Shown: positions 1 to 64,000 of the stretch, one piece after another
How the letters are laid out: every line of letters begins with the position of its first letter
Numbering within the stretch: position 1 is the stretch's first letter
NCBI GenBank assembly: GCA_024137785.1
Contig: JAHRHZ010000083.1
Location: 1,319,308 to 1,383,307 of the forward strand
Source: Ginglymostoma cirratum
Lineage: Eukaryota
Length of the DNA stretch: 64,000 nt
Direction: 5' to 3'
Program-made: the position numbers and the translations under genes
Notes under the pieces: generated by a model
Database searches by the model: none
What the model saw: only the letters and a program-made list of their open reading frames with translations
What the model was told of the DNA's origin: nothing

Positions 1-74
1 GCAGTTGCAGCTTTGTTTTTAATTTTTTGAATGAAGTTTGTCTTTAACTGGTTTATATTGTTTAATTAAAGCGA

Positions 75-1625
75 GCTAGTGTGGATTTATTAAAGGAAAA
101 TCATGCTTAACCATCTTACTGGAGATCTTTAAAGATATACCAGAAAGGATTGATGAGAGCAATGCTTTTGATGTGGTATACGTTGACCTTCAGGCATTTG
201 ATACAGTGCTGCACAACAAACTCATGAGCAAAGTTGTGTTCATGGAATAAAAGGGACGGGATTCAAAAGCAGTAGGCAATGGCCTAGCGGTATTAGCACT
301 AGACGATTAATCCAGAGACCTAGGTAACATTCTGGGGACCTGGATTTGAATCTTATCATGTCACATAGTGGAAATAGAATTCAATGTTGTCAGGAGTTAG
401 TGAATCTTTCGAGTTCACTAATGTTCTTTAGGAAAGGAAATCTGGCATCCTCACCTAGTCTAGACTACACTTGAGGCCAGAAATGCATGCAAGTGGGACT
501 AGTTCATTTTAGGAAACGTGGTTGGCATAGACAGTTGGGCTAAAGGGTCTGTTTCCTTGCTGGATGACTCTATGACTTCAGACCCACAGCAGTGTGGTTG
601 TCTCTTAACTGCCCTCTGGGTAATTAGGAATGGGTAATAAATACTGGTTCAGCCAATGACCCCCACTTCCCATGAATGAATTTAAAAGAATTTGGCTGAG
701 TGAAAATGGATGTTTTCCTGGCTGGGGAAGATCTGCAGTGGAGCTTCCCCCATTGGTCTATGTTGAAACATTTGCCTTTCCCGATATATAAGAATGATCT
801 AGGCCTTGGTGTTTCGGCACAATTTCAAAATTTGCTAATGATGTAAAACTTGGAAGCATTGTAAGCTGCAAGAAGGACAGTGTAGAACTCGAAAAGGATA
901 GAGCAAATTTGTGGAGTGAACCAATATGTAATAGATGAAATTCAATGTGCAGAAGTGTGAGGTGATACATTTTAGTCGGAGGAACTTGGATGGATTGTAT
1001 AAAATAAAGATACAATGCTGAGGCAGGTGCAGGAGCAGAGGCCTTATGGGTGTTTTATGTGTCTATACGTCACTGTAGGTGCCTAGATGAGCTGAAAGAA
1101 CGTTTTAAATTCACGAGCACAGTATCCTGTGTGTCATTGTTTGTAAGAGCAAGGCAGTGATCTTGAACTTATGTACAACACTGATTCAGCCTCTGCTGGT
1201 GTATTGCTTCCAGTTCTGGATGCCACACCTTAGGAAGAATGTGAAGGCATTGAAGAGAATGCAGAAAAAGTTTATATAAATGATTCCAGCGATGGGTAAT
1301 TTTTGCAATAAAAATTAATTTGAGAAGTTGGGACTATTTTCCATCGGGAAGAGAAGACTGACATTAGACCTAATTGAATTATTTAAAATTGTCAAAGGCC
1401 TGGTTCGAGTAAATGGGGGAAATAGTTCCCACATGTGAAAAGATTGGGAATGAGAGGGCACAGATTGAAAGTAGTAACATCCCCATAGAAGCAAAAGTGA
1501 CATGAGGTAAACCTTTTCATATGAAGTGTGGTTCGGGTACACAGTGCACTGCCTGTGGGTGTTGTAGAGGTATGTTCAACGGAGCTATTCAGTAAGAAAT
1601 TAGATCATGTGCAGCATTGTGGCAA
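75..1625 (+). mobile_element. Decayed CR1 LINE, ORF2 (RT) 3' part, interrupted by a SINE
   Basis: Degenerate RT peptides GFIKGKSCLT, DVVYVD.AFDTV, ISKFANDVKLG, KFNVQKCEVIH and LVYCFQFWMPHLRK, with stops and frameshifts. Confidence 0.85.
271..687 (+). mobile_element. tRNA-derived SINE (family A; tail shared with the L2/CR1-group LINE), containing a CR1 3'-end fragment at ~471-574
   Basis: Head ggcaatggcctagcggta (A box) and ggatttgaatc (B box). Tail gggtaataaatactgg...cccatgaatgaa. Same family at 31706-32075 and 47075-47612. Confidence 0.75.
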
Positions 1626-1926
1626 TTCTCGCACCATTAACTATGACTATTAATTTTGATTAATCCATTTAATTCTGGTCTCTGCTATTCAGCTCATTAA
1701 TTAATTTAACTGTATTTCACAATCTCTTATTACTATTCTTTTAGTTTCTGTGGACCATCTCATCTCTTTTCTTTTTAAAGAAATTTCTTTGGAACTCAAA
1801 TATACCACAGTCCTTAGATCAGAAGAATTTTCTGCTCCTAAATCCCTGAATATTCAAAGATTATTAACTGCAGTCTGTCTATAGATTTTAGTCAATCTAT
1901 CAATATATACTAATTGAAAGACCTGT

Positions 1927-2041
1927 TGACTTTTTTAAAAATTGACCTGTTGAGATGTGCCATTATACACCTCTGGAACAGGTAGGACTTAGTCTTCCAG
2001 CTCAGAGGCAGGAATACGGTCACTGCACCACAGGAGCCCTT
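1927..2041 (-). mobile_element. Short tRNA-derived SINE (family B) with probable TSD
   Basis: Minus strand begins gggctcctgtggtgcagtg. Homologous to 55502-55615. Flanked by aaagacctgt (1917-1926) and aaagacccgt (2042-2051). Confidence 0.6.
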
Positions 2042-2129
2042 AAAGACCCGTATGATGTACTGAGTTTATATTAATTTATATGTGATACATTTTGATGACG
2101 TGATTCAAAGTTGACTTTTAGTTTTACTT

Positions 2130-2322
2130 TGGTGAGCCTGTGGAATTCACTATCACAGCAAGCAGTCAAGGCCAAAAAAAGTATGAGGAGTTGGATAAAG
2201 CACTTGGGGAGAAAGACACTAAAGGATATTGGGGGTGGGGGGAGTGTGGGAGTGGGAGTTGGATGATCAGCCATGACCATAATGAATGGCGCAACAGGCT
2301 TTAAGGGGTTGACGGTGTGACT
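2130..2322 (+). mobile_element. CR1 LINE 3' end fragment
   Basis: gagcctgtggaattcac...ggatgatcagccatgaccataatgaatggcg, typical of the CR1 ORF2 end and 3' UTR. Confidence 0.7.
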
Positions 2323-2349
2323 ATTTGACTTTGCTTTGGTCATGATAAT

Positions 2350-2495
2350 TTTGCTATTTGTGGAATCTTGCTGTCCACAAATGGTTGTCACCTTTCTGCA
2401 TTGCAACAGTGATGGCACTTCAGAGGTACTTAATTGACAGTTCTAAAGTGCTTTGGGATGTCCTGTTTTGTGAAAGATGCCATATAAATGCAATT
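2350..2495 (+). mobile_element. Deu-type SINE (SacSINE1/AmnSINE1-like) 3' part
   Basis: ttgctgtccacaaatggttgtc...caacagtgatggcacttcagaggtacttaattg...gctttgggatgtcctg...atataaatgcaa resembles the recalled DeuSINE core and tail. Confidence 0.6.
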
Positions 2496-3516
2496 TAAAA
2501 TTGTTCATTTGAAATCTAACCCACGCTACCCTAAAATAGTTCCGTTTCATCACCAGCATATGTTTTAAAACGGCTGCTGGAGAACGATTAAGACAGTCGC
2601 CTTTCGTGTCACTGTCTCTCTGGTCTTGGTGCAGACAGAGGTGGTGGAAGGCTCCAAATCAACAGTGAAGCTGTTTTTGGAACCTACTCTAAAAGAGAAC
2701 TGGTCATATAAATGGCGTGTTATTTGGATACAAAGAACCCTCTGACAAACATCATTTCAGTTGAAAAATTGCTGCACTAATCAGCCCTGCACATTAATTT
2801 CCAAATGGGAATAATGTACTGAAACAATCAACTTTTTTTCTTTCATGTGTGTTGGTAAATGCAGACACTTTAATCACTGCGCCAGTAAGCTCAATTCATC
2901 ACTCTCCATTGCTACTTAGAGTGGGTGAAAAAACACAAGTGGAGAAGCAGTCTCTCAAGTTCATAACAAAAGATGTGTTTGTTTGTTAGATTTCCCTTTG
3001 ACTCATCACTGTATGATGTTCTATGCGTTTATGATAAAGCTAAAAGTGTTGCTGTCACAGTGGTAGTTCCAAATGAAGTCACTGTTCTATGCATTAACTA
3101 CAGTGATTCTTTGCACTGATCTGTGCCTTTATAATGAGATATGGATTTAGTTCAGTGGAATTCAAAGCTGTTATTCAAACTCCTAATTGCTGTGATGGAA
3201 AAAATTTCATTAGACTTTCTAGTGGAAGGTGGTAATTGTGTTATATTTGGGATGCTGTTTTCTTTCATGGAGAGATGATGCTTTTTGATTTAACATTCTA
3301 CTTTTCCTGAAGGAGTAGGCTTTCAATGAGGTGTAACAATATGAGTGTATTTGCCTTAAAATGTCCAAAATTAACAATGACAATGTTTGGATATGTCTCT
3401 GCTTTTAAAAATACTTCCCCTCAACTGGCAGTGTTTTATTGTTGTTCCTGTGTGCTCCTAGCAGTTTGACTGTTCTGAGTTCAAGTAATTTTTCAATGCT
3501 TGCAGGCAAGAACTGG

Positions 3517-3812
3517 GAATGGCATGGTGGCTCAGTGGTTAGCACTGTTGACTCTCAGCGCCTGGGACCTGGGTTTGTTTCCAACCTCGGGTGACTGTGG
3601 AGTTTGCACATTTTCTCCATGTTTGTGTGGGTTTCTTCTGGGTGCTGCAGTTTCCTCCCACTGTCCAAAGATGTGCAGGCTAGGTGAATTAGCCATGGGA
3701 AATGCAGGGTTACGGGGATAGAGAAGGCGGGTGGGATATCTGGTATGCTCTTCGGAGGGTCACTGTGGACTCAATGGGTCAAATGGCCTGCTTCCACACT
3801 GTAGGGATTCTA
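3517..3812 (+). mobile_element. HE1-like (V-domain) tRNA-derived SINE
   Basis: A box tggctcagtggttagc, B box gggtttgtttcc, V-domain tggagtttgcacatt...gtttcctccca, and CR1-type tail atgggtcaaatggcctgcttcc. Confidence 0.88.
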
Positions 3813-4329
3813 AGAAGTTGTATCTCTGCAACCTAACCTATTTAATTCAGCAAGTATCCAAATTCCTGATCAATATCACAGCAGAATAAAAGGCACTAAG
3901 TTCACGGCCTTGGTCAGAACACATTCTATCAGTGTTTAAATTCTGCATGCGTAATGGAGTTTCAGATGCATTTTGCCAGACCCATGGATTGCACAATCCA
4001 ATTGGACTTGAGTCCCCTTGCTTTATGCAAATTATGCACTATGGGTATTCATGAGGGATGTTTCAGACTGCGTCTCAGTTAATCTATGTACCTTTGCACA
4101 CACTACTCAACTGGTCTCATTTATTAACATGTTGGCGTCAATAACTTTTGAGTTTTTTTTCGCTGGATTGCATCAAATTGATTGGTGCTGAAACCATGTG
4201 GTCACACTCTCAGCCTGACAGCTGACTACAATGGGACCGTGCTTTGTTGATTCTCAAAGTTGAGCTCAACAGCCTATTTTAGGAGTTGATGGGAGAAATT
4301 AATACTTAATTGAGCATGAGCGTACTAAT

Positions 4330-5415
4330 TCGGAGCATGAGAAGGCCACTTGGGACCTTGGGCATGCTTTGTCATTCAGTAGGATCATGCTGATATGAGT
4401 AATTTAAAATCCTGTATAAGTCCAGTAACTGTCATCCTCTTGTTTATCAAGAATTTATCCATCTCTGCTTTAAAGACTTTCCCTGTACCTTCTTTTGAGG
4501 AAGAGAGTTCCAAAGACTCATGGTCTGCTGAGAGAAAATAAGTTCTCCTTATCTCTCTCTCAAATGGACTATCCCTTATTTTTAAACAGTGACTCTTCAT
4601 TTTAGATTATCCTGCATGAGGAAACATCCTCTCCATAGGCACCCTATCAAGACCTTCTGTGTCTCCTTCCAGTCACTTCTTGTTCTAGCAGATTCAACCC
4701 TCCCTCATAAGACAACCCAGACTTCTCTGAATGCCTTCCTATGCATTTATTTTGTATCCTGAAAGGAGACCAATACTGTTCACAGTATTCTAATTGAAAT
4801 TTCACCAATGCCTTGTATAACTTAAGTATAACCTCCCTACTTTTGTATTCACAACAAATGTTAATACAAAGTAAAATGTGCTGCACTGTCCTGAGGAAGG
4901 GTCACCGGAGCCGAAATGTTAACTCCGATTTTTCTGCACAGATGCTGCCAGACCTGCTGAGCTTTTCCAGCAACTTTGTTTTTGTTAATACTAAGTAACT
5001 TCCCTAATTACTTGCTGTATCTACCTACCAACTTTTTGTAATTCATACATTAGGACACCCAGGCTCCTCTACCTCTCTGAATTCTGCAATCTCTTACCAT
5101 TTGGATAAAATACTTTTTTTACTCTTCATGCCAAAGGACAGTTTATATTTTCCATATCTAACTCACTTTTTTATCCAACCTGTAAACCTTTGTAGCTTCC
5201 TTATGTCCTCTTCACAAATTACTTTTCTGCCCATCTTAATGTCATCAGCAAATTTAGCAACTATACCTTTGATTCTTTCATCAAGCCAATCATCAAAATT
5301 GTTAAAAGTTAAGGTCCATGCACTGATCACTGTGGCACAACCCATTACATCTTGCCTCCCAGACAATGACTCACTTATGCTTAATGTTTCCTATTAGCTG
5401 GCCAATCTTCTGTCA
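4330..5415 (-). mobile_element. Decayed CR1 LINE ORF2 3' part, with a hammerhead element inserted
   Basis: Minus-strand ORF-track peptides AKFADDIKMG, LYKALVKFQLEYCEQYWSP and KVFKAEMDKFL. Confidence 0.88.
4875..4982 (+). mobile_element. Short Penelope-associated element with minimal hammerhead core (4888-4923) and 16-bp TSD
   Basis: gtc-CTGAGGA-agggtcaccggagcc-GAAATGTT-aac followed by cagatgctgccagacctgctgagc. Flanked by tgttaatacaaagtaa (4859-4874) and tgttaatactaagtaa (4983-4998). Confidence 0.72.
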
Positions 5416-5652
5416 CAACTCATTGGAGTAGCAGACTGGAAATCAAGACTGGCTATTTCTAGAGTTATCACAAAAATTAAACATTTTAAATGAAAGACAC
5501 AGAATCCCCAAACTACCTTATCTTCAGACCCAGATAATAGAAAGCCAAGACCAGGTTTCAGTACTGATGTGGGATTTGAATCAAAGATCCTATGGGGCAT
5601 AATTTGGTGGTGTGAAATAAGGCCATACTTCCAAACAAGTGAGATAACAGAG

Positions 5653-5779
5653 ATAGCAGGAACTGCAGATGCTGGAGTCAGAGTCGATACAGTGTGGAGC
5701 TGGAGGAACTCAGCAGGCCACGTAGCATCAGAGGAGCAGGAGAGTCGACATTTCGAGCCTTGACCCTTCATCAGGACTG
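5653..5779 (-). mobile_element. Short Penelope-associated element with minimal hammerhead core (5744-5777) and 14-bp TSD
   Basis: Minus strand reads agtc-CTGATGA-agggtcaaggctc-GAAATGTC-gact. Flanked by gtgagataacagag (5639-5652) and gtgacataacagag (5780-5793). Confidence 0.75.
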
Positions 5780-6037
5780 GTGACATAACAGAGCCACTGA
5801 TCCCCTGGGATAATGAGAGTGTCTGATTAATCTATACCTGACCAGCTGCTTGGTTTCAAGGTTGACCCAGGAGAACTAGATACCCTGTCAAATAAAGGAA
5901 GTGGTGTTTGATTTTAGTAATGAAAATTTTATATGATAAGAAGTTGATGAACCTTTAGTCAATTTTGAATACTAACATCTAGTATGGACTTTAACAAGTT
6001 TTTAGATAGTTTTGGGATAGAAGCGCCTTCAGTTATA

Positions 6038-6338
6038 GTGTCATAAAATCATACAGCGGGGAAACCCTTTGGTCCAATCTGACTATGCCAACCAAGTTTC
6101 CCAAACTGAACTAGTTCCTTTTGCCTGCATTTTGTCCATATCCCTCTAAATCTTTCCTATTCATGTACCTGTCCAAATGTCTTTTAAATGTTGTAACTGT
6201 ACCTGCAATTATCATTTCCTCTGGCAGTTCATTCCACATATGAACCACCCTCTGTGTTGAAAAAGTTACCCCTCAGGTCCTTTTAAATCTTTCTCCACTC
6301 ACATTAAAATTATGCCCTCTACTTTTGTACTCCCCTGT
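6038..6338 (-). mobile_element. CR1 LINE 3' end
   Basis: Minus strand encodes RFKRT.GVTF.TQRVVHMWNELPEE followed by the CR1 3' UTR. Closely similar to 7056-7315 and 21515-21850. Confidence 0.8.
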
Positions 6339-6569
6339 TTCAATCCCTCAGGTGTCTTTTGACATTTTTAAGTCTAGTTCTACTTAAGTATGTACTGTAT
6401 CTGGGAGTCTTTCACCAGCCGTAAAATAATTATTCATTAACAGGGCATTCTTTCTCCAGGGAAGAATAGAGTAATTTATGTTCCGTTATCTCCAATGGTT
6501 CCCTGACATTTGAAATCTGATTTGTAATTAAACTTGGACATTCCCTCTTCAAGCAATTGTTTTCTGCAC

Positions 6570-7045
6570 TGAAATTTCAGTTATATGAGGAGACTGGAGA
6601 TTCTGGGGTGGTTATCCTTAGAAGAGAAAGGTAAGCTGGTATTTTTTAGGGTTGTTAAAAAATTAAAAAGGGCTTGAAACAGTAAATAACCTGTTTCTAG
6701 TGGCAGAGGACTCACTTATCAGAGGACTTTGATTTGTGGGATGCACAGTAACTTTGAAAAGGAAGTTGGATAAGTAGTTGAAGGAATTTTATTTTCATTT
6801 GTGAGATGTAGATATCGTTGGTTGCACCAGCATTTATTGTCCGCCCCTAGTTGCTCTTGTTGAACCGCTTTATTCTACCTGCTGTGGGTTGACCCACAAT
6901 GCTGTTAGGGAGGGAATTTAATTTATCATGCTGTGGGGAGACAACCAGAAGGTGGGATTTATCAGATTGGTCTTTGAAAGGATTCACATCAACATGATGG
7001 GTAGACTGGCTTCCTTCTGTGTTGTAATAATCTTGTGGTTCTAGA
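6570..7045 (+). mobile_element. Decayed CR1 3' end interrupted by a minus-strand LINE tail (~6785-6920)
   Basis: ttcagttatatgaggagactggag...atgatgggtagactggcttccttctgtgttgtaa. The insert carries ccagcatttattg and tgtgggttgacccacaatgc. Confidence 0.55.
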
Positions 7046-7055
7046 ACTTAGTAAT

Positions 7056-7315
7056 AGAGATGTACAGCATGGAAACAGACCCTTCAGTCCAACTTGTCCA
7101 TGCCAACCGGATGTCCTAAATACATCTAGTCCCATTTGCCAACATTTGGCCCATATCCCTCAAAACCCTTCCTGTTCATATACCAATCCAGATGCCTTTT
7201 AAATATTGTAATTTTACCAGGATCCACCACTTCCTCTGGCAGCTCATTCTGTACACACACCACCCTCTGAGTGAAAAAGTTGCCCCTTAGATCCCTTTTA
7301 AATCTTTCCCCTGTC
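7056..7315 (-). mobile_element. CR1 LINE 3' end
   Basis: ORF 7126..7371 peptide GERFKRDLRGNFFTQRVVCVQNELPEEVV...FKRHLDWYMNRKG is the CR1 ORF2 C-terminus. Confidence 0.88.
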
Positions 7316-7454
7316 ACCACATAAGGCAAAACTAGGTGAAATGCAAGTCTTAACAGATGATTTTGTTTCAAAAGACAATGTGTGCTGAAGCCTGTTTTCT
7401 ATAAATAAATTGGCTAGTTGCTTAGAAGGATTCATTTTACATTATCATCCAGGA

Positions 7455-7785
7455 ATTCACCCAGGCTCCTTAGACAACACCTTCCAAACTCACCACGACT
7501 ACTGTCAAGAAGGATATGGGGGATCACATGCATGGGAACACCACCAACTGCAAGTTTCCCTTCTTGCCACTCAGCATCCTGATTTGGAAATGTATCATTG
7601 CTCCTTCCATGTCACTGGGCCCAATCCTGAAACTACCTTCCCTAGTACCACTATGGAGTTACCAGCACAAAATGGATTGCAATATTTTAAGAAAGCAGTT
7701 CACCACTACCACCTGAAGAGCAACCAGAGGTGGGCAATAAGTGCCACCCAAGTCAGCAATGCCCAGGTCCCATGAATGAAAAAGG
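7455..7785 (+). mobile_element. L2/CR1-group LINE 3' end (partner of SINE family A)
   Basis: catgggaacaccaccaactgcaagtttccc...gggcaataagtgc...cccatgaatgaaaaa. The same sequence recurs at 10250, 13155, 31375, 60650 and 62965. Confidence 0.7.
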
Positions 7786-8104
7786 GGAAATGTTTGATTA
7801 AGCAAGATCATTGTACTCCATATACCCTGACATTCAGAACTAATAAAAATCTCTCTAGACTGCATTTGTTGAGCTGCTGTTGAAAGCACTGATTGTAACT
7901 TGTTGCAAATTTTACATTTTGAATGCATTGGCTGAGACTCTGCATTGCCAGTTGTTCTTTGTATACGTGCATATCCTCTAGGTCTGACTGTCTCTTCTAT
8001 CGCCTTCAATGAAATAAAAGAAAAAAAAAGAAAAAAAATCTTGTCAGGTTTTCCTCACTGTCTTCTCAAATTATAACATTCTCTTTATATAGAGAAAGGA
8101 AAAC

Positions 8105-8500
8105 ATGCATTATTATAAATACTTGGACATTTCTTGAAGATGTTCCTAAAGGTTTGCAGTCATTTAGTTTGAAATCATTGTTATGTAGTTGATATGGCAG
8201 TTGTTGTACCCACAGTAACATTCCATGAACAGTAATGACTGTTTCTTTACGCTTGATAGCTGCTGCATAAAGGAATTTGGTCCCAACACTAATAGAATTT
8301 GCTATTCCTCTTTGATAACTAGCGTATGATTCTTATTTTCAAACTGAACGGGCCAGTTGGCTTCTTGTCTTGATGTTATGTTTGAATGATGACACCTCTG
8401 ATGTCTCAGTTTCTTGGCACTCTCCAGGTGTCAATACAAATTAAAAATGCTTTCTGCAGAATGACTTTTAAACCGATAACTTTCTTACTCTGGCTGAAGA
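8105..8500 (-). mobile_element. Highly decayed Deu-type SINE
   Basis: Reverse-complement similarity to 2350-2495 and similarity to 57668-57990 (gatatggcagttgttgtacccacagtaacattccatgaacagtaatg). Confidence 0.45.
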
Positions 8501-10249
8501 GCTACCTGTTCAGGAAAGTGAAGCCCTAAGTTCCACTTGATAAAAATTGTCACGATTTTAATGGGTGTAGGAAAGGGTACTTAATTCAGTTTTCTGAGCA
8601 AGTAATATTTAAATACCTGATCTAGTCATTTTTAAGAGCGAGAACTGAATGGGCAGATCTGGATGTCATCCATTAGGATGCCGAGAGACATCTGGATTCG
8701 TCTTCCTCTGATAGCTACTAAATGAATGCTGGTGAACCTGTTCATCAATCCAGACCAATGCTGAGCCTTTGACTTGCCTTTTAATGTTACTCTAAACCTC
8801 TATGAATAAGGATTCTGTTCCTTCGTGCTCTCACTAGCAGTCCTGTACAACCTGTCATAGGAGGAATCTAATCAGTTTATTGTTGGTTTAATGGATTTCC
8901 ATGTCTTCACATCAAATCAAGTAAGAACCTTTCTTCATGTAAAGATATTCAGTCAGGCCTCTTTTCTCAATTTACACTGTTGATGGGAAGCTTTGACAAA
9001 AGCATGGCAATAGACTAAGATTTAACAGATGGCAAATACTTGTCAACATAAATTTTTCATGTTTAGTTGGGATGGAAGTGGTTGAGCTACTGGCTGCAGA
9101 AAATCACAATGGTAATTCTTCTCCCTCTCTAGCAATTTGTGCTTTGAGGTAAGTAGAAGGTGCTTTTATTCAAAGTGCGTAAAAGTCTATATTATAAGGT
9201 AGCCTGCTTCTGTTTTAGAATTTTTAAGGTCACGGACTTAAAACCTATTAGGAACTGGGGTGCCCTATCTATTGATTCTCTCATTCCCTTATTAATAGCA
9301 ACCAGATGTTACTTTAAATGACAACCATTTACAATTATGATGGTCCTATAATTATCTGTTAAAAGCGATATTCTGCTAGGGTTATTAGAAAGGAGAAGCA
9401 TGCAATTTTTGTGATGTGACCAGAGTGAAGGACAGCAGTTAACTAAAATAAGATTTTTGCACAGTGTTCTCTGAAATGGAAGCTGCTGAATGGACCTTGA
9501 AGAATACAAAATTAATGGGAATAAAATTAATGTGGCTTTTTAATCTGATTCTTAATCAGTTGTCAGTAATTCTGAAGATATGCTATTTATTTTAGAAATT
9601 AGCATATCTGATTGCTTTAGGAACTGAGTTACCACATTAATGAGAAAATATTTTTGATGGAAGCAGTGTGCTGTGCATAAATTGTGCAGAATTAGAAAGT
9701 TGAGGTCGCTTCTGTTTGTGCTGCAGCATTACGTTATGCAACAACCTACAGCTATATGTCCCTTCAGAAGTGAAGTAATGCCTTCACCGACAGAACTAAA
9801 CATTGCAAAAATTTCCTGTATGGAAATAAATCAAAATTAGATCACTCAAATCATTACCGGTGTTATGACTGGTTGTCCTAGATCTGCGCACAGTTTGCCA
9901 CTCATTATCTCTGTATCTTGTTTCAGATGTTGTCCTTATTTCTCTTCTGGAATGTACATTAGCATAAGGTTCACAGGCTTGACTGCCTTTGAAGTACTTG
10001 CACAGCAACTAGGAGTTTGATCAGAATTATAAATCTGTAATAAAGTTAGTAAGTAATTGTCACCACAATTGGCATAGTGCTGACAGCATTTCAACCAGTG
10101 GGTAAAAGGATTAGAAAGCTTGAACTCTTCATTTCTAATTTCCTTCAAAAATCTTAGCCGTTTTAGCTAATTTAGAAACGCCTCCAGTTATTACAGTCTA
10201 CTTAACTACCTATAAGCATATTCATTAAAGCTATCTTGTTCCTTATGGT

Positions 10250-10570
10250 TTTTTAATTGATTCGTGGGATATGGACCTTGTTGACTAGCTAGCATTTATT
10301 GCCTGTCCCTAGTTGCCCTTGAGAAGGTTGTGGTGAGCTGCCTTCTTGAGCACTGCAGTCCACCTGCTGTGGGTTGACCCACAATGCCCTGAGGGAGGGA
10401 ATTCCAGGATTTTGACCCAGCAACGGTGAGGAAATGGGACATAGTTTCAAGTCATGATGATGAGTGGCTTGAAGGGGAACTTGCAGGTGGTGGTGTTCCC
10501 ATGTATCTGCTGCCCTTGTCCTTCTAGGAGGAAGGGGCCGTGGGTTTGGAAGGTGCATCTGCTGCACTGT
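10250..10570 (-). mobile_element. L2/CR1-group LINE 3' end
   Basis: agcatttattgcctgtccctagttgcccttgagaagg...ggggaacttgcaggtggtggtgttcccatg, the reverse complement of 7455-7785. Confidence 0.78.
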
Positions 10571-13154
10571 GTTAACTGGAAGCACCGTCTTCTGTGACTG
10601 ATTCCTTCTCATCAGACCAGTCTTTATTCATTGCTTCACTGAGGCATTGAATAGCAAAGTTCTGTAATGCAGGTGAGCTCGTTGCTGATGAGGGTGCGCT
10701 GTCACTTTGCAGGCCAGATATGAACATATAGGTATGTCCTTTACATAGTTAGGTGGAATCTGGCCAGACTAATCACACTTCATAAGTCAGCACAAAGAAA
10801 GTGTCAGCTGTGGAGAGTCCATGGACAGCCAGGCCTGTCAAAAACATGTTCCTGAATGGTACAGGGGATTGAGGGGTCTAGTTGGAACATCTTTGAAAAG
10901 ACATCACAGGAGGTTTGAAAGCTATAATCTTTCACTGACAATCTAGTTGCCTAGCGGAAGTTATGCCATTGAAAATCTGCTGACCCAGTCTTGTTACCCT
11001 TGCTTGCCAAAACATCTACCCAGATTCCACGTGTAATATTAGTAATAGTGATTAAAATTATACAAAATGTTGTAGAAATGTAAGATCACATGTAGGTGAA
11101 GCCTGAGAGAGCTTCTGATAAGATCCTGCAATAGTTCACCTTTTAAACAGTGTAAGTAGCAACAAATATTTATTAACTTATAATAGCACAGTTTCCAGCT
11201 CTCTCTTGTTGAAGACATAAACATCCCAATCTGGTCTTAATGCATGGTGGCAACTATCAGCAAACTGCTTTAAAAGGATCCCCATCAATGCTGAAAAAGT
11301 TGGGAAAGCTAAAAACCAATCAGCTCAGAACAGCAGACTCAAAAAAACACTATTTCTGCGAATGAATTGATACTGGAATCCCACAGCAGTTAAAAGTAGG
11401 TACACAGAGAATTGAAGAAAGCCTTCCTCCTCCCGTGCCCCTGGACCATATGGAGGGCTATAACCAGGCTACACAACTGTACCAATTGGCATAGCTGCCT
11501 CAGTGCTGCCACATCATCTCCAGAGTCAACAGGGATCCGGTCAGGGTGCTACTACATGACTGTATTAAAGAGGAGGCACTATTAAGAGTGAGTGCTGCCA
11601 AGCAGAGAACCTAAGATTGAAGTTACTGCTGTTAGGACAAGTAAAACCATAAAAGCATGCAGAAAAACCCCAGAATGGCAGACATTAGAGGCCAGGTGTG
11701 AAATTCTAGCATATCACTTCAGAGCAGGAGGAATTCTTTCTTTGATTCTTAAGGGTCTGACTACATTTAACCTCCTCCTTACAAAAAACACTTGCTTCAT
11801 AGCAAGTCTAAATAGCCCAAAACCAGTTGATGTTATAAATGTCTCTGATTATCACAAGTTTAACAAAATTGTTTTTATTTCTAATTGACATACCATAGTT
11901 TGTTTTGTAGTCTTCACAGAGTTAGTCTGTGCCTAAATTCGTTGAAGTTAACTAACTGTGGAGGCAAAGGTGTTTCATTTATCTTGGCCATCCCCAGTCT
12001 AGGTTAGTAAATATCACTTCATAGTTTTTATTCCTGAACATACTCCAGTTATTTCTGCTGGAAAGTGCACACATGCAAAAGGTCGCTTCAGACATAATGA
12101 GTCTGTAGTGTTTTACATGTCCTGGTGTGGGCTAACTTATGAAGAATGCCTACTTGTCTAAGGTATTGTAGGGTGACCTGGGTCTGGAGCACTGCACCAG
12201 AGTAGCAGCTGATGCTTCAGATAAAGAAAGTCAAAATCGGACCAAAACAAGTGCTTCCTGTATCTTACGTTAAGTTTTCTATCTTGATTCTGAATTGTGT
12301 TCATGCTTAAAACCCCATTGTTCTCTCATCTTTTGATTCAGGAAAAATTTAAGGATGTGACAAAGCAATAAGCTGTTCTTAAAACTTAATCAGTGACAAG
12401 GGAATGTGCTGTATTATTTGCAGTAGAGCAGCTATTTTTGTTGAATAAATGATAACAATATGTAGTGTTTTGGAACTTTAGAATGTGTAGATTTATTTTC
12501 TTGTCCCAAAATGTAAATAATTTGTAGATGTACCTTATTTTTAAGAGTAGTTGTATATTGCTTCTATTAATCTCTACAGGGAGCCTACAGAGCACAGCGC
12601 AGGTGAGAAAGCATTGGAGGGCCAACTGGAAGAGTTCTAAACAGGCACCCAGAGTGCTGCTTGCTGAGCTGCCATTCCAAACAATTTCTATCTTTTTGAA
12701 GAGTTGTGGGAGATTTCATTCTTTTCTGTTGGTTTAAAAAAAGATGGTAGTTGTAGAGTCAGTTTGATTCCCATCAAATATTAATCACCATTACACAATA
12801 CCTTTACAACTAGTGCAAATTAAAACCATCATTTGGGACACTTCCTGCTTTTTGCAGTATTCATCCTGCATTTTATCCACTTTTATTGAATCCCAACAAT
12901 GCAATATATGGATGACAAAAGAAAAATTAGATTATTTCAGCTTTTGATTGTTTTCAGGTCAATACATGAGAGCACACAGGACACTTTGAGACATCTCAGG
13001 CATCTATTTGTAATGGCACATCTGCATGCTGCTCATTCATTGCTGTTACATTTGTATAAATGGCAGAAATAGATTATAATTCAGACCTGTTGTGGTTCAC
13101 TTGGACTGGTACCTTGTATTTTGATTCTGTCGTGCGATGTGAGAATTTCTGACA

Positions 13155-13860
13155 AGGCCCTCTTTCCAATTTACTGGTGACTTGCAACTTTGAACTGTTG
13201 CAGTTCATGTGGTGTAGTTCTGTTTGAAAGGGAGTTCCAGAATTTGATCCAGTGACTGTGAAGGAGTGGTGGTACATTTCCAAATCAAGATGGTGTAGGA
13301 TTTGGCAAACTTAAGTGATGTTCCCATTTGCCTGTTGCCTTTGATGTCTAGGTAGTAAAGGTTGCAGATTTGGAAGGCGCTGCCAGAAAACCCTTAGTGA
13401 GTTACATAGTGCAGCTTTTAGATGGAATACTTTGCAGTTATTGTTCAGAGCAACTGCGTCGGCTGTCAACCATTGAGTTGTTTTAAAAGATGATGTTCGG
13501 CTTCTTGATTGTTTCTTTGGAGCTCCATTCACCCAGGCAAAATTATTCCATACACTGTTTCTTTATGCTTTGTAGATGGTTGATAGGTTTGGGAATTTGG
13601 GACCTTTGTGACCATAGTATTTATTTGGCTAGACCAGATAAATTTGCCAATGCCAGTTTCCAAATTTTGATGGTGGGAGATTCATTGAAGGTGTTGGTAA
13701 TGCAGTTAGTGTCAAGGAAGAGTGTTAAATTATTTAATTTGTTAGAGATGATCATTGTCTAGCAATTGTTGCCTCAGCCCTGAATGCTGCAGATCTTAGT
13801 GTGTATAGGAACTAATTGTTTCATTTTTGGAGGATGACATGTGGAACTGAACATTCAGTA
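13155..13860 (-). mobile_element. Decayed L2/CR1-group LINE fragment
   Basis: gggagttccagaatttgatccagtgactgtgaagg...gatgttcccatttgcctgttgcc; homologous to 10250-10570 and extending further 5'. Confidence 0.6.
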
Positions 13861-15345
13861 TTGAGATTTGATTGCTTCTGTAATTGCTGTGATGACCCAG
13901 CCCAAAGTTCCTATACATGCTCTGAATTCATCTGTCTTAGCTGTAAGACCCTTTGAATTGAAATAAATTCCATTAATCCCAAAAATGCTCCTTTAGAGAT
14001 ACACAAAACACCTCCGGGGTACCCAAAAGCACCTATGTACAGTACTCACGCTATCGGAAAACTGCTTTCTCTAACACTTCATTTCACTGTCACTTCCACT
14101 CCCAATTTGGAAAATCCAATAGCTGCTTCCTGGAGTTTTCATATACCCAATCTTAAATGTTCTCAGCTTTGAATGACCTCTTCAGGGATTTATCCAAGCT
14201 TTCTTGGTCTGGAACTGTTACCAAACTCCTTGCTCTAAGGTAATGTATTTTAAGTATCCTCTCCCTTTCTCAGGAGTACTGCTTTATATTCATTCAAGGC
14301 TTCTGCAGAACTGTCCCAAACATAAAGTTAAAAAAAAAACTTATTTAAAACCACTGGGTTTTGCCCCCAAAACACTTTTCTTAAAAAAAAATGTCCGGTA
14401 ATTTCTAACTGAAACCTTGATGCACAATTGTTTACCTGCTCAGTGTTAAACAACAGCCCATTAACAAAACCCATTAGTCTTGGAAGCTCACTGCCTATGA
14501 GTGGTGAATGCAGATTAAGCTGTGGCTTTCAAAATGGGCATTGGACAATCATCTGAAGAGTGCAAACATACAGTAATATGGAAAAAGTCACAGGAGTGAC
14601 AACCCTTGCTGAGAGTTCACACAGAAATAATGGGCTGATTGGCCTCTACCTGTGTAGTCGTTCTGTGATTCTATTTGATATATTTCTCAACAGTTGCATG
14701 AAATGGGCTGTTTAAGACCATGAAACCCAAGCCGGTCCACGCACTGTATTCTTTGCATTTGTTCGCAATGGCATCTATTATGTTGAAAGGGCTTCAGTAG
14801 CCACCTGTTTAGAAATGTTTGCAAAAAGCAAACTAATTTATCCATGATGTTTTTTCACAATCTATGGCATAAATAGGAAGCTATTTTCATGTCTTTTGGG
14901 GAGGATAGAATGTTTGAGTGTCTTGAAATGTAACCGGTGAGGAAAATAAGTTTGTGATTCTGAATGGAATTGAGGCATTAACATGCTGTTGAAAAGAGTG
15001 GTGGGTTGTGGACTTCTGCTTTCTGAGGAATCATTTCTGATTTCAGGTTTGCCATGGTGGGTACAAGCTTAATAGTTGCCCAAGATTCATCAAGGGCACT
15101 GCTTGAGGACTTTCTCAGTACAAAGCGTGAGAGTAAGATTGGTGGAGCTTAAAAGCAGATTGTGCACTTACCGAAGATGATGAAATTAGAAGCAATGTCA
15201 GTTTTTAAAATATCTGTGTCTGTGTATTAAAAGTAAAGTGAATGATATTCTGTTTTAAGTTGAAATTTACATTTAGTAAAATGTTTAATTCCATATTTTA
15301 GGATAATATTCAATAACGCTTGGCACAATATTTGTTTATCAGCAG

Positions 15346-15464
15346 GTTTATTCACTCATATTCTGTTGGATGAAGCTGCTCAAGCGATGGAGTGTGAGAC
15401 CATCATGCCTTTGGCACTAGCTAGTAGACACACAAGGATTGTCTTGGCCGGGGATCACATGCAG
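15346..15464 (+). CDS. HELZ: HELZ internal exon: helicase motif II (DEAAQ) and motif III (LAGDHMQ)
   Basis: Boundaries tcagcag|GTTTA ... ATGCAG|gtgagc. 119 nt, phase 1 to 0. Peptide (G)[39 protein letters not shown]. Absent from the ORF track. An alternative acceptor would start the exon at 15343. Confidence 0.95.
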
Positions 15465-18400
15465 GTGAGCAATCTATGGACCAAGTTTAAACTTCATTAG
15501 CAACTATATCAGGATATGAATTATAAAATTGCTTTTTATTTCTCATGATTGCAAACCTCTTGGCTTTTGTGTTCCTTATATTTCTGTGGCAACAGAAAAT
15601 GCCACAAGGCTATATTCATTTGTCCTTTTCTTGCAATTTAATTCACTGAGGCTTTGCAAGATGCTGTTTAGGTTCATCCTGATTTTGTAGCTCTTTTAAG
15701 TCAAAATAATGACTATCTTAGCAAAGACTGTAGTGGGTTGTCTTTCATTTGGAGTAAGTGTTCTTTTAAAAACCAGAAATTGTCAGTTCACTTCCAGGTC
15801 TAATATGCTGTGAATGGCTTATTCGTTTGATATAATTTTAATGCTGATACTGAATTTCTTCGCTCCATTCCACCACAATCCCACAGTCTTCCTTTTTAAG
15901 AAGCAACAGTTGGACTCATTAAGTTCGGTTGCACGGTGTCCGGATCTCGACTGAATTACCATCTGTTTAATTTCCTTTTTAAATTAACAATTTGGTTTTC
16001 TTAAAGCAAATTTTGATGACCTGATTCTCCCTAACATTGCCAGGGGAATAGTGTGTCCAGACAGCTTGGCTCTGCAATCAGCCTTTTTATGTAACATGAC
16101 AGTAACTGTTTATAAAAGAAGGAAAAACGCTGAAAAACTGGTTCCTGTTGCCGGATAGCACTCAATATTCCAGTGATAATTATGCATCAATGCCCTTTAA
16201 ATGAAAGTTTAATAGATAGAAAGTGCTTTCAAATGGACTTCATCTACAGGTTTTGAACAGATGCCACACGATCATTATGTGAAGGTTGGAGTTGGCAACT
16301 GTGGATAGTTGAATGCGTTTGAATTTGTTTCCAGAAATGCAAGTTTGCCAGGAGTTTCTTAACAAAGACTTACTTGGGATATTCTCAAATGTGTATGTCA
16401 TTTATGTCCAAGAAAGTCGCCTTTGTAAAACTGATGAATGGAATTTTTGCCAACTTCCTGACCATCTGTCAGATTAACGGGGATTTCTGGCTTACAAACC
16501 TGATGTAGGACAGGGGACTTTGAGTGATTTTTCTGAGTGGAGGGATTTTGGAAGGTATGGTCGATTAGGCATCTGCTATTACACCGCTGTGTTTTCGCTT
16601 TTTAGTCATCCTCATCATCCACCCAGATATATTCCCAATTCTTCCTCCAATTATGAAGAAAATGAGGGAAGCACTCTGCTTTTGCCAGTGTGGTTCTGTA
16701 ACTAAGTAACCTGGATATTTATTTATTTCTCCAGTTTTCTGATCAGGCACATAAGCTAAGCATAATTGGGGTAGGGGTAGAAAAGAAAGTTGATTATTGG
16801 AAATAATGAGGTCAAGTGGACTGAAGAGTCTTCATTACTATTGTTGCCTTGATTTCTTTTTTCTCCCTCAATTTACATTTATTTAATAGTTGCAAGGCTT
16901 CCTTCAGTGTATATGATAGTGATAAAACAGCATTGTGCAACTTTTTATATGTCAGTTTTCTGTATCGCTGGGCTTTCTTTTTAAGTGCCCTAGCTACAAA
17001 ACTGTTGCACACAAATTAAGCAGCAACAAAAGGCTATGATTTTATAGTGAGCATTGTCAGTGAATTCTGTGGTGGAACATTAACATGTTGGTAAATCTAT
17101 TTGTGGATTAGCATTGCCTGCATTTATTGCACATATCAGTCATGAATTAGTGTCTGCTGTCACAACTTCTTATTTGTAAATGGCAGATTTGAAGGAAATT
17201 TTTAAGGAACTGAACTGCTGAAAAATGTATTTGCAGTCATGTATTTGCCATTGTAGCATCATAAAAGACTTCACCAACAAGTAGAGCAGAAAGCATTGTG
17301 AAAAACCATCAACAATTTATGATTGCACTTCTAAAATGTTTGAAACTTTCATCTGTATTTTCCGTCCCTTCATGAAATTTCTGTTTTTGAACTTGAACAA
17401 CTGAAAGAATTTTCTCAATTCTGATCCCCAAAATCATTTATGTTTGTATTTTTCTTCAACTTTGCATTGTTTTGTATTTTTCAACATTATCTTACAGAAC
17501 TATAATCACTGGATGTAATTTATACCTTGTGTGTTCCAAAGCGTTTTGGCTGATGTAATACTAGATCACCTGGCTTCACATTCGGTCTCCATCATTTGTA
17601 CTTGAGCTTCTAATGGGTTGATATTTTCTCTGTCTGCAAAAGTTGCAAAATAGTGACACAATTGGTGGGAATAGGAGCAATTAGTTTTCCCTTTTTCTTA
17701 ATTGCTACTATTTGACAGAAGAATAATAGTAGCCTTGGGGATACTTGTGATCATCCACTCATCTCACATAGCCTGTCGGTTGGCTGACTGGAGTTTATAG
17801 TGGCGGATGAATAAATGATGAATTTTCACTGGTCAATATATCCACGCTATCATAGAAGTTACAGCTATTACCATCATGACTGATACAACTTTTTGAAAAA
17901 AGGTTTCCCTCACTATAATTAGAATCACTTGCCAGTTTGCATGGCATTTAGTGTTCTGTGAATTTCTTCATGCTTAATAATTCAAGGTGGCAGTCTCTAG
18001 TCACCATTTTCTAATGTTATTTTTACAGTCAAACTTTTCTAAAGTCAATATCAATAGAAAAATTACTACTAAAGCCTCTTTTTGATCAATTGTTTAATAA
18101 AGTGCAGAATAGACTGGAATTTTCAGTGAAAAATATTTTTAATCTATGTGAAATAAACGTGTCGCGTCAGTTTCAAAAGTCAGTGTTCATTTTGATGCTC
18201 ATTGTTAATTTGCTTGAATCAGCATAATATACATTCTGTATCCTTGTTGTTTGAAGTTATTTTGTTAAAAATAACACTGTCTCGGAAGTAGAAGCAGAAA
18301 TTGAAATAAGTTTTACACATCAGTTCTGACTAAGTTTATTTTTGTAAATGCTACTCCAGCACTGTTTGCAGTTAGTTCTTAACTCCCTTTTCTTCAAAAG

Positions 18401-18670
18401 TAGCTAATTGTTTCCCAATCAATGATCACAATGACCAAGGCCTGGAGAATTCCATTTCCTCCTGATCATGTCCTGTGATCTCTATTGTCCATTACCTTGC
18501 TTTGTATTAACCTGTAATCTGGTTTAAATTTCCAGGCACAATAACCTCTTCCTGTTTTAACCAGTGTAACAATGATATATGTAAGGAAAGTTTATAAAAG
18601 CAGAACATCAGAAATAAAATTATTCTTGCCTTATAACTTTTTGTTCAGCAAAGTACAAATTTAAAAATAG

Positions 18671-18844
<174 letters not shown>

Positions 18845-20266
18845 TAGGTACTTGAATTTACCACATTTCTTTGGTGTATGACTCAATTGAGTTAGTTCTG
18901 GTGATGTTGGAAGGGTTTGCTCTAAGTAAGATACTTGGAGCTTCCATACCTGATTGAGACAACTGAATTAATTTGCCCAATTGCCTTTATGTTTGCATCT
19001 TCTTTGTTAATATATCTTCCTCCCAGTGATGTCGTTCAATTTTTAACAAGGTTGCTTGCTGACTGACAAATACTCCTCAACCTGGGCTGATATTTTGCTG
19101 GTTCTAAAACAGGAATAGTGACTGTTCTAAAATGCCCGATAATAAGTGAGACTGTCCAATTGTCTGTTTTTCGAAGGAGTAGGGTACAATACAAGTAGAG
19201 CACAAAGTGTTTCACCACATTGAATTAATATTTGGTCATTACCAAAATATTCACTTTGCAATAAACCTTTCATCACAGTCCAACCTAAACATATAGTTCC
19301 AATGTAGTTGCAGTTTTTGCAGCAATAGTTAACAATAAAACTTCATTCTGATATTATTTTTCTAGAAAGAAATTCACGAAATGAAACTGACATACCTGTA
19401 GTTTAGAAGTAACTTTTCAATCCCCTTGCCTATTCTGCATGAAGTGCGAGGATTGAGCTAAGTTGTTGACACTGCTGTATCTGCTCATGATTTATCATCT
19501 CAATAATCTCCTAAACCTTATCGAAACCTATCTCTTCGACCACACTTGCAGTCATCGCATCTAATTTTACTGTGGCTTTGCATCCACTCCATCACTATCA
19601 ATTACCTTGTGACATTGACCATATAGTGGGTAATTACAGACTGTTCACTTTAATTAATCATTGGGTGTATTTTGTGCTGAGCATCTGACAACTGAGAGAT
19701 ATCACTTTGCCTCCAACTATGTTTATGCATAATGCAGAAGTTAAGCCATGTTTGCAGAAACAATGGTAATTGCATTTTGGCTAGACCCTAGGAATGTGAT
19801 TTGCACAAGAATATGTTTTCGTTGGGAAGCGAACAATTTAAATGTTTGGATTTTTAGGTTATGCGTTTTCAAATTTTACTTCATAAAAGCAACGTGTGGC
19901 TAAACTTTACTTAACACTTGTAAGTTAATGTGTTAAGGATTGCATTATTGGGTATCGGCTTTGAGATGGCAAGGATGGATTTTTATTTAGCATCACAGTT
20001 ATAATATAGGGTTGGGTGTGTTGTAAATTAATTCACTTTTCCTGAGAGAGGTAATAAATAATCAGAAGTTCAAGAAGATATTTTCGATATTTTTTAAACA
20101 GAATCAGTAAGGTGTTAGATGGAAAGTTAAACTTGATTCAAAATAAACTTATTCAGCGCAGTTTTTTTTTGGTTTTGTTATTTGTAATTTATATGCTAAA
20201 TCAACAAATAATGAGAACCCACTGGTATTTCAGAGGCTCTGCTTAATGAAATTTAACCACATTTAA

Positions 20267-20575
<309 letters not shown>

Positions 20576-21189
20576 TAATGAAGTTATCCATTGAGCGAAT
20601 CTCCACCCTGAATTGATTAAAGGAGACTTATGTGGAACAAATCATACATTCTTACAGTGAAGCTTTGGCCTGTGGTATGAAATTCTGGAAGCTTTCCTTG
20701 GTTTTGAAATTAAACTTATTGAGTTTATTTCTGTTCAGTGATGCTTCCACTTGAAGTTCAACATTGATCCAATAATTTTTTAAATCTCTGTTTTCTCCCC
20801 ATATCCTACGAAGATATGAACTCATTGCTGTCATGAGTGTGCAGGTTCACGAAGACACCTTGGTTTTTTTCAAGCTCCCAATCATGACTGTATGGAGATG
20901 ATGTGACTAATATTAGTAGGGCTTGGCTGTGCACAAACTGGCTGCTTATAAAACACTGCTGAGGTTCAAAAGTTGTATTTTCGCATTCACACCCTCTCAG
21001 CCTCTCCTCCCTATTTTAACAAACTGAAATGATGAAGATAATCGTAGTTTAGCATGATTGTATTCACATTGGATCAACATCTAACATCAGGTCACTGAGT
21101 TGACTTGTAGCTGTTGTAACCTGGGTGGGATCAGCTCAGTCAGGATTATCTTATCGTTTGTGCTCAGTTACGCACTGATTTTAGGATTT

Positions 21190-21510
21190 ACCTCTGTTTG
21201 AGTGAGCTCTATGATCTCAGTTGTGTTCATCTTTGTATGATCGATGCTGAGAGGATGTTTCCTGTCAGAGAATCTAAAACTCGGCATAGTTTCAAAAAGT
21301 GGGATCTTCCATTTAAAAGTAAGGGTTTTTGATGTTTGGAATTTATTCTCCCCAGTGAACAATGGAGGCTGAGTTATTGAATATGCACAGTTGGACCGAT
21401 TTTTGATTGACGAGGGAACCCAGGCTTTTGAGGAGCAGATGGGAGTGGAATTTAAGCCACAATCAGATTATCCATGATCTTATTAAATGGTGCAGCTGGC
21501 TTAAGAGACA
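21190..21510 (+). mobile_element. CR1 3' end fragment
   Basis: gagaggatgtttcc...tggaatttattctcccc...atcagattatccatgatcttattaaatgg. Confidence 0.65.
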
Positions 21511-21514
21511 TTGA

Positions 21515-21850
21515 GTCACACAGCATGGATACAGACCCTTAAGCCCAGCCAATCCACACCACCCACATTCTTGAACTAAACTAGTCCCACTTGCTTGCAT
21601 TTGGCCCATATCCCTCCAAATTTTTCCTATTCATGTACTTGTCCAAATATCTTTTAAACGTTGTAACTGTATCTAGATGTACCACTTCTACACGAACCAC
21701 TCTGTGTAAAAAAAGTTGCCCCTGATGTCTTTGTTAAGCCTTTCTCCTTTCACCTTAAAAATATGCCCCCTAGTTTTGAACTCACCCACCCTAGCAAAAA
21801 GACCCTTGTCATTCACTTTATCCATGCCCCTCATGATCTTATAAACCTCA
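21515..21850 (-). mobile_element. CR1 3' end fragment, tail-to-tail with the previous copy
   Basis: cagcatggatacagaccctt...ctagtcccacttgcttgcatttggcccatatccctc...atgcccctcatgatcttataaacctc. Confidence 0.8.
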
Positions 21851-23394
21851 ATAGCCTCCCATCCCTTATGCTTGGAAGGGTTTTATCTTAAATTCAAGTA
21901 TATTCTGAACACAGCAACAAAAACAAATGTCAGTAACAAAAATGTGAGCATTGATGTTTAGCTTTACTGATTGTTATATCTCCCCATAAAGCTGAACTTC
22001 TGCTCTGAATGTAAATACCTGTGGTCAGATGGAAGACTCACCCATATTGTCTGAATATAATCACTTCATGCCAAGTTCAATATTTGCTCGCGGCACTAAA
22101 AAAATGGAGTTAAGCCACTAAAATAATATTTGATGAGGTTTAGCAACCTAGTTTGGAATAGCTGAAGCTGGGAGTGATTAGTTGGCCTCGTCATGATATT
22201 TGTGTCATCGCCATTTTATCAAGTTGAGAGAAAAGGTTATATGGTGTTCTGCCTGTATTGCAGTCATTGTTAGTTCCAAGGCTGGAATTAGTAACTTGAC
22301 AGCAGAGGGGGCATTAGTACAGTCATTTCAAAACTGATGACTGCACCATGTTTAACTAAATGATATCAGCTGTTGGATTTCTTTGTGAAAATGTTGGAGT
22401 TTTTCTATTGTGATATATTGATCTTGCTGTTTAATAAGTTAAGGTGCTTCAAACTTTAGGTTGTGCTGAGGAACAATGTGAAATACTTAATATAATAAAA
22501 ATAGTTATCGCTTATTAAAAATTTAGTACAGAGATGCCTTGAAGTTCGAATGTTTAGTGATGCAAATACATGTAAAAAAAATTCTGGTTTTCTTTTAGTG
22601 TGGGTGCAGAGACATCCCCTGGCATTGCATGGCAAAAAATAAAGAAAATACTTAGTTAATTCATATCTAAATACTTAGAAGTCTGAATATTTCATACAAT
22701 TGTAGTGATTGTTGTTTCAGCAGTGATCCTCAATGGCATGAATGGTCACTATGTTGGATTAGGTGGTATGCAGAGAGAAATGCTGACCAGTGCACAGAAC
22801 ATGTTCCCCTTGAAAGAATAGTCTTGGATTTTTTACTGTCAATTGGATTGGGCATACTGGATCACACTGATTTTTGCCATTCTTTTGAAATGATCTTATT
22901 CCCTCCATGCTGTGTTACAGTTTCAGCCTAGAGCATGTGCTAAAATTCCTTTAACAATCCATCCAAGTTGTCACTTTGCTGGAAAGAGGATTGATGAAAT
23001 TGTCTCAACAAATTCATCAATAAATTAACAGAAAAATGTCAGTCTGTGGAGTTGTGCTTGGCACAAGTCACCCGCCAATCAAGTCACCTTCCAGGTAAGG
23101 ACACAGACTGGCAGTGACCTGCTCCAAACCAAACCGATATATCAACCATCAAATAGGGCCAGTTACTTGGGAACATTGCTTTTTTCCCTCTGCCTTTGAG
23201 CCTTTGCCTCAGCTATTAAACACATTTCCCAGTTTCATTATGAACCATAGCAGGAAAATACTCTATCTTTTACTGCACCTTCTGTGAGTACCTGTGAAAC
23301 TTCATAAAAAAGTGTTTGAAAATCAAATAAGCATGAACAGAATCAGTTTGATAGACCTGGAAACCAGAAAGTCTGCAGTGCTATTCCTGGCATT

Positions 23395-23752
23395 GAATAG
23401 AATGGAATGGAATGGAATACAATCCTTACAATGTGGAAGCAGGCCATTTGACCCATCAAGCCCACACTGACCCTTTGAAGATCATCCCACTCAGACCCAC
23501 CCCAACCTTGTAACCCTGCATTTCTCCTGGCTAACCAACCTAGTTACACATCCATGAACACTGGGCAATTTAGCATGGCCAGGCCACCTATACTGTACAT
23601 CTTTGGACTGAGACAAAACTGGAGCACCCTGAAGAAACCCACACAGACATGGGAACAGTGTGCAGACTCCACACAGACTGTTGCCCGAGGCTGGAATCGA
23701 ACCCAGGTCCCTGGTGCTGTGAGGCAGCAGTGCTAACCGCTGAGCCACCATG
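23395..23752 (-). mobile_element. HE1-like tRNA-derived SINE with (ATTCC)n tail
   Basis: Minus strand begins catggtggctcagcggttagcactgctgcctcacagc...ggttcgattcc, followed by the V-domain. GAATG repeats lie at 23395-23420. Confidence 0.9.
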
Positions 23753-24551
23753 ATATTAATCTTAGCAGTTCAGACTGTCTAATTGGTTTAGCTCCTAATG
23801 GGAATTACTTAAGGTCCCCATTTATGTTCACCTTCCAGAGACTCTTCCAGCATGTTAGCATCTCTAGACATTGTGTGCGTTTGTTAAACTGCTTCTTGTA
23901 TAAATAGCTCATTTGAGTGAGATCTTGAAATTATTTTGATTCTAATTTTTGTTGCTTAATGCAAGTGTTTTATATCATCGAAACTTGTGCTATTTAACAG
24001 AACTAATTTCTGGTTGCCAATTAAATTCAAACCTTTCAGTTTTGGTTCCCTATATGTTCTGTTCAATGTGGAGTGATTTATCTTGGGGTGACAGTGACAG
24101 AAAAATCAAATCGTGTCTAAATTTGCTGAATCAAATTTGTAGCATTTCATATCCAAAAATATGTTTCCATTGAGCCTTTGCTAAGTTGTGACAATACTTG
24201 ATGAGAATGGTTGGTTGTAAAGCCAACCTTTTTTGGGCATACTAACTTTACGAATCATGGAACATTGTGGTGTTTCAGTTTTGAGATGTACTTTATCATA
24301 CAGTTAATTGATAACAGTAGTGCAACTCTGTGGTTGAACTTTATTTATATTTAATCCCAAACTGGTTTGACACAAAATTATCAGTTAGCTGCTGCAGTTG
24401 AGTAGCTGTCATGTCATGGAATTTACTTTGCATATTGTTCAGCATAGTTGGGCTGATGAATGAAACTTTGAATATCTTCAAATGTAGAGGTTGCACTTCT
24501 GTTCTTTAATGTTAAGATGCAATGACTAAAATCATACCTTGTCCCTCCTAA

Positions 24552-24758
<207 letters not shown>

Positions 24759-24829
24759 TAAAGTGAAGTTGCTTTTCGTTTTGGTTCTGTTGTTGTGAAC
24801 CATGGGAAATTGTCTCATTTAGGGTGAGA

Positions 24830-25212
24830 GGGATCACAATGAAGCTAACAGAATACTGAGATAGAGTGGACACGGAGAAGATGTTTCCACTAGTAAGAGA
24901 GACTAGGACTTAAGGACACAGTCTCAGAATGAAGGGTGTGACCCTTTAGAACTGAACTGAGGAGGAATTTCTTTATCCAGAGTGTGGTAAATCTCTGGAA
25001 CTCACACCACAGAAGGCTATGGAGACCATGTCATTGAGTGTCTTTAGGACACTTAAGTTCTTGATTAGTAAGAGGATCGAAGGTTACGGGGAGAATGCAG
25101 GAGAATAACATTGAGAAACATATCAACCAAGATCAAATGGTGGAGCAGGGCCAGTGGGCTGAATGACCTAACTCGGGTCCTGCATCTTACAGTCCAATGT
25201 CTTATGGTCTTA
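24830..25212 (+). mobile_element. CR1 3' end, ~90 bp downstream of a HELZ exon
   Basis: gatagagtggacacggagaagatgtttcc...gaggaggaatttctttatccagagtgtggtaaatctctggaactc...tcttatggtctta. Confidence 0.8.
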
Positions 25213-26358
25213 CTTGAGGAACTGGGTGACAGAAATGTACACTTGATGCACTGAACTTTATCATGCTGTACTTATGTGAGAGTCCATGCCTGTGTGATAA
25301 ATTTTCCATCTTGGCTGTTGCTTGCAAGAGCTGTCCTGAGGGAGGGGAAACTGTTTGGATAGTTCCTGTAGGTGACAGATATGATTGAAGCAATAAAGAC
25401 TGCACACAAGCTAGCCACAGCATTTTATAGGTCAGAAAGTACAAAATATTTTTAAAGCCTCAATGCTAGAGCTGGGTTAACGTTGTTTGACGTATTTTTC
25501 TGACATTATACAACTTGCTTCGTGGTTGTTGCAGGAGGGAAGCATAGATTAGTTTCTTCTTGAGCGCCATTGCCATGAGTGGCATGTGTCTTTGATGGTT
25601 GAAGTTAATCAGAAGGGCAAGGACGGAACAGAGGAATTTTACCTAGTGACTGAACATTGTTGATGCAGTCAGTTTACCAGTGGGTTTTGAGGAAGATCAC
25701 TACTCGTCTCCAGCTCCTCCAGGCATCTGGTTGGAATGAGAGCTTGTGCTCAGTACAGCTCTGGAAATAGTCTATTAACCAGCATTTCTGTCTTAATTTA
25801 GTTGTCTAAATAATATCATCAATCCTCCTTTCAGCAAAATGGCAATGACAGGGTGAATCTGTTAATTTTTCTATACAAAACAAACCTGTTAAAATCTAAA
25901 TGGACTTTGGTCTCCTTTTTCTAAAATAAAAAAATCAACACAATGGAATCCTGATATGTCTCTGCGTAAGTGGATTTTGTGGAAAAAATAAATATTTGAC
26001 CTCAACATGATGAACATCATCGGTGACCTTTCTTTTTGTTATCTAAATAAACACCCATTTCATGCAACTGTTTCTTTTGAATCCATACAGGTAGAACTAC
26101 ATCTGTAGGGAGTTTGCAGTTGCTCTTTTGGCCCAAGTCTGAAAATCATTGTACTGTACTATGAATATTAGATATCTTTGCATTGTTAGATCCTTTACAG
26201 CTATGGTGCAAAAGAATATAAGGCTTGCAATTAAAAAAGCACTTGTCGTGACTTTCGGATGTCCCAAAGTGTTGACAACCAGTGTAATATAAACCATGTG
26301 CAAGATCTATGTAATAGCTTTGATCATTTTCTCCAGGTAATACCTGCTTTTAAGTTAG

Positions 26359-26637
<279 letters not shown>

Positions 26638-26879
26638 TAAAGTAAGAACATTTTCTTCAAGTTATTAATCAGAAAACTAACAAGTTCTCACTGGTGTAAC
26701 ATCACTTGTTACAACCTCTTAATACATTTTTTTTGTTTATTTGAGAGAGTTCTTTGATGCAGGTCTTTCAGATGGGATGCACCAATTTGCATTGTGGGAA
26801 ATCCAGTAGACCAGTGAAAATTAATGAACAGCATTTTTACTGTGCATCCAGTTAATTTGCATTAAGCTACTTTTTCAGC

Positions 26880-27060
26880 CTTGATTCAAGGTGACAGGAG
26901 ATGTCCAACCAAATTGGCTTCTTGACAATTGCTTGACCAGCATGATCTCCTCTTCCATGAACAATGCCAAGTATGTGTCTGTGCAAGATCTCTTCCAGCA
27001 TCTGGGAGTTTTGACTGGGAGAATTGATTTCCTGTCGTATAGTTCAGTCATGTTACGTAT
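26880..27060 (-). mobile_element. Very old LINE RT fragment
   Basis: Minus-strand frames give Y.RKSILPV / MLEEILHRHIL / LSRSQFGW, resembling the RT motif YRPISILPV.SK.LEKI...LS..QFGF with frameshifts. Confidence 0.4.
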
Positions 27061-27569
27061 AGTGATTGCGATTTTGTTTGTTTGAGGAGATAGGAGTCTT
27101 GATTGGTTTGTGAACTGAAGATTGACATGTCTCAGTTTGTAAAGTCTACAATACTTTTGTGTATATACAAAGACTTTGGATTTGTTTGATTTTAAATAGA
27201 AGATAACCCATAAATCAACTTTAAACTTTAAGCACATTCTAGCATTTGTCATTATTATTTCCAAAATTGTACTTTAAAAGTCCTTGTAATTTCAAACCTA
27301 CTAATTCAAATCTCAAAGTAAATTGACTCTACCAGCTCTCTTGGTTCACTGAGGAAATATAAAATGATAGATGACAGCATTTATTATAATAGGGATTTGT
27401 AATGGAAAAATTTGTGTTTTGAGTGCTGGCTGATTTGAAAATTGTTGAGTGGATGAAAGTGAACTATATGTCAGCCTTTTCACTGAGTTTCGGTTTGTAA
27501 CCCGCTGAAGTTGAATCTGATACATTACTCATGACCAAGAAACCCTGCAATGAAAGAGGTGTGATATGT

Positions 27570-28232
27570 GTTTACCATAGATTTACCATTCTACCAGACT
27601 TTAGGGCTACTGTCTGATTAGAGAGTGCCGACTGATGGTGTTTTAACCTGAGGGTCACCACATCACAGGCAAGGGTCAAGGTTTAGAAGGTGCAGTCTTT
27701 ATGGTAATCTCAGCTGCTGTTTGAATTGAACCCATTTTGGCATCACTCTGCATTGCAAACCAGCTATCCAGCCAGCTTTGGCACTAGGCGATGAAGGATC
27801 TGGTGAGCTAAGCAGAACTCTAGCAGTCGGCAGCATTCTGACATCGTTGAAGTCCAGAGTGGTCAGCAGTGAGGTGGCTGCTGAGCCCCGAGCAGGACTC
27901 TGGCAGTTGGCGGCGAGACAGCAGCGCAGGGAGAAAAAACAAGCCCAGCAACAGAGGAGAGATTAAGCCCTCATGGTGAAAGCCCAACATGGAGCATCTG
28001 CAGGCCCATGGCTAAAGAACTGTGGTGTGAATTTTTAACTTTCTTTCTTTATACTAAGAAGAACTGTAATGTTGAAAGTTTAACTTGTTTCTTTATTTTT
28101 CTACTTTATACTAAGGCTTTGTACCTAAGATGGCGCTGGAAATGGTGACATTGTATATTTTTCACTATACTCCTGTAGCCCTGTACTTGAGTGTGTAAGA
28201 CAATAAAACCTAGTTCTAATTCTAAACTGACA
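27570..28232 (-). mobile_element. tRNA-derived SINE (family C) split by a younger insertion at 27778-28224
   Basis: ttaacctgagggtcacca...gcatcactctgcattgcaaaccagctatccagcc is the reverse complement of 55750-55945. The head resumes as aactga after the insert. Confidence 0.6.
27778..28224 (+). mobile_element. Non-coding retroelement with Rex/Babar-like tail
   Basis: GC-rich body, then aagatggcgctgg...ttttcactatac...agacaataaaacc and a tagttctaattcta tail. Confidence 0.45.
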
Positions 28233-28284
28233 TCATATCTAGAGTTCGGTTTTCACACCAGTGATACTTGGTGTTGGTCACTTT

Positions 28285-29057
28285 TGTGATGGGTTTAAAG
28301 AAGAGCCGAGAGTCCTTTCTGGAACAGTGACTTAAAGTGTCAGAGAGTAGGTGACTGTAAACCTCTTGGAATGTTAATTGAAGATAGCGTGGAGTTTATA
28401 ACATAAGAGTAAACATTGAAAGACAAAATTGTTTTTGGTTTAGAGTAATCAAGAATTGATTTTAGCTTGGAAAACCAAGAGATTTCAATCTTAGCTGTTA
28501 GGGCAGTTTTTGGTGGAGACCTAACTGGTGTCATAGGCAAATATAGTTTCTTTCATAGAAAGGAGGGACAGTTCAAAGAAAGCTCAGTTACCTTGGTGTA
28601 AAGGTTTAGCTTGTCAAACTTGCAGACAAGGAGTGCCTGGTTAGAAGGTTGCTGATTATTGGTGGTTTGAAAGAACGTAAGTTTTTCCCTTCATATGTAT
28701 TGATACCAGACTTCTTCATTCACATGACAGAAATGTGGTGAAGCAGTTGGAACCTACAAATTTGATATGGAAGCATAATTTCTCTTGAAATGCAATAAAG
28801 TGATGGAGTTGGAGAACAGATGAGATTTTGTATTGCTATAGGTTCTAAGATTGTTCAAACTGCGTTTTATATTTAGATAGCTTGATTTGTTTTAGTTTCT
28901 CCTTCAATGAATAAGCTTTATTGTTAAAGAAAACCTGCAGTTTTGGGTACCTACATTTCAGTGAATGACCAGCATGTTAAAATTGGAAAAAACCATTCAA
29001 GCCAGATTTCTTTGAGGTCTGATTTATCTAGAAATAACATTAGCTGGGATTATAACA
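28285..29057 (+). mobile_element. LTR-like element (TG...CA)
   Basis: Begins tgtgatggg and ends ctgggattataaca. The 3' end is similar to 34375-34436 and, in reverse, to 38937 and 32389. No clean TSD. Confidence 0.4.
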
Positions 29058-31374
29058 ATTCTGTAATGGTAAGCTTTTTCCTATTATATATTATTTGAAA
29101 ATTATGTTTCCCAGTTAGGAGCATCTTGATCATTTGGAAATTGAATTTAAACAGGTGGGGTATTTCATCAATGAGAAATTTTGGTATTGTTCCAATCCTA
29201 GGGGACATTAATATTTAAAGAGAAATCCAAATACCTCCTTAACCAGTCAAACTGTATTTTGAGATTTTGTATTTTTTTTACGCACATACTTCATTGTATA
29301 AAAGGATTTGAACAAAGTAAGCATGATTACTGTAACAATATGGCTTATAACTGCATACATTATGTACTCTGGTTTCCTTCTTGTGTCCTCGAAGAATTCT
29401 GTTATAAGACATCAATCTTAAGGTTATTTTCTTTTGTCGAGACCACACATGGTCCTGGAGTATTTTCCTCAATTCTAGTTATTCTGAGAAAAACCTTTCA
29501 TTTGCCATCCCAATAGATGATTCAGTCCTTTGTCAGTATGTGCAAATAATTCAGCTGCCTACTTAGATTTGCACTAAGACTCTGTGAGGCCTGCTATAAA
29601 TTCACCCACCAGCTTCAAACGAGACAATCTAGTCTTCTAGGCTTCTGTTCGTTGTATCATTCAAACTGAGATTACTCCTTGTTCAACTTCCATGCAGTCA
29701 CTGGTGAAGTTAGTGTTTTCCTCTGCTTACAGTGTAGGTCTATCTAATTGTTCTTTATTTTGGCTAACTTCTGTCAGCTGCAAAATATACTAGTTCAAAA
29801 CTGCAGTTAGAAACCTCTTCTGGTAAGCACCCAGATAAATTGAAACCAGAGAGCTTTCCCACAGTCCACCCATCTCCATGAATATAGTCTGCAAACCTCA
29901 GTTTGAATTTTAAGCAAATTAGCCCTTATGTCCAAATTGCTCCATCTGAGTGAAGCCACCAGCTGGTTTATTATTCTGTTTCTTCTATTAAACAAACATT
30001 GGAAACCACTCCATTTTAGTTTGGTGTTTTGGTAAAATCATCAAATCCCAGCATTCTAATTGCTTACCTTCACAACAACAATCTTCCGAGAACTAAACAT
30101 TGCCTTTAAATTATTAGTAACCATGAATAGAACATTCACAATATTATACCCTTCATGAAGCTTATAATAGTATGAATTATTTTTTGGTGATTATGCTTCC
30201 ACAAGCAAATATCACAGAAAACTCCCCTCCAAATCAATGAAGAAATTTGAAATTAGATTTCTTTTACTCTGGGGACCAAGCTCAGAGGTTTTCTTTTCCA
30301 CAGCCTGAAGTATGATGAAAGATTTAACCAATAATGTGTGGATCAGTTACCTTGCTCATAAGTTAATACTCAACTGTATTACATTATATTTCACCCTCCT
30401 GAGGGTCTGGTTTTTACGACTTGCATGTACAATTATTTCTGTTTATATTCTGATGACGAGTTCTGTGTGTCAATCTATTGAGATTTATTTTAAGAGAGTT
30501 TGGTTTGTGTTTGATGTTAATTTGATTTGATTGATTTAACTGCTTCTCATGTGATCTGTAAAAGGAATGAATCACAGCTGCGTAATGGGTCATTCTGTAC
30601 TTTAACAAAGCAGCATCGAAGCTTGAATCCACTTCAGTTGCACCAACTTGATTGAGTATCTGCTTGTGTATGTGGGTATGTAACTGAAGCATGTGGTCTT
30701 GTCAACATTTCATATCTCATAAACAAATTAAAGAGGGGATTTGATGTTTCAAATTACCTTGCAATAGAGCTTTCTTCTACAACAGGCAGATTTGTTGAAG
30801 CATTAGCTAGCCCTCAGTCCCAGCTGGAAAATACAGAAACAGCTGGAATGGTTTTAAAAATTGCCATTCCATACTGATTAAAAAGCAACCTGTTTAAAAA
30901 CATTTTCCTCGGTTTCAAGTTCACAGTATGCTCAGTAAATATTAATTTACTTTTTAATGAGCCAGAAAGCATGCACATAGAGTGATCTGGTAAAGCAGGT
31001 AACCATAGGCTCGTAGTAAGTTATAATGTCAGAGAACGAGGAGTTGAATTCGATGGTGTAAAAAAGCTGAAATATTCCTTCCAGTATTCACTCCTGAATA
31101 AAAATGTAGTTAGTGATTCTAGATGCGCTCTGAGGACATAGCATTACAACAAGATGCTCAGGAGCAAGCAAACTTACAAAGTGTTGTTTTAACAAAAAAC
31201 TCTGTTCATTGGCAAGGTCAACATTTACTACCAATCCCTAATTGCCCTTGAGAAAATGATGAGCCAGCAACTTATACTGCTGCTGTTGTCGTATAGGTAC
31301 AGCCATACTCCTGTTAGGTACGGAGTCTGAGTCACAGAAGATGGTTGTACTTGTCATTTTAGTGTCAAGACATG

Positions 31375-32935
31375 GGTCTAGGAGTTTCTCCTAAGCCAGT
31401 CATCTTGAACTGCTTCATTAATTACCTTTCCTCATTTGTAAGATCAGAAGAGGTACCACTGGGTAATGATTGCAGAGTATTTAGTTTCATTCAAGACTCT
31501 GAAGCTGTCCGTGCCAACATGCTGCAAGACCTGGACACCACCCAGGTTTGGGATGATAAGCGGCACATCATTTGCACAACACGAGTGCTGGACAGCGACC
31601 ACCTACAATAAGAGGGTATTTAGCCATCGTTGTTTAATGTTCAGTGGCATTATCTTTATTGAAACCACTACTGTCACTATCGCAGGAGGTTACTGTTGAC
31701 AAGAAATCTAATGGGGAAGATGGTGATTTAGTGGTATTGTTACTAGAATAGTAATTCAGAAACCAAGGCTACTGTTCTGGTTCGAATCCACCATGGTAGC
31801 TAATGGAATTTACATTCAGTTACTAAATCTGTGTAATATAAGTCTGTACTCTGCAAAGGTAACTATGTTAATAATATAAATGTTGTATCACCCCCATTTG
31901 GCTCATTCATGTCCTTTCAGAAAAGAAAATCTGCCCTTACCCTGTCTGTTCTTTATGCTCCTGCAAGTTGACCACAATGTGGTTGATTCTTGACTGTTCT
32001 CTGAAATGGCCTAGTAAGCCCATTCAAGGACAGTTTGGGATAGTGAACAAAGGCAAACCTTGCCACATCCCATGAAAGAATAGAGGAGCGAAGCACTGTG
32101 GTAAAAGAGCAAGTGAGCGAGTCAAGCCATTCTGCAGCAAGTAACTTGCCTCTTGACTCACCTTTCTACCTTTCAGTTACAAGGCATAAGTACTGTGATA
32201 AAATGCTCTCCACTTTTCTGGTTAAGTGAATCTCTGGCAGCATGAGAGGGGACAAAGTAGCTGCTTAATCAGCACCTCACTACATTTACTGTCTGTGCCA
32301 CAGATGTGCCATAGCTGCAATGGGTACCAACTGCAAGACGCATTGCAGCAACTTGACAGTGCTCCCTCAACAGCATTTTCAAAACCCATGTTACGATCCT
32401 GAACTAGACCAACAAATTTAAAACTCCCCTAAACAAGAATCTCTGTCTTCTTCTGTAACTAAGTGTCTCATTGCCTGTCCCCTCTGAACTTTTCAGTTGG
32501 ATCTCTGATCTGTCCTGAGCGACCTATTGAAAACCTTCCAACCAGCTCCTCCCCTTTTGCTAGGCTAACTTGAATATTGAGTTGAATCAAACAACCACTG
32601 AACAGTCTATTCCATAAACGTCACCAGCCATCGGTTGCTAGCTTGTTCAGTGCAAAAAAGTGAATTTAAACAGAGGATTTCATCATATTTCCAACTCTAT
32701 CTAGAAGAGCAGAGAAAGCAGGCACAAGTGTAACTGCAAATTTCCTTCTCAGTTTGCACCCTATCCTGGTTTGGAAATGTGTCAAAATCCTCAGAACTCT
32801 TTCCTGAAGAGCAGCCACTACATGGACTGCAGTGAATCAAGCAGTACTCTCAAGGACAGCTAGGAGTGGCAATAAATGCTAGGCCGGTCGGCAAAGTGCA
32901 CATCCCTGAGTGGATGATTGATTTATAATAAAAGG
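31375..32935 (+). mobile_element. Decayed L2/CR1-group LINE with nested SINE (31706-32075) and LTR-like insert (32389-32687)
   Basis: RT-like LNCFINYLSSFVRSEEV..NDC and MLQDLDTTQVWDDK. Tail ggcaataaatgctagg...catccctgagtggatga. The LINE sequence resumes after each insert. Confidence 0.65.
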
Positions 32936-35900
32936 CTGAGCACTACATTTGAGGGGCAGTTGGAGATGGGCACTAATTGTTAGCATTATCAGTCCGTCCA
33001 TACGTTGTGATTTTTTTAAAAAATTTCCTCTAATAGTGTGCAGGTTCTCTGCATACGCAGGAGTAATCGTAGGACCTATTCTTAGAAAATTCCTTTTAAT
33101 ATTTAGAAGGCAACTGCTATAAATGTCTTCAGTTTCTTGTTCAACACCACTTTGTGTAAACATGTAATAGGTGATTGGGATACTTTTAAACTGTCTAGGG
33201 TGAAGTAAAGTGCATACTGAATTTATAATAATGGGAACAATGTGTGGGTGTACTTAGTCATTTTTTAAAAGCTGCAGGATGTTGATAAAGTACAACTGGT
33301 TGACCTACTTAAACTCCTTTTTGTGTGCTAGAACACGACTGTTTTATACTCAAGATAACCCCACACAAAAGAAACCCTGGAGAGATGCGAATTTTAGAAA
33401 AAAAATGAAGAGAATTACTTAATGTTCATCAAGATTGTACCAAAGACGTCATATAGTGAGCACATGGAATGTTGTGCAGAGTGACCCATTAATTTTGAAA
33501 GACTGGCAAAATTTTCTCCACAGTTTGTGCCTTAGTTTATTTGGAGATGTATTTCTCCTTTGGCTGTTTACACTACACTGAAAGTGCCTTTTGAAGAGCT
33601 TGGGGCATTTAATAAATGTGTGCTGTTCCCTAGACTTGACTGCCACATTGCTTAATCAAGAAGAATTTGTTTTCCAGCAATACTCTAGAAAAACTTTCAT
33701 AATTTTGCTGTTCTTTTCAGTTTAAAAGTGAATAAAATCACACTTATTCAGTGTCTATCTCAGAGTGGAAGAACGGAATTTTGCAACCAGAAAATTCCCT
33801 ATTTCCAAGTGATTTCATTTGGATGCTTATGATTTCTTTTTGTCCCCACTTGGCCATTCTTAATTTCTTTTCTGTCAAGTGTCAGCTACATACATGCTTT
33901 CTGAACACTGTCACCTGCCTTTTCTCAGTTTATTAGAAAAGGTATTTTGATTTACAGATTTATTTTCTATAACAAAATCTTTACTGATTCCAGCCTGACA
34001 TGTTACTTCCTCAGTGGCTTGACTGGAGCTTTGATTTGTGTAAATTGTTAATACATTGAAGAAATGTCCAAGACCCATAGGGTTCATCCGTTCTCAGTTG
34101 GTTAACCCCTAATCTAATTCACAGTATATCTTCACTGGGGTTTTGGTGCTCATAAAGATATTGCTGTTCTAAAAGGAATGGTGTGAATTTGAATACTTTC
34201 CTGATATGAGGAATGAAATCTTTGTGACTTTTAATCCTGGTTTTTTTTAAAAAGCTTTTTTTTTCTTATTTAATAAGCATTTTATTCTTTGTTTTAAAAG
34301 TACACTGGCAGACTCTTGTGAATGTGTTTAATCACTGACCTCCGTGCTTTAAAAATACAAAGTAAGGGACTACCAAGCCAGGATTTCACTCTGAAATCTG
34401 ACTTATCCAGAAGTAACTGGTTGGGATCATAAAACAACAGAGAAGGTTTAGAAGAATGAAACCAAAACTGAGACACTGAAATGATCAGGAAGGACACAAT
34501 ATCTTCCATTACAAAAGTAAAGACCAGGAGGAAACCACCTGAATTATGAACCAATGGATTATCAGATTCCAGTAGGGTCACTGGAAATGTTTCCATTTAT
34601 GTGGAAATCAAAAACTAAGCACCATAATGTGACACTATTGGAAAATGGAACTTGCTACTGTAAGGAGTGGTGCAATTAATATATGTGCCCTTTAAAAGGA
34701 AAGCCTGATAAGTACATGAGAGAGAAAAAAAAATGGCAATGAGAGTTAAATGAACTGCAGTGAGATGTGGTTTTCATGGACTATATGTACCAATATAGAC
34801 CATTTGTTCCTAATGACCTCTTTCTATGCTGAAAATTCTGTCAAAGCAAACCAGAAAGCTAGAGGCAGGGTTGTTTGTGCCTCTGTGTTCTTTTACAAAT
34901 CAGATATGATTGTTGTGCTCCTTTGATCCTGCTTTTGGTTCTAAAAGTGGCTGCCTCACAATTATAATATTTCTTTTCCCATTTGAGCTTCTTTTGGTGT
35001 TTCACATCTTGTATCTCATTGAAGAAAAGGCTAGGCAGAAATCTTGTCTCTGACCTCTGCTAATGCCCTTTAAATGGGTTTATGAAGTTGATACAAGCAG
35101 CTCAAAATCACTTTTATTTCTTGTTCCTTTTACTGCATGGGGGCGTGCTTAATCTGTACAAAATTAAAGTCTCCCAAAGCTGTAATTTATTTGAAATAGA
35201 ACATCTGGTGGCCCTCCATGATACAAGTTGGGATTCTTTAAAGGTTGATACACTGACACTTTGAGGACGGAAGAAAGAGTTAACTTTTAATTCCCATTAT
35301 GTATGTTTCATTTGTTCGTGTTTAATCCTACACACAGTAAGAAAACATGAAGGGAACTTTCAGGGCAAAAAATAATTGGGGAAATTTTTTGTCCAAGGCA
35401 CACGTTGCTATAAATTTGTTTGTTTCCATAATGTTCATATATTTGGGACCGTCTACCTGATATTTTCCATCAGGGTAATCATTTCAGTATTAAAATTGAG
35501 CTCTGATATATTAATCTGCATTTAAATTGTGTTTATGGTTCATTGAGTTTTTGATGTACAGATTAGACTGTGAGGTTTTGACAGTATGTGTTCTAGATGT
35601 CGCATCTCTTGAATCAAAACACTGTCAACTCCATCATTAATCGCTCTTGAATTGCATTGCAAGACTTTACCTTACCTTAATTAATATAGAAGATTGTAAG
35701 TGGAACAAATTCTTGATACGTGCTGCCACACTGCATTGAAGCAGCGTCACAACTATATTTACTTTGACAGCAAAAATTTGAAACAATATTATTTGTTCAA
35801 TGGCTTTAATTTTTTAGTGTTAGTAACAGTGTCACAATAAATTTAGATGACCAACAAAGTAAGTAATTCTTAATGAGTGTTGAAATCAAATTATTGGTCT

Positions 35901-36404
35901 CATTTATTCTTTGCTTTACTCTTTGTGCGAATTACACATGTCTGTTACTGAAACATTCACAATTATGTCTGCATGCTTGTAAGTTGAGATATTTATTTTG
36001 ACAGTTTAGATCCTTCTATAAAAGGTCAAAGCGCAAGTAGAATTTTTCACTGAATGGCGTACTCCTGCTCCTAATTTGTGGGTTTGGGGATAGACACGAA
36101 AGTGAAGTTGAGGCCACAGTGTGATCTGTCATGATCTTTTCAAATGTCAGCACATTCATTGCAAGCATCCAAATGTATCAATGTTCAGTGTTCATTTTGG
36201 GCAAGCTCCTTATTTTGCACAATGAGAACTGATAGCAGAATTAAGCTTAAATAATTATGGTCATCATCTCTGCATTTCTGTCACCTCAGCTGTTGCTTCA
36301 TCTTGCGGTTTTTGCCATTGATAGTTTAATTGCCATCTAACTCTGTCCTTGTCAATTTTCCTTGTTTTGGACTCCAGACACCTGACTGGTATGACATGAC
36401 CTAA

Positions 36405-36545
36405 GAGATAGTAAGAACTGCAGATGCTGGAGTCAGAGATAACACAGTGTGGAGCTGGAGGAACACAGCAGGCCAGGTAGCATCAGAGGAGCAGAAAAAT
36501 TGACGTTTTGGGTCGGGACCCTTCTTCAGAAAGGGAATGAAGTGG
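36405..36545 (-). mobile_element. Short Penelope-associated element with mutated hammerhead core (36499-36532)
   Basis: Minus strand reads ttt-CTGAAGA-agggtcccgaccc-AAAACGTC-aat. Body closely similar to 5653-5779. catgacctaa is repeated at 36395-36404 and 36546-36555. Confidence 0.72.
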
Positions 36546-38384
36546 CATGACCTAACATCAGTTTTGGAGTATCTTGATTTTTGTTTTGGTGTTCTCAAAA
36601 CAAATAGTGAATTTGCATTGGAGTTTCCAATTACACCATAGGTGCCTGTCTGCTGTGTACCACTGAACCAATCAAACTAGGAGAGCCCAGGTTAAATCCA
36701 CCATGTACTGAATGAACCTATTTAGTTAGGACACTGCTACAGTCATAACAATAGTATGTACCATTCCTGTCTTAAGAGAATAATATTCTACACTTCTTAA
36801 ATGATTCGTAATGAGTTGAGGGTGAGACTTGCAGCAATATAATTAGATTACATATGTTGCTGTGCCAGTTTTTCCCTTCCAACAATATTTGAGAATGTCC
36901 ACTCATGCTATTAATTGTCTTTTTGGCTGCTTCCCAAGGAACCATTGATCCAATTATGAAAGTTTCCTCTTTTTTTCCAAATACAAGTTAGTTAAAATTA
37001 CAAAAATTGATAAATAGAACAAGTGTGTGCGTGTGTGTAAGCGCACACATTATCTAACTAGTTGAGAGTTGCCTTAGTGAAGAAATGATTCTGCACAGTA
37101 AAAGTGCATTGAAGATACTTACAGCTAATGAATTACATTTGGAATATGACTTTTCTTTAAGGAAATGAGGCGAAGCCAATTTCTGCCAGGCTCTCAACTT
37201 ATGGTGCTTTAACAAACCTGCAAATTCTATGCACCAAATTATGGTTTTCCCACAAAAAAACCACAAAAATGGTTTTCCCATTTAATCTGTAAGAATATAT
37301 GAAAGACAAAATTAGGTGGAGGAAGGGGTTCATTGAGGTTTCAGTGACAGGTTGCATTCCAAACCAAGAAACTGCTGATCCTCCCTGTCATAGCTGAACC
37401 TTGTTCCATGCCCCTCTATCTTGGCAAAGAGTAGGCATCCTGAACATATTCTCAGCTGTTTACCTCCCAGGAGGCTATGGATGGAGTTTGGTAATTTCAG
37501 ATTGTACAGGGTTGAAAGTATGGGCGTGACTATTGTGCTAACGTGCTTTGATCTTGCAAAGGGACAGGATTCTTAAGTTTGGTAGATATACCTTTTTAAA
37601 AAAATCTGCATTTCTAATCTGAAAGTTGCTAAATGTTTCTGATTTGGATGATCAAGATTTATGCAAAGTAAGGCTCCAGTAAAATATAATGTTGATGTCA
37701 ATACAAGTCTCAGAAAGAAGAAAGAATTTGCATGTGTGTAAAATGCTACTGAGGTAGATTTGAAGAGTAGTCACTCTTGTGTACAATCCTCTAGTGATGC
37801 CATATCTCAACAGTGGAGCCGTCTCCAAGATTTGAGATGGCATCACCATTTGCGTTGGACCTAACCTGGGAAACTGACTTCCTCAATCTCTCTGCCTTTG
37901 TCCCATCTCATGGTACTCCTTAGCAGCTGCCTCTTTGACTAAGTTATTTCTTTTTTAAGATCTTCTGTGATTCAGCATCAGTCTTTGACCACGTTCCTGT
38001 GAAGCTCCTTTCAAAGACATTTTACTTTGTTAAAGGTGCTCAATAAATTGTTTGTGGTTATGTTTCAATCCTTCATCCCTCTGACTGCTGGGAAGCCAAG
38101 CAGGCAACAAAGAGGCAATGAACTCACTGCATAGGGTTGAGGGAAAGTAAATCGGGTAGCATTGTTCACGCAATGCTAAAGAACCTATGTGTGAATAAGG
38201 AAGTAGAGGAGACCAAAGAAGATAAGAATACTAAAAATTAAAACGATTGTCCAAAGGAAAATTTCTCAGGTTTGTTACAAAAGTAACATTTTATTTATGA
38301 ACTGCTAATGATTTTTAAAAGACATTGTGCTGAGAGGAAATCTTTATTACTTGCTTACATTAACTTGAGCACTGTTCTATAGCT

Positions 38385-38925
38385 AGGACTGCATAGAATC
38401 ATGATTGCACACAAACCTGCATCAACACTGCGTCAAATGCTATCAAAGACTAATGACCTCATACCGACAGTAAACAGGACTAACGTGATACACAGAATCC
38501 CATGCAGCGAGTGCAATAAACATTATATTGGATAAATGGGGAGGAAACTGACGACCAGGATACACGAACACCAGCTGGCAGTTTAAAAAAAAAACACAAC
38601 CAATATTCACTTGTCCCAATCCACACAGACAGTGAGGCCTTCAGTTTGACTGGGACAAACGAATGACAGACGTGCAAGGAAATTTCTAGGAGGCCTGGTT
38701 CTCAACACTGACTCCATTAACAAACACATATAAATAGACCACGTTTACAGACTGCTACTGAAAAACAGAACCGGAAGTGACAAGACCAGAGGATCATATA
38801 AATTCGGAACGGAGCAGAACACCAACGCTTCGATTAGAGGTTGCACTGATGATGTTGCCTAGAATGGTAACGAAACATCTGCACATCACTGAACAACCAG
38901 CTCGGAGAACAAACTAACAACTGCA
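38385..38925 (+). mobile_element. Penelope-like retroelement remnant: GIY-YIG endonuclease plus terminal region with hammerhead
   Basis: Hand translation: IAHKPASTLRQMLSKTNDLIPTVNRTNVIHRIPCSECNKHYIG*MGRKLTTRIHEHQLAV. This has the PLE pattern V.Y.IPC..C...YIG.T.R.L..R..EH, with one stop codon and later frameshifts. Confidence 0.85.
38842..38883 (+). ncRNA. Minimal type-I hammerhead ribozyme motif (probably decayed)
   Basis: TGCA-CTGATGA-t-GTTGCC-tagaat-GGTAAC-GAAACATC-TGCA. Stem I TGCA/TGCA, stem II GTTGCC/GGTAAC, core CUGAUGA and GAAA. Stem III reads ACAT rather than ACGT. Confidence 0.7.
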
Positions 38926-38936
38926 AGCAATTTTAC

Positions 38937-39700
38937 TGTTATGACCTTAGCCAGTGGTAATACTGGACAAGTCAGATCCCAGAATGAAACGCAACTCAAT
39001 ACATCTATGTTAAATTATGTAGTTGGTAATGAGGTGGTTAGGACTGAAACATATTCATACAAAGCTGCACATTTTCTTTAACAACAGAACATAAGTTCAT
39101 TACATAAAAATGAAAAATGAACAAAGCTCTAAATTGAAAACAGATCTTAACACACATCAAAATAAAGTTTCAAGTTGTTTTCCCAACACTGTCTTCTGCA
39201 GAGACTCCCTTCCAAAGAAATATCAGTTTTTAGTTTTTTTGGATTTTGCACTTAATTGCCTTTCCACTGTTCCCTTTTCTTGAACTATGGAAACAGCTTT
39301 GCAGTTCCTTTCCGTCTCTGCTGACATGAACCGTTCACAATTCTGATGGCCTAAACTGTTTCAGTTCTGACAATTTGAAGATCTATCTGTATTCTCCTAG
39401 TTTGGAAGCCCTATAGACTAGAAATCATTTCTGCTGAAGTGACTCTTTCCCTATCAATGACCTGATTTATCTTCTGTCTTAAATTCTGGATTCTTCTGAA
39501 TTAAAAGCTTAGGTCCATTGAACTAAAACCTTTTGAGAGTTGAATTTACCAGAAATCAGTTGAGTGCCACTTTGGAGAGTTTTGTGGAGGCTTCCTCTCA
39601 TCAAACCTTAACGAATCACCTCCTGCTACCTTCCCAAGCTCACCTCTATATTACATCTTATGGTGCCCTGATCATCAAATTCTCCCATTTGAGACAGGTA
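38937..39700 (-). mobile_element. LTR-like element related to 28285-29057 (right boundary uncertain)
   Basis: tgttatgaccttagccagtggtaatactggacaagtcagatc resembles the reverse complement of 29010-29057. Confidence 0.35.
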
Positions 39701-41780
39701 AACTGGCCACTGGTACGACCTTCTGGATTCTTGGCATTGGTGCCATCTCTGAAGCCCAGCCATATACCCACTCAAGTAGTTTGCAGCTGCCATGCATGGT
39801 TCCTGTCAATTGTCCAGGATATGTCAGAGAGAGGAAGATTGGAACCTTGCTTGCTAGTGGGGTCCTGGAGGCTCTCGTGGGCAGAGGTGTGTGCAGTCAC
39901 TGACAATAGAGCATGTTTTAACCTGTTAATGATGGGTTTCCAAGATGGAGAACCATAAGAACAAGCAAAGAGCTGGAGTTGTTCTGACTTTCTTGTCGGG
40001 AATTGTTGCTGTTTTGTTTCTGTCCAGCACATGAGAGAATGGGTAACTGCGTATTAATGAGATGAGTATGCATGCATGCAAATAGATCACGCTGTTTACT
40101 AGCAAGAATCTTGTTTTGTCATCCCATGCTTGGTTGGAAAATTAAACATCTTGCTGTCGACATCAGGGGTCTCTTCAATGCCACTATCAACGAATCTCCC
40201 AACTTTTTGCCATTAGCCACATTGTTTATTGGTTATGAAGGTTCCACCTTGAATCCTCAGTTCTAAATCTACACTCATTGTCTTAATGAGTTTACTCTGC
40301 TGTCATAAATATAAGCATAAGTGTAATTTAATGCAGTATAAACATTTAATCTATTATCCACAAGGGTCTGCTGGGCTGTTAATTGGAGTCATATGTATTC
40401 TTGGAAAAGGTTTATTTGGGTCACCATCCAAATGACTTCTTGACCTTTCCCAAAAAAATCTTTAAGAATAACGAAAGTCCATCTCCTTCTATTTTTAAAA
40501 CCCAAGCTCAAAAAGATGTTATTTATTCCAACTGGGGAAAAAATATTTTGTCTTTACTATGGCTGTGAGCCCGCTGTCAGTTTGGTCCTTGCAGCATCAA
40601 AACCTGTAACTCCTCCTTAATCCTGTAAATCGTACACATTTAGATTCAGTGAGTTGTCTTGATATGATTACGAGGTTTCCGTAGTTCATCTGCACTGTTA
40701 AAAACCTGTGTCCCAGTTTAGTTGTGAACTGAGCTTAAAGTTGTTCGAGTAAAGTGGTTTACTTTTGAAGAGAATAACTGACTTTGCAAAATTAGTAATG
40801 TCTTTGGATTATTAGATACTTTTTTATTCATGGGCAATGTTAAAGATGACCTTATCTCATGCTCGCTTGAAAGATTTATTGTTGAAGAGTTCATAGTCGC
40901 TGCTATTGTTATAACCATCTTGCAGCTTTTACAGGGAAATGCACCAATGATACTTTATATCTGCTTTTCCCAGTAAGGTTTCCCATATATTTTGTTCTTC
41001 CTTTCTTCCTTAGTTAACATAGCTCAGGTGGTTATGCTTAATTTGATTATATAAATGCCTGCATCTTTTTATCTATGACCTCTGTGTAAATGCTCATTTA
41101 TGACCAAAGGAAAGCATTCATGTGTGTTTAGATGTGGAAGTTGAAGTTACTTCCTTTTTTTATTTCTCCTGCATTCCTACAACCCTATTTTTAAATTTTT
41201 TTACATATACTTCACATTTTCTTTATCTTCTGTGATGTTGTCCCTTTGCCATCCCCCCTCCCCCACATCCACTCTCATTTCTTCATTTTTATTTTGTTGT
41301 CTTAAAACCATTAATGTGACAAATTGAATATAGTTCTAGACAAGCTGCTTTCCATAACAATTCCAGGGGTTCATGTAAGCAAATTTCACTCAGTTAGCAG
41401 CAGTGACTAAAGCTTAACACTCAGCTGTCCAAAAATATGAGCGTGACTAATACCTTGTATAACTCTGTAAATTGAACCTGAATCTCTAAACAAGATAATA
41501 GGCGTTAGTACTGCAAAACACAACCTGTGAAAATCTCTCAATACTAAAATGAATGAACAGCTGTTTTAGTAGGGCTTTGTCCAGCTAGCTAGGTTTTTAG
41601 CCATTCGTGGTCAATGGGCGGAAAATCTAACCCAGTAAATTTATGAAAGATCTGCTTTTGAAGGATGCATGGGTAATTTTACTGAACGTTGCCTCAGACT
41701 CTCTCATGACATTTTGTACTCTGGTCTCCTTAGGGGATGAAGTTTTGCATTTGTCATTTTTTTAAAGTCATCTGTAAAAG

Positions 41781-42207
41781 TTATATTTATGTGGCCTCCT
41801 GTCTCAATCTCAGAGTATCTCAAAGCTATTCACAGCTAATAAAGTACTTCTATGGTGTAAGGTTATAATTTGGAGAAATCTGCCAGCCAATACACACTCT
41901 GAAATGCCATGGACTATGAGATACATCACCAAATAATTTGTCTTTGATCATGTTAGTTGAACAGTAAATATTAATCAGGACTTATAGAGCACTCCTTTCC
42001 TCTTCAAAAACTGCAATGAATTTTTTTAATGTCTCTCAGAGAGTTTAGATGGAACCTTCAATTAATGTATCATCTGAATAACAGTATCTGTAACAGCGAG
42101 TATCCTCACTTTTGCAATTTAGTATCAACTTAGATTATGTGCTCAAGTCTCAATGGAGCTTGAACTCGTTGTTTGCTGGCTCAGAGATTAGCGTTGAACT
42201 GAAGCCA
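41781..42207 (-). mobile_element. Decayed, near full-length Deu-type SINE
   Basis: caaagctattcacagctaataaagtacttc...tgccagccaat...ggagcttgaactc (B box, reverse)...aactgaagcca (A box, reverse). Confidence 0.55.
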
Positions 42208-43729
42208 TTACTTGTAGATGTAATTCAGAATGAGATTCCAATGCTGTGTTTGTGTGTGTTCCCTGAGAGAGGAAACTGACATTCTCAAGGATACTGATGT
42301 TCATTCTGATCAGCATAAGATGATCCAATTTTTCTTTGCTTTTGAGTATGAAAACAGAACTATTTTACTTTATCTCATACAAACCTCTTTTTGATGTGCC
42401 TTTCTTTCTGAAGGGCATTTTATAAGTACTTCATTTTATTTTCTTGCCTCTGTGAAGAGTGAGCTGTAAAACACCAACAATGACATTAGTGGATTTTTTT
42501 TTTCCATTTTGATTACTTTAGGTGATGCTCATCAGACAGCAATGTTTATCTAGATCCGTAGTGTGAAGGTGGTGGTGAACGTCATCCCTTGAACCACAGC
42601 AGTTCCTGTGCTGCTGATTGTTTTCCACAAAGATGCTTAATAATGTAAGAGCATTAAAGTATGTCCATCAGGACAGGTTGAGAGAAGAATTTGGAGCTTA
42701 TGGGATTCTCATGAATTTATGCTACTTTTCCTGCACACTGATAAAACTCAAGGATCTTAGAGCTATTATCAAAAGTGCAGTATACCCTGGAGTTATACTG
42801 TAGCTGCAGTATTCTAGTGAGGAACTGGGGATGGAATCCACCATGACGGATATTCATTAACTCAATTTCTTTTACCGAGACTTTTCAATTCTTGATTTAA
42901 TATTCCACCTATTCAGAAGAGAGCATTCCATCTGACTCCTGATTGGAATCATGTAATGTGTTAATGCTGTTTGTGTTACTTTTGCATTTGGAGTATTTTT
43001 TCCATCCTAGGCTATATCAGCCATGTAGACTGAAAGCTCTGACAACCTGGTTAGACCCCGTCCAGCTGTTCACTGGTGGGGCTTCCGTTTTCTGTCCTAT
43101 ATCTTTATCTTCTATTTAGAGTGAAGCTGGCCATGAAGATTATTTAAAACCCATTGTCAAGGCAGCTGACTACAGAGCCTCTCAGAACATACTTATTTGG
43201 GTATTAGTGTCCCAGTGTATTGCCACACCTTTATCTCAATTAAAGTCTACAGTTTTTGGTTTCTTAATTTTTAAAAAGCGATTTGTGTACGGTCAGAAAT
43301 GAATTCAACCCAAAAGCCTTATCTGTCACCTCATTACCTAGTGGAAGCAACAAGGCTTCAATATTCGTGAGCTTTAAAATGTATTAGAAGTATTCTGCCT
43401 CTGTAGTAATTAAAGCTTTGCTTCCAGTCAGAAATGTTATAGAAATGTTTAAATGGTAAAAGATTTTCAATCATGTTGATTGAATGAGACATTATTTATA
43501 TGCAACTTCAGGCACATATCAAAACCGTGGGCAGTGATAGGGAATGGATAAAATGCATATGTTCTTTTTACATCTGCTTCCTCTCTTGCAGATGTTTGAA
43601 TGGTGTTTGTTAATTTTATCATAATTGAGTATTTCCTTGTGTTCAGGTAGTGGGCATTAAAATAGGTGCTGGCTGATAGAAATTATTTAGTGGGTTAGGA
43701 GGTAGATTTTAGTTGTGCACCTCTCTAAC

Positions 43730-44335
43730 TGGATGGAATTTAAAAACGAGGAGGTTATGCTGCGATTGTATAGGGTACTGGTGAGGCCACGCTTGGAGTA
43801 CTGTGTGCAGTTTTGGTCCCCTTACTTAAGAAGGCACTTGGACAGGGTGCAGAAAGAGGTTCACTCGGTTGATTCCAGGGTTGAGAGGGGTGGTTTATGA
43901 GAAGAGATTAAGTAGACTGGGACTATACTCATTGGAATTTAGAAGAATGAGGGCTGATTTATAGAAACACAAAATTATAAAGGGAGTAGTTAAGATAGAA
44001 GCAGGAAGGTTGCTTTCACTGGCGGGTAACTCGACCTAGGGGCCATAGACTCAATATGAGGGGGTGCAGATTTCGGACTGAGTTGAGGAGGAGCTTCTCC
44101 CAAAGGTTGTGAATCTGTGGAATTCCATGCCCAGTGAAGCAGTTGAGGCCACCTTGTTGAATGTTTTGAGGCAAAGATAGATGTCTGAACCCTAAAGGAA
44201 TTAAGGTTTACGGCGAGCGGGTAGGTAAATGGAGCTGAGTCCACGAAAAAGATCAGCCATGATCTTATTGAAAGGCTGCGCAGGCTTGAGGGGCCAGATG
44301 GCATACTCTTGCTCCTATTTCTGAAGTTCTGATGT
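43730..44335 (+). mobile_element. CR1 LINE 3' fragment
   Basis: ORF 43715..43900 peptide EFKNEEVMLRLYRVLVRPRLEYCVQFWSPYLR. 3' UTR agatcagccatgatcttattgaa...ttctgatgtt. Confidence 0.9.
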
Positions 44336-46041
44336 TTTTAAATAAAAAGCCAGCAAGTGTAGAAAGATTGGACTTCAGTTCTACCTTTCACTAGCTGACT
44401 TATCTCGAATTGAACTCTAAAAGCCTTTCAGTAGTATTTTTTGTCTATCCAGTGTATATGTGTAGGCAACTAACTCTGGAGTCACTGCAGTTGAGCTTCA
44501 TCCCAATTGTATTTGATTTCCACGCATTCATATTCATTAGTTTCTATTATTTACATCATAGAACCCAAGAGGAGGGCATTTACTCTATCATGCCTGTACC
44601 AGCTCACTGAAGAGCTCTCCAATTATTTTCCCTGTTATCCACTTAGTCCCAGTCTTCTGTTATCCAGTTAATTTCATTCCCCTCTTCCTTCCACCCGGCA
44701 CTTCAGATTGGTTGTTTTAAAATGTATATCTAATCTCCTTTTAAAAGCCACTATTAAATCTGTTACTACCAGCCTTTCAGGCAATGCATTTAGGTAACCA
44801 CTATAAAAGAAAACAAGTTTTCTCATTCCTCTTCCGATTTTTTGCGAATAATCTTAAATCTGTTGACTTTAAGAATTTTATATGGTTTCACTTTACCGGA
44901 GGACACCTTAAAATGTATATTGCATTAATTCACAGTGGTTCATAAGCACCAAATAAATTTGAATGCTGACAAACCACTTCCCATCAATCTGTATCAATTT
45001 GAATTACTGCCGATACTACGTACAGAGATTAGAAATTCTTAAAATAAAACTAGCCAAGTAGGCCACAACACTGCTTTTCAACAGCAGTTTGTATTTTCTT
45101 TGGAAATAATATTTTTGCAGTGATTTTATCTTGAAGTTGTTATGTAGAAATAATCGTGCAGTTCTGCAATTTGAGCTCTATTACAATTCTTTTGTTTAAG
45201 CTTGATTCTTTTTCTCTTCCTTTTGTTATTTACATTGACGTGCTCGCACTCCATAAACTATTTGCAGTCAGACAGATAATCTGTTTTTAACCTTTCAGCA
45301 TTATTCCTGCAAAATTGTCTTAGATGTTCCAGATAAACTTGTTTTGTTTTCTGTAACTCTTCCAGTTGCCACATGGTGGCTGAGATTGGGAACTTGATAC
45401 AGGTCAACTTGGAGGCACAGATGATTGCCATGTTACTGATAGAGCAACAATATGCCCCAGTATTAATCCAATGCTTTTTATAAAACAATTTACACATGAT
45501 TACCTTGCCCTCATGCAAATTCTTTCATTGGTGCAAATGCTTAAAATCAATAGTTATGAAATCTCCCAAGTTTTATTTATTAATAGATCTATCACACATC
45601 ATCTTCCGCCATTCAAACTCAAGTTTTTTTTGTAGAATTGACATAACTGTCAACAAATACAGGACAGCATTTGAACACAATATTTTGTGTGACAATATTG
45701 AAAATGTTAAGTGCTATAGTATAGTGGTTTGCCTTTGTATTAGCAAACTTCATTCCATTCTTTATTTCTATAATCCAGAACGTGTATTGTGATGTGTATC
45801 CATGATGTGTATTTTGCCTCCTTTCCAGCTGCTATAAAACACTGTGTAATTCCTATATTTTATGAAATTTGAAGTATCTATACATTTTATACCTGCGCTG
45901 TTCTATCAATGACTTCTTGTTTGTGTGCCTGTATGAATTTTACTTTCTTTACCTGGTTTAAAAATGCATTTCTTTATACTCTGAGCTGTTGCAAATTGAG
46001 CCCGAACCTCATTTTAATCTCCCTCTTGCTTTCTCTCCAAG

Positions 46042-46252
46042 GAAATTCTGGGAAAGCTTCATTGATATCTGTCATGAGAACAACAGTCTCCATGGCATTA
46101 CATTTGAGCAAATCAAGGCACAGCTGGAGGCACTTGAGTTGAAGAAGACGTATGTCCTTAATCCTCTAGCTCCAGAATTCATCCCGAGAGCGCTCCGACT
46201 TCAGCAGCCAGCAAATCCTAACAAACAGCAACAGCAGCCATCCCCACCTAAG
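46042..46252 (+). CDS. HELZ: HELZ internal exon: end of helicase domain and PAM2 motif
   Basis: Boundaries ttctctccaag|GAAATTC ... CCTAAG|gtacag. 211 nt. Peptide [70 protein letters not shown]. Confidence 0.95.
46151..46186 (+). other. HELZ: PAM2 (PABP MLLE-binding) motif overlapping an LxxLAP motif
   Basis: [12 protein letters not shown] fits the PAM2 consensus xxLNxxAxEFxP. LNPLAP fits LxxLAP. Confidence 0.9.
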
Positions 46253-47074
46253 GTACAGTGACTCTTTTTGAAAATGTTTCTTCTTGGCTTTTGAGTTTGA
46301 GCTCAAAGTTCACATTTTATTTAAATGTCAGTTTAACTCGATGCCCCTGGTATTTGTAGGTGTATTTAAATTCCTAGTGACATAAATTGGTATCTCATGT
46401 CAAAATCTGACAGAATACAGCTTCTGCCCACACATGCGGTTTACCAATTGAGCCTGATTTTCCTATCCCAACCCTCCAAATGGAGGCTTTGAAAGGAAGT
46501 GAGGCATTTTCCTAGAGGCAGAAGAAAGTGGAGGCCATGTCAGCTCAACCATCACGTAATAGCCAATTCAAAAGGACGAGGGTAATCTTCTTTAAGGCAA
46601 CTTGGTTAGAAATGGATTAACTGATAGTAATTAACACAAGTTATCAATAATAGGGCATTTCAGTTTGGTAATGGCTAAACTTCCTTGGACTGAGGAGACC
46701 ATTCTGCAAGTTCTTTGAGTCTGCTGTCATGAACCTTTCACAATTCTGATAGTGTAAGCTTTTCATTTCTAATAACATTTTCTGTCCAAACTGTCCTGGC
46801 TTAGAAGCTGTACACACTAAGCGTGATTGGTTTCCCTGAACTAAAAATGCGATTCTCTTGCTCCAGAAAACCATTCTCTCTTCTGAACTGAGACCTTGAA
46901 CCTTCAGTTCTTGCATTGAAACTAAACTAAACAAATCTCCTCTAAAACATTAAACTAGTGGCTTTCTGATCCATTGTAAATTCCGCAATATAAAGATTCC
47001 ATTCATTAACACTGGCTTTGTTCTCCCAGGTATTTGACTACAGTCACACATTTTCTGGATTGATGCAGTTAATT

Positions 47075-47412
47075 TTATTTTTTTCTTTATTCATGCACGG
47101 AAGGGTGTCACTGGCTAGGTAGCATTTATTGCATTACCAGAGTCAGCCACACTGCTGTGGGTCTGGAGTCACATGTAGGCCAGCCCAGGTAAGGATGACC
47201 GTTTCCTTCCCTAAAGGGCATGAGTGAACCGGATGGGTTTTTCCAACAATAGACAATGGATTCATAGTCGTCATTAGATTCTTAATTCCAGATATTTATT
47301 GAATTCAAATTCCACCATTTGCCGTGGTGGGATTTGAACCTGGATCCCCAAAGTATTATCTGAGTCTCTGGATTAACAGCCCAGCAATAATACCACTCGG
47401 CTATCGCCTCCC
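47075..47412 (-). mobile_element. Full-length SINE family A copy
   Basis: Minus strand begins gggaggcgatagccgagtggtattattg...ggttcaaatccc and ends aataaatgctacctagccagtgac followed by an A-rich tail. Confidence 0.8.
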
Positions 47413-47612
47413 CAGTCTCTGTAATGAAGACCATGAAACCATTGTCGATTGTCAGAAAAATCCTTCTAGCTCATTAGTGGAAAAGAAGCTGCCATCTTTA
47501 CCTGATCTGGTCAACATGTGGCTGCAGAACCACAGCAATGTGGTTGACTCATCTTGGTACTTATGGCAATAAATGCTGGCCTAGCCAACAAAGTCCACAT
47601 CTCCTGAATGAA
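47413..47612 (+). mobile_element. 3' half of a SINE family A copy, abutting the previous copy in inverted orientation
   Basis: gaccatgaaaccattgtcgattgtc...cacagcaatgtggttgactc...ggcaataaatgctggcctagcc...tgaatgaat. Confidence 0.75.
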
Positions 47613-47724
47613 TGTTCAATTAACTAAATTTCAAGTAAAATTAAAGACAAAAATCTCTTGGGTTTCTGACGTAATGTGTTGACAGGTTTGTGACTCAACA
47701 GATTGTACAGGGCTGAGTATATTT

Positions 47725-47830
47725 GTTTCTGTGCATTACAGCAGTAACTATATTTCAAATCTGCTCCACTGCTCATAACGAAATTTGAGACATCCTGAGT
47801 TAATAAAAGGCACTACATAACAGCAAATCT
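47725..47830 (+). mobile_element. Deu-type SINE tail fragment
   Basis: cattacagcagtaactatatttcaaa...ttgagacatcctgagttaataaaaggcactacata. Confidence 0.45.
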
Positions 47831-49859
47831 TTTCATTTTATTTATTCGTTTTCTTATTGTAATATAAGGCTTTTAATCTGCTCACGTTCAAATGTTAACG
47901 TCAGTTCATTCAGCTGTTTGCATGACAGCATGTATGCAGGAACTGTTATGAAAATCCGAAGAAGGGCTGTTGAAACTATGCCTCCAGAGCTTTATTAAAT
48001 TCTGAGATTGCCTGGTAAATTTGTACTACTTTTCTTCACCGCTTTGTCCTATTTTTAATTTCTTAAGCCTGGAGATTTGCACAGAACTGTTGATTTCATT
48101 AGTTGAACTATTTGTAAATAGTGGTTTACCCTCAACTTTGTTAACAATATCACTTTGACCTTTTAAAAGTTCATGTTAGAGTCAACAGTTATTTTAAAAC
48201 ATCAGTTCAGTTATCTGAATATTTTCCTTGGGTCTTTTTAGCTTTTCATCCATTCCCTATGCTCTGTACATTCACCTAACCAAAACCTTTGAGCAGTGAA
48301 CATCACCTCCTTATTTGCTTGCTACACCACGTCACTTCAATATCCACTCCTTCCAGTTTTTGATGTGGTTTAGTGACCACAGGAGTTAAGATTTGAATCG
48401 TGTGGCCAATTAGCCTCTGTGACTGACTTTTCTTCCTAATCATTATTCTGTACACTGCCTTACAGTGCTTCAGGCCCAGCATTTTGAAATTTATCTTTTC
48501 CTGACTTTCACCCTTTTTGTGTCCTAAATGGTGACTCATCCAATGGTCATTAAGCACCTGCTAGTCACCTGTCCAATTTATGATTCTATCAGAAAATGTT
48601 TTATTCCTTTATTAGATCCATAAATGTAAGACAGTCACTAATAAATCCAGTAACAACTTCAGAGGCAACTTCTTTACCTTGTGAGTGGTGAGAATGTGAT
48701 ACTTGCTACCACAGGGACTAGCTGAAGGGAATAAGATCAATGAGAACCTAAGTACGTGAGGGAGCTAGGAATGTAAGGTTAGTGGGTTAATGAATCTCAT
48801 GTGGATCATAAAAAATCGATACAGACCAATTGTAACAATGGTCTGTTTTAATACTAAGGTTTTATATAACAAATGGAGCTTACAACAGAGCTGAGTCAGG
48901 TTGAAACCCAGATTGGTGACTGAGCAATTACCCAAGACGCACAAAACACAATACCCCAGCCCTAGAGGCTGGGGTGAGCCAATTGTATGCAGGCAATGTC
49001 TTTGCTGAGATCAATTAATTCAGCACATACTCAAGTAAAGCATGGTTGTCCTTTTTCGTTTCCTGAGAGTTTGTACTAAAATACAGTGCATTCAGTCACT
49101 TAGAGCAAATTCAACGTACGCGAGCTGGAAAATATCATTCCTTTAATTGATAGGTTTGTAGATCATACATGCCAGATATCAAATGATGGTTGTTGAAGTT
49201 GATGGCCATCTAGAAAGAACAATAATTTTAAAACCTAAGGTTTGGATTCTGATACTCTAAATATTAGAACTAAATATTCTAACTTTATAATGTAAACTTT
49301 AATGTCCACGTTTGAGTGCATTGAGTTTTCCTTCACTTAAGATGTATCTCGTCTGTTACACTTGTTGCTTTCAGTAATCTTAATGAAGAGTTTTTATTCA
49401 TTCAACAAGCAGAATAAATAATACTATTTCTTCTATTTCTTTTTCTTATCCATTTTTTATCCACTTTTTATCCACTTAAGAAGTTAAAAGCTTTTTTTTT
49501 TTTCAAAGCTTGAAAGCACAATGAGGACATGCTAACAATAACCATTCCTGCATAATCAAAATGTTTCATGAAAAAGTTAGAATTAGAGACGATTAGGGAA
49601 GGTGACCAAGACTGTGACCTAACACTGTTGGGGGTGTTTGAAAATGGAGATTGATTTATTGCTGTAAAATAAAGACGCAATAGGTCAAAGTTGCGAAAAC
49701 AAAATATTGATTGAAATGTACAATGCAAGTTATAAAATCCACAAAGTGGAAGAGGGAAGCCAAATCTTGGAATAGAAATTTGAGCTGGTGGCAGATCAGG
49801 AGGCCACATTCTTCTCTTAAACGTTATTCGCTGAGGTGAATGTGAAGGGCATGTGGGAT

Positions 49860-50420
49860 GACTGAATGATTTTTATTGTCACGTGCACTTTATAGTGTGA
49901 AATACAATAAAACGTACAGACAACTTTTCTTTCGGTGTCATGATAATTGTGCCACTTTGATGGTTTTAAAAAAAGAGAAAAATGAAAAGATATAGCTTAA
50001 AGAGAAACCCATCTACATTTGAATTCTGAGCTGGCCTACAGCCACCACTGCTTTGCCCCTGTCTATGCCAGACCGAACTAATGTCGAAGTTGCCGATCCT
50101 CAGATGCCATCTTTTACCATTGGGCCAATTCACCTCTGCCACTGCCTTGCTGCCACCTGCGCCAGATCCACCAAAGTTGGAGTTGCATATCTCACCACGT
50201 CCCACTTCGTCAATGTTGCCATGATGCACGTCTGCCACCACTAGACCCAAACAACAACAAAGTCACTGATGTTCAGGCACGTCTTTCACCACTGGCCTAT
50301 GTCACTGATGTTATCTATGCTGATGCAGCGACTGCTGATTCCAGAGTCCTGTGCTCGCCCCCAAAATGTAAGTAAGGGCCCACACTCCTCCATGCTGGAC
50401 TCGCAAAACAAAAAATCCAA
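49860..50420 (-). mobile_element. GC-rich non-coding retroelement with Rex-like tail
   Basis: ttttattgtcacgtgcac is the reverse of a gtgcacgtgacaataaa tail. Architecture resembles 27778-28224. Confidence 0.4.
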
Positions 50421-53400
50421 GGAAAGGATTTGGATGGGAAGCCATTGGAGGCCAGCAAAAGCCAATTTGTTTGGTGAATGGGACTTGAAGCCCAGAAGCA
50501 GAATGTGGACAAGAGGATTCTGTCTGAACTGAAGTTTGCATAGAATGAAGCTTTAGGTAACAGCAAGGAGATCATTGAGAATTTGAGCCAGGAGCTGATG
50601 AAAACAAGATTAGGAATCTTGGCAGTAATGGAGATAGATGAGGAATGGTGGCAAGTACATTTCAGTTTCTTGGATCTCCACTCCAAAATGTGAGTTTGTA
50701 GTCTTCAGCACTTTGAAAAAAAATGGCTGAATTGTCATTCAGAAATCTGAGTTTAAGATTACTTATCAATTTTATTTCACATTGAGCACCACCAAGCCTT
50801 TGTTGCATTAGTGTTATTTTTCAAACACATCTGTTAGATATTTGCCTTGGGGTTTGGATCATATGATGCAAGAGAATGATTTTACAGTTTTTTTTGTTAC
50901 CAGTGTTATCATCCTCTGGAATTGATTCTGCTTTGAAGAATGGAAACCGACATGACAGGTTCTGATGGAAAGATCTCTTTTTTTCACACTTGCAGTAAAC
51001 TTACTATTAATCTGACTTCAAGAAGGAAGAGATCAAATGAATAGAGTGATTCTCACGCTGCGGTAATTGAACAAATGTGTCTTTTAGGAGCTCAAAAATA
51101 GTAATTTTATCTGTTGTCTTCTACATTGAGCTGCACCATATGCAACTAAATGAAACATGATGTTTTAAAATAATAAATATGTTGTCATTTTGTATATTAG
51201 AGAGTTTGTACTCACTAAATTAGTGGTTTGTTTCAGATATCAGTGCTGTTTTTTTCCTTTGAGTGATTGTAGAGTTCCAAGAACATGAACTGAATTTTAA
51301 AAAATTGCTTCAGTGCGCTTAAGGACATTTTGGACTCTCTAAATTTGTAGCTAAGAGAATAAAGTTGACTGAAGCCTTCTATCCAGATAATGGCACTGAG
51401 ATGACCCTTAACTTCCACCAGCCTACTACATTTAAAACATTTACAAATCCAAACAGTTGTGCTCCTGTTTCAGTTACTGTACACTACATAACCATTTACA
51501 TTAACATGTAAATGGTTCTGTCACACTGGTCTTTAGCTGATCTTCATCTGCAAAGATGAAATGTTATCCAACTTGGCCCTGAGTCAGATGGTCACTGGGC
51601 ACTCAGACAGTGTAACACATAGCTAAGTCCAGGAGAGAAATGAAGATTTTCAGAACAGAACTTGCTTTTGATATGTTGCAGAATACACTGTCATGCCTTG
51701 TGTCACTTCTGTACAGAGCTTTGTTTGTCGATTCAAATGAAGTAATCATTGAGTCACTTTAGTATAGTCCTTTTTCTCAGCAAACACTGATGGATTTAGG
51801 ATAAAAAGAAAGGATTTCAGTTGTGACAGAGGTGCTATACTTTATTTTGCCCACTGATGCTGCAAGTACTTCAGATTTAAGGTTGGTCTTTTGTTGGCTG
51901 AGCTGAACCTTCACTAACTGAAAGAGGTTTTTTTTTCCAAAATCAGTAAAGGCAGATGTGCTATATCATAATACATTGCAGCTAGCAGGAATTACTATAT
52001 TTCCATCTCAATTATTTCAGTCAGTGATGTACTCCGTGGTAGGTTCTCCTTAGCAAATTCATCTTTTCTGCCTGCCATTGCTTGCAAAGCAGACTACATT
52101 TTGCTTATGACTAAGGATGTTTGTATCTCTATTGCTTTTGCAAGGCCTAGTGCATAGCCAGACAAATAATAGTTTGTAAATTCTTGCCGATGGAACATTG
52201 TGGGACAACCCAAACAACTTTAATGATCAACTCTTATAAGAAAATTAATTGCAATACCTACTGCTCCACTTTGTTGCTGTCACTACATCAGTCTGCCAGT
52301 CTGTTACACTTCATTGATGCTAAAATTGTGCCATACATTCTCTTGTTCCTTCCTGCATTGCTGCATTCAGAACATATCTCAGAACATATTTCCCTTTTTG
52401 ACATCCATTGTTCTTTGAAGCCAGTGGCTACAACAAACATTCTGATTTGGATTTTGCAAGGCCTAGTGCAGCAACAAGGTTCTCTGCTGATCCCTAAATT
52501 GCCCAAAAAGAACTAGTGCTATCTGTGCCATGGATTTCCCCTTTGCCTGATGTCAATTTAAATCTGATGCCAAGTCAAAAGATTCTCCAGACTTCGAGCA
52601 ACAAACAATGCATCAACTGGGACAAGCAGCAAATCACTTTGAAGTATCCTCGCAGACAGCAAATCGAGAAGTAAAGTACACTAATTATTCCTAATTTAAA
52701 ATTTTACAGCAAGCATGCTAATTTACTAACAATTATGAATTTGTAAAAAATCTAGTTTCACTTCGTTCAAAAACTGGTCACATTTTCAAAGGTTGCAGGC
52801 AAGGCTAATAACATAAAAGTAAGATTTTCATTAGTTCAAAGATTGAAGACTGGGGAAAGTCAACAGTGTACCTGACAGGGAAGTGTAAAATCACTAACAA
52901 CTTCAGGATTTCGATGTTGAGATTGCACATGTGTTGATTTCTAAAGCTGCTGTTAATGACTGCTCTTACTGATAGTTTTGCTGTCATTTCTACTGCAAAA
53001 TCTGCGTCAGTGACCTCCCCATTGCTAATAACTATTGCTGAATTGAGTAGCTGAGCTCTCCCATGACTGCATGTCAGTGCACTTCCTCTCATCAACTCAA
53101 CAAATTTTGATTAAGACCAGAGTCAACACAGAATAAATGTGCTTATGTTTTTATAACACCTTACTGACCTTTGAGATGTCTTGTAAAAAGTCCTTCCTAT
53201 TTCTCTGGTATCCTAAGAGTCAAGCCCCCAATCACAAATCGGTGTTTCCAGAAGGTCTTGAGTTAAAGGCTGCTCAGAACTTGAGCACATAATGTAAGCT
53301 GATGTTTCAGTGCAAGTTTGCTGCATTTTCACAGGTATCTTCCTCTGAATGAAATCATCAACCCTTATGCCCCTTCAGTCCGCTCAGGTGGACAGAAGCG

Positions 53401-53739
53401 AATATTGAATTGGTTGGTGTGTGGTGGTGGGGAGATGCAAGCCTCTGAACAACTGTGAAGATGAGGATAAAGATTTTAAGTTGGATGCATTGACTCTTTG
53501 GGAAACTGTCAGCAAGATTGGGGGTTGATGTCTTTTGGACAACTTAAGAGTTTATGTAGTATGAAAGTTGAAAAAGCGGTGTGGAAGATGTTAGAATAAT
53601 CAAATTAAGTATGATGTTTGTGCTTAGTTTTCTGAAATTTCTGCGTTAGTGGCAAGTGCCAAAAGCAATGGCTTCTGTCTTCCCAGTGCACAGCTTTCAG
53701 ATATATTGTCTTGATTTAATATTTAATTTTATCGAGGCA

Positions 53740-55420
53740 GTCATAGAGGTCCACAGCAGAGAAGAGGCCCTTTGGTCCATCAAGTCTGCGTCAGTCAAGT
53801 GCAGTCACCTAACCTTCTAATTCCATTTTCCAGCACTTAGCCTATAGCCTTGTGCATTTGTAACGCCAAGTCATACATTTAATACTACATAAGTATCATG
53901 AGAGTTTCTACCTCTGCCACCCTTACAGACAATGAGTTCTAAATTCCCACCACCCTTTGAGTGTAAAATGTTTTCCTTTCATCCCTCTAACCTCCTGTCC
54001 CTTAGCATAAATCCAAGCCCCCTGGTCATTGATCCATCCACCAAGGAGAGAAAATTCTTCCCATCTACTCTGTTTATGCCATTCATAATTTTATACACTT
54101 CAATCACTTCCCTGCCACCGCCCCTCGTTTCCTCTGCTCCAAGGAAAACAACTCCAGTCTGTTCATAAATATAACTCTCCAGGCCAGGCAACATTCTGGT
54201 AAATTTCTTTTGCACTCTCTGCAGGGCAATCACATTCCTGCTTTAATGTGCATTCCAGAACTGCACGCAATACTCTATCTGTTGCCTAACTAACCTTTTA
54301 ATCAGTTTCAGCATAATCTCCCTGCTCATAAATTCTCTGCCTCGGCTAATAGAGGCAAGTATCCCATATGCCTTCTTTACCATTTTACCTACCTGTCCCA
54401 GAATCTTAAGGGACCAGAGTACATGCATGCCAAGGTCCTCCTGATGCTTAGTGCTTCCCAAGATCCTACTTTTCATCATGTGTTCGCTTGCTTTCTTTGT
54501 CTTGCCCATGTATGTCACCTCTCACTATGTGAAGTGCCACTGATCAGCTGAACTGACCAGCCCAACTATATCCTCCTGTAATCTAAGACTATCTTCCTCC
54601 CTATTTACCCACCTCGCTTATTTTTGTGTTATCATGAACTTACAAATCAACCCACCTACATTCGGGTCTAAATCCTTAATATATACTACAAACAGCAAGG
54701 GCCCTAATAATGATCTCTGCAGAACCTCATTGGACGCAGGCTTCTGCTCACAAAAACAACCCTCGGCCATCATCCAATGCTTCCTGCCCCTCACCTAATT
54801 TCTGAAACAATTAACCAAATTTCCTTGGATTCCATGGGCACTTACCTTTGCTGTCGATCTCCCACAAAGCACCTTAGCAAAAGGTTTGCAGAAGTCTAAG
54901 TAGACTGCATTGAATGCATTGCCCTCGTCGACATACCTGGTCACGTCTTTGAAAAGTACAATCAAGTTGATCAGAATGAAGTCCCCTTAACAAAACCAAG
55001 CTGTTCTTGATTAATGCCCGTTTTTCCAGTGCAGATCAGTTCTATTCCTCGGAATTGCTTCTGATAGCTTCCACACCACTGAGGTTAGACTGACTGGACT
55101 GTAGTTTGCTGGTTTAACCCTTGCTCCCGTCTTGAATAATGGTACCACGTTGCTGTCCTCCAGTCCTCTGGCACCTCTCCTCCGGCCAGAGAGGAATTCA
55201 GAACTATTGTCAGAGCCCTTGTTATTTCCTCACTTGCCTCACTCAGCAGCCTGGCATATATTTCACCTGGCCTTAGAAGTTTACCACTCAGCACTTCGTC
55301 TCTGCCTGTGCTAATTTCTTCAAACATATCACAATTCTCCTTCCTGATTTCTTTACCTACATCACCCCTCTCACCTGTGAACACCAATACAAAGTATTCA
55401 TTAAAAACCCTATTTTCATT
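53740..55420 (-). mobile_element. Decayed CR1 LINE ORF2 (RT) fragment, ~1.7 kb
   Basis: Minus-strand ORF peptides GEVPEDWRTA, KAYGILASISRGREFMSREIML...IEYCVQFWN and ALQRVQKKFTRMLPGLE. Confidence 0.92.
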
Positions 55421-55501
55421 CAAATGTTTAATTTCAATGGTTGGAACTGAAACTTGAGATTCAAGCACCAACATGATATACCCTTAGGTGTTTCTAGGTA
55501 C

Positions 55502-55615
55502 TTTTCTAATCAGCCTGTTCAGAGATATTATGACACACCTCTGAAGCAGGTGGGTCTTGAACCCAGGACTCCTGGTCCAAAAATAGGGATGCTGTAACTG
55601 CATCACAAGAGTCCC
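55502..55615 (-). mobile_element. Short tRNA-derived SINE (family B)
   Basis: Minus strand reads gggactcttgtgatgcagtt...gggttcaagacccacctgcttcagaggtgtgtcataa. Confidence 0.65.
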
Positions 55616-55749
55616 ACTTGTCTGAAAGCTGTTGATTAGGTGGAGACTTTCAGCTCATCCCTTAGCTGATCATACTGTTGCCAAGACTTAGGAAATGGAT
55701 AAGGAAGAGGAGGTTCTGAGAATGGATTCTTGACATGCTTTGGTATGTT

Positions 55750-55945
55750 ATGGGGGTCAGTTAGCTCAGTTGCCTTCTTGGCCAATTTGCAATGCAGAGT
55801 GATGTCAGCAACATGGGTTCAGTTCCCACGCTGACTGAAGTTACCATGAGGGACTTCCTCCTCTACTTTCCCCTCATCTGAGGCATGGTGACCCTCTGGT
55901 TAAGACTCCACCCGTCATCTCTCTCTGAGAGAGCAGCCATAGCGG
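55750..55945 (+). mobile_element. tRNA-derived SINE (family C)
   Basis: A box ttagctcagttg, B box gggttcagttccc, then tgaggcatggtgaccctctggttaa and ctctctctgagagagcagcc. Confidence 0.65.
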
Positions 55946-57667
55946 TAGGTTATAGTTTGAGTGGGAGGAAAAGTCACAGCTGAAGTTTCGATGGCTTTAA
56001 ACGCATATGCAAAAGAAGTCTGTAGAGGTGAACAAAGGATGAGAGCTCAAGAAAGTATTTGGCGTGGTCACATGCCTCAGATACTTCAGGGAGTTGAAGG
56101 AGGACAAGAAGAAATAAGACACCATTGTTATGTTTAAAGAGATTGACTTAAGTAAGTTCCACTAGAGTTGGTTTAGGTGCTGTGAAATGAGTGGAAATTG
56201 GGAGATGAGTGTAGCAATGAGTGGAATGACAGTTCAAGACTTCAAAGAGGAAAGGAAAGTAAACAATTTGTTGGCATACAGTACAAAAGATTTAAGGGCA
56301 GATTTTTGAGTGTGAATTATTGATGAACAGTTTTGAATATTTAACACTGGAACTGGAGGAAAGGCAACTGTCAACAATGTGAGCCACCACAAGGACCAGA
56401 AGGACTAATTTACTACCTGATGTGGATTAGGATGCTGACGAGGAGGATGTAGTCAGTTGTCCATAATAGGGATCAGTTCTGTAGGTATGATTACAAGAAC
56501 AAGATGGAAAAGCAATTTAGAAGTGATAACAGCGCAGACTTTGAGTGGATCTAAGGTGGTGGGAGGTTGTGGTCAGAGTGTGGGAGAGGGAGTTGTGAAA
56601 ATAATGGACAGCTATGTGGATACGTTTGGTCTTTTGAGATCTGAGAGCAGCCATGAGTTCTTTGGTCCTGTCCCTCCATTCTCAAATCAGTGTGATTGGG
56701 GGTGGGGAAGGGGTTTTAGTTTGCTTTGGAGAAGAGGAAGCTCATGTTGCTTCCACCCTCTAGGATCATTTTATGCATAAGTATACGTAAGCATGCATAC
56801 TGAGTTAAAGTGCAATGGTCATGACAGTATTTGTGGCAACATCCCACAAACAACAATAAGGATGACAAGAGAGCTGTTTCTAGTGGCACAAATTAGAGGA
56901 GGTGCATTATGACACTGGGATAGCATCCTGAGCAGACATAAAGAATCTCACCTGAGTTCAGCAAGTTCATTAATACCGTCAATACTATTAACTTAGGTTA
57001 GGATCTCAAACTCTGAGTATTGGACTTCTCAACCAGCTGACTCCGATACTACAAATAATCTGCACAAATAAATTCTGGCAGATAAGTGTAGACACCAGCA
57101 TTTAAAAAGAAGGAATGTTCTACAGGTTAGATATCTTGTTGTTCTCTGCTTTATGATATGTGGGACATTAGGCCATTAATTGGAAGCTTTTCAAAATACA
57201 TTTTCTTTGTTACTTCTGTTTGTACTAAACATTTAGCCTTTTTAAAATGTCAAAACCTATTTATTTTTCTACAATTAAACACAGTTGAGATGCCCTCTTC
57301 GTTTATCCCAATTTGACCCTGTTAATACGTTATTGTGATTGAAATTAGTTAAGACAGATTTAGAATTTTGTTCTGAAATATTTTGCCCTTGGAATAAAAG
57401 CGAAAGGCCAAAGGGTCTCGTTTGTCTCCTCTGGAAGGCTATAAAGTGAGAGAAGTTTAATTTAAACAGTCAATTTCTGCATTCGATGGAAACCATGAAT
57501 AGTTAGTTAAATCTTAGTTAATGATCCTAAGAATGTTAATTTTAACTGTATGGATTTCACAGACATCTGTCATGAGTAATGACTTGATAAGTGTTAACTT
57601 TTCAGCATTACCATGTTTAATTTATATTATCGAACTTACCCTACTCGAAGCAGTTAAAATAATAAAT

Positions 57668-57990
57668 TGCCTTATATAATGTCTTCACAACCCCAAAACA
57701 TTCTAAAGTACTTTACAGCCAATTAAGTACTTGAAGTGTAATCAATGCTGTAAATGTAGGAAATGTGCAGTCAACTTGTATACAGTAAGCTTCCAAAAAC
57801 AGCAGTGGGATAAATGACCAAGCAATCTGTTTTATTGATGTTGCTTGAGCCATAAATATTGGCTGGGAATGCTGGGAGGAAATAACTATCTTTTCTTCAT
57901 ATATTGCCATGAAATCTTTTACATTCATCCTGAAGAGGGTCTCCATTTATTTGCCACACTCAAATATGGTAGCTCCACGACTGCAAGAGT
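57668..57990 (-). mobile_element. Deu-type SINE
   Basis: ctttacagccaattaagtacttgaagtgtaatcaatgctgtaaatgtaggaaatgtgcagtcaacttg is the reverse complement of the recalled Deu core and tail. Confidence 0.65.
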
Positions 57991-59399
57991 GCTTTTGTTG
58001 ACTGAAGGCAATTCTGTCATAACCTTCGATCCCTGTCTAGTGCAGATTGCTCACTTATATCTTAGAGTAGATTCTATTGCTGGCTAGAAAGGTTGTTTTA
58101 AAAATAGACTTAAATTTCTTCAATACTGAACATTAGAGATGTACGAGAGGAGTTATCATAGACCTGTGTTTTGTCTTAAACAGAAGGCATTTTTGCATTG
58201 CCTTTGATTTACAGCACACCCCTATATAGATCCAGCCACCTTGACCTACTTTGTGGCTTTAAGTTTAAAAACTGTTTGCAGAGCAGAAAGACAGATTTGG
58301 CATATGTGCCAGTTCATAGCTATTGAAGTCGAAAATTGATCCCAGAGCTCCACACTCTGCTCTTCATTCTGTCAACTTCTGTATCAAATATTTATACTAT
58401 TTTCTTTCCAAAGATGCAATGGCCTCCGCTTTGATCACTCCTTTAGCAATGTGTTACATGTTCCTACAGTCTCTGTATAAAAAAAAATTCTCCTAATCCC
58501 CCTCATTCTTTGATAATTCTAAATTTCCAACAGCTTTTAAAATCCCACGAGATGCATTTAGCATAAACTTGCTTCTTAATGATAGGTTTTAAATTAGAGT
58601 TGACACCTACTAAAATACTAGAGTACAATAAAAGTTCTGGGTTTCTTCTCTATGCTTTTGTACAGATGCTACATTTTCAGAAATATTATTTCGCCCATAT
58701 ATGATAGCTTCATTTATGAACTAGAATTTAAGTTCAATTCGCAGTTCTTTACTGGGTAGTAATGCTTACATGGATAATGAATCAAAGGGCATGACTAGCT
58801 GATCTGAATTAGAGATAATATTTAGCATTGCAGTGACAATTGTTCACTCTGGATTTGTGATTTAAGATATTTTGCAATGATGTGACTGAATTAATAGTTT
58901 ACAACTGAGATTACATACAATGGATCATAGAGTAGTTTCAACACACATGGAGGCCATTCGGTCGGTTCATCAATCTCGCTCGTTGGAAGATTAACTCCCA
59001 AAACAAGTTTTTTTAAAAAAAGAGCAGCATCCTGGCCAGTCAGCAGTCAACATACCCTTGACCTGTGGTATTGGCCAGCATTGCTGTTTGTCTCCTGGAA
59101 TATAATTTGCAGCCTGTTGAGTAGTGATATCAGTACAGTCTGGGATCCAGTGCTGTTTCCTACGTAATCTGTTAGCTTTAATGATAAAGTGCAAAAATGT
59201 CATTATGGAATTCATTTATCTCAGCAGCCTTAGAAAAGTTGTAGTACAAGATCTCTGTTTAGCAACCAGACCTACTCCAGCTGAGCAATCCACATTTCCA
59301 AACTTGCAACAAATTCCAAAGTGCTTTGTTGAGGTGTATTGGGGTTATGACATGAGGAAAATGTTCAATGTGTTAACATTACTTTAAGCAGGCATACAG

Positions 59400-59500
59400 C
59401 AGATGTGGCAAAGGTCATTGGCCTCGTGCGTTAACTGCCGTTTTCTCTTTCTACAGATGCTGCGACCTGAGTATTTCCAGCAGTTTTAATTTTTTTTCCA
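59400..59500 (+). mobile_element. Strongly decayed copy of the hammerhead-associated short element
   Basis: aaaggtcattggcct...cgttaact...ctacagatgctgcgacctgagtatttccagcag parallels 4897-4982. The core nucleotides are lost. Confidence 0.5.
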
Positions 59501-60532
59501 ATTTAAGTATCCACAATAATTGGCTTTCATTCTAGTGCCAATTAAAGGTGGTTTTATCAACACAAAAAGTGCTTCTAATGGCCACGTTTCTTTACATCAT
59601 CCAAACAGCTTTTTGGAACCTGAAGATTAAATGTGATTTGCCAATGAAGTGCAATGGGAACATGTTGAAGGACATGTCATAAATAAGTGCATTTTGCTCC
59701 TTAATTTAAGTAGAGTTCAGACTGTACCTGTTATTTGAAAGATCAAAAAACTAATTTTGCTTACTTCCTAAAGGTTGCAAAACTGCAACTACAGGAACCT
59801 TTTGATTTAAGAGACAAATGTGTGAATTTCTGAAAAACTGGAATCAACATTTGGAAAAGAAATGGATCTTCTAAAGGTGGCGTGGATTTGTCTTGCATTC
59901 CAAAGTTGGATTACTTATATTAATATCCAATGCATTTCAATATTGTGCTGTTTCATCTGATCACTGAAATCAAATTTTTGTACTGGGTATGGAAAAGAAA
60001 ATATCTGCCTTCCCATAACTTGACTATCAAATTGGAATTTATTACCTGTGGATATGTATGCTGGGTAAGAAAGGAGACACTCCCCCAGTGAAATGAAGAC
60101 TTTGATCAAGTGCTGAAATAAAGAATTTTGTCTTGCTACTTGTGCACAACAGTTGTGTTGTGAAGGATACCTAACTTGTAAAGAGTGCAGTAAGTTGTAT
60201 TCACATTTTATGTTTGCAGTGGTTCATATATTTTATAATTGTCAATAAATACTTGGCAAAATTTCCTTGCTTCTAAAGTGAGTGTGGTAACATAGCATGA
60301 GACTGTATTTAATCCAGATTCTCTAATTAGCTGGTTCTTAATTCTCTTTGTCGTACAAATATCCACAAGGAGCAAGGAAAGGTAGTGAAAATTCCTGAAT
60401 TTTTGGGACAAAATCTTCTGACAGAACTGCTGTGAAATGGTTTTATGAAAATCTCCATTTATAACAGGCACTGAAGTGGACTTTATTATCAACCTCATAA
60501 TAATGATTATGACCTTGTCATATTATTTGTAG

Positions 60533-60584
60533 AATAAAGGCCACCACCACAATCAGGGCGACCACTTTCCAACAGATGGATTTG
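60533..60584 (+). CDS. HELZ: HELZ short internal exon (52 nt)
   Basis: Boundaries ttatttgtag|AATAAA ... TTTG|gtaagt. Peptide NKGHHHNQGDHFPTDGF(V). Phase 0 to 1 is exactly what joins the flanking exons. It resembles the recalled human segment GKSLHHTQNDHFQNDGI. Confidence 0.88.
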
Positions 60585-60649
60585 GTAAGTTAGCTTTAAA
60601 TGGTTATTGTCTTTTTTTTAAAATAACGTCGTATAATAACTCCCAATTT

Positions 60650-61335
60650 CCCCCATTATCAACATGGGGGAGTTGGGGGGGGGGGGGGGGGGGGATGCTT
60701 ACCATTCCCCAGAAACTGAACAGAACCAGTCATGTAAATACTGTGGCTACAAGAGCAAATCCAAAGCAAGTAACTCTTTTCCTGACTCCCCCAAACTCCA
60801 TCCACAATATACACAGTACAAGGTAGGAGTGTGATGGAATATGCCCCACTTGCCTGGATGAGTGCAGCAACTAAGAAGCTTGACACTGTCTAGGACAAAT
60901 CAGCCTGTTTGATTAGCACCACATCCACAAATATATCTACTCCCTTCACCACCAATGGGCATTAGCAGTGATGTATGCCATCTACAAGATGCACTGCAGA
61001 AGTTCACCAAGGATTCTTAGACAGTACCTACCAAACCACAACCTCTATCATCTAAATTAACAAGGATAGTAGACATATGGGAATACCAGCACCTGCAAGA
61101 TTCCTCCAAATCTCATGCCATCCTAATTTAGAAATATATATTTCTATTCTGAGTGTGGCTGGCTTAAAATTCTGGAACACTCTCTTCCCCGACAGCATTG
61201 TTAGTGTGCCTACGCCAAATGAACTGCAGATGTTCGAGAAGCAATGCTGACTCCCATTTTCTCAAGGGAAAATAGAAATGGGCAATACATGCTGGCCCAC
61301 CCAGCAGAGCCTACATCCAATGGATGAATTTTTAA
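60650..61335 (+). mobile_element. L2/CR1-group LINE 3' fragment, ~65 bp downstream of the 52-nt exon
   Basis: aggagtgtgatggaatatgccccacttgcctggatgagtgcagc...atgggaataccagcacctgcaag...gggcaatacatgctggccc. Confidence 0.8.
60675..60694 (+). repeat. G20 homopolymer
   Basis: Twenty consecutive G, preceded by ggggg agtt. Confidence 0.9.
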
Positions 61336-61837
61336 AACTCAAACAAAATTGATTTTTTTTTTTTGTTGGAGTGCCATAATTAGTATTCAGAACCACAGGG
61401 TTGGTTTGCTTTCAACAAATTAATAGTTTTAAATCTGAGAATAAAATGTTATCTGATGTTGGACGTACCTTGACTTCCATGCATAAAAAGTGGAGAGAAA
61501 GGAGCAGGCAGTTTGCTTAAACTGATATAGGTTTCCTAGCGTACTGTCAGTTATTACAGATCATGATGAGCTGAGTGACACAAACCCCTATTTTAATATT
61601 AACCTCCTGTGTATACCTGGCCTGCTGCTTCAGACATCATGGCAGGTATACTGTGCACCTTCCAGATTTTGTGAATGCAGATAATGCAATAAATAGGAAC
61701 ACTATAAAGCATGTGAATACTTACCCCTCTTTCTGCAGGACAATTGTAGGAATTGCAGTATGTGAAGGCTAGGAAAACAAGACTAGGATGGATTTTGTGT
61801 TTTGCTGATAATCTAGAATTAATTTATTCAAATTTAA

Positions 61838-62044
<207 letters not shown>

Positions 62045-62964
62045 TAAAACCTGAACAGATCAAATGGATTTGTAATCAAAAATGTGATTTATTCTTCTAT
62101 CTCTTTCTACAATTTTATCTTTTATATGCTGAATTAATTTCAAACTGTATCAGTTATCAGAACATATGTACTGCAACATTCTCAGCTTAAAATAGTTATG
62201 TAGTAATCATTTGGTTAGGTAAATAGGCTTTGAGGATATATTTTTATTAAAATGCTGTTTAAAAGTCCAGGCATCCTTATTTTGGATTCCTCACATCTGG
62301 CCTCAAACAGTAGTGATTGACTGTTTCTTTGAGCTGAGACCACTGGAGATTTGAAAGGTGGCACATTGTTGAAGACTACTGTACAAAGTGGTCAATGGTG
62401 CTAGCAGTAGGAACCAGTATGACTGAAGGCTGAGCCCTCAGTAAGAAGGGACTAGATGTAAAGCCTGAAGAATAATCTGAAAAGAATGCTTTATGACAGA
62501 CATGAGGATGGATTGAATTGAGAAACACGCCCGAGTGAATTTCTGAGAAGTGCATTTCACGTTAAAACATGAAATGATCTGAATGGAAATTAATTATATA
62601 GTTACCTGTTCAGTTGGCCTGTCATACTACGTTTTCAATTTTGTTGATTTTTTAAAAAATGTATGTTACTGTCATAAATAAATTACTCAAGTCATTGAAA
62701 CTGGCTTTCACCTGTCCTTTGAAATGTTGCCAACTAATCAAGGGATTTAAGGCAGATAATTTACCCAAGCATTGCCCCATAGCTGAAATATACAATACAT
62801 TTACAGTTGGTCCAAAGCTTTGGAATAAGTACCAATATGGATTTATACAGAGGTTTTCATTAACAACACACCAAATATCAACTGTCCACTTTGACCAACA
62901 ATTAAAGATCATTTCATAAGCTGTCACATAGAAGGTTACTATAATTTGTTCATGAGATGTAAAC

Positions 62965-63435
62965 ATTGCCAGCTAGGCATGAATTTACACAATGCCATTA
63001 GTGAGGGAATTCCAATGTTTGACCCAGCGACAAAGAAAGAACGTAGATTATATTTCCAACTCAAGATGGCACTGGTTTGGAAAGGAACTTGCAGATGTTC
63101 CCATGTATCTGCTGTCCTTTTCCTTCAAGTTTGTAGAGATTGTGGGTTTGGAATGTATTGTTTAAGGTGCCTTGGTGAATTTCTACTTTGCACCTTCTGA
63201 ATGGTGCACACTGCTGCCACTGCACTTCAGTGCTGCTTGGAGTGAATATTTATGAATGTGATGCTACTTTGTCCTGGATGATGTCAAGCTGCTTGAGTGT
63301 TGTTGGAGTTGCACTTATCCAGGCAAGTAAGGAGCATACCATTACATGTTTAACTTGTACCTTGTTTTTGAGAATTCAGGAGGTGAGTTTCTCAATGGAG
63401 TATTCCTAGCCACTGACCTGCTGTTCTAGCCAGAT
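62965..63435 (-). mobile_element. L2/CR1-group LINE fragment
   Basis: gagggaattccaatgtttgacccagcg...gttcccatgtatctgctgtcc...ggagttgcacttatccaggcaagt, the reverse complement of the 60650-61335 copy. Confidence 0.75.
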
Positions 63436-63721
63436 TTACCTGTTGAACCAGGTTCACCTCCTGAATCATTGGTTATGGTACAATGGGGGATACGCCACAA
63501 CCAGAGGTAGCAGAATTGTACTAAAACACAATCTGCAGCTACACACAGCACCTCATGGATTAATCTTGATTTTGCTAGTCTTTTTAAAATGTTAAACCAG
63601 TCAGCTCAGTGGTGGTGATGCCGTACACTGAGAATATCCTCAATGTGAAGATGGGAATTTTTCACTTCAAGGACTCGTATGGACCCTGTTACTCTTATTG
63701 ATGGCTATGTATCAAGCAGAT

Positions 63722-64000
63722 TGGTGAGATGTCCTGTTTGGAACCAGGGTTGACTTTGTTCACTATGAGGTCGTGGATTTGGGATGTTAACCTGGGCCAA
63801 TCAGGAAAGCCCTGGCTGACCAATATAACCAGGAGATTAGAATCTCCTCAGTTCAGGGGACAGACTCCAAGTTGGCTGGTCACAACCAGCGTACTGTGCA
63901 CAAGTAAATAAAGGATGACTTAGTGACGGGATACCGGCCTCTGTGCAGTTACTTCAGTGGTAATGTGAGAAAATAGTACATGCCTGAAGAACATTCACTT
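63722..64000 (+). mobile_element. Probable Gypsy-type LTR (~63722-63956) with degenerate PBS, running off the window
   Basis: TG...CA ends, CCAAT (gggccaatca), TATA-like caatataa and AATAAA, then ...gttacttca|gtgg resembling an LTR/PBS junction. Confidence 0.45.

Follow-up and report, generated by a model that had tools for sequence, protein, structure and literature searches.

Judged from their sequences, the two short hammerhead-bearing elements that lie close together in the window (the whole 64,000-nt stretch of Ginglymostoma cirratum DNA analysed here) belong to two Penelope families of Neptune-like type, each element being a terminal repeat (pLTR) that is old and damaged. With a probability of roughly 0.7, we read these elements, A and B, as stubs from the pLTRs of these abundant retrotransposons, likely produced by run-off of the reverse transcriptase (RT) from internal start sites 100-139 nt from the 5' end of the RNA. 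The stubs work like, and are fragments of, an endonuclease-bearing Penelope-like element (PLE), and they are not a separate ribozyme family. In themselves they are unremarkable, decayed ends of retrotransposons. Should the run-off reading be true, they would show where transcription of vertebrate Neptune-type elements starts and from which promoter, explain the abundance of single hammerhead motifs in genomes, and supply a rule, open to test, for two unexplained features of these elements, the one-sided tail and the inverted pLTR. The in vitro system of Poseidon from Anolis carolinensis (PAc) could test the reading directly.

Element A lies on the forward strand at 4888 to 4986 and is a tail-less single stub of the family A pLTR, running from +2 to +101 (+1 being the base four before hammerhead C3) with 92% identity to its family reference. 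Element B lies on the reverse strand at 5650 to 5779 and is a tailed single stub of family B1, running from -1/+1 to +129 with 93% identity. The two, which lie on opposite strands, share 70% identity over 84 nt, and both sequence and coordinates bear out the original prediction of two short elements with a common block. The shared GATGCTG block (window 4940-4986 and 5650-5730) is complementary to a CAGCATC found in the tail of every family aligned, and the two make a candidate RT-binding stem. The bounds first given for element A stand in part: the family-derived sequence is 4888 to 4986, while the 13 nt at 4875 to 4887 (forward strand), which had been counted as element, are junction filler ahead of the start of the family A alignment at 4888. 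We infer the origin of this filler from its last bases, ACT, which match the fold-back remnant at +1 in many family A copies. The near-perfect direct repeats reported around both elements were confirmed. Those of element A lie on the forward strand at 4859 to 4874 (5' copy) and 4983 to 4998 (3' copy) and match at 15/16 positions, and those of element B lie on the reverse strand at 5780 to 5793 (5' copy) and 5639 to 5652 (3' copy) and match at 13/14. The first 4 nt of the 3' copy of A, and 3 nt of that of B, could equally belong to the 3' end of the element itself, which puts the target-site duplications (TSDs) at 12-16 nt and 11-14 nt, respectively.

The claim that element A had interrupted an older CR1 copy also held. 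It splits a decayed LINE fragment on the reverse strand (4385 to 5390, recognized by translation), which we take to be CR1-like, and sits within its RT frame. The paralogues are contiguous across the site, and in 6/11 paralogous copies both flanks are found 35-45 nt apart without the insert. A Pfam search of the CR1-like fragments around element A gave no match. An empty orthologous site for either insertion was looked for in the assembled contigs of the sequencing runs and was not found. Contigs of one run (X21) that differ by 6-10% in the flanks span the junctions of both insertions, indicating that both are old and shared. The window holds two further stubs. One, of B type and overlooked in the original prediction, occupies 36392 to 36555 on the reverse strand (stub proper 36405-36531), with a TSD matching at 12/13 positions (36392-36404 and 36543-36555) and a filler of about 11 nt; the other, at 59409 to 59518 on the forward strand, aligns to family A and is older and more decayed. 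Across the whole window (1-64000) no stop-free frame of at least 170 aa was found. The window is repeat-rich non-coding DNA, with dispersed repeats of about 250 bp at 6052-6302, 7063-7317, 21520-21786, and 481-577.

The hammerhead core that had been noted near the 5' end of each element stands as a motif pattern but finds no backing in Rfam scoring, and both ribozymes in the window are damaged. That of element A (4887 to 4924, forward strand) comprises the core CTGAGGA at 4891-4897, stem II at 4899-4912, and GAAA-TG-TT at 4913-4920, with predicted cleavage after 4920; that of element B (5743 to 5778, reverse strand) comprises CTGATGA at 5774-5768, stem II at 5766-5755, and GAAA-TG-TC at 5754-5747, with predicted cleavage after 5747. 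Element B retains an intact stem I (AGTC/GACT), whereas element A has mismatches in stems I and II, and in each the CG of the dimer palindrome has decayed to TG, so that both copies lack the CG palindrome needed for dimer helix III. The family references have the core, stems I and II, and the palindromic 15.2-16.2 all intact. Rfam reported no hammerhead match for the window, element A, element B, or one younger copy, and the identification therefore rests on the minimal pattern described in the text of PMC4209133. There the minimal type I hammerheads of metazoan PLEs have CUGANGA, an extra base before stem II, and a G-C closing pair, with a palindromic CG in place of helix III, and the motifs are mostly single and dispersed. 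The window elements follow this pattern, except for the lost palindrome; sharks are not named in the text consulted. Single-strand folding was not better than that of shuffled sequences (z -0.2 to +0.9), and the core was not significantly better kept than the rest of the element (4/150 versus 67/1074, p 0.09; 4/250 versus 40/1690, p 0.65).

Membership in Penelope families follows from the longer copies. Searches of the 4.36-Gb genome with the two elements returned 2,942 and 1,978 candidates, 40 of which were scored for each. In family B, 16/30 loci run on upstream in common sequence, from 39 to at least 1500 nt (three reach at least 1.5 kb), and decayed RT and GIY-YIG frames lie upstream of the arms; family A copies extend up to 2.7 kb, with RT, a CX4CX2C linker, and GIY-YIG. 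Pfam matched the decayed frames to RVT_1 (E 1e-5) and GIY-YIG (E 0.005), both below the Pfam cut-off. The PLE frame has 255 protein homologues, elasmobranch (shark and ray) proteins being among the best, and the homologues carry PF00078 and PF01541. Some ray and skate gene models with host-gene names (P0003, P0023, and P0111) match the PLE protein and are probably annotation artefacts or exonised fragments. The Cys linker before GIY-YIG reads CNRRRCNTC in one long copy (L138), which fits CX2-5CxxC and points to the Neptune or Nematis type, to both of which the linker is common in the account of PMC8557442. Thus the longer copies continue into RT, Cys-linker, and GIY-YIG frames, and of the two possibilities first raised, solo PLE termini and a self-contained retrozyme-like family, it is the former that describes these elements. 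Together, two alternative 3' ends (tail-less and tailed), an inverted 5' arm, TSDs, and upstream RT and GIY-YIG make up the EN+ PLE features found here. In five long copies (L137, L138, L140, L145, and L147) the inverted 5' arms are 270-1220 nt long and 91-96% identical to the copy's own direct arm, compared with about 90% between copies, which may mean one template or conversion.

The ends of the copies were examined in 56 hand-placed 10-kb stretches (560 kb, with 189,768 of 560,000 bases N), which held 112 arms, 96 with a clear 5' end and 16 censored; alignment ends are uncertain by about 3 nt. Extrapolated roughly, these arms correspond to 0.9-1.3 million arms in the genome. The 5' end falls between -5 and +8 in 46 of the 96 clear arms, with a mode at +2. 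Among non-inverted arms this interval holds 31 ends per 553 nt at risk (0.056 per nt) against 11 per 4076 nt upstream (0.0027 per nt), a 21-fold pile-up (p 3e-20). Likewise, of 9,956 exact matches to the family A core, the first 100 were scored by eye, and 75 of them diverge from the family sequence within 13 nt upstream of +4 (the scoring pattern excludes about a quarter of random flanks). The 3' ends form two clusters, near +96-105 and +129-139, whose spacing of about 35 nt is the PLE tail signature. Of 129 distinct family copies, 102 could be tested for TSDs (the other 27 run past the reference), and 53 of these have one; six controls with swapped flanks gave 1-3 per roughly 100. The TSDs have a median length of 14 nt (range 8-17), and they also occur in 16/21 position-ordered short loci of family A. 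The copies are thus not randomly truncated ends lacking TSDs, the outcome that had been named as counting against the original prediction: their 5' ends are sharply fixed at stem I and TSDs are common. The proposal that the elements inserted through target-primed reverse transcription, with long TSDs, is upheld. Stubs of different PLE families adjoin or nest in places (L117:5163-5451, L117:9034-9180, and L094:2948-3466), which hints that pLTR ends may be preferred targets.

Inverted pairs hold 34 of the 96 clear arms. All 12 classifiable same-family pairs in the sample consist of one tailed and one tail-less arm, compared with 35:31 among single arms (0.5^12, about 2e-4), which suggests one start site per strand; among the 37 inverted pairs at the search loci, 25 are mixed, two are both tailed, none is both tail-less, and 10 are unclassified. 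The pairs could instead come from a single cDNA copied by fold-back, along the lines of the self-priming model presented in PMC3846280. Filler occurs at the 5' junction of several copies and varies between them. The first 5-11 bases of the element are repeated at five junctions (L179, L180, L285, L310, and L035), resembling RT re-priming at a template end, and a fold-back palindrome centred on +1 has 439 exact occurrences; junctions of these kinds look like the result of run-off where a template ends. A propagating fold-back subfamily marked by T-to-C at +4 was considered and rejected as query bias (13 versus 439 occurrences).

Promoter-like motifs occur at the fixed 5' end in every family. 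Each family reference of about 435 nt contains a single TATWWA, at -29 in A and at -31 in both B1 and B2 (chance per 4-nt window 0.007), although B1 and B2 are related and the test therefore covers only two independent shark lineages. A YYANWYY initiator motif lies on +1 in all three references. These are the consensus motifs of the TATA box and initiator, at their usual spacing. As the stubs mostly begin about 30 bases behind the TATA-like box, they are likely copies of the front of the element RNA and would mark its transcription start; on the evidence of these motifs, the fixed 5' end is likely the predicted start of the PLE RNA. TATAAA is also a weak poly(A) signal; a poly(A) cleavage origin of the +1 end was rejected, family B having no such hexamer there. 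Some observations speak against a start at +1: the modal end is +2, and a cap-derived G is not clearly enriched, a G preceding the end in 7/16 copies ending at +1 and 6/22 ending at +2 (by eye). Nor did any of the 20 long loci prove to be full length with a direct 5' pLTR from +1, as the reading would predict. In 22 runs, all of them assembled contigs and mostly of guessed RNA status, contig depth drops more steeply upstream of +1 in three runs guessed to be RNA than in one other run, a comparison between different organisms and from contigs, which cannot show starts or levels, and one that was therefore set aside. Elsewhere, the PAc template in PMC11167929 has (by eye) a YYANWYY 14 nt ahead of the hammerhead core and, 30 nt further upstream, TATATA, and a putative TATA box and initiator are described for a rotifer (Adineta vaga) pLTR in PMC3846280, while for Penelope of D. 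virilis a TATA-less internal promoter (PMC2377424) and an intron ending at hammerhead stem I (PMC4209133) appear in the accounts given. Literature searches, which leave out Repbase, Dfam, and most subscription journals, turned up no publication that links the ends of PLE stubs to a start site.

An end fixed in some other way is unlikely but is the strongest competitor: a pause of the RT, or an endonuclease cut in a cDNA that reaches further, might set the end at the boundary of stem I, for instance at an upstream C-rich tract or via a hairpin intermediate. The B families are indeed very C-rich upstream of +1, the palindromic junctions centred on one base would also fit hairpin opening, and many copies pass the site (21/96 arms). 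However, the upstream sequence of family A is different and less C-rich, yet its copies have the same end; copies passing +1 are expected from priming at the 3' pLTR; and a pause or cut leaves the TATA-like boxes at -29/-31 in both lineages without explanation. Run-off at the RNA 5' end remains the preferred reading.

Self-propagating ribozyme mini-elements, retrozyme- or SINE-like and copied from short copies by PLE proteins in trans, are a still more doubtful source. Their uniform size, TSDs, and huge copy number, and the excess of short over long copies in family A, would suit such elements, and non-LTR retrozymes are derived from pLTRs in the account of bioRxiv 10.64898/2026.07.22.740005. 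Nevertheless, the retrozyme-like family first proposed is not supported: longer copies run into PLE coding sequence, the 112 sampled arms include no multi-unit tandem array (nine same-strand neighbours lie within 300 nt, none a regular multimer), and no private variant emerged. The candidate private junction variant occurs 13 times versus 439, about the mutation rate, and no variant was diagnostic among 73 positions (lowest p 0.026; 19 short versus 9 long copies, a comparison of low power). In addition, the core is not significantly protected from decay and the fillers differ between copies. The power of these tests taken together is modest.

Recombination between the two pLTRs of full-length elements, to which solo pLTRs are put down in PMC3846280, would leave the TSD and the fixed 5' end intact, but we think it very improbable here: none of the 20 long loci is a full-length copy with a direct 5' pLTR starting at +1, short inverted arm pairs with variable fillers are hard to derive in this way, and a 5' pLTR beginning at +1 would still be required. 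Finally, a splice acceptor at +1, for which the pyrimidine tract and CAG of families A and B1 and the D. virilis intron described in PMC4209133 might speak, or an end set by hammerhead cleavage, is largely refuted, as B2 has CAT at the site with the same pile-up, which argues against an acceptor, the short copies have no common upstream exon, and cleavage would place ends at +33/+35, where non-inverted arms show one end in 737 nt at risk (0.0014 per nt).

In the run-off reading, RNA polymerase II would start at +1, so that the hammerhead would be the fold at the very front of the transcript. Template could come from any copy with its promoter still in place, since priming would be internal and no defined 3' end would be needed. 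The GIY-YIG nuclease would make staggered nicks about 14 nt apart, and extension of one or both ends would give single stubs or head-to-head pairs of a tailed and a tail-less arm. With transcription from +1, the start sites nearest the 5' end would yield cDNAs of 100-139 nt, which would be these stubs, while long transcripts primed at their downstream pLTR would yield variably truncated long copies. Stubs without the TATA box would be dead ends, and ribozyme cleavage would have no part in making them. We lean, by a small margin, toward a fuller account in which the stubs, hundreds of thousands in number, are an in vivo fossil record of the Penelope cycle: a TATA box and initiator would start the RNA on the hammerhead's first base, one enzyme complex would prime both target strands from two adjacent start sites, one for each, the commonest product would be a strong-stop-like copy of the leader, and fragments with a promoter would keep giving rise, in one direction only, to stubs that lead no further. 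For the PAc protein, PMC11167929 describes two adjacent internal RT starts, extension of both target strands, and normal insertion by ribozyme mutants.

A comparison with known systems shows where the shark families agree with and depart from them. EN+ PLEs of the Neptune (or Nematis) type, as described in PMC8557442, have an RT, a CX4CX2C linker, a C-terminal GIY-YIG, a hammerhead pLTR, an inverted 5' arm, and a tail of 30-40 nt at one end, and the shark families match them in all of these. In contrast to the high degree of 5' truncation described there, about half of the arms sampled here are stubs of 100-139 nt with one fixed 5' end, and (TA)n targeting is not evident in the shark TSDs seen. 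PAc resembles the shark stubs in having a tail set by two internal RT starts, extension of both strands, and an upstream, dispensable hammerhead; however, it belongs to a different clade and its ORF begins in stem II, and the text of PMC11167929 contains no short run-off insertions, mapped start, or paired use of the starts. Non-LTR retrozymes (bioRxiv 10.64898/2026.07.22.740005) are, like the stubs, non-coding and pLTR-related with a type I hammerhead, but in that account they are defined by tandem units, whereas the stubs are single or head-to-head with TSDs. Pen2 and Pen3 of Adineta vaga (PMC3846280) have, as here, an inverted pLTR, a tail, a TSD (8-10 bp), a palindromic junction, and a putative TATA box and initiator. 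Unlike these, the shark elements have longer TSDs (median 14), and in the description of PMC3846280 the palindromes are attributed to self-priming, with an antisense strand as template, and no link is drawn between the TATA box and initiator and the ends of the insertions.
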